A program made the translations under genes and the position numbers. The notes beneath the pieces are model-generated. The model searched no databases, had not been told where the DNA came from, and saw only the letters and a list, made by a program, of their open reading frames with translations. DNA of 32,279 nucleotides, taken from Prevotellaceae bacterium. Lineage in GTDB: Bacteria > Bacteroidota > Bacteroidia > Bacteroidales > UBA932. Of this stretch, positions 1 through 32,279 are shown piece after piece (position 1 is the first letter of the stretch; each line of letters opens with the position of its first letter). The stretch spans positions 1 through 32,279 of the forward strand of contig JAITKG010000001.1 in NCBI GenBank assembly GCA_031278495.1, given 5' to 3'.

Positions 1-40
1 AAAAAGAATTGATTTTCCCTTTCAACGCTTTTTTCAATAC

Positions 41-114
41 GGGGGATTAGCTCAGTTGGCTAGAGCACCTGCCCTGCAAGCAGGGGGTCGTCGGTTCGAC
101 TCCGACATCCTCCA
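41..114 (+). tRNA. tRNA-Ala (anticodon UGC), CCA not encoded
   Basis: Hand-folded cloverleaf. Acceptor stem GGGGGAU/AUCCUCC with G3:U70 (the Ala identity pair). D stem GCUC/GAGC. Anticodon stem CCUGC/GCAGG with 7-nt loop CCUGCAA (UGC at positions 34-36). 5-nt variable loop. T arm GUCGG-UUCGACU-CCGAC. Discriminator A, followed by CAAAAA. Confidence 0.9.
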
Positions 115-127
115 CAAAAATGAAATC

Positions 128-157
128 AGGCAACTTTAACCGGGTTGCTTTTTTTAT
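128..157 (+). terminator. Putative intrinsic terminator after the tRNA
   Basis: GGCAAC (129-134) pairs with GTTGCT (144-149) around a 9-nt loop, then a T-run (149-155, tttttttatttt). Confidence 0.5.
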
Positions 158-163
158 TTTTCT

Positions 164-171
164 TACCTTTG
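164..171 (+). promoter_or_regulatory. Bacteroidota-type -7 box TACCTTTG (TAnnTTTG) for the GH9 gene
   Basis: Exact TAnnTTTG match, with 19 nt between the box and the ATG at 191. Confidence 0.45.
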
Positions 172-190
172 CCAAAGTTTAATTTATAAT

Positions 191-2680
191 ATGAAAAAAC
201 ATTATTTTCTTCTCCTCTGCCTTTTTTCCTTAAATTATGCCGCTGCCGGGCAACCGGCTTGGATACGCATCAATCAATTGGGCTATATTCCGCACAGTGT
301 GAAAGTGGCGGTTTTCCTCTCGCAAACCGAAGCGGCTACGCGGGATTTTGTGGTGAAAGATGCGGATAGCGGGGAGATTGTTTTCTCGGGACAAGGCATT
401 GCTGCGAATGCCGGAAGATGGGGCATGGCCAATGCGTTGCGGCTGAATTTTTCACCGCTGGAACGCACCGGCGGCTATTATATTGAATGCAATGGCGCTG
501 CTTCTCCTGTTTTCAAGATTGACGCCGGCGTGTACGACGGTACGGCGGATTTTATTTTGAACTACATGCGGCAGCAACGTTGCGGCTTCAATCCATATTT
601 GGATACCCTTTGCCACCAGCATGACGGGTTTATTGCCGGACATCCGACCCGCAACGGCGAACCGATTGACGTGCGCGGCGGCTGGCACGATGCTTCGGAT
701 TATTTGCAATACCTGCCGACGTCGGCAAATGCGGTGTTTCAACTGCTGTTTGCCTGGCAGCAAACGCCGGATAAAACTGTTTTCAAAGATGCGCATGACG
801 CAGCCGGCAAAAAAGGAAAGAACGGCATTCCCGATATTTTGGACGAAATACGCTGGGGGTTGGAATGGATGGCGCGCATGAATCCCGAACCGGGAGTGAT
901 GTTCAACCAGATTGCCGACGACCGCGACCATGCCAAGATGCGCATCCCTGCTTACGATAGCGTAGACTACGGTTGGGGAAAAGGCACGGGACGGCCGGTA
1001 TTTTTCATCACCGGAAAGCCACAGGGATTGCGGCAGTATAAAAACCGGACGGAAGGCGTGTCGTCAAGCGCAGCCAAGTTCGCTTCGGCTTTCGCACTGG
1101 GCGCTGCCGTTTTCCGGGACGTCGACCCTGCTTTTGCCGCTATACTGAATGAAAAAGCGGCGCCGGCTTTTGCCTTTGCCGCATCGGATTTGGGATGCAC
1201 GCAAACGATGTGCACCGTATCGCCTTATTTTTATGAAGAAGACAATTACGCAGATGATATGGAACTGGCCGCCGCCGTCCACTATGCCGTTACCCGCGAC
1301 GAAGAATGGCTGGAAAAAGCCGATTACTGGGGGCAACTCGAAGAGGTTACGCCCTGGATGGAACTCGGCAGGGCGCGCCATTACCAGTTTTATCCTTTTG
1401 TCAACCTTGGGCATTTTTACCTTGCGCAATCCGGCGATAAAGCTATCGAAGAAAAGTATGCCGGCTTTATGAAACAAGGGCTGGAATGCCTGTTGAAACG
1501 CGCCCGGGAGTATGGCGACCCATTCCTCAACGGCATACCGTTCATTTGGTGTTCAAACAATCTGGTGGCGGCGGCTATTACGCAAGCGCGCTTATATTAT
1601 CAGGCTGCCGGCGATGAAACCTATCTGGAAATGGAAGCGGCGTTGCGCGACTGGCTGTTCGGCTGCAATCCGTGGGGCGCTTCCATGATTTGCGGCTTGC
1701 CTGCCGACGGCGCTTCGCCCCGCAAGCCCCATTCGTTTGTATCGGAACTGATGCACGACATTCCTTACGGCGGATTGGTGGATGGTCCAATTTACCGTTC
1801 TATTTATGAAGGTCTGCGGGGTATTCATTTGAAATACGACGACCCGTATGCGGCTTTTCAATCCGGCGCAGCCGTATACCACGACGACCCGGGCGATTAT
1901 TCTTCCAATGAGCCGACAATGGATGGCACCGCCAGCCTCAGTTTTTATTTATCGGCAATGGAAAAAGCCGGCAAACTGCAACGGGGAACGGCAAACATCG
2001 TAACCGACCGCTGGGGCGCGACCGTCAAAATAAATACCGGCAGGAAAACAGTGCATCTGGTTTTCCCTGCCGACAGCGCATTTGAAGGCGCAGAGGCGGT
2101 ATTGAAAACATTGGCGAAGCACAGGATTAAAGCCTCTTTCTTCCTTACCGGAAATTGCCTGAAAACAAAAAAGTATGAACGGGTGATTAAAGAAATTATC
2201 CGCAAAGGGCATTATGTAGGGGGACATTCGGACGCCCATCTGCTTTATGCTTCATGGGATGGCGGCCGGCCGTCGCTGGTGACGGCGGATAGCTTAACGC
2301 GCGACTTTCGCCGCAATATGGCTGCATTGGAAAAATTCGGCATAGAGGTAGCGCAGCTCCGGTATTTTCTTCCGCCCTATGAACATTACAATGCCGGACA
2401 GGTGCGGCTGATAGCGGCATTGGGGCAGTCCGTCATCAATTATACGCCCGGCGTGCGGACGGCGGCTGATTATACCACGCCCGACATGCCGAATTATGCC
2501 TCTTCCCGCGAACTGATAGACTGGTTGTTTGCCTTTGAGGAAGAACACGGCTTAAACGGCGGCATCCTCCTTATCCATCCCGGCACGCACGAAAGCCGCA
2601 CCGATAAACTCTACCTGCATTTGGACGAAATCATCGGGAAACTCCGCAAAAAAGGCTATTCCTTCGAACGGCTGTTTTAA
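191..2680 (+). CDS. Secreted glycoside hydrolase family 9 (N-terminal Ig-like domain) fused to a C-terminal polysaccharide deacetylase (NodB/CE4-like) domain
   Basis: ATG at 191, TAA at 2678-2680, signal peptide MKKHYFLLLCLFSLNYAAAG. CelD_N-like start IRINQLGYIPHSVKVAVF. GH9-like motifs RGGWHDASDYLQY, FGCNPWGASMICG..PRKPHS and SSNEPTMDGTA. From about nt 2030 onward the deacetylase-like motifs are KTVHLVFPADSAFEGAEAVLKTLAKHRIKASFFLTG, GHYVGGHSDAH and LLIHPGTHE. Confidence 0.8.
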   Translation: MKKHYFLLLCLFSLNYAAAGQPAWIRINQLGYIPHSVKVAVFLSQTEAATRDFVVKDADSGEIVFSGQGIAANAGRWGMANALRLNFSPLERTGGYYIECNGAASPVFKIDAGVYDGTADFILNYMRQQRCGFNPYLDTLCHQHDGFIAGHPTRNGEPIDVRGGWHDASDYLQYLPTSANAVFQLLFAWQQTPDKTVFKDAHDAAGKKGKNGIPDILDEIRWGLEWMARMNPEPGVMFNQIADDRDHAKMRIPAYDSVDYGWGKGTGRPVFFITGKPQGLRQYKNRTEGVSSSAAKFASAFALGAAVFRDVDPAFAAILNEKAAPAFAFAASDLGCTQTMCTVSPYFYEEDNYADDMELAAAVHYAVTRDEEWLEKADYWGQLEEVTPWMELGRARHYQFYPFVNLGHFYLAQSGDKAIEEKYAGFMKQGLECLLKRAREYGDPFLNGIPFIWCSNNLVAAAITQARLYYQAAGDETYLEMEAALRDWLFGCNPWGASMICGLPADGASPRKPHSFVSELMHDIPYGGLVDGPIYRSIYEGLRGIHLKYDDPYAAFQSGAAVYHDDPGDYSSNEPTMDGTASLSFYLSAMEKAGKLQRGTANIVTDRWGATVKINTGRKTVHLVFPADSAFEGAEAVLKTLAKHRIKASFFLTGNCLKTKKYERVIKEIIRKGHYVGGHSDAHLLYASWDGGRPSLVTADSLTRDFRRNMAALEKFGIEVAQLRYFLPPYEHYNAGQVRLIAALGQSVINYTPGVRTAADYTTPDMPNYASSRELIDWLFAFEEEHGLNGGILLIHPGTHESRTDKLYLHLDEIIGKLRKKGYSFERLF

Positions 2681-2690
2681 CGCAGCAAAC

Positions 2691-2832
2691 GCCGGCTAAT
2701 GTGCTAATGTGACTAATGTGTTAATGTGACTAATTGGGCTGGCGCCGGCTAATGTGAAAATGTGGAGATGTGAAGATGTGAAAATGTGGCTGGCGCGCCA
2801 GCAACTTTCAACTCTCAACTTTCAACTGAAAG
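2691..2832 (+). repeat. Tripartite word-repeat element, copy A: (CTAATGTG)n - GGCTGGCGCCGGC - (AAGATGTG-type octamers)n - palindrome GCTGGCGCGCCAGC - (AACTTTC)n
   Basis: Read directly. About five TAATGTG units at 2696-2745, four xxxATGTG octamers at 2757-2788, a perfect 14-bp palindrome at 2789-2802, and AACTTTC heptamers at 2803-2830. The same architecture occurs in reverse complement at 15968-16128. Confidence 0.85.
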
Positions 2833-2849
2833 CTGGGTGCAAAAAAGAA

Positions 2850-2883
2850 CTGCCGGTGCAGAAATGCGCCGGCGGTTTTTTTT
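2850..2883. terminator. Bidirectional intrinsic terminator between the convergent GH9 gene and argC
   Basis: CTGCCGGTGC (2850-2859) pairs with GCGCCGGCGG (2866-2875): 10 bp including 2 G:U pairs, loop AGAAAT. T8 follows on the + strand (2876-2883). A6 precedes it (2841-2846), which gives a T-run on the - strand. Confidence 0.75.
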
Positions 2884-2932
2884 GAAATCTTTAAGTCAGG
2901 AACTGGCTGGCGGGGCAGCTAATTCTTAATTC

Positions 2933-3913
2933 TCAGAATCCGGCGCTTTTCAGGCGCAGCCCGCAATCTTCGGGAAATCCGGAAAGCAGGTTCATGTTTT
3001 GCACGGCCTGTCCGGATGCGCCTTTCAGGAGGTTGTCAATGGCAGCGGTGATATGTATGTAGCCGTTATGAAAATGAAGCTGGAGTAATGCCTTATTGGT
3101 GTTCACCACTTCTTTCAGGCTTATCGTTCCGGCGGCAAGGTGCACGAACGGCGACGGCGCATAATAATTCCTGTAGTATTCCTGCACCTGTTCTGCCGCC
3201 ACATTTTCCGGCAGCCGTGTAAGGACGGATGCGAAGATACCCCGCGTAAAATCACCACGTACGGGAATCATATTGACAGGCGGAATAACGCCGCCCGCCA
3301 GCGTCGCCAGCGTCCGGTTAATTTCCGCCAGGTGTTGGTGCGTAAAGGGTTTGTAGATGGACAGGTTGGATGCGCGGTAACTGAAATGCGTTGTTTCGCC
3401 GGGCTGTTTTCCTGCGCCGGTTGCGCCGGTAATGGCGTGAATATGCACGTCGGACGTTAGCAAACGGGCAGCCGCCAGAGGCGCTAACGCTAAGATAACA
3501 GCTGTGGCGAAGCATCCGGGATTGGCTACATAACCGGCGCGCCGGATGTCTTCTTTGAACCATTCGGGCATGCCGTAGACAAACGTTTTATCGCCAAACG
3601 TATTGTCCACGCGGAAATCATTACCCAAGTCGATAATTTTGCAGTGCGCGGGCAAGGAGTGCGTGCGCAGAAATTCCCGCGATGCGCCGTGCGCCAAGCA
3701 AAGGAAGAGAACATCGGGTTCGCCCGGATCGCCGGTAAAATACAAATCGCAATCGCCATACAGGTCTTTATGTACTGCTGATACCGCCTGCCCGTGCCGG
3801 CTGCCTGTCAGCAATGCGCCAATTTCCACATACGGGTGGTTCAGCAATACGCGTATCAGTTCCCCTCCGGTGTAGCCGGTCGCGCCGGCAATCGCAACTT
3901 TAATCGTTTTCAT
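2933..3913 (-). CDS. argC: N-acetyl-gamma-glutamyl-phosphate reductase
   Basis: MKTIKVAIAGATGYTGGELIRVLLNHP Rossmann N-terminus and NPGCFATA active-site Cys motif. TGA at 2933-2935. ATG at 3913 is preferred; the alternative ATG at 3922 adds MPS. The gene overlaps the argG stop (3900-3902). Confidence 0.9.
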   Translation of the reverse strand: MKTIKVAIAGATGYTGGELIRVLLNHPYVEIGALLTGSRHGQAVSAVHKDLYGDCDLYFTGDPGEPDVLFLCLAHGASREFLRTHSLPAHCKIIDLGNDFRVDNTFGDKTFVYGMPEWFKEDIRRAGYVANPGCFATAVILALAPLAAARLLTSDVHIHAITGATGAGKQPGETTHFSYRASNLSIYKPFTHQHLAEINRTLATLAGGVIPPVNMIPVRGDFTRGIFASVLTRLPENVAAEQVQEYYRNYYAPSPFVHLAAGTISLKEVVNTNKALLQLHFHNGYIHITAAIDNLLKGASGQAVQNMNLLSGFPEDCGLRLKSAGF

Positions 3914-5087
3914 GGACGGCATAATATATTTTTAACGGGTTGGCAAGGACTTTTGTAAAGCCGGTCACATCGGCGCCGGTGAATGATTTATTGGTTTCGC
4001 CGTATGCGCCGAACTTCGCATTCATTAAATCATAGGGCGACGAACACCCGCGCACGGCAAAGTGGTAAGGCATCAGTTCCGTTTCCACCACGCCGGTAAC
4101 GAACTTTTGCGTGTCTTCCAAAAACGCCTCGATATTCCGCGCCAGCGGGTCGAGGTATTGCGCTTCGTGCATCAGTTGCCCGTACCAGCCGGCAAGTTGG
4201 TCTTTCCAGTAGAGTTGCCCTTTGGTGAGCGTATGTTTTTCGAGCAGGTGATGGCTTTTAATAATAATCATCGGCGCGGGGGCTTCAAAAGCCACGCGCC
4301 CTTTGATACCAATGATTGTATCCCCCACATGCGTATCGCGACCGATGGCAAACCTTGCCGCCGTTGCATTCAGTTGCCGGATGAGTTCCACCGGCGGAAG
4401 CGGCTTACCGTTCAATGCCGCCGGCTCGCCTTTATGGAAGGTTATGCTGATTTTCTCCGGAGCGGTGGCGGTGGGCTGCGAGGGATAGGCGCTTGCCGGA
4501 AGGCAGGTATCGGACGTCAACGTTTCCGCCCCGCCAATGCTCGTTCCCCACAGTCCCTGGTTGATGGAATATTTAGCTTTTTCCCATGCCAGCGCGCATC
4601 CGTTCCCGGCTAAATAATCAATTTCTTCCTGCCTGCTCAATGCCAGCTCGCGGATGGGCGCAATGATTTCCACGCCGGGCGCCATCACTTCAAACACCAA
4701 ATCGAAACGCACCTGGTCGTTGCCGGCGCCGGTGCTGCCGTGCGCCACGTGCGTAGCGCCGATTTTTTGGGCATGCCGCAATACCGCCAACGCCTGAAAC
4801 ACCCGCTCGGAACTTACCGACAACGGATAAGTGGCATTTTTCAGGATATTGCCGAAAATAAGGTACCGGATACCTTTACTGTAATACTCCTCCACCGCAT
4901 CAACCGTCGTATGCGTGGCCGCGCCCAGCGAAAGGGCGCGTTCCCGGATGCGCGTTTCCTCGACTGGGGAAAACCCGCCGGTATTCACTAATACCGTATG
5001 CACTTCCATTCCCCGTTCATTTTTCAGGTATGGCACACAAAAGGATGTATCTAATCCCCCACTAAATGCTAAAACAACTTTTTTCAT
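3900..5087 (-). CDS. argG: Argininosuccinate synthase
   Basis: MKKVVLAFSGGLDTS N-terminal ATP-pyrophosphatase motif. Length of 395 aa and overall pattern are typical of ArgG. ATG at 5085-5087, TAA at 3900-3902. Confidence 0.92.
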   Translation of the reverse strand: MKKVVLAFSGGLDTSFCVPYLKNERGMEVHTVLVNTGGFSPVEETRIRERALSLGAATHTTVDAVEEYYSKGIRYLIFGNILKNATYPLSVSSERVFQALAVLRHAQKIGATHVAHGSTGAGNDQVRFDLVFEVMAPGVEIIAPIRELALSRQEEIDYLAGNGCALAWEKAKYSINQGLWGTSIGGAETLTSDTCLPASAYPSQPTATAPEKISITFHKGEPAALNGKPLPPVELIRQLNATAARFAIGRDTHVGDTIIGIKGRVAFEAPAPMIIIKSHHLLEKHTLTKGQLYWKDQLAGWYGQLMHEAQYLDPLARNIEAFLEDTQKFVTGVVETELMPYHFAVRGCSSPYDLMNAKFGAYGETNKSFTGADVTGFTKVLANPLKIYYAVHEND

Positions 5088-5097
5088 ATTTGATTGC

Positions 5098-5128
5098 TAA
5101 TAATTCCTAATTCTTAATTCCTAATTTT
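5098..5128 (-). repeat. Heptamer tandem repeat (TAATTCC/TAATTCT on +; GGAATTA/AGAATTA in gene sense), about 4.5 copies
   Basis: taa-taattcc-taattct-taattcc-taatttt read directly. It spans the argG-GNAT spacer and encodes the last residues (KKLGIKN-stop) of the GNAT gene. Confidence 0.85.
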
Positions 5129-5700
5129 TTCATGACCGCCGACCACTGGTTATTTACTGCCGGCCGTTTGTAAGCGGGGTCATAGAGCAAAGCCGTGCAG
5201 AGGCACATTTTATGATTGTTGCGCTCCAGTATATCATAGTTGCGGCAACCTTTGCAGCCTTCCCAGAACTCCGGGTCTTCGGTCAATTCGGCGAATGGCA
5301 CCGGGCGGAAACCCAACTCATAATTGATTTTCATTACCGCCGTGCCGGTAGTGATACTGAAGATTTTTGCTTTGGGATATAATTTCTTTGACAGTTCAAA
5401 AACTTTCCGCTTGATATGCCGCGCCAGCCCGATTTTCCGGTAGGCGTGCGCCACAATAAGCCCGGAGTTGGCGACAAACTGTTTATGCCCCCATGTTTCG
5501 ATATACGAAAAGCCTGCGAGTTCGCCGCCGTCAAGGGCGATCACGGCTTTGCCGTCCCGCATTTTCTTTTTGATATATTCAGGGTCCCGTTTGGCAATGC
5601 CCGTGCCTCTTTCCTGCGCCGATATATACATCAGTTCGCAGATTTTTTCTGCCCACTTCACATGGCTTTCATTTGCCTCACAGATGACAATTTTGCTCAT
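5107..5700 (-). CDS. GNAT-family N-acyltransferase, first gene of the arg cluster (candidate N-acyl-glutamate synthase)
   Basis: 197 aa. Acyl-CoA binding-type motif YRKIGLARHIKRK. Sits directly upstream of argG-argC on the same strand (19-nt spacer). ATG at 5698-5700. Confidence 0.7.
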   Translation of the reverse strand: MSKIVICEANESHVKWAEKICELMYISAQERGTGIAKRDPEYIKKKMRDGKAVIALDGGELAGFSYIETWGHKQFVANSGLIVAHAYRKIGLARHIKRKVFELSKKLYPKAKIFSITTGTAVMKINYELGFRPVPFAELTEDPEFWEGCKGCRNYDILERNNHKMCLCTALLYDPAYKRPAVNNQWSAVMKKLGIKN

Positions 5701-5876
5701 CTATATATTTTGGTTTGCTCCCGTATAATGCAGGGATGATTGGTTGGTTGATTGGTTAATTGCAGCCGGTGCGAATGCCGCCGGCATCCCGTATGCCTTT
5801 TTCAGGCGCATCGTCGGACGTGCCGTTTTTTCCGGTGGGGAATAATGATATGACGGTTTTTATTCATAAACGGCTG

Positions 5877-5884
5877 CAAAGGTA
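5877..5884 (-). promoter_or_regulatory. Candidate -7 box TACCTTTG for the GNAT-argG-argC operon
   Basis: Exact TAnnTTTG on the minus strand, about 175 nt upstream of the GNAT ATG. It is immediately followed (minus sense) by TATGAATAAAAACC, which matches an ARG-box left half (TGAAT + A/T4). Confidence 0.3.
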
Positions 5885-6084
5885 ATTATTTTTTTTAATT
5901 ACAATGTTAAGAGGCTAAAAAGTTTTTTGCACGGGTGCCTAACGCAGCAGATTCTTCGACTCCGCCTGGAATGACGGGGCGATGAACAACGAATAATGAA
6001 CAATGAAGCCCTGCTCCGTTCCCCATACACCGTTTGCTGCGCGAAGCGCCGGCGCAAAACGGAAGAAAGGTGAAAGAAAATCCG

Positions 6085-6092
6085 TACCTTTG
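6085..6092 (+). promoter_or_regulatory. Candidate -7 box TACCTTTG for nhaC
   Basis: Exact TAnnTTTG, with 31 nt between the box and the ATG at 6124. Confidence 0.4.
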
Positions 6093-6123
6093 TTCCCGGT
6101 AAACGAAAAATAACGCGGATGAA

Positions 6124-7569
6124 ATGAAAAAACAACCTGCTAAATCCCCTTCCCTGTTCGTGTCGTTGATACCGGTGGTAGTACTGGTCGGGCTGTTGTT
6201 TGGGACAATATCCCTGTTCGGCGGCAATACATTGTCCGGCGGCAGCCAGATTACTTTACTTATAGCGGCGGCGGTATGCTGCGCCATAGCCATATTGCAC
6301 TGCAAAACCGCATGGGACGCCATCGAGAAAACCATTATCAACAGTATCGCCGGCGTGGCGCCCGCCATATTGATACTGTTAATTATCGGTGCGCTGGCGG
6401 GCAGCTGGATGATTAGCGGAATCGTTCCCACGCTGATATATTACGGCATTCAAATCATCCATCCGGATTTTTATTTGGTTTCGACGTGCATCATCTGCGC
6501 CGTTGTGTCGGTGATGACCGGTACCTCGTGGACGACTATCGCAACTATCGGCATTGCCTTGCTGGGCATCGGTCAGGCGCAGGGCTTCCCGCCCGGTTGG
6601 ATTGCCGGCGCAATTATTTCCGGCGCCTATTTCGGCGATAAAATTTCGCCGTTGTCGGATACCACCGTCCTGGCGTCTTCCACTACCGGTACGCCTTTGT
6701 TTACGCACATCCGCTATATGATGATTACTACCGTTCCGTCCATGTTGATAACGCTGGTTATTTTTACGGTGGCGGGGTTTGTGCATACCCCTGCGGCAAC
6801 CGGCGATGTGGCGGTTTATGTGGATAAACTGGAAGAAACGTTTACTATTTCCTTATGGTTGCTGCTGGTGCCGGCGGTAACTATTTTTATGATTATAAAA
6901 AAAGTTCCGGCAATTATTACCCTGTTCCTGTCGGCGATGGTGGCGGGCGTTGTGGCGCTGTTTGTCCAGCCGCATTTGTTGCACGAGATAGCGGGGGCGG
7001 CGTCGCCGGAAAGCTTAGCCTCGAAATGCAAAGGGCTGCTGGTAACTTTTTACGGCAGCACACACATTGACGCCGGCAATGCGGCATTGAACGATTTGAT
7101 TTCAACTAACGGCATGGCGGGGATGCTCAATACCGTGTGGGTTATTATTTGCGCTATGGCTTTTTCCGGCGCCATGACTGCCAGCGGCATGCTGCAAGTC
7201 ATCACCACGTCGTTCATGCGCCTGATGAAACGCACGGTGAGCATGGTAACATCTACTGTTTGTTCCGGCATTATCCTGAACCTTATCGCCGCCGACCAGT
7301 ACATTGCCATTATCCTTACGGGAAGCATGTTCAAAGATATTTACCGGGAGAAAGGCTTTGAAAGCCGCCTCCTGAGCCGCACCACCGAAGACGCCGTTAC
7401 CGTTACTTCGCCGCTGGTGCCCTGGAATACCTGCGGGATGACGCAATCGAGTATACTCGGTATATCCACGTTTGTGTATTTGCCTTATTGCTTTTTCAAT
7501 TTGATAAGCCCGTTGATGAGTATCCTTATAGCCGCCTTAGGGTATAAAATTTACAGGCGTAAGCCATGA
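6124..7569 (+). CDS. nhaC: Na+/H+ antiporter, NhaC family
   Basis: 481 aa polytopic membrane protein with about 11-12 hydrophobic segments. The N-terminus KSPSLFVSLIPVVVLVGLL and overall length and pattern are typical of the NhaC family. ATG at 6124, TGA at 7567-7569. Confidence 0.75.
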   Translation: MKKQPAKSPSLFVSLIPVVVLVGLLFGTISLFGGNTLSGGSQITLLIAAAVCCAIAILHCKTAWDAIEKTIINSIAGVAPAILILLIIGALAGSWMISGIVPTLIYYGIQIIHPDFYLVSTCIICAVVSVMTGTSWTTIATIGIALLGIGQAQGFPPGWIAGAIISGAYFGDKISPLSDTTVLASSTTGTPLFTHIRYMMITTVPSMLITLVIFTVAGFVHTPAATGDVAVYVDKLEETFTISLWLLLVPAVTIFMIIKKVPAIITLFLSAMVAGVVALFVQPHLLHEIAGAASPESLASKCKGLLVTFYGSTHIDAGNAALNDLISTNGMAGMLNTVWVIICAMAFSGAMTASGMLQVITTSFMRLMKRTVSMVTSTVCSGIILNLIAADQYIAIILTGSMFKDIYREKGFESRLLSRTTEDAVTVTSPLVPWNTCGMTQSSILGISTFVYLPYCFFNLISPLMSILIAALGYKIYRRKP

Positions 7570-7571
7570 CG

Positions 7572-9104
7572 TTAGCCGTGCGTCGTGAACCGTTTATTCT
7601 TCAGGTATTCGTTTATGCGTGCAATATCCTTGTGTTTCGTAGTGTCGCCCGTGAATGGCGGAAAGAAAGCGCGCACCTCGTTGTACACTTCTTTGGTGGC
7701 AGCCGAAAGCTGACGCTGTATTTTCAGGTAATCGACGGCTTGCACAATAGCCATGAAATGGATGCTCATCACCTGATAGGCATTTTCGATGACGGTTTTG
7801 GCAAGCAGCGCGGCATTGGCGCCCATGCTCACGATATCCTGGTTGTCGTTGTTGCACGGGATACTGTGTACATACATGGGGTTGGAGAGGGTTTGCGATT
7901 CGGCGGTGGTGGAGGTAGCCGTGAATTGCGCCGCCTGCAAGCCGTAATTAAGCCCCCTGACGCCCAGATTCCCGAACGGGGGCAGCAGGTTGTTGAGGCG
8001 TTCATGGAACAAATAATTCATTTGCCGTTCCGCCAGCATGGTTAATTTGGTTATGGCTATTTTCAGTTTGTCCATTTCAAACGACACATAGTCGCCATGA
8101 AAGTTCCCGCCGTGGAACACATTTCCAGCCTGCACGTCCACAATGGGGTTGTCGCTTGCCGAATTTATTTCGTTCATCAATACTTCTTCCACCTTTGCGA
8201 CGGCGTCAGCTACCGGACCTAAAACCTGCGGCACGCAACGGATGGAATAATACTCCTGCACTTTATCCTTAATGTAGGCGTCTTCTATTTTGTGGTCATA
8301 AAAGAAAGCTTCGCGCTTGCGGATACGCGCAGCGTCGTGCAAAACCGCCCGCAGTTGCGCCGCCACCTGTTGTTGCCCCCTGTGCTTCTTTGACACATTG
8401 AGTTCTTCCGAAAAATAATCGTCGAAAGCCGCCACAATCTCAAGCACCATCGCCGAAGCGATAACTGCCCAGTCGAGTATTTTTTTGGCGTAAAACAGGT
8501 TTATCATCCCGATGCCGGTCATGGCAGAGGTGCCGTTCAACAACGCCAAGCCTTCACGCACGTGCATTTTGACGGGTTGCAGGCGCAGTTCATCGAACAC
8601 CTGCTGGGTCGGCACGATGTCTCCTTTGTAGCGCACCTCGCCTTCGCCGATAAGGCACAGCGCAATGTGCGCCAATTGCACCAGATCGCCGCTGGCGCCC
8701 ACGCTGCCGTGTTCAAAGATTAACGGGTAAATATCGCGGTTGATAAACTCCGCCAGCAACGCCACCACCGACGGGTGAATACCCGAATATCCCCGCAGGA
8801 AAGTGCCTGCCCGCGCCAGCATAATAGCTTTGACGTACGGGTCGGGAACCAGTGCGCCTGCGCCCGTGCAGTGGCTCCGGATGATATTATATTGTAAATC
8901 GTTCAGGCTTTTGTCGTCAATCCGGTATTGCGCCATAGGTCCAAAGCCGGTGTTGATGCCATAAATCAATTTTTCTTTTGAAAAACGGTTTAAAAATTCA
9001 AATCCTTGCGCCACGCTGGCTAAGGTGGCTGCCGAAAGTTCTAATTTCTTTCCACGAAAAAGAATGTCATAAACATTGTCTGCGGTAAGTTCTAAATGTA
9101 TCAT
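7572..9104 (-). CDS. MIO-dependent ammonia-lyase of the HAL/PAL/TAL family (histidine or aromatic amino acid ammonia-lyase)
   Basis: 510 aa. YGINTGFGPMAQYRI. MIO-forming triad in GSVGASGDLVQLAH. NGTSAMTG, SIRCVPQVLGP, SDNP..GGNFHG and QDIVSMG. Residues at the presumed substrate-switch position read Ser-His (NIIRSHCTGAG), as in HAL. No hutU or hutI is present in the window. Confidence 0.85.
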   Translation of the reverse strand: MIHLELTADNVYDILFRGKKLELSAATLASVAQGFEFLNRFSKEKLIYGINTGFGPMAQYRIDDKSLNDLQYNIIRSHCTGAGALVPDPYVKAIMLARAGTFLRGYSGIHPSVVALLAEFINRDIYPLIFEHGSVGASGDLVQLAHIALCLIGEGEVRYKGDIVPTQQVFDELRLQPVKMHVREGLALLNGTSAMTGIGMINLFYAKKILDWAVIASAMVLEIVAAFDDYFSEELNVSKKHRGQQQVAAQLRAVLHDAARIRKREAFFYDHKIEDAYIKDKVQEYYSIRCVPQVLGPVADAVAKVEEVLMNEINSASDNPIVDVQAGNVFHGGNFHGDYVSFEMDKLKIAITKLTMLAERQMNYLFHERLNNLLPPFGNLGVRGLNYGLQAAQFTATSTTAESQTLSNPMYVHSIPCNNDNQDIVSMGANAALLAKTVIENAYQVMSIHFMAIVQAVDYLKIQRQLSAATKEVYNEVRAFFPPFTGDTTKHKDIARINEYLKNKRFTTHG

Positions 9105-9105
9105 G

Positions 9106-9687
9106 CTATCTCCAATGCCACGTCCTTAAAATATTAAAAATGGAAGCCGCCCAATAGTTCCGCACGCCGAAACCTCCGGCGCGTCCTGTAATTTTCCGCG
9201 AATAAATAATTTCATGTGTCGCCTCGTCAAAAAAGACGACATGGTAAACGCCCGACCGCCGGGCTTTGCTCAACGTTTCTGCAATGAAAACCAAACCCAC
9301 CGTTGCATTGTTATCGGTGGAAAGCGGCGAAATAATTGCGCGGATATCGGCGTCCGAAATTTTTTCGCGCACGGTTCGCGCCGTCAACTGTTGGGCGTCG
9401 ATTTGCTCATTGTTGTTACCGGTTACGGAAAAATTGTAAGCCAATATTTCTTTACCCATGTATTTTTTGAAATTGTATTTGTTCACTTCCCGGTAAAGTA
9501 AATCGTTAATGGCAATAAGCCCGCCCTTAAACCGTTCAGGTATTTCCTCCACGTCGGGAGCTGTGGCCAGTGAAAAGTCAACGCCATAAAAATTTATTTC
9601 CCTTATTTTTTTAATATCGACGGATTGGGCGTCCGTTGGAGCTACCGGCGCCACCGTCATGGCAATCAGGAAAAGTATTTTTTTCAT
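9106..9687 (-). CDS. Secreted hypothetical protein (no family recognised), translationally adjacent to the ammonia-lyase
   Basis: Signal peptide MKKILFLIAMTVAPVAPTDAQ from the ATG at 9685-9687. The ORF track starts 9 codons earlier, at the ATG at 9714. The TAG stop at 9106-9108 is 1 nt from the lyase ATG at 9104. Confidence 0.6.
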   Translation of the reverse strand: MKKILFLIAMTVAPVAPTDAQSVDIKKIREINFYGVDFSLATAPDVEEIPERFKGGLIAINDLLYREVNKYNFKKYMGKEILAYNFSVTGNNNEQIDAQQLTARTVREKISDADIRAIISPLSTDNNATVGLVFIAETLSKARRSGVYHVVFFDEATHEIIYSRKITGRAGGFGVRNYWAASIFNILRTWHWR

Positions 9688-9758
9688 ATTATAAAATGTT
9701 AATGTATGTATCATGTACGGGCGTGTTTATATCCCTGCATCTTCTGGTTGTAGGGGGA

Positions 9759-9766
9759 CAAAGGTA
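9759..9766 (-). promoter_or_regulatory. Candidate -7 box TACCTTTG for the secreted-protein/ammonia-lyase operon
   Basis: Exact TAnnTTTG on the minus strand, 45-72 nt upstream of the two candidate ATGs. Confidence 0.35.
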
Positions 9767-9836
9767 CAAAATTTTTGCCGGCGCGCCACTATGAAACATT
9801 AAATCTTGAAATATCCGCATCCTGTTATTTGGAATT

Positions 9837-11054
9837 TTACCGTAAGGTAAGGTATGCCGACTGCAATAATTCCGCTGTGGCGGCGTTGATTTTCTTCAAT
9901 TCTTTCAAATCAATGCCGGCGTCCCGCCATTTTTCCATACTGTTATAATAATGGTCAAAAACGGCGGCTTCTACCTGCGCCACCTGCTGCATGATGCCGT
10001 CGCCCGACGGGTTGTAGAGGGCGGGAAAGTAAAGGTATTTTTTTTCATTGGCGCGCGTCAGCGGAAATACCTTGCTTTTGAGTGCAAGCGCATGGTCGCA
10101 CAATAGCGCATGGTTGGGAAGTTCGCTTTTGCACAGCATTTCCAGTTGCTGCCCGCCCGCTTTTACCCACATCGGTACGGCGACGCCCACCGGCGGATAA
10201 CCCAAAATCGTCCACACGGTAGTCATCTCGGGGTTTTCGCCCGGCTTCACGCCCTGTATAACCAGTGACGCCGACGATGATTTGCGCGGGATAAAATCAT
10301 GGTCATATACCCAGCCCCGCGCTTCCGGCGACGCAATGCCGCCGTCCAGCAGGTCGATGCCCATCAGCGAGTGGCGGAAAGAACGGGACAAATGACGGAA
10401 AATCCACTGCGGCGTAATGTTCCGGAGGGGCGCTTGTGGCAGGATAATCTCCATCGCCGTATGGTAGCGGATATATCCCATGCCCTCGCCAAACCGACCG
10501 GTATAGGAAAAATTGGTGTACACCAAAAAACCGTTGGGTGCAATTTTCGGGTCGTTCACATCCACTTTCACCCATTGCGTATTGTTGACTTCATAATAGG
10601 CGGCGCCGCCCTGCGCATCAATCACGCCGAAGTTCGCCTCTACCCGCATCGGGCGCGGGTAGCGGTCGAGGAATGCCTCGAACTCTGCCAGCGTGCTGCA
10701 TTCCGACAAGGCTTTATACATCAGTTCGCCTTCCCTGTCCATTTCCTCTATGTCGTCGTCTTTGAGGTTGTACGAGGCGGTGTTCATAATGGAAAACCCC
10801 GTGCTGTTGCTGCCTGTCCATGCCGTGCGACCGGTATCCGAGCTGTTCAGCAGGGCGAGGAATGCGTATTTCCCGGTATGGAAAAAGGCCATCCGGTTAT
10901 TCATATCGTCGGTGTCGCGGTGTTTCCAGAGGAGCGGCCGCCCGTCGGCGGTTACTTTTCCCGTAAAAATAGCCGAAGTACACCCGTAGCCGGCGCCCGC
11001 CGGACTTAACCATGTGCCGGCAATAAGTAAGGTAATGATAAATGCTGGTCTCAT
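9837..11054 (-). CDS. Secreted N-terminal-nucleophile (Cys) hydrolase, peptidase C45/C69/choloylglycine-hydrolase-like
   Basis: 405 aa. Signal peptide MRPAFIITLLIAGTWLSPAGAG, followed by GCTSAIFTGKVTADGRPLLWKHRDTDD. That is the Cys-Thr-Ser ... DG ... D pattern typical of Cys-Ntn amidohydrolases, where the Cys becomes the new N-terminus. Confidence 0.55.
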   Translation of the reverse strand: MRPAFIITLLIAGTWLSPAGAGYGCTSAIFTGKVTADGRPLLWKHRDTDDMNNRMAFFHTGKYAFLALLNSSDTGRTAWTGSNSTGFSIMNTASYNLKDDDIEEMDREGELMYKALSECSTLAEFEAFLDRYPRPMRVEANFGVIDAQGGAAYYEVNNTQWVKVDVNDPKIAPNGFLVYTNFSYTGRFGEGMGYIRYHTAMEIILPQAPLRNITPQWIFRHLSRSFRHSLMGIDLLDGGIASPEARGWVYDHDFIPRKSSSASLVIQGVKPGENPEMTTVWTILGYPPVGVAVPMWVKAGGQQLEMLCKSELPNHALLCDHALALKSKVFPLTRANEKKYLYFPALYNPSGDGIMQQVAQVEAAVFDHYYNSMEKWRDAGIDLKELKKINAATAELLQSAYLTLR

Positions 11055-11130
11055 TTGTAACAGTGAATAAATTATGCATAAAGGTATAACTTTTTTTTGA
11101 ATTAGGGCAATGGAATCCTGTTTTCCTGCG

Positions 11131-11163
11131 TTAAATCTTTAAATCCTGAAATCTTTAAATCCC
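11131..11163 (+). repeat. 16-nt direct repeat x2 (TTAAATCTTTAAATCC / TGAAATCTTTAAATCC)
   Basis: Read directly; one mismatch between copies. Ends 13 nt upstream of the proC -7 box. Confidence 0.8.
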
Positions 11164-11175
11164 GTTAAAAAATAC

Positions 11176-11183
11176 TATCTTTG
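11176..11183 (+). promoter_or_regulatory. Candidate -7 box TATCTTTG for proC
   Basis: Exact TAnnTTTG, with 22 nt between the box and the ATG at 11206. The identical octamer precedes blaI. Confidence 0.45.
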
Positions 11184-11205
11184 CGCAATCATTAAATTAA
11201 GCGCT

Positions 11206-11997
11206 ATGAAAATTACTATTATCGGCGTTGGCAACATCGGCGGCGCCATCCTCGAAGGCACGGTCAGGAAAGGGATTGTAGAACCCGCAAACATTACGGC
11301 GTCCGACCCCCATCCGGATTTTGCGGAAAAATTTATCCGCAAAAACATTATTGCCGGCTATACTGCCGATAATGTCCGCGCCATACAGGGCGCCGATTTG
11401 GTCATCGTAGCCGTAAAACCCTGGTTGGTGGAAAAGGTAATGGGCGAAATTGCCGGCGCGCTTGACCGTGCAAAGCAAGCCGTAGTGTCCATTGCCGCAG
11501 GCGTTACGTTCGACCGGCTTGAGCAGTACCTTTCGGTTGCCGGCTCAGGCGCGGTGGAGCTGTACCGCGTTATCCCCAACACCGCTATTTCCTTAGGACG
11601 GAGCGTATCGTTCATTACGCGGCGCAATACTTCTGCGGCGCACGACGAACAGGTACGCACGCTTTTCGCCGCTCTGGGCGAAATCGTTGACGTAGATGAA
11701 AGCGAGATGACGGCTTGCACCGCCCTTTCTTCGGCGGGCATCGCCTATGCCTTGCGCTACCTCAACGCCGCCATGCAGGGCGGAAAAGCATTGGGCTTGG
11801 ACGGGCAGAAATCATTGCGCATTGTGATGAAAACTATGGACGGCGCGCTGGCGTTGCTCGAAGCCAACGGCAACTGCCCGCAAGCGGAAATCGACAAGGT
11901 AACCACTCCCGGCGGCGTAACCTTGAAAGGACTCGACGCTATGGAAAACGGCGGGTTTACCCGCGCCGTCATCAACGGGCTGCTGGCGACAAAATAG
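11206..11997 (+). CDS. proC: Pyrroline-5-carboxylate reductase
   Basis: 263 aa. MKITIIGVGNIGGAI NAD(P)-binding N-terminus and C-terminal TTPGGVTLKGL motif. TAG at 11995-11997. Confidence 0.9.
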   Translation: MKITIIGVGNIGGAILEGTVRKGIVEPANITASDPHPDFAEKFIRKNIIAGYTADNVRAIQGADLVIVAVKPWLVEKVMGEIAGALDRAKQAVVSIAAGVTFDRLEQYLSVAGSGAVELYRVIPNTAISLGRSVSFITRRNTSAAHDEQVRTLFAALGEIVDVDESEMTACTALSSAGIAYALRYLNAAMQGGKALGLDGQKSLRIVMKTMDGALALLEANGNCPQAEIDKVTTPGGVTLKGLDAMENGGFTRAVINGLLATK

Positions 11998-12052
11998 CCG
12001 GATTCCTTGAAAACAGGAACTCTTTGCCAATTTTTGGCTTAATGGTCAAATA

Positions 12053-12472
12053 TTATTTGAAAAAAGTTTCTTTTTCAACTTTCGAATACAATTTTGAGGA
12101 TCTTAAATTTTCCAAAAGTAATTCCAAATCTTCGGTCAACAATGTTCCTTTGAATTGCGCTGCGCCGCATTCTATTTGTTGCGCAAGTTTTATTTTAGGA
12201 ATTTGCGATAACGCATGACAAGCAATAAAAGAATCATACGATAAAATATCAGGATAGTTTGAATGCTTTATCGGCATTTGCATATCCATGAAATCCGGTC
12301 GCGATTTTACATAGTTATTTATATTCGAATTGATAAAAAAGAACCCTACAAACCCCTGTTCATTTTCGCCTATTATTACAAAAAATTTACCATGATCAAT
12401 ATGATCAAATTCTTCGGCATGCAATAGGACGCCTCGCCTAATTAACGCCTTTGACAATATTGCCGGATTCAT
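12053..12472 (-). CDS. Hypothetical 139-aa protein, candidate toxin/effector partner of the Panacea-like gene
   Basis: ATG at 12470-12472 overlaps the upstream TAA (minus sense TAATG). The ORF-track start at 12508 is a TTG. No family recognised. The pattern G-hhh..(acidic)..HGKFFVIIGE ... FFFINS ... SFIACHALSQIPKIKL ... KGTLLTEDLELLLENL is loosely reminiscent of the MazF/PemK fold. Confidence 0.6.
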   Translation of the reverse strand: MNPAILSKALIRRGVLLHAEEFDHIDHGKFFVIIGENEQGFVGFFFINSNINNYVKSRPDFMDMQMPIKHSNYPDILSYDSFIACHALSQIPKIKLAQQIECGAAQFKGTLLTEDLELLLENLRSSKLYSKVEKETFFK

Positions 12473-13017
12473 TATTGGGAAACGGTTGGTTGTAGCGGGG
12501 TTATCCAATTAAGATAGGAAATATAATCTTCTTTTTCGCCGGCTTCCCGCAACATATTTTCCATAGAAATAGGCGCATCGTCGGACGCCAAAGACCATGC
12601 AATGTCATGTGATTTTTGCCGTATTTCATCCCATGACAGCGTGCCATATTGCGCAATAGCGCTGTCCAACGCTTCAATATCCGATGCCGAAAGAAAATCT
12701 AAATCCGGCGCTTGTTTTGGTTGGATAAAATACCAATCGTGCACATCAAACAATTGAGCATAACGGGTAGCATCCTCTGTAAAAAAACTATCGCCACGTA
12801 CTGCTTTGAAAATATCATAAATTTTAGATGGTACAGGTCCGTCAGCCATTTTAATATACATATCGCCGGTTATAGACCTTCCATATTTTGCCAAGTGGTT
12901 ACGGTCGGCAAAGTAAATAATCTTAAATATTTTATGAAAATCTTTCCGCAATAAACCCTGCGCTACATAAAGGATAACTTGTAGCGATTTATCAAGATTA
13001 AAAATAGAAGTTGGCAT
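12472..13017 (-). CDS. Panacea (DUF4065, SocA/GepA-like) domain protein, candidate antitoxin
   Basis: 181 aa. KSLQVILYVAQGL..FHKIFKIIYFADRNHLAKYGRSITGDMYIKMADGPVPSKIYD matches the DUF4065 hallmark: a conserved K-h-h-Y-F-A segment, then an aromatic, then GPV and Y. ATG at 13015-13017. Confidence 0.65.
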   Translation of the reverse strand: MPTSIFNLDKSLQVILYVAQGLLRKDFHKIFKIIYFADRNHLAKYGRSITGDMYIKMADGPVPSKIYDIFKAVRGDSFFTEDATRYAQLFDVHDWYFIQPKQAPDLDFLSASDIEALDSAIAQYGTLSWDEIRQKSHDIAWSLASDDAPISMENMLREAGEKEDYISYLNWITPLQPTVSQ

Positions 13018-13054
13018 AATTAACTTTGTTTATGGTAAAACATCATTAACACTG

Positions 13055-13062
13055 CAAATATA
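13055..13062 (-). promoter_or_regulatory. Candidate -7 box TATATTTG for the two-gene islet
   Basis: Exact TAnnTTTG on the minus strand, with 37 nt between the box and the ATG at 13017. Confidence 0.4.
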
Positions 13063-13087
13063 TTACAATATTTTATATCTACAAAAT

Positions 13088-15073
13088 TTATTCTACTACA
13101 TAATCATTGCGGATGACTTGTAATTCGGTGCGGCGGTTGAATGCGTGGCAAATTTCCTGTTGTTCTTCGTTGGGTAGCGCGGTAATAAATTTCTCGGTCA
13201 GTTTTTGTCCCGCTTGCAGGAAAGAGTATTGCTTCGCCATGCCAGCCGTTACCGTTTTGGGTTCCGATTCGCCCAAGCCGACGGCTACGAGGCGCGGTTC
13301 ATCAATGCCGTTTTTTATCAGGTAATCGACTACCGCCTGCGCGCGCCGTTGCGCCAGTTCATAGTTTGTTTCGTCGCTGCCGCGATTATCGGTATGGGCG
13401 CGCAATTCAACCATAATTGACGGGTTGTCTTTCATCAGTTCTACCAATGAATCGAGCGCCGTGCGCGAAGCATCGGAAAGGGTTGCTTGCCCGAAGTCGA
13501 AAAAGATATTGGGAATTTCTATTGGTTTGGCGGTGGATGTAAGGGCAAAGGTATCGCGGTGAATGTGCCCGTTATCCCAACCGGCGCTGGAAAAACGCAG
13601 TTTGGCATTCAGGTAGCCGTTGCGCGAAGCCAATACTAAATAATTCAATCCGGCATTCACCCGGAAATAGAATGCGCCACTGGCTTCGGTGCGTTTGCGC
13701 AACACTGCGCCGTTACTGCCAACCAGGCGTATTTCGGCATTTTCCAGCACATGACCTGTGGCGGCGTCTTTCACAATTCCTTCAAAATGGTATTCGACAG
13801 GTTTTATATCCAGTGCCAGCCGGTAGATGTCGTCGCCGCCTTTTGCGTTTTTATCCCTGCGGCGCGAGGCAAAATAACCGTGCTCATTTTCGCGTTCGAG
13901 GATAAGGGAAAAATCATCGGCGGGAGAATTGACGGGACGTCCCATGTTTTCTATATTCCAGCCGCCCAAGCTGTCGGGCGTGGCTTTGAAAATATCCAGC
14001 CCGCCGAATCCGGGATGCCCGTCGGAAGCGAAGTAAAGGCTGTTGCCGCGGGCAAAAGGATACATCTCATTGCCGGCGGTATTGATTTGCGCGCCTATGT
14101 TCACCGCTTCCCCCCAGTCGTCGCCTGCGCCGCTGCGCGTTACTTTCCAGACGTCCATTTTCCCCATGCCGCCATCCATGTCCGATACAAAATAAAGCGT
14201 CAAGTCGTCGTCGGAGAGCGTCGGGTGCGCCGCAGTGACGCTATCCGGCATGAGTTTCAAATCTTGCAGTTCGCCCCATTCGTTATCATTGCGTTCAATC
14301 GCGAAAATTTTGCAACCTGTTTTTTCGCGTTTTACCTTTTGGCAACGCGTGAAATATAAAACAGTATAGCTATGGTTAAAAGCCGCTGCGCCGTCTTCGT
14401 ACTTGGTATTTATTTCTTCGCCCATGTTTTGCGGTTTTGTCCATTTGCCGTTGCGCGGAAGGCGGGAAAAAAATATATCGGTGGAAATTTCACCGGTAAC
14501 GTCATAGATTTTTTTGCTGCTGTTATCATCCTTGCGGGTAGAGGTAAAAAGCAGCGTTTCGTAGTCGTCGGCGCCATAAGCCGGCGCAAAATCATTGGCG
14601 CGCGTATTTAATGCCGTTGCCAATTCTACTTTATAGGCGTTTTCGCTGCCGCCGGAATTCTTCGCCAGTTCCAGCGAAGCCAGTGCGGTAGCGGCTTGCG
14701 GGTCATTCGGACGTTGTTCCCGGTAGTGGATGAACTGTTCTTCGGCTTTGCCATATTGCTCGTTAGCCAACAATACTTTCCCGTAATACAAATGGATTTC
14801 GGGGTTCTCGGGCGTTTTATGTTGGCGCAACAGTCCGGCATAAGCTGTTTCTGCGCTGCGCCAATTGCCCAGCCGCCGGTAGCATTCGGCATAATTGAAA
14901 TAAGGTTGTTCGGCTTGCGCTTTTGGTATTTTCCGGATGATTTTCTTATATTGCCCGGCAGCGGCGGCATATCCGCCCTCTTCAAAAAGGCGGTTGGCTT
15001 TTTCTAATTTACTTGCCGTGCTGCATGCCGTCAACAGCAACGCACAAAGAAGATATGAAGCAAATCGTTTCAA
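13088..15073 (-). CDS. TPR / PD40 (TolB-like beta-propeller) / CarboxypepD_reg / OmpA-C-terminal domain outer-membrane lipoprotein
   Basis: OmpA-like C-terminus: IFFDFGQATL...LRAHTDNRGSDETNYELAQRRAQAVVDYL. PD40-like repeats: LYFVSDMDGG..DVWKV and LYFASDGHPGFGGLDIFKA. TPR region near the N-terminus. Preferred start is the TTG at 15073, giving MKRFASYLLCALLLTAC-S (lipobox). The ORF-track start at 15205 (TTG) and the ATG at 15169 both overlap radC and leave the lipobox 50 or more residues in. Confidence 0.8.
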   Translation of the reverse strand: MKRFASYLLCALLLTACSTASKLEKANRLFEEGGYAAAAGQYKKIIRKIPKAQAEQPYFNYAECYRRLGNWRSAETAYAGLLRQHKTPENPEIHLYYGKVLLANEQYGKAEEQFIHYREQRPNDPQAATALASLELAKNSGGSENAYKVELATALNTRANDFAPAYGADDYETLLFTSTRKDDNSSKKIYDVTGEISTDIFFSRLPRNGKWTKPQNMGEEINTKYEDGAAAFNHSYTVLYFTRCQKVKREKTGCKIFAIERNDNEWGELQDLKLMPDSVTAAHPTLSDDDLTLYFVSDMDGGMGKMDVWKVTRSGAGDDWGEAVNIGAQINTAGNEMYPFARGNSLYFASDGHPGFGGLDIFKATPDSLGGWNIENMGRPVNSPADDFSLILERENEHGYFASRRRDKNAKGGDDIYRLALDIKPVEYHFEGIVKDAATGHVLENAEIRLVGSNGAVLRKRTEASGAFYFRVNAGLNYLVLASRNGYLNAKLRFSSAGWDNGHIHRDTFALTSTAKPIEIPNIFFDFGQATLSDASRTALDSLVELMKDNPSIMVELRAHTDNRGSDETNYELAQRRAQAVVDYLIKNGIDEPRLVAVGLGESEPKTVTAGMAKQYSFLQAGQKLTEKFITALPNEEQQEICHAFNRRTELQVIRNDYVVE

Positions 15074-15089
15074 CAGGAATTTTTTTCTA

Positions 15090-15097
15090 CAAATATA
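15090..15097 (-). promoter_or_regulatory. Candidate -7 box TATATTTG for the OmpA-family gene
   Basis: Exact TAnnTTTG on the minus strand, with 16 nt between the box and the proposed TTG start. It lies inside the ORF-track N-terminal extension. Confidence 0.4.
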
Positions 15098-15140
15098 CAA
15101 AATAAATGTGTGTTTGGCGTGAAGATGTGGCGTTCGTCCA

Positions 15141-15165
15141 TTCTTAATGCTTAATTTCTGATTCC
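15141..15165 (-). repeat. Degenerate heptamer repeat (TTCTTAA-TGCTTAA-TTTCTGA-TTCC on +) over the radC 3' end
   Basis: Read directly. Same word family as 5098-5128. Encodes the radC C-terminal residues ESEIKH-stop. Confidence 0.6.
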
Positions 15166-15845
15166 CCATCGTGTTCTGTGAAGCTATAAAAATGGTTGCC
15201 GGCAATGATGATGTGGTCTAAAAATTTAATATCAAGTAAGGCGGCGGCTTGCTGCACTTGCCTGGTCAGGCGCAGGTCTTCGGCGCTGGGTTGCGCATTG
15301 CCCGACGGGTGGTTATGCACCAGGATAATTCCCGGCGCTAATTTTTCGAGCGCCTGTTTGAGGATAATTCGCGTGTCGGCAGTGGTGGCGTGAATACCGC
15401 CCTGGCTGATTTTAATGCGCTCTATCACACGGTTGGCGCGGTTCAGCAGCAACAACCACATTTCTTCATGCGGCAGGTCTGCCAATAGCGGCGACATCAA
15501 TCGCATCACGTCTTCAGCCGACCGTACCTCTGTGCGCGGCATTGCCTCCGTAGCGGCGCGCCGGCGTCCCAGTTCCAGTGCGGCAAGCAAGGTGACGGCT
15601 TTGGTAGCGCCGATGCCTTTTATTTTTTGCAGTTGGGTACGTTCAATTCTTCCCAGTTCGTTCAGGTTGTTGCCCGACAAGGCAAGCACCCGTTGCGCCA
15701 CTTCCATCGCCGTTTCGGAGCGCGTGCCGGAACGCAGCAAAATAGCAATCAATTCCGCATTGGTAAGCGTGGCTGCGCCTTTGGCTATCATTTTTTCGCG
15801 CGGACGGTCGTCAGGGCTCAGGTCTTTTATTTTCAGGAAGCTCAT
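15144..15845 (-). CDS. radC: RadC-family JAB/MPN domain protein
   Basis: MSFLKIKDLSPDDRPREKMIAKGAATLTNAELIAILLRSGT (typical RadC N-terminus), a helix-hairpin-helix region, and the HNHPSG JAMM motif. ATG at 15843-15845 is preferred; the ORF-track start at 15869 is a TTG. Confidence 0.9.
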   Translation of the reverse strand: MSFLKIKDLSPDDRPREKMIAKGAATLTNAELIAILLRSGTRSETAMEVAQRVLALSGNNLNELGRIERTQLQKIKGIGATKAVTLLAALELGRRRAATEAMPRTEVRSAEDVMRLMSPLLADLPHEEMWLLLLNRANRVIERIKISQGGIHATTADTRIILKQALEKLAPGIILVHNHPSGNAQPSAEDLRLTRQVQQAAALLDIKFLDHIIIAGNHFYSFTEHDGESEIKH

Positions 15846-15858
15846 GACAATTTTTTTA

Positions 15859-15866
15859 CAAAAATA
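15859..15866 (-). promoter_or_regulatory. Candidate -7 box TATTTTTG for radC
   Basis: Exact TAnnTTTG on the minus strand, with 13 nt between the box and the ATG at 15845. Confidence 0.4.
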
Positions 15867-15967
15867 CAAATTTTTAGTCGTAAGGCATGAAGTACGAAAC
15901 GTAAAGTGTAAGTCATAAGTCGTAATAAGCCGACCGGCACGGCGCGCAAGGCGGAACGCCGAAGGGG

Positions 15968-16128
15968 CAATTGAAAGTTGAAAGTTGAAAGTTGAAAGTT
16001 GAAAGTGGTTGCCGCGCCAGCCTCATCTCCACATTTCCACATCTTCTCATATTCACATCAACTGCCGGCGCCAGCCACATCTTCACATCATCACATCTCC
16101 ACATCTTCACTTCTTCACATTAGCCTGC
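15968..16128 (-). repeat. Tripartite word-repeat element, copy B (inverted relative to copy A)
   Basis: The reverse complement reads GCAGGCTAATGTG-(AAGATGTG-type octamers x5)-GCTGGCGCCGGC-AGTTGATGTG-(octamers x4)-GCTGGCGCGGCAACC-(ACTTTCA x5). Order and linkers match 2691-2832. Confidence 0.85.
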
Positions 16129-16175
16129 TTAATCGCTATTTCGACATGCTTTTTTCCACATTGAACTATTTTCAG

Positions 16176-16183
16176 TAAATTTG
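16176..16183 (+). promoter_or_regulatory. Candidate -7 box TAAATTTG for the DUF2723-sufC operon
   Basis: Exact TAnnTTTG, with 29 nt between the box and the ATG at 16213. Confidence 0.4.
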
Positions 16184-16212
16184 CAGGGTTAAATATCAAC
16201 CATACATTACAA

Positions 16213-19200
16213 ATGAACAATTTTAAACGCCTTAATAATTTAACCGGTTGGGTCGTGTTTGCCGTAGCCGCCGTTACTTACCTCCTGACGATTGAACCTA
16301 CCACGAGTTTTTGGGACTGTGGCGAATTTATAGCCTCTTCCTATAAGCTGGAAGTCGGGCATCCGCCGGGAAATCCTTTATTCCAAATGCTCGGGCGGCT
16401 GTTCAGCATGTTCGTGGCAAAAGAACATGCCGCCATGATGATCAATTCCATGAGCGCCCTGTGCAGTGCGTTTACTATCCTGTTCCTTTTCTGGACGATT
16501 ACGCACCTTGCGCGCCGCCTTATGGAGCGCGGCAAAGAAACGGCTTTAACGCAAGGCAACGGTATTGCTGTCCTCTGCGCTGGGGCGGTCGGGGCGTTGG
16601 CTTATACATTTTCCGATACATTCTGGTTCTCGGCGGTGGAAGCGGAAGTATATGCGCTGTCGTCGCTGTTTACGGCGGTGGTGTTCTGGGCGATTTTGCG
16701 GTGGGAAGAAGAAGCCGGTAAAAAATATGCCAACCGGTGGCTGGCGCTTATTATTTACCTGATGGGATTGTCCATTGGCGTACACCTGTTGAATTTACTG
16801 GCGCTCCCGGCGATTGTGCTGGTATATTATTTCAAAAAATATCCTGTTTCCTTTTGGGGCATTGTGTTTTCTTTGGTGATATCGGTATTGTTGCTGGCTT
16901 TCGCCATGTGGCTTATACCGGCATTGCCGCATATGGCGGGCTTTGTAGACCGGATATTTGTGAACAGTTTCGGGCTGCCGTTTAATTCGGGCGCGGTGTT
17001 CTTTGTGTTTGCGCTGTTTGCGCTGCTGGCATGGGTTATTTATTATACGCATCAAAAGAAAAAATATTTTTTAAATACGGTGGCGCTTTGCTTCACGATG
17101 TTTGTAATCGGTTTCACTTCGTTTGCCATGGTGGTTATCCGCTCGTCGGCAAGTACGCCTACCAACGAAAACCAGCCGGATAATGCGTATTCATTGCTTT
17201 ATTACCTCAACCGCGAACAGTACGGCAGCGTTCCGTTGCTCTCGGGACCTTCCTTCGCCACGCCCCCCATTGCGAGGAAAGAAAATAATAAATACGTTAA
17301 ATATAACGGCAAATACGTACAAAAGCAAGGCTCTGTCACCGAGTATGAATTTGACGACCGTTACACCATGTTTTTCCCGCGCATGCACAGCCGCCAGCCG
17401 GGACACATCGCGCATTACCAGCAATACATCAGCGGACGCGGAAAAACGGTGCCGTCTATGGAACGGGATGGCGAAGTAGAATACCTGCCAACCTTCCGCG
17501 AAAACCTTACCTACTTTTTCGACTACCAGTTAGGGTGGATGTACTGGCGGTATTTTATGTGGAACTTTGCAGGACGGCAAAATGATATACAGGGGCATGG
17601 CAACAGTTTTCACGGCAACTGGGAATGCGGTATCCCCTTTATCGACAAGGCGCGGCTGGGGAATATCGACGAAATGCCGCCCTATTTAGCCAACCACAAA
17701 GCACGCAACCATTATTACCTGTTGCCTTTGTTACTGGGTTTGGCAGGGCTTTTCTACCAGTTGAAAAAAGACAAAAAGAATTTTTCCGTCATTGCCACCT
17801 TGTTTATCCTTACCGGCGTCGCCATTGTGGTATACCTTAACCAAACGCCGAACCAGCCGCGCGAACGCGACTATGCCTATGCCGGTTCATTCTATGCTTT
17901 CACCATTTGGATTGGCTTGGGCGTGCTGGCGGTATATGAACTGTTCCGCAAAAAAATCCCGGCGGTGGCGGCAGCCGCAGTCGCCGGCGGATTATGCGTC
18001 CTTATACCCGTGCAAATGGGCGCCGTCAACTGGGACGACCACAACCGCAGCAACCGCTACACGGCGCGCGACGTAGCCTACAATTATCTCATGTCTTGCG
18101 AAAAAAATGCGCTGATTATTACCGTCGGCGACAACGACACTTTCCCCCTTTGGTACATTCAGGAAGTGGAAGGCGTGCGTACCGATGTGCGTGTCGTGAA
18201 CACCAGTTTGCTGAGCGCCGACTGGTATATCGACCAAATGCGCATCCGGCAATACGATTCGCCGCCGCTGCCGATTAAAATAGCCCGCGAAAATTACCTC
18301 GCCGGGACAAATGATCATGTATGGATAAATGAACAAATCACCCGCACGGTAAATATGAAGGAAGTTACGGCAGGCGGGAAAGTATACTCGCCGCCGCGAA
18401 ACCTGATACTGCCGGTGAATAAGGAAAATGTCTTGAAAAACGGTACCGTGCGCTTCCGGGAAACAACCATTCCCGAAATGGATACGTTTAGCATAGCGGC
18501 TACCATACATGAGGACGACCTCCATAAAATCCCCGACGCTATCACGATTACTATCCCGAAAACAGTAGACGGCGAATCGAAAAACGCCATCACAAAAACC
18601 GAGATGGCGCTCCTGGATATACTCGCAAATAACGATTGGGAGCGTCCCATCTATTTTGTTTCGCTGGGAGGCGACGTTGATTTGGGATTGCGCGACTACC
18701 TGCAATACGACGGCTTTGCCCACCGGTTAACGCCTTTCCGCAATGCCTCATTAACGAATAAACCGGATATTATAACAGCCTACGACCGGCTAAAAAACGT
18801 GTACCGCTGGGGCAACATTAACCGCCCGGATATATGGATTGACTATAACACTTTCCTTTCTCTGACCGCTATTTTGAACGTCCGGAATATGCACGTGGAA
18901 ACCGCTGAAGCCTTGCTTTCGATAGGCGAAAAAGAAAAAGCCATTGAAATACTCGACCTCGCTACGGAACGCATGCCCGATGAAATATTCCCCTATTGCA
19001 TGTCTTCCCTGCAAAGCGACGCAACGATCGTAAACCTTATTGAACAATACTACGCCGCAGGCGACAGCGTCAAAGCGGATGCCATAGCAAAACGCTTTAT
19101 AAAAGAAGCCGACGAAAACCTGTTCTTCTACACCCGCGCAAAGAGCGGCGGGGAACGAGAAATAGATTACACGTTGCAAATTTTGAATTACCTGGCGTCC

Positions 19201-19347
19201 GTCTGTTATTCTTCCGGGCACACGGAACTGAGTATGGCTTCGCAAAAAGTATGGCTCGACTACCTGAAATACCTGCGCGACAGGAAACCCTACCTCTTTA
19301 CCCTGTTAAAACAAAAATACCGGCTGGAAGACGACGAACTCAACTAA
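16213..19347 (+). CDS. DUF2723 / TMEM260-like GT-C fold membrane glycosyltransferase with a large C-terminal soluble (TPR-like) region
   Basis: 1044 aa. N-terminus LLTIEPTTSFWDCGEFIASSYKLEVGHPPGNPLFQML is the DUF2723 hallmark as I recall it. About 10 or more TM segments in the first ~600 aa. TAA at 19345-19347. Confidence 0.75.
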   Translation: MNNFKRLNNLTGWVVFAVAAVTYLLTIEPTTSFWDCGEFIASSYKLEVGHPPGNPLFQMLGRLFSMFVAKEHAAMMINSMSALCSAFTILFLFWTITHLARRLMERGKETALTQGNGIAVLCAGAVGALAYTFSDTFWFSAVEAEVYALSSLFTAVVFWAILRWEEEAGKKYANRWLALIIYLMGLSIGVHLLNLLALPAIVLVYYFKKYPVSFWGIVFSLVISVLLLAFAMWLIPALPHMAGFVDRIFVNSFGLPFNSGAVFFVFALFALLAWVIYYTHQKKKYFLNTVALCFTMFVIGFTSFAMVVIRSSASTPTNENQPDNAYSLLYYLNREQYGSVPLLSGPSFATPPIARKENNKYVKYNGKYVQKQGSVTEYEFDDRYTMFFPRMHSRQPGHIAHYQQYISGRGKTVPSMERDGEVEYLPTFRENLTYFFDYQLGWMYWRYFMWNFAGRQNDIQGHGNSFHGNWECGIPFIDKARLGNIDEMPPYLANHKARNHYYLLPLLLGLAGLFYQLKKDKKNFSVIATLFILTGVAIVVYLNQTPNQPRERDYAYAGSFYAFTIWIGLGVLAVYELFRKKIPAVAAAAVAGGLCVLIPVQMGAVNWDDHNRSNRYTARDVAYNYLMSCEKNALIITVGDNDTFPLWYIQEVEGVRTDVRVVNTSLLSADWYIDQMRIRQYDSPPLPIKIARENYLAGTNDHVWINEQITRTVNMKEVTAGGKVYSPPRNLILPVNKENVLKNGTVRFRETTIPEMDTFSIAATIHEDDLHKIPDAITITIPKTVDGESKNAITKTEMALLDILANNDWERPIYFVSLGGDVDLGLRDYLQYDGFAHRLTPFRNASLTNKPDIITAYDRLKNVYRWGNINRPDIWIDYNTFLSLTAILNVRNMHVETAEALLSIGEKEKAIEILDLATERMPDEIFPYCMSSLQSDATIVNLIEQYYAAGDSVKADAIAKRFIKEADENLFFYTRAKSGGEREIDYTLQILNYLASVCYSSGHTELSMASQKVWLDYLKYLRDRKPYLFTLLKQKYRLEDDELN

Positions 19348-19364
19348 TCCCCGCAAAACGCAGT

Positions 19365-20105
19365 ATGTTATTAGAAATAAAAAATCTTCATGCCGGCATT
19401 GGCGGAAAAGAAATCCTGAAAGGAATTAACCTCTCAATTCATGCGGGTGAAGTGCATGCCATCATGGGACCGAACGGTTCGGGAAAAAGCACCCTCGCGG
19501 CGGTGCTGGCAGGGCGCGACACGTTCACCGTTACCAACGGCGAAGTGCTGTTCAATGGGAAAAACCTGCTGGCGTTGCCCCCCGAAGAACGCTCGCACGA
19601 AGGGCTGTTTCTCGGATTTCAATACCCTGTGGAAATTCCGGGCGTAATAAATGTGAACTTTATGAAAACGGCGGTCAATGAACACCGCAAACATAAAAAC
19701 CTTCCCCCTCTTTCGGCGGCGGAATATTTAAAACTCATGCGCGAGAAAATGGCGATTGTCGAAATGGACCCTACCTTTTCGGCACGCGGCGTGAATGTAG
19801 GCTTTTCGGGCGGCGAAAAAAAACGCAATGAAATTTTCCAGTTAGCGATGCTCGATCCTACCCTCGCCATCCTCGACGAAACCGACAGCGGGCTCGATGT
19901 TGACGCCTTGCGCATCGTCGCCGGCGGCGTTAATAAATTGAAACGTCCCGGCAATTCCTTTATCGTCATCACCCACTACCAGCGCCTGCTCGACTACATC
20001 GTACCCGACGTCGTGCATGTCTTGTACGACGGGCGCATCATCAAAACCGCCGGCAAAGAACTGGCGTTCGAAGTCGAACAAAAAGGATACGACTGGCTGA
20101 AATAA
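19365..20105 (+). CDS. sufC: Fe-S cluster assembly ATPase SufC
   Basis: MLLEIKNLHAGIGGKEILKGINLSIHAGEVHAIMGPNGSGKSTL (Walker A), FQYPVEIPGV, VNVGFSGGEKKRNEI (signature), LAILDETDSGLD (Walker B), ITHYQRLLDYI and GYDWL. Collinear with E. coli SufC as I recall it. The ATG at 19365 is preferred over the ORF-track start at 19251, which overlaps the upstream gene. Confidence 0.9.
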   Translation: MLLEIKNLHAGIGGKEILKGINLSIHAGEVHAIMGPNGSGKSTLAAVLAGRDTFTVTNGEVLFNGKNLLALPPEERSHEGLFLGFQYPVEIPGVINVNFMKTAVNEHRKHKNLPPLSAAEYLKLMREKMAIVEMDPTFSARGVNVGFSGGEKKRNEIFQLAMLDPTLAILDETDSGLDVDALRIVAGGVNKLKRPGNSFIVITHYQRLLDYIVPDVVHVLYDGRIIKTAGKELAFEVEQKGYDWLK

Positions 20106-20330
20106 TTTACGGGTTTACAGGTTTGGCTGACGCTGGAAAAATTAGGAATTAAGCTGACGCCGGAAAAGAAAAACGCTGACATGGAAACATGCCGGCGATT
20201 TTTTTGCATCGTTCAACCCGTAAAATTTTCCGGCATTAGCCAATTAGAAACCGGAACGCTCCTGCGGGGTAGTTTCCGGATATTATCCGGTAAAAATTTT
20301 CGTCCTTAATTTCAGTCATTTATCAATTTT

Positions 20331-20368
20331 TAAACTAAAAATTTAGTTTAAACTAAATTTTTAGTTTA
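20331..20368. promoter_or_regulatory. Perfect 38-bp palindrome made of two tandem 18-bp dyads (AAACTAAA-NN-TTTAGTTT); candidate BlaI-family operator
   Basis: The reverse complement of 20331-20368 equals itself (verified by hand). It overlaps the -7 box and ends 23 nt upstream of the blaI ATG. Confidence 0.6.
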
Positions 20369-20374
20369 TCTTTG
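20367..20374 (+). promoter_or_regulatory. Candidate -7 box TATCTTTG for blaI-blaR1
   Basis: Exact TAnnTTTG, with 17 nt between the box and the ATG at 20392. Confidence 0.45.
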
Positions 20375-20391
20375 TAAAAAATTTAATCATC

Positions 20392-20799
20392 ATGAAAAAG
20401 AACATTGAACTGACCAAAGCCGAAAGCGAAGTGATGCACCTCCTCTGGAACAAAGGCGAGGCGTTGGTGCAAGACCTCGTGGCGGAAATGCCCAACCCCA
20501 AACCGGCGTATAATACGGTGTCCACCATTGTGCGTATTTTAGAACAGAAAGGCGTCGTCGGGCACAGGGCGCACGGCCGTTCCCACCACTATTATCCGTT
20601 AATAAAAAAAGAAAAATATGCGCGCGGCTACATGAAAGAAGTAATGCATAATTTCTTCGGAAACTCCGTGCCGGAAATGGTTTCCTTCTTTACCCAACAG
20701 GAAAACCTCTCGGTGAAAGAACTGGAAGCCATAAAGCAAGTCGTCGAAAAAGAACTGCACGAAAAGAAAACAACCAACCTGCAAAAAAGGAGGAAATAA
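20392..20799 (+). CDS. blaI: BlaI/MecI/CopY-family winged-helix transcriptional repressor
   Basis: 135 aa. LTKAESEVMHLLWNKGEALVQDLVAEM...AYNTVSTIVRILEQKGVV is the typical Penicillinase_R pattern. Directly followed by an M56 sensor-protease gene (2-nt spacer). Confidence 0.85.
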   Translation: MKKNIELTKAESEVMHLLWNKGEALVQDLVAEMPNPKPAYNTVSTIVRILEQKGVVGHRAHGRSHHYYPLIKKEKYARGYMKEVMHNFFGNSVPEMVSFFTQQENLSVKELEAIKQVVEKELHEKKTTNLQKRRK

Positions 20800-20801
20800 T
20801 T

Positions 20802-22703
20802 ATGATTTTCCTGATGTATCTTTTGAAATCGGGCGTGTGTGCAGCTATCCTCTGGGTAGCTTACTACGCGCTGCTGCGCAAGGAAACGCATTTCGCGTTC
20901 AACCGGTTTTATTTACTGTCGGTCATTCCGCTCAGTAGTATTATCCCATGGCTGCGGTTGCCATTGCTGACGCCGGAAGAACCGTTGCCTCTTATAACGA
21001 TAGGAGAAATTTCTGCCGAACCGCTTGCTGCGCCTGCTACGCAAAGTTTTTCGTTTGCCACGCTGTTACTGGTTATTTATTTTTCAGGCGTTGGCTTTGT
21101 AGCTTTCCGTTTTTGCCGGCAGCTATACCGCATGCACCGCGTTATTGCGGCAAGCCGGTTTTCGGATACTAAAAATTATTCGGCGTTTACTTTTTTCAGG
21201 AAAATTTACATCAATAGAAGCACATTATCTGCCGGCGACTACGAGAAAATCCTGTGGCACGAACAGGTGCACGCCCGCCAATTGCACAGCGTGGATCTGG
21301 TTATTGCACAATTGTTTGTGACGCTTCAATGGTTTAACCCGTTTGCATGGTGTTTGAAAAAATCCATCGTTGCCACGCACGAATACCTTGCGGACGCGCA
21401 GGTATTGGCGCACGGCGTCGACGTCAATATATACCAAAAACTTTTATTCCACCAAACCACCGGCGTACATCCGGAATATGCCAATGGTTTCAGTTATTCA
21501 CTTACTAAAAAACGACTAATTATGATGACAAAAAACAACACAGGCAAATTTTTTGCCTTGAAACTATGTTGCATGCTACCCGCCATTGCCTTGCCGGTAG
21601 CCATGTTTGGACTCTCTACGGCGGATGCAAACCCGCCGGTAAATTTTGAAAAAGCAGCTGTTATGACTACGGCAAATGACACGCTTATTACTACATCAAC
21701 CGATAAGGATGCAAAAAGCGACGGTGTAGTTGTGATTACAATGAAATCGGGGGAAGTAATGGCTTTCGGCAGTAACGAACTGTCATCAATGGAAGCGTTA
21801 GCTCCCGACGATATACAGTCGATAACCGTAAGTAAACCCACTTCTGTGAAGACAACGACCGCCCCTTCCGTCGGTACGGGTAAAATCACAGTTGTAATGA
21901 AATCGGGGGAAACACGCGTCTTCGACGAGAATAATATCCAAGATTTGAATGCGTTTGTTACCGGCGATATACAGTCGATAACCATACAAAAGGATACTGT
22001 GGCGACTAAAAAATCAACATCGATTGAATATGTCCATAATGTCGGACAAATAGACGTTAACCCTGAATTTCCCGGCGGGATAGTCGCACTAATGAAGTTT
22101 ATTCAAGACAACCTGAAATACCCCAAAAAAGCAGCCGACAAAAAAACACAAGGTAGGGTAATCGTACAGTTCACGGTTAAGGCTAACGGCAATATTGATG
22201 ATGTAAAAGTGCTGAAAGGCGCCGATGCACTCTTGGACGAAGAAGCGGTGCGCATAGTAAAGACCATGCCGAAATGGAAGCCCGGCGAACATGAGGGGAA
22301 AGCGGTTGCGGTGAACTATCTTTTGCCCGTCATGTTTCAACTCAATAAAGACAAAGAAGCGGAGACAAAATACTTTAAGGTTTACAAGGTTTATCAAACC
22401 GATGCGGTAGATGAACAACCCCAATATCCCGGCGGAATGAACAATCTCATGGATTTTATTAAAGCCAATTTGAAATATCCCCAAGAAGCCGCCAAACAGA
22501 AAATACAAGGTAGGGTAACCGTACAATTTACTGTTAAAGACAATGGTACAATTGATAATGTAACCGTGCTAAAAAGCGTCAACCCGCTGCTGGATGCGGA
22601 AGCAGTGCGTTTGGTAAAATCCATGCCGAAATGGACGCCCGGTAAACATGAAGGGGAAGCGGTAGCTGTGCAATTTATTTTACCGATAACTTTCCGGCTT
22701 TAG
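20802..22703 (+). CDS. BlaR1-like M56 family membrane metallopeptidase fused to two tandem TonB C-terminal domains
   Basis: N-terminal TM segments and the HEQVH zinc motif (ILWHEQVHARQLHSVD, EYLAD). Two ~52-aa linker repeats (MKSGE..GDIQSIT). Two TonB_C-like modules (PEFPGG..GRVIVQFTV..NG.IDDVKVLK.. and PQYPGG..GRVTVQFTV..). Confidence 0.85.
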   Translation: MIFLMYLLKSGVCAAILWVAYYALLRKETHFAFNRFYLLSVIPLSSIIPWLRLPLLTPEEPLPLITIGEISAEPLAAPATQSFSFATLLLVIYFSGVGFVAFRFCRQLYRMHRVIAASRFSDTKNYSAFTFFRKIYINRSTLSAGDYEKILWHEQVHARQLHSVDLVIAQLFVTLQWFNPFAWCLKKSIVATHEYLADAQVLAHGVDVNIYQKLLFHQTTGVHPEYANGFSYSLTKKRLIMMTKNNTGKFFALKLCCMLPAIALPVAMFGLSTADANPPVNFEKAAVMTTANDTLITTSTDKDAKSDGVVVITMKSGEVMAFGSNELSSMEALAPDDIQSITVSKPTSVKTTTAPSVGTGKITVVMKSGETRVFDENNIQDLNAFVTGDIQSITIQKDTVATKKSTSIEYVHNVGQIDVNPEFPGGIVALMKFIQDNLKYPKKAADKKTQGRVIVQFTVKANGNIDDVKVLKGADALLDEEAVRIVKTMPKWKPGEHEGKAVAVNYLLPVMFQLNKDKEAETKYFKVYKVYQTDAVDEQPQYPGGMNNLMDFIKANLKYPQEAAKQKIQGRVTVQFTVKDNGTIDNVTVLKSVNPLLDAEAVRLVKSMPKWTPGKHEGEAVAVQFILPITFRL

Positions 22704-22720
22704 AAAGACAAAGAAGCGGA
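22053..22720 (+). repeat. Tandem 357-nt duplication (TonB C-terminal module), second copy running 17 nt past the stop codon
   Basis: Anchors recur at exactly +357: CCCGGCGG at 22071 and 22428, ATGCCGAAATGGA at 22266 and 22623, AAAGACAAAGAAGCGGA at 22347 and 22704. Confidence 0.85.
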
Positions 22721-22747
22721 AATGGAATAACCGCACGCTGTATGATG

Positions 22748-22783
22748 AAAAACCTGCTTTGATTTTTTTTGAAGCAGGTTTTT
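22748..22783 (+). terminator. Intrinsic terminator after blaR1
   Basis: AAAAACCTGCTT (22748-22759) pairs perfectly with AAGCAGGTTTTT (22772-22783): 12 bp with a 12-nt T-rich loop. The 3' arm ends in T5. Confidence 0.7.
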
Positions 22784-22841
22784 ACCTGTTATTTCGTAAT
22801 TTTATGTATCTTATTATTTGCCATGTCGCTACTGTCTGCAT

Positions 22842-22988
22842 TTGAACGACGCCCACTCAGGAAAAGGAAAATCTATTCAAAAACAATATGGCGTGTCCGG
22901 CGTTCCCACTTGCTTCTTCATATCCCCAGAAGGGCAAGCGCATAAACCAGTGGTTTGTTTATGGTGTATACCTATGGCTATGTGTTAA
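22842..22988 (+). pseudogene. 3' remnant of a thioredoxin-fold (TlpA/ResA/AhpC-like) thiol-disulfide oxidoreductase gene
   Basis: The frame starting at 22881 translates KQYGVSGVPTCFFISPEGQA, matching the conserved C-terminal Y-G-V-x-G-h-P-T-x-F-h-I-x-x-x-G motif of TlpA-like proteins. No CxxC-bearing N-terminal part and no start codon; a stop lies upstream at 22797. Confidence 0.4.
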
Positions 22989-23159
22989 ACCTATGTAATA
23001 AAATTTAGTCAAATCTACTGTCATTATTAGCTACATTGACATACCGGAATAGTTCCGGTAATAATTTTTTTTGTTTAAAATAGCATTTTTTTTTGCGCAA
23101 TTCGGTTTTATTTAGTTACTTTGTAAAATTACTTTATATAGAAATTAGGGATAAAGTGC

Positions 23160-24098
23160 ATGATTATTTGGTATAAAATACTTCCGGCAATAGCCATAAT
23201 GGGATTTGCCAATAAAATTCAAGCACAACAAGACGCTCAATTTAATTTATATTTTATGAACCCAACCTTTATAAATCCGGGGTATGCGGGAAATACGCAA
23301 GAAGAAATGTTTTGCGCATCCGGATATAACCGGTTGGAATTACGAGGTTTTGATGAAGCGCCCGTTTCTACCGTTATAAATGTACATGGACCGGTTAATG
23401 TATTTGGAACACGTGGCGGTATTAGCGTTACGTTGCAGAACGAGATGGCGGGTTTCCTGCGCGCGCCGGGCTTAAATTTCGGCTATGCTTACCACCGGGC
23501 GTTGGGCGCCGGGCAAATAGGAGTAGGTATTTCATTGGGCTTTATCGGCAGTTGGTATGCTAACAATTCCTGGAAACTGCCCGACGGGGGAACCGACCCG
23601 GTGGCGCCAAGCCAGGAAAATGCAGGCGTCGCTTTTGATTTGGGAACGGGAGCGTACTATTCCGATTCCCGTTGGTTTGGCGGATTATCATTCACACATC
23701 TCACCAGCCCTAAATTAGGCGTCGACAATAATGCACGCTACCGTCCGGCGTTGTACGTTATGGGCGGGTTTACATTTTTTGCGGACAGCGCCGCATGGAC
23801 GGTAACGCCCATGTTGACGGTTGTGTCCGACTTTACGCAAACAAGTTACAACATCGCTGGCAATGCGATGTATAATAGGAAATATTGGGTGGGCGCCAGC
23901 TACCGTTGGGGACAGGCTATCGCTATAATGGCTGGACTGGAAGTTTTCAGCGGGCTGAAGGTTGCCTATGCTTACGAATATGCTACATCCCGGCTAAGCC
24001 GCTTCAGCAGCGGCACGCATGAGCTGATGTTAAGTTATTCGTTTGCGGTGAAGGCAGTGCGCGGCACACAACGGTACAAAAGTATAAGATATTTGTAA
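23160..24098 (+). CDS. porP: Type IX secretion system membrane protein, PorP/SprF family
   Basis: 312 aa. Signal peptide, then QQDAQFNLYFMNPTFINPGYAG (the PorP/SprF hallmark). Beta-barrel-like alternating pattern ending in ...SIRYL. Directly upstream of gldK. Confidence 0.85.
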   Translation: MIIWYKILPAIAIMGFANKIQAQQDAQFNLYFMNPTFINPGYAGNTQEEMFCASGYNRLELRGFDEAPVSTVINVHGPVNVFGTRGGISVTLQNEMAGFLRAPGLNFGYAYHRALGAGQIGVGISLGFIGSWYANNSWKLPDGGTDPVAPSQENAGVAFDLGTGAYYSDSRWFGGLSFTHLTSPKLGVDNNARYRPALYVMGGFTFFADSAAWTVTPMLTVVSDFTQTSYNIAGNAMYNRKYWVGASYRWGQAIAIMAGLEVFSGLKVAYAYEYATSRLSRFSSGTHELMLSYSFAVKAVRGTQRYKSIRYL

Positions 24099-24121
24099 AA
24101 ATTAAAAACACATTAAATTAT

Positions 24122-25462
24122 ATGAATAAATCGCTCTACTTAACTGTGGTTATTATATTATCTCTCTGCCTCTATGGGTGTATGGGGTCTAATTACGGTT
24201 ACACAGGCGAATTGTCGCGTGGAACAAAAGGAAGATCTGCAGCAACGTCGGAAATACCACCCTATGGGATGATATATATTCCTTCCGGACATGTGGTGAT
24301 AGGAAATAACGACCAGGATATTTTGTGGGCTATGAACGCCATTCCACGCACAATCACAGTTAATGCATTTTGGATGGATCAAACGGAAATTACCAACTAT
24401 GAATACCGCCAATTTACAAATTATGTACGGGACTCTATTCTTCGTGCGCTCATAGGCGCCGAAGATGATAACTTTTTTTTACCGGAAGAAGAAGATATGG
24501 ACTATACCGACGAGAAAAGACCATTAAATTGGCGGGCGCGTATAAACCGTAAAAATGAAACACACCGCTCGCTTCTCCGTGAAATAAACTATGCCGGCGA
24601 CGAAGCCATTTCCAGACGGGGAGAAATTGACGTCCGCAAATTGATTTATGAATACTCATGGATTGACTACCAACAAGCCGCTAACGCCCGCTACGATGCG
24701 GAACAGAAAAAATATACCGGTTTTATCATCAATTCACAGGGGGAACGCGAAGAAATTCGCGACCGCAGTTCATTCATCATGAAAGAATCGGTTTATGTAT
24801 ATCCCGACACCTTGTGCTGGATACGCGATTTTGCTTTTTCCTACAACGAACCTTTTGTTACCAGCTATTTTTCCCACGCATCCTACAATGACTATCCGGT
24901 AGTCGGCGTTTCGTGGAAACAGGCTACCGCTTTTTGCTGGTGGCGTACGGAGATGATTTATGCTACCCTTACAAGCAATTATCCTAATCCCTACCGGTTA
25001 CCGAATGAAGCGGAATGGGAATATGCGGCGCGCGGCGGTCTGGAAAGCGAACTGTACCCATGGGGCGGACCGTATGCAACCAATAAAGAAGGCTGCTACT
25101 TGGCAAACTTCAAACCGCAACGCGGAAAATACGAGCTTGACGGCGGAGTTTATACCATGCCCGTAGGATCTTATGAACCGAACGATTACGGGTTATACGA
25201 CATGGCCGGCAATGTGTCTGAATGGACGTCCAATACCTTCGACGAAAATGCATATAGCCAGTACCACGACTTGGAACCGAATTATATGACCAATTCCAAA
25301 AACTCCGACCCGACCGTCTTTAAACGCAAAGTAGTGCGCGGCGGTTCATGGAAAGACATTTCGTATTTCTTACAGTGCGGCACACGCATGTATGAATACC
25401 AGGATTCCACCAAATCATATATTGGATTCCGTTGCGTACGGTCGTACATGGGAACCCCGTAA
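24122..25462 (+). CDS. gldK: Gliding motility/T9SS lipoprotein GldK (PorK), SUMF1/FGE-fold
   Basis: Lipobox LSLCLYGC. GELSRG..PYGMIYIPSGHVVIG, FWMDQTEITNYEYRQF and GGSWKD. Confidence 0.92.
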   Translation: MNKSLYLTVVIILSLCLYGCMGSNYGYTGELSRGTKGRSAATSEIPPYGMIYIPSGHVVIGNNDQDILWAMNAIPRTITVNAFWMDQTEITNYEYRQFTNYVRDSILRALIGAEDDNFFLPEEEDMDYTDEKRPLNWRARINRKNETHRSLLREINYAGDEAISRRGEIDVRKLIYEYSWIDYQQAANARYDAEQKKYTGFIINSQGEREEIRDRSSFIMKESVYVYPDTLCWIRDFAFSYNEPFVTSYFSHASYNDYPVVGVSWKQATAFCWWRTEMIYATLTSNYPNPYRLPNEAEWEYAARGGLESELYPWGGPYATNKEGCYLANFKPQRGKYELDGGVYTMPVGSYEPNDYGLYDMAGNVSEWTSNTFDENAYSQYHDLEPNYMTNSKNSDPTVFKRKVVRGGSWKDISYFLQCGTRMYEYQDSTKSYIGFRCVRSYMGTP

Positions 25463-25501
25463 ACAATTAAAAACACATAACCACTAACTAATATTTAAAT
25501 T

Positions 25502-26545
25502 ATGGCATTCTTTCAATTCGTAGAAAAAAAAGGTTGGAGAACATTCACAGCCCGCATGTATGGCTGGGGGGCGTCCATGGTTATTATCGGCGCATTGTTT
25601 AAATTGCAGCACTGGCCATTTGCAGGATATATGCTTACTATCGGTATGGGTATTGAGTGCATTATTTTCTTTTTCTCGGCATTCGATCCGCTTCCTATGG
25701 ACTACCACTGGGACACGGTGTTTCCCGAATTAGGGGACGGCTATGGCGCTGCCGACAAGGCGGCAATAAGCGCGCAGAAAAGGAAAAGCTTGGAAATAGA
25801 CGCTGACTCGGCTGATAATCTCAAGAGAAATGTAGAACGTTTTAACCAGTCGCTAAGCAGTCTCGGCGCATTAGCTACGGTTGCCGAAACTTCCAACCGC
25901 TTCGTTGGCGGGTTACAACAGGCGGCAGGCAATATGACTGTCCTTAACCAGACAGCCCATACTTTTGCAGTCGCTTACAACGAAACGGCGCAAACCATTA
26001 TGGCTGGCGGGCAACAGGCGAATGTCAATTTAACGACACTGAATCAAACAACGCAGGCATTTGCCAACGCTTACAATGAAACGGCAAAAACCATTGCGGC
26101 AAGCGGGCAACAGGCGTCTGCAAATTTAACGGCGCTGAGCCAAACCCTTGCCAACGCTTATAACGAAACGGCAAAAACCATTACGGCAGGCGGGCAACAG
26201 GCATCCGCAAATTTAACGGCGCTGAGCCAAACTACCCAAACTTTTGCCAACGTTTACAACGAAACGGCAAAAACCATTACGGCAGGCGGGCAACAGGCGA
26301 ACACTAATTTAGCGGCGCTGAACAAAAATTTACAGGCGGTAAACACTTCCTATGAATTATACATGCAGGAACAAAAAGGATATGTCGAACATAACCAAAA
26401 ACTGCTGGCGGTGATGGACAATTCGGCAAAACAAACCCAGCAGTTCGACCGGCAAATGATTGAACTGAATAAATTGATTGCCGAACTTAACACAGTCTAC
26501 ACATCAGTAGTAAACACGGTAAATACGACTTTGAAAAAAAGATAA
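25502..26545 (+). CDS. gldL: Gliding motility/T9SS motor protein GldL (PorL), with an expanded repeat-bearing cytoplasmic region
   Basis: N-terminus MAFFQFVEKKGWRTFTARMYGWGASMVIIGALFKLQHWPFAGYMLTIGMGIECIIFFFSAFDP (two TM helices, typical GldL). Position between gldK and gldM. Confidence 0.9.
   Translation: MAFFQFVEKKGWRTFTARMYGWGASMVIIGALFKLQHWPFAGYMLTIGMGIECIIFFFSAFDPLPMDYHWDTVFPELGDGYGAADKAAISAQKRKSLEIDADSADNLKRNVERFNQSLSSLGALATVAETSNRFVGGLQQAAGNMTVLNQTAHTFAVAYNETAQTIMAGGQQANVNLTTLNQTTQAFANAYNETAKTIAASGQQASANLTALSQTLANAYNETAKTITAGGQQASANLTALSQTTQTFANVYNETAKTITAGGQQANTNLAALNKNLQAVNTSYELYMQEQKGYVEHNQKLLAVMDNSAKQTQQFDRQMIELNKLIAELNTVYTSVVNTVNTTLKKR
25907..26340 (+). repeat. In-frame tandem repeat inside gldL, about 4.5 units of 96 nt (one unit is 87 nt)
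   Basis: The anchor G(C/T)TTA(C/T)AA recurs at 25973, 26069, 26156 and 26252 (spacings 96, 87, 96). A 41-nt perfect identity links 26162-26202 and 26258-26298. The peptide unit is GGQQA.xNLTxLxQTTQxFAxAYNETAKTIxA. Confidence 0.9.
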
Positions 26546-26603
26546 TATGCGAACGGTTAGATGATAAAAAATATTTACAAGCTACTTTTTAAATTAAAAA
26601 ATT

Positions 26604-28148
26604 ATGGCAGGCGGTAAACTCACTCCCCGTCAAAAAATGATCAACATGATGTACTTGGTGCTGACAGCCATGTTAGCGCTGAATGTATCTGTTGAAGTGT
26701 TGGACGCATTTGTGCTTATCAACAAAAGCCTCAAGCAAAGTATTGAGACCACCCGCATAAAGAACAAAGCCGAATTGTCGGACTTTGCACGGGCAGCATC
26801 GGAAAATCCCGAAAAAGTGAAGCCTTGGCAAGCCAAAGCCGAAGAAGTACACACAAGAGCCGAAGAATTGTATACCTATATCCAGCACCTGAAAGTGCAA
26901 ATCGTAAAAGCCAGCGACGGGGAAGACGCGCCGGCGCTGGAAGCCGACGGGCTGTCCTTTGATTCGTGGGCTATCGAAGGCAAAGACAATACCGACGTCG
27001 CATCCCGGATTTTACTTGGCGACGGCGATGGGGAAGCGTATACTATCCGCAAAAAAATTACCGACTATAAAGAATTTCTACTCGGCATGTCCGCCGGCAA
27101 TGCAATGGTTACCGAATCCATTCACAATTTATTGCAAACCGACAACCCGCCGGAAGCATCCGACGGCATGCGCCGTACTTGGGAAACCCAATTTGAAAGC
27201 ATCCCGCTGATTTCGGCGATTTCGCTGCTGTCAAAATTCCAGCTTGATATCCTCAATTGCGAAAGCGAAATACTTAACCATTTATCCAGCCAAATTGACG
27301 CGTCCGACTTTAAGTTTTCAAATATCGACGTAGCGATTATTCCGGCTTCCAATTATGTGTTGAAAGGGACGGAATACAGCGCCGAAATATTTTTAGCCGC
27401 TTATGACCCTACGGCGCGCCCCACCCTGCAAATAGGCGGAAAAACATATCAGGCAAACCAGACAGGAAAAATTACTTACAAATACCATGCGCAAACAGTA
27501 GGACCGGTAAACCTGAAAGGCGCTATCGAATTTAACGGACCCGACGGAAAAACAACCCGCCCGGTAACCATCCAGTTTCAGGTGGCGGAACCCAATGTAG
27601 TCGTTTCGCCGACCAAAATGAATGTGGTATACCGCGGCATAGAAAACCCTATCAGCATCTCGCTATCCGGCGTTCCGCCCGAAAAATTGATACCCTCCGT
27701 AACGAATGGCACAATTACGCGCGGCACAAACGAATTTCTCCTCACGCCGGGCAGCGGCAATATTTGCAAGGTTTCTGTAGTATTCGACGGGAAAGACATG
27801 GGCGGCATGTCGTTTCGCGTAAAAAACCTGCCCATTCCTACGCCACGACTGGAAGGCATTACTACGAAAACCGCAACAAAAGGCGACCTGATGGCTTCGC
27901 AGGGAATATTTGCCGAAATGAAAGATTTTGATTTCGATTTAAAATACCGGGTTACTTCCTTCACGGTATCCGCCACTATTCAAGGCTACCTCGAAGAGAA
28001 AACTTCCAGTTCGCAACTGTTCAACGACGAACAAAAACAATTATTCAACCGCGTACGTTCGGGGCAACTCGTGGCGTTTACAAATATAATCGCCAGGGGT
28101 CCTAATGGGGACGTGGAGTTACCCGACCTTACCGTAAAAGTTAGATAA
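26604..28148 (+). CDS. gldM: Gliding motility/T9SS motor protein GldM (PorM)
   Basis: MAGGKLTPRQKMINMMYLVLTAMLALNVS is the canonical GldM N-terminus. 514 aa. Position between gldL and gldN. Confidence 0.92.
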   Translation: MAGGKLTPRQKMINMMYLVLTAMLALNVSVEVLDAFVLINKSLKQSIETTRIKNKAELSDFARAASENPEKVKPWQAKAEEVHTRAEELYTYIQHLKVQIVKASDGEDAPALEADGLSFDSWAIEGKDNTDVASRILLGDGDGEAYTIRKKITDYKEFLLGMSAGNAMVTESIHNLLQTDNPPEASDGMRRTWETQFESIPLISAISLLSKFQLDILNCESEILNHLSSQIDASDFKFSNIDVAIIPASNYVLKGTEYSAEIFLAAYDPTARPTLQIGGKTYQANQTGKITYKYHAQTVGPVNLKGAIEFNGPDGKTTRPVTIQFQVAEPNVVVSPTKMNVVYRGIENPISISLSGVPPEKLIPSVTNGTITRGTNEFLLTPGSGNICKVSVVFDGKDMGGMSFRVKNLPIPTPRLEGITTKTATKGDLMASQGIFAEMKDFDFDLKYRVTSFTVSATIQGYLEEKTSSSQLFNDEQKQLFNRVRSGQLVAFTNIIARGPNGDVELPDLTVKVR

Positions 28149-28167
28149 AAATTATTTGTGTACAATT

Positions 28168-29058
28168 ATGAAACATTTTATTACCCTTTCGTTATTCAGT
28201 ATTTTCCTCCTTTCCGGCAGTGGCGCGGCAGCCCAGCAGCAGGTGCAGCAAAAACAAAGCCTGGTGATGGACGGCGCATTCCACCGGGATATCGTACAGG
28301 AAAAAGAACCGTTCCCTTATGCACCTGTTCGCGAATCCGATGTAGTATGGGCGAAGAAAATATGGCGTATTATCGACCTGCGGGAAAAAATCAATTACCC
28401 CCTCTACTATCCGACCGAAGTGATGCAGGGACGGAAAAGTCTGGTGCAAACATTGGTGCAAGCCATACAGTCAGGAAAAATAACCGCCTATGATACCGAC
28501 TCCGACGAATTTACCACCGTATTGGCGCCACAGGCGCTTATCAGCCGCTTTAATGCCGCCGACCGCAAACAGGTAAGACCTAAAATGGACGGCACGGGCG
28601 ACACCACCGTAATCATTCGCGGGCAAATCAACTGGAGCGAAGTACAGGAACTGCTGGTAAAAGAAGAATGGTTCTTCGATACCCGTTACTCGCAAATGTT
28701 TGTACGGGTTATCGGCATTTGCCCTATCCGCGTATATTACCGCCAACTGCGCACGGCAGACGGCGAAGATGAAGAAGGCGAAAAAGTAAAAGCGCGTTTG
28801 TTCTGGGTCTATTATCCCGAAATACGGAAAACTTTGGCGAACACCCTTTGCTTTACCGGCGAAAATGAAATTTCCCAAATGTCCTTCGATGACTTATTCC
28901 TCAAGCGTTATTTCAATTCCTATATCGTAGCGGAATCCAACAACCAAAATAACCGGCTGATAAGCGCCTATACCCGCAACGACTTCGAGATGATGCTGGA
29001 ATCGGCAAAAATCAAAGAAAAATTATTCAACGACGAGCAGGACTTCTGGGAATATTAA
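28168..29058 (+). CDS. gldN: Gliding motility/T9SS protein GldN (PorN)
   Basis: Signal peptide MKHFITLSLFSIFLLSGSGAAAQ from the ATG at 28168 (the ORF-track start at 28156 is a TTG). VRESDVVWAKKIWRIIDLREKINYPLYYP is the typical GldN motif. Confidence 0.9.
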   Translation: MKHFITLSLFSIFLLSGSGAAAQQQVQQKQSLVMDGAFHRDIVQEKEPFPYAPVRESDVVWAKKIWRIIDLREKINYPLYYPTEVMQGRKSLVQTLVQAIQSGKITAYDTDSDEFTTVLAPQALISRFNAADRKQVRPKMDGTGDTTVIIRGQINWSEVQELLVKEEWFFDTRYSQMFVRVIGICPIRVYYRQLRTADGEDEEGEKVKARLFWVYYPEIRKTLANTLCFTGENEISQMSFDDLFLKRYFNSYIVAESNNQNNRLISAYTRNDFEMMLESAKIKEKLFNDEQDFWEY

Positions 29059-29162
29059 AAGACCCCTTATGAAGCTGCGTCAGCCAGTCAGGAATTAGAA
29101 AGGAACAACGCCCCGTTCCCCGTTATGGAATAATGGTACGGGCGATGGGAGCGGAAGGCTGT

Positions 29163-29216
29163 CCGGAAAACAAGCGGCTTTGCCATCTTTTATGGCAAAG
29201 CCGCTACGGTTTCCGG
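29163..29216. terminator. Long interrupted hairpin between convergent gldN and bglX (probable bidirectional terminator)
   Basis: Inner perfect 14-bp stem AGCGGCTTTGCCAT (29173-29186) / ATGGCAAAGCCGCT (29192-29205), loop CTTTT. Outer stem CCGGAAA (29163-29169) / TTTCCGG (29210-29216). On the minus strand the inner stem is followed by TTGTTTTCC. Confidence 0.65.
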
Positions 29217-29228
29217 TGAAAACGCCGG

Positions 29229-31511
29229 TTATTTCAAGGTAAACGTCGCTTTATTCTCTGTGGCGGAATCGCCGCCGACGAATACCCAAAATTCGCCGGG
29301 TTCGGCTGTCCAGTGCAGGTTGGCGTTGTAGAATTTCAGGTCTTCGGTCGTAAGCATGAAGGTGATTTCGCGGCTTTCGCCGGGCTGCAAGGCGGCTTTT
29401 TGAAAGCCTTTCAATTCTTTTACGGGACGGGTGATGCTGCCCACTTTGTCGCGGATGTAGAGTTGCACCACTTCCTCGCCGGCGCGGCTGCCGCTGTTGG
29501 TCAGCGTAACGGATGCGGTGATGCTGCCGCCGTCCGTGAGCGTGGAGTCGGATAACTGCACGGCGGAGTAGGTGAATTGCGTATAGCTTAGCCCATGCCC
29601 GAAGGGGTAGAGCGGGTCGTTGCTTGCGTCAAGGTATTTGGAGGTGTATTTTTCGTTGTCATTGAAGGGGCGGCCGGTGTTTTTATGGTTGTAGTAAATG
29701 GGAATTTGCCCGACATGGCGCGGGAAGGTCATCGTGATTTTGCCGGAGGGGTTGGCGTCGCCGAAGAGGACGTCGGCAAGGGCGTCGCCAGCACGTGTGC
29801 CGGCATACCACGTTTCAAGAATGGCGTCGAGGTGGTCGTGCTCCCATGTCAATGTCAGCGGACGACCGTTCATCAGCGCCAATACCACAGGCTTGCCGGT
29901 TTCCTTCAAGGCTTTGAGCAACGCCAGTTGCTGAGCGGGCAGGCAAATGTCGGTGCGGCTGGCGGCTTCGCCGCTCATGCCGAAAGGCTCGCCTAAAACG
30001 GCTACCACCACGTCGGCGCGGCGGGCGGTTTGTACCGCTTCGGCAAGCAGTTGCTGCGGCGAACGGCTGTCGGGCGTAATTTCCCCGCCGTTCCGGTTGA
30101 GCTTGTCGCGCAAGGCGTCGTCGTCTATCAGGTTGCAGCCTTTGGCATAGAGGAAGGCGTTTTTGGCGGACTGGTTTTTCGCAAATTTATTTTCCAGCGC
30201 ACTCCACAGGCTCACGGCTTGTTGCCAGTCGCCGGCTGCGCTCCAGTTTCCAATGAGGTTGCGCTGGTCTTTCACTAACGGACCGATGAATGCTATTTTC
30301 TTCGATGCGTCGAGGGGCAGGGTTTGGCGGTCGTTTTTGAGCAATACAAAACTTTTCACAGCCGCCTCTTTGCTCAGGGCAAGTTTTCCGGCGTTCATGA
30401 TTTGCGCGGCGGCGCGTTCTTCGGTTATTCCGCGATAGGGGTCGTCGAATAAACCGAGTTTATATTTCGCTTCCAAAATACGGCGGCACGCGTCGTTGAT
30501 GGTTGTTTCCTTCACGCGTCCGGCTTTCACGAGGGCGGGGAGTTCATCGATAAAATATTCGCTGACCATGTCCATGTCCGCGCCGGCATTGGCGGCGAGT
30601 TCGGCTACGCGCGCCCGGTCGCCCACGCCGTGGTTTTCCATTTCGGCAATAGCCGTGTAGTCGGTAACGACAAAACCTTTGAAACCCCACTGGCGGCGCA
30701 GCAGGTCGGTGAGCAGCCAGCGGTTGCCGGTGGCTGGCACGCCGTCGATTTCATTGAAGGAAGTCATGATGGACGACGCGCCGGCTTCTACGGCGGCTTT
30801 GTAGGGCGGGAGGTATTCGTTGTACATCCGCAGGCGGCTCATGTCGGTGGTGTTGTAGTCGCGTCCGGCTTCGGCTGCGCCGTAGAGCGCAAAGTGTTTG
30901 ATGCACGAGAGGAGCGTATTCTGTTTCGAGAGGTCGCCCTGTTCGTAGCCGCGCACGCAGGCTTTGGCGATTTCGGCGCCCAAGTAGGGGTCTTCGCCTG
31001 CGCCTTCGCTGACGCGCCCCCAGCGCGGGTCGCGGGCAATATCAACCATTGGCGAGAATGTCCAGTGCAAGCCGTCGGCGGTGGCTTCGTCGGCTACGGC
31101 AGCGGCGATGCGCTGTATCAGTTCCGTGTCCCACGTGGCGGACAGTCCCAGCGGGATGGGGTAAATGGTGCGGTGTCCATGAATTACGTCGTACCCGAAG
31201 AGCAGGGGAATGTGCAACCGCGTTTGGGTAACCGCCATTTCCTGCAATTTCCGTACGGCGGCAGGCGTATAGATGTTGAATACGCCGCCGATTTGCCCGT
31301 CTTTGATTTTTTGTTCTACCGCCCCGCTCATGCGCGGACCGGTAACGTCGAAGCCGACGGTGGGCAGGTGGAGTTGCCCGATTTTTTCTTCCAGCGTCAT
31401 TTGACTCATCAGCCGGTTTACAAATTTGTCCATCTCTGCTTCGCGCGACGACCGGTTGGCGCACGCCGCCATGCAGCCCGCAGCGCATAATAGTAACAGT
31501 GTTTTTTTCAT
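29229..31511 (-). CDS. bglX: Glycoside hydrolase family 3 beta-glucosidase (BglX-like), lipoprotein
   Basis: 760 aa. Lipobox LLLLCAAGCMAAC. GH3 motifs GYDVIHG, KHFALYGAAEAGRDYN and GFKGFVVTDY (nucleophile Asp). C-terminal Fn3-like region VVQLYIRD. Confidence 0.9.
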   Translation of the reverse strand: MKKTLLLLCAAGCMAACANRSSREAEMDKFVNRLMSQMTLEEKIGQLHLPTVGFDVTGPRMSGAVEQKIKDGQIGGVFNIYTPAAVRKLQEMAVTQTRLHIPLLFGYDVIHGHRTIYPIPLGLSATWDTELIQRIAAAVADEATADGLHWTFSPMVDIARDPRWGRVSEGAGEDPYLGAEIAKACVRGYEQGDLSKQNTLLSCIKHFALYGAAEAGRDYNTTDMSRLRMYNEYLPPYKAAVEAGASSIMTSFNEIDGVPATGNRWLLTDLLRRQWGFKGFVVTDYTAIAEMENHGVGDRARVAELAANAGADMDMVSEYFIDELPALVKAGRVKETTINDACRRILEAKYKLGLFDDPYRGITEERAAAQIMNAGKLALSKEAAVKSFVLLKNDRQTLPLDASKKIAFIGPLVKDQRNLIGNWSAAGDWQQAVSLWSALENKFAKNQSAKNAFLYAKGCNLIDDDALRDKLNRNGGEITPDSRSPQQLLAEAVQTARRADVVVAVLGEPFGMSGEAASRTDICLPAQQLALLKALKETGKPVVLALMNGRPLTLTWEHDHLDAILETWYAGTRAGDALADVLFGDANPSGKITMTFPRHVGQIPIYYNHKNTGRPFNDNEKYTSKYLDASNDPLYPFGHGLSYTQFTYSAVQLSDSTLTDGGSITASVTLTNSGSRAGEEVVQLYIRDKVGSITRPVKELKGFQKAALQPGESREITFMLTTEDLKFYNANLHWTAEPGEFWVFVGGDSATENKATFTLK

Positions 31512-31525
31512 TTTTTCATTGTTGG

Positions 31526-32279
31526 TTATTCATTTTTTATAGCGGCTATCATCAGCGGGAAAGCGGGGGCGGTCATGTTGTGCCCGTACCCGTCGAATTC
31601 GTACAGGGTTGCCTGTTGGCTGCCGGCGAGCCGCAGCATCCGCCAGAGGTAGGCGTTTTCTTCGTAGCGACCGAGCATTTCCAGTTCGCGGTCGCCGGTC
31701 ATCAGGTAGATGGGCGGCGTGTCGGGGCGCACGTGGTAGAGGAGCGCATATTCGTCCACTACCGGTTGTTTGTCGGGGATATTCCTTTCGCTGCGGATGG
31801 TGTAATGGGTGATGGTTTGCGCGCTCAGGAGGAAGAGCGCGGCTATCCGGTTGGCGTCAATGCGGTGGGCTTGCAGCCAGCGTTTGTCCAGCCCGAGCAT
31901 CCCCGACAGGTAAGCGCCTGCCGAATGTCCGGAAAGCACAATAGCGTTGGGGTTGCCGCCATATTCCGCAATGTGGTTGAAGACCCATGCCACCGCCGCC
32001 GCCGCATCTTCGATGTAGGCGGGACAGGTAACCTGCGGGTGCAGCCGGTAGTTCACCGCCACCACGCCAAAGCCCTGTTCTTTCAACGCTGCGGGAATAT
32101 GTTTTTCGCCGCCGGTAAGCCCGCCGCCATGAAACCATACCACCGTCAGGAAGTCCTTTACATCGTTGGGATAATAAATATCCAGCACGCACCGTTGGGC
32201 AATGTAGGGGTCGGTTGCCCGCACTTCTTCCGGATAGTAAGGAATATCAGAAACGGCGGAATAAGCCGGCTCCTGCCCG
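31526..32279 (-). CDS. Alpha/beta-hydrolase fold esterase/lipase (partial; 5' end lies beyond the window)
   Basis: Oxyanion motif VVWFHGGGLTGG and nucleophile elbow GHSAGA. The ORF-track start at 32224 is a GTG, and the frame stays open to nt 32279 (..GQEPAYSAVSDIPYYPEE). The TAA at 31526-31528 is 14 nt upstream of the bglX ATG. Confidence 0.8.
   Translation of the reverse strand, partial: GQEPAYSAVSDIPYYPEEVRATDPYIAQRCVLDIYYPNDVKDFLTVVWFHGGGLTGGEKHIPAALKEQGFGVVAVNYRLHPQVTCPAYIEDAAAAVAWVFNHIAEYGGNPNAIVLSGHSAGAYLSGMLGLDKRWLQAHRIDANRIAALFLLSAQTITHYTIRSERNIPDKQPVVDEYALLYHVRPDTPPIYLMTGDRELEMLGRYEENAYLWRMLRLAGSQQATLYEFDGYGHNMTAPAFPLMIAAIKNE

Follow-up and report, generated by a model that had tools for sequence, protein, structure and literature searches.

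The AT-rich islet found between proC and an OmpA-family gene in the 32,279-nt stretch of DNA that was analysed (the window) carries two minus-strand genes, panA and panT, and we consider it very probable that these encode a module of the PanAT type in which PanA is partnered by a MazF-fold protein. The pair is taken to be a member of this known class and not a new system because Panacea antitoxins paired with MazF-fold toxins have already been published (PMC8832971). PanA, the presumed antitoxin, contains a Panacea domain, and PanT, the presumed toxin, is predicted to have a MazF-like fold. Moreover, the two genes are strictly paired and co-diverge among related loci, they are of foreign composition, and the pair is absent after proC in relatives.

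A low-GC islet after proC

The islet is flanked on one side by proC, whose product comprises F420_oxidored and P5CR_dimer domains, and on the other by the gene for a TPR/PD40/OmpA protein, with radC also nearby (Table 1). In the window, no phage or defence-island genes are found as neighbours of the pair. The GC content of the 1035-nt islet is 35.7%, the lowest of all segments of this length in the 32 kb (mean 49.4%, standard deviation 4.4%) and ~3 standard deviations under their mean. The same bias is seen at third codon positions, with GC3 values of 0.34 (panA) and 0.31 (panT) as compared with 0.54-0.67 in seven neighbouring genes. Nucleotide homology with four relatives (68-85% identity) stops at the proC stop codon, at window positions 11996-12000, and relatives with an 86-89% identical ProC have no panA-panT pair after proC. 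Given that GC and GC3 lie far under those of the host genes and that the pair is missing after proC in relatives, the pair is an accessory element, real but fairly ordinary, and the same observations contradict universal conservation at this locus with host-like composition. The islet is probably a horizontally acquired two-gene PanA-PanT module. A clean proC-OmpA junction, which would represent the precise empty site, was not found, the ProC relatives carrying other downstream genes, and a ProC scan of metagenome contigs returned only relatives of ~30% identity. No convincing direct or inverted repeats flank the islet as integration scars, and the spacer between proC and panT contains small hairpins only (fold z-score -1.9) and no clear intrinsic terminator after panT.

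Table 1. Features of the panA-panT islet, with positions numbered along the window
Feature	Position	Strand	Description
panA	12472..13017	-	181 aa, ATG start; presumed antitoxin; Panacea (DUF4065) protein
panT	12053..12472	-	139 aa; presumed toxin; predicted MazF/PemK-like fold with extra helices at both ends
TAATG junction	12470..12474	-	Read from the sequence; CATTA on the + strand
proC-panT spacer	11998..12052		55 nt, between convergent stops; left edge of the islet
Candidate Bacteroidetes-type -7 box, TATATTTG	13055..13062	-	37 nt upstream of the panA ATG
Candidate -33 element, TTTG	13082..13085	-	19 nt upstream of the -7 box

The stop codon of panA (TAA) and the start codon of panT (ATG) have one base in common, an overlap that suggests translational coupling of the two genes. 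In the list of open reading frames panT runs on to a TTG at 12508, and the 139-residue ATG reading is adopted here because homologues begin at ATG, M1 being nearly invariant in the family alignment A1. Upstream of panA, the TTTG element and the -7 box presumably fit the Bacteroidetes -33/-7 promoter layout, with the consensus spacing of Bacteroides promoters. The -7 motif is found 26 times in the window as against 27.4 expected, i.e. not above chance, and it is by its position that the box upstream of panA qualifies as a candidate.

A preliminary description of this DNA had drawn attention to the islet from hand counts of G+C, and we find those counts to be exact (14 for 12061-12120, 18 for 12301-12360 and 36 for 11761-11820) and the islet that it placed between proC and the OmpA-family gene to be the 1-kb segment of the window that is poorest in GC. 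The two minus-strand genes and the coordinates of their TAATG stop/start overlap are also confirmed, and the peptide strings that it quoted are present in the translations. The -7 box that it ascribed to the pair is likewise present where it had been placed, but with a motif count at chance only the position of the box speaks for it.

PanA, PanT and the pairing of their genes

PanA matches the Pfam family PF13274 (SocA_Panacea) with an E-value of 4.6e-24 and a score of 85.9 bits (cut-off 25.7), and this match extends over PanA residues 30-141 and positions 1-112 of the 113 in the profile. It also matches phrog_1281 with an E-value of 1.7e-20. PanA has no extra N-terminal domain, and its C-terminal tail, residues 142-181, is conserved yet lies beyond the Pfam model, with E158 found in at least 90% of sequences and Y165 as a further conserved residue. 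The conserved columns of PanA were read from alignment A4 and from the set of 60 pairs described below. A PanA profile search of the PDB found no solved structure.

For PanT, neither Pfam, PemK_toxin included, nor NCBIfam provides a match at E <= 1, and ten distant members of the PanT family are without a match in these databases as well. Similarly, PanA and PanT were both without a match at E <= 1 among the defence models of PADLOC-DB v2. The PanT family is large (1349 representatives at 50% clustering), and gut and rumen Bacteroidales, together with their (pro)phages, commonly carry it. An AF2 model of PanT (pLDDT 86.1, pTM 0.79) was compared with known structures using Foldseek, and the six best matches in the PDB are all S. 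aureus and B. subtilis MazF, with E-values of 4.5e-4 to 1e-2, a probability of 1.00, a TM of 0.52/0.62 for the match at 4.5e-4 and target TM values of 0.58-0.69 over these six. Among the viral structures of BFVD, the top four matches are PemK, endoribonuclease or PemK/MazF proteins (E 1.6e-4, TM 0.60/0.68). The links between PanT and MazF at the level of sequence are all marginal, with E-values of 0.03 to 0.003 and hhalign probabilities of 8-29%. A profile of 98 PanT family members finds only marginal matches in the PDB, eight of nine of which are MazF/PemK/EndoA and the best of which is S. aureus MazF, aligned over nearly the full length with an E-value of 0.034, and hhalign of the PanT alignment A2 with a mini-profile of verified MazF/Kid proteins gives an E-value of 0.0026 over 102 columns at a probability of 12%. 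On the strength of the structural model, we are confident in predicting a MazF/PemK fold for PanT, i.e. the SH3-like barrel of the CcdB/MazF superfamily. CcdB, a gyrase poison, and MazF have one fold in common, and the predicted fold alone would therefore leave the target of PanT unfixed.

Three residues, K29, N48 and S81, are invariant in the PanT family (alignment A2) and a fourth, S49, is found in at least 90% of its members. We take R25, T48 and S73 of B. subtilis MazF to be catalytic/RNA-binding positions, with the Arg (R25, or R29 in E. coli MazF) and the Thr (T48, or T52 in E. coli MazF) presumably constituting the catalytic pair. PanT K29 pairs with R25 of B. subtilis MazF in HMMER and is one residue off in hhalign, N48 pairs with T48 in hhalign, and D80-S81 pairs with D72-S73 in both HMMER and hhalign. 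The register of these sequence alignments shifts by one residue or more from method to method, and the invariant residues of PanT appear to sit at or next to the MazF active-site positions. None of the 98 aligned members of the family retains the catalytic Arg and Thr; K/N/S stand where MazF has R/T/S, and a MazF-like chemistry is accordingly putative. When hhalign was run against the single B. subtilis MazF sequence, the probability was low and, with alignment A1, another N-terminal register was obtained in which MazF strand 3 is skipped; we reject this register as an artefact because the PanT model, like MazF, has three strands before beta-4.

Among the 74 related loci, which were gathered with alignment A1, 73 have a PanA homologue directly upstream of the panT homologue and on the same strand. 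In the sole PanA-less locus, L044, no panA was detected and panT is 5'-truncated, so that PanT residues 1-28 are missing. PanA is also found upstream of panT in two distant members of the family, at 21-24% identity, and in two annotated Bacteroidales plasmid records. At every PanA-bearing locus examined the partner of PanT is a Panacea protein, and a MazE/PemI/Kis-type antitoxin was found at none of them. The panA-panT spacing in the 73 pairs is -1 in 31, -4 in 16 and +1 to +4 in 19, with extremes of -26 and +12 nt, and the genes thus have a 1- or 4-nt overlap in 47. In a set of 60 pairs the distance matrices of PanA and PanT are correlated with a Mantel r of 0.79, the highest value in 2000 permutations being 0.12, a co-divergence that shows only the joint inheritance of the two genes.

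The related pairs are found in differing contexts, namely prophage, phage, plasmid and chromosome, and 30 of the loci with the pair are on IMG/VR viral contigs. One metagenomic copy (L001) adjoins genes for a CI-type repressor and an integrase, three others (L004-L006) adjoin Rha/ANT/Bro-N/ERF early genes, and a further copy (L084) is near an SPP1 portal gene. Among 50,697 deposited phage genomes, a tblastn search with PanT gave no hit.

Relation to PanAT and other toxin-antitoxin systems

Panacea antitoxins paired with MazF-fold toxins were described by Kurata et al. 2022 (PNAS) and belong to toxin clusters T5, T6 and T8 (PMC8832971). The P. moraviensis pair of cluster T6 is a validated toxin-antitoxin system whose toxin inhibits protein synthesis (PMC8832971). 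PanA and PanT can be pulled down as complexes, a stability that is typical of type II systems (PMC8832971). For a T5 representative, HHpred gives EndoA/MazF at 99.5%, with CcdB also in the T5 list, and the only T5 pair tested is that of C. bovis, whose PanT is toxic in E. coli, whose PanA is itself toxic and for which neutralisation was not shown (PMC8832971). PanT can be connected indirectly to cluster T5 through a plasmid protein in PLSDB, WP_005836787.1, which matches PanT family profiles with E-values of 1.4e-17 and 1.9e-29. The PanA next to this protein is WP_005777276.1, which the paper lists together with the T5 toxin WP_007218124.1 and with the same 5-nt gap (PMC8832971). The T5 link of PanT runs via the identical PanA accession and the 5-nt gap, not via the toxin's own accession, and the Bacteroidales PanT subfamily considered here is ~35% identical to the linking plasmid homologue. 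Cluster T1, which has many Bacteroidales, was considered as the home of PanT and rejected on account of its spread over many phyla and of the accession link, which leads to T5.

The closest resemblance is to the PanAT pairs with a MazF-like toxin (T5, T6 and T8), and to T5 in particular. In both, a Panacea-only PanA is encoded upstream of a small toxin gene that overlaps or abuts its own, the toxin is assigned the MazF/EndoA fold although CDD and Pfam give no match for it, and the distribution is patchy and mobile, phages included. The Panacea domain by which the class is recognised is present in PanA, and the genes are arranged as in PanAT pairs, at most 100 nt apart, in at least two species and with flanks that are not conserved. 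There are also differences, in that the Bacteroidales PanT subfamily is, as far as could be checked, absent from the RefSeq-based set of the paper, and the validated MazF-like pair, that of P. moraviensis, belongs to T6 and not to T5. With MazEF, PemIK and Kis-Kid the pair shares a bicistronic operon in which the antitoxin gene comes first and the two genes overlap, and, according to the model, an SH3-like barrel toxin. However, PanT differs from MazF in having no match to Pfam PemK_toxin and in being ~25 residues longer, the additional residues taking the form of N- and C-terminal helices, and PanA is globular with no recognisable DNA-binding domain, whereas MazE, PemI and Kis are of the AbrB or RHH type with a disordered tail. 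The Caulobacter type VI system SocAB has an antitoxin with the same Pfam domain, SocA_Panacea, but its toxin is of another cluster and its ClpXP adaptor mechanism is not indicated for PanA-PanT.

Several claims of the preliminary description bear on this assignment. It had identified the 181-residue product as a Panacea/DUF4065 protein, and the HMM search that it called for agrees; it had left the 139-residue product outside all named families, as do Pfam, NCBIfam and PADLOC; and the loose likeness to a MazF/PemK-type barrel that it noted is right at the level of the fold, as judged from the AF2 model and the Foldseek search. Its view of the islet as a toxin-antitoxin-type module that is compact, foreign in composition and coupled in translation is supported as well. 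The suggestion that the pair might be a new system does not stand, PanAT pairs with a MazF-fold toxin having been published by Kurata et al. 2022 (PMC8832971).

Proposed mechanism and alternatives

Taken as a whole, and blending its several parts, the explanation of the islet as a Panacea-type type II toxin-antitoxin cassette seems to us probable. A promoter of the Bacteroidetes type, located in the 70-nt spacer ahead of panA, would drive panA and panT as a single minus-strand operon, and translation of the two genes would be coupled via the TAATG overlap. By analogy with published work on PanAT pairs and MazF, from which we derive the toxicity, the RNase activity, the neutralisation through direct binding and the possible triggers, PanT would most likely cleave RNA, and translation and growth would be blocked as a result. 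PanA would bind PanT directly and so hold it inactive, and the toxin would be freed once PanA is lost or inactivated. Loss of the element may be one trigger, and a speculative second is infection by a phage that the Panacea domain would sense. The full chain, leading from RNase activity to translation arrest and including direct neutralisation by PanA, is one that we favour with modest confidence.

The role of the module, as distinct from its mechanism, could be phage defence or prophage superinfection exclusion by abortive infection, with the Panacea domain sensing a cue and releasing the MazF-fold effector. Such a role is compatible with a toxin-antitoxin mechanism, and the 30 viral contigs from IMG/VR and the metagenomic copies next to phage-type genes (L001, L004-L006 and L084) argue for it. 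However, neither protein has a PADLOC match, the flanks in the window contain no phage or defence-island genes and the deposited phage genomes gave no tblastn hit to PanT, and we consider this role possible but on the unlikely side. An extended version, in which K29-N48-S81 denotes a branch of the MazF fold that is dedicated to PanA, differs in substrate or chemistry and acts as a Bacteroidales-prophage-enriched, phage-triggered abortive-infection switch with the Panacea domain as its sensor, strikes us as improbable. We give similarly little credence to a PanT that is toxic without being an RNase and has a different target, such as gyrase, which it might poison as CcdB does, or another essential protein that it binds. 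The fold common to MazF and CcdB, the presence of CcdB in the T5 HHpred list, the replacement of Arg and Thr in all 98 aligned members and the N- and C-terminal helices not present in MazF would all accord with such a toxin. CcdB touches gyrase through its C-terminus, but the invariant residues of PanT are found at RNase active-site positions and not at the C-terminus, and the top structural matches are all RNase-type MazF/PemK proteins, with no CcdB among them. Those MazF-like PanTs that have been tested, moreover, specifically inhibit protein synthesis (PMC8832971).

That the pair is no functional toxin-antitoxin system here, PanT being non-toxic or serving PanA as an auxiliary or regulatory partner, with the cassette a hitch-hiking remnant, is very unlikely in our judgement. 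Several predicted PanTs, including the MazF-like PanT of F. xanthum (T8), are indeed non-toxic in E. coli (Table S1, PMC8832971), and neutralisation is unproven for T5 (PMC8832971), but both frames are intact, there is clear constraint over 61 distinct homologues with invariant residues, and the start-stop coupling is conserved. The truncation of PanT in the sole PanA-less copy is, furthermore, what is expected if intact PanT is not tolerated without PanA. Least likely of all, and by our estimate highly improbable, is a type VI arrangement like that of SocAB, in which PanA, instead of sequestering PanT, would hand it over to ClpXP as an adaptor for proteolysis. The Pfam family carries the SocA name and PanA does show a weak match to SocA in NCBIfam, but the score against this equivalog (NF047745) is 16.1 bits as compared with a cut-off of 190. 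SocB, in addition, is assigned to toxin cluster T10 and not T5, and the PanAT pairs that have been studied form stable type II-like complexes (PMC8832971).

As a PanAT-type cassette, the pair opens no new category of system. With it, PanAT, in which a hyperpromiscuous antitoxin domain is paired with many toxin folds, gains an uncharacterised example from Bacteroidales, and the pair bears on whether a MazF-type active site with Lys and Asn can be catalytically competent. With no Pfam, NCBIfam or PADLOC model to recognise them, members of the PanT family are annotated as 'hypothetical', and a curated PanT model, backed by a single clean experiment on toxicity, neutralisation and RNA cleavage, would give many genes an annotation in one step.

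A gene pair of foreign composition behind proC

The islet between proC and an OmpA-family gene carries two minus-strand genes, panA for the presumed antitoxin and panT for the presumed toxin, and the ORF list and the sequence bear out the coordinates and the TAATG junction read in the preliminary description. The panA stop and the panT start have one base in common, and panT homologues begin at this same ATG, whereas the mechanical ORF extends to a TTG further upstream. The best-supported reading is a single operon with coupled translation of both genes.

Coordinates of features in the window
Feature	Position	Strand	Remarks
panA	12472..13017	-	181 aa; ORF list and sequence
panT	12053..12472	-	139 aa counted from ATG; ORF list and sequence
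TAATG junction	12470-12474	-	sequence reading
Candidate -7 box	13062->13055	-	TATATTTG
21-nt direct repeat, copy 1	11988-12008		over proC stop
21-nt direct repeat, copy 2	12453-12473		over panA-stop/panT-start junction
End of homology to relatives	11996-12000		at proC stop
Heptamer repeats	15971-16110		between radC and TMEM260-like gene
Second-lowest-GC region	22300-23400		about 37.7% GC
405-aa protein	9837-11054	-	N-terminus ending ...GYGCTS

The AT-rich character first noticed by eye is confirmed: at 35.7% GC the 1035-nt islet is the lowest of all windows of this length in the 32 kb (mean 49.4%, sd 4.4%), and the hand counts of 14, 18 and 36 G+C on single lines were all exact on recount. GC3 is 0.34 and 0.31 for the islet's two genes versus 0.54-0.67 for seven neighbours. 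The promoter box that had been assigned to the pair does lie 37 nt 5' of the panA ATG, with a TTTG 19 nt upstream of it, but TAnnTTTG occurs 26 times in the window against 27.4 expected by chance, i.e. without enrichment, and only its position argues for TATATTTG as a putative promoter. The direct repeat at the islet edge and the gene junction (18/21 identical) is probably due to chance.

The islet is flanked by proC on one side and by a gene for a TPR/PD40/OmpA protein followed by radC on the other; elsewhere the window carries genes usual for a Bacteroidota chromosome (GH9, asd, argG, a hutH-like lyase, T9SS porP/gldLMN, GH3). L007, assembled independently from the same organism, shows the identical arrangement at 99.9% identity. 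Among the related loci fetched from other genomes, those with ProC 86-89% identical have uppS (L048) or a DPP-IV peptidase gene (L049) after proC, and one with ProC 73% identical has proB. All three relatives with a long enough contig (L048, L049, L051) differ in the gene downstream, and nucleotide homology to four relatives, at 68-85% identity, does not continue beyond the proC stop. Thus the pair is not conserved at the locus, its GC is foreign, and the contrary picture set out beforehand, of a universally conserved pair with host-like composition, does not hold. The proC 3' end is a recurrent synteny breakpoint in the lineage. A clean proC-OmpA empty site was not found among the ProC relatives compared, nor were repeats flanking the islet or an integrase within the window.

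The neighbourhood holds further features. Between radC and the TMEM260-like gene lies a (GAAAGTT)x5 tandem repeat and, after it, a series of CACATCT-like repeats. Over 37 nt this region is 100% identical to L048 4608-4644, which is likewise intergenic and lies upstream of proC, and in L050 proC is followed by an inverted structure of similar heptamer repeats; this looks like a short repeat element common to relatives at differing intergenic sites. The second-lowest-GC region spans the 3' portion of a BlaR1-like/TonB_C gene and the spacer that precedes porP, with no extra gene evident. The 405-aa protein, which has a signal-peptide-like N-terminus, no Pfam match at E <= 1e-5 and a conserved place upstream of proC in the relatives L048 and L050, could be an enzyme, secreted or a lipoprotein, that has escaped annotation. 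In L049, a reverse transcriptase (RVT_1) and a bAvd gene lie side by side some 2-4 kb upstream of proC (676-2709), an arrangement characteristic of diversity-generating retroelements.

The PanT family and its predicted fold

The Panacea/DUF4065 assignment made from the sequence holds in Pfam, where PanA matches PF13274 at E 4.6e-24 over nearly the whole profile; its C-terminal tail is also conserved in alignments, E158 and Y165 being among the conserved residues. PanT, described at the outset as outside any named family, indeed has no match in Pfam, NCBIfam or PADLOC, and PHROGs gave noise only. PanT nevertheless has many homologues. A word-indexed search places them in 102 clusters, none of them named, and among 1.84 billion representatives searched with a profile, 1349 proteins match at E <= 1e-3, of which 456 also at E <= 1e-10. 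Ten distant members are likewise without any Pfam family.

An AlphaFold model of PanT from 51 homologues is confident (pLDDT 86.1, pTM 0.79). Its six best Foldseek matches in the PDB are MazF of S. aureus and B. subtilis (E 4.5e-4 to 1e-2, prob 1.00), and PemK-like phage proteins rank first in BFVD (E 1.6e-4, TM 0.60/0.68). Sequence profiles agree with this weakly yet consistently. MazF/PemK/EndoA make up 8 of the 9 PDB matches of a 98-sequence PanT profile up to E 10, the best (E 0.034) covering nearly the entire domain, and hhalign aligns the family with a four-sequence MazF/Kid profile over 102 columns at E 0.0026 (three of the four sequences were verified full-length against PDB chains; S. 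aureus MazF agreed over one aligned stretch). The MazF/PemK-type barrel suggested tentatively at first sight is thus right at fold level, the modelled PanT carrying in addition one short helix at the N-terminus and a second one at the C-terminus.

Only K29, N48 and S81 are invariant among the 98 members (mean column identity 27%), while G14, I47, S49 and L77 are kept in at least 90%. HMMER places K29 on the Arg of the GGVRP motif and D80-S81 on the DS of KDSVILLEQ; hhalign places N48 on T48 and D80-S81 on D72-S73 of B. subtilis MazF, with K29 one residue off R25. In B. subtilis MazF, R25 and T48 form the catalytic pair and S73 touches RNA, as known from the MazF-RNA structure. As judged by alignment, the conserved core of the family would occupy the position of the MazF active site, with Lys/Asn(/Ser) where MazF has Arg/Thr. 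This placement supports homology and a nucleic-acid-directed activity and does not fix the chemistry.

Pairing of panA and panT

The comparison drew on GTDB species genomes (38 loci), IMG/VR viral contigs (30 loci) and seven metagenomic places. Of the GTDB loci, one is labelled Clostridia and the others come from MAGs of Bacteroidales type, among them Prevotellaceae, Muribaculaceae, Paludibacteraceae, Alistipes, Odoribacter and Tannerella. A PanA homologue lies directly upstream of panT on the same strand in 73 of 74 related loci, with a stop-to-start spacing of -1 in 31 pairs, -4 in 16 and +1 to +4 in 19; a Panacea gene also precedes panT in two distant members at 21-24% identity and in two annotated copies from plasmids. 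In the sole exception (L044, 4143-4469) panA is not detectable and panT lacks residues 1-28, which is what one would see were a full-length toxin tolerated only together with its antitoxin. Over 60 distinct pairs, the pairwise PanA distances correlate with those of PanT at r 0.79 (maximum of 2000 permutations, 0.12); PanA and PanT therefore diverge together, without partner swapping within the clade.

The pair adjoins a CI-type repressor and integrase in L001, sits amid the phage early genes Rha/ANT/Bro-N/ERF in L004-L006, adjoins an SPP1-type portal gene in L084, and is found on circular Bacteroides and Parabacteroides records of 51-124 kb. The window's pair is naked, with chromosomal genes on both sides. 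In two of the phage contigs the pair is followed, a short way downstream, by another Panacea pair unrelated to it (L004 4779-5600, L005 5409-6230), a 146-aa PanA of another subfamily with a 125-aa partner that matches neither Pfam nor the MazF-fold family profile.

Relation to published PanAT systems and proposed mechanism

Panacea was named by Kurata et al. 2022, who predicted 1268 PanAT pairs with 88 toxin clusters, several of them MazF-like by HHpred, and showed PanA-PanT complexes for pairs tested by pull-down (PMC8832971). The T5 representative is EndoA/MazF at 99.5% (HHpred), and in the T5 pair of C. bovis PanT is toxic but so is PanA, so that no neutralisation was shown; the T6 pair of P. 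moraviensis, its PanT also MazF-like, is a validated TA pair whose toxin inhibits protein synthesis (PMC8832971). By tblastn, a P. distasonis plasmid carries the annotated pair WP_005777276.1 ('Panacea domain-containing protein') and WP_005836787.1, the latter matching PanT family profiles at E 1.4e-17 and 1.9e-29. WP_005777276.1 is the PanA of a T5 pair from P. johnsonii in Dataset S1, with the same 5-nt gap as on the plasmid (PMC8832971). By this route we infer that the PanT family is equivalent to T5 or shares at least some members with it; PanT itself would then probably fall in this cluster. A literature search found no paper specifically on the window's Bacteroidales PanT subfamily.

The islet is very probably a PanAT-type module with a MazF-fold partner. 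From one operon with coupled translation, PanT would act as a MazF-fold toxin, most likely cleaving RNA and halting translation, and PanA would bind PanT directly and so neutralise it. The contact may be made by the Panacea core, the mode described for stand-alone PanAs (PMC10440598), or by the conserved C-terminal tail. This full chain, from RNase activity through translation arrest to direct neutralisation, we favour only slightly. A toxin acting on a non-RNase target is a rival favoured by the Lys/Asn substitutions and by the precedent of CcdB. The two genes may also form a non-toxic pair; the MazF-like T8 toxin of F. xanthum was non-toxic in E. coli (PMC8832971). A SocAB-like adaptor mechanism is unlikely, PanA scoring 16 bits against the NCBIfam cut-off of 190, which rules it out as the SocA equivalog. 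Compatible with an RNase toxin is a suggested role in defence or superinfection exclusion, to which the phage contexts point and against which stands the lack of a PADLOC match.

The candidate new TA or defence pair of the preliminary description is real, and its reading as a TA-type cassette was correct. It does not constitute a new kind of system and joins the published PanAT class as a further member with a MazF-fold PanT, T5 by inference. The finding is mildly interesting for a large PanA-dedicated toxin family that is without a curated model, is abundant in gut Bacteroidales phages and has active-site residues altered relative to MazF.
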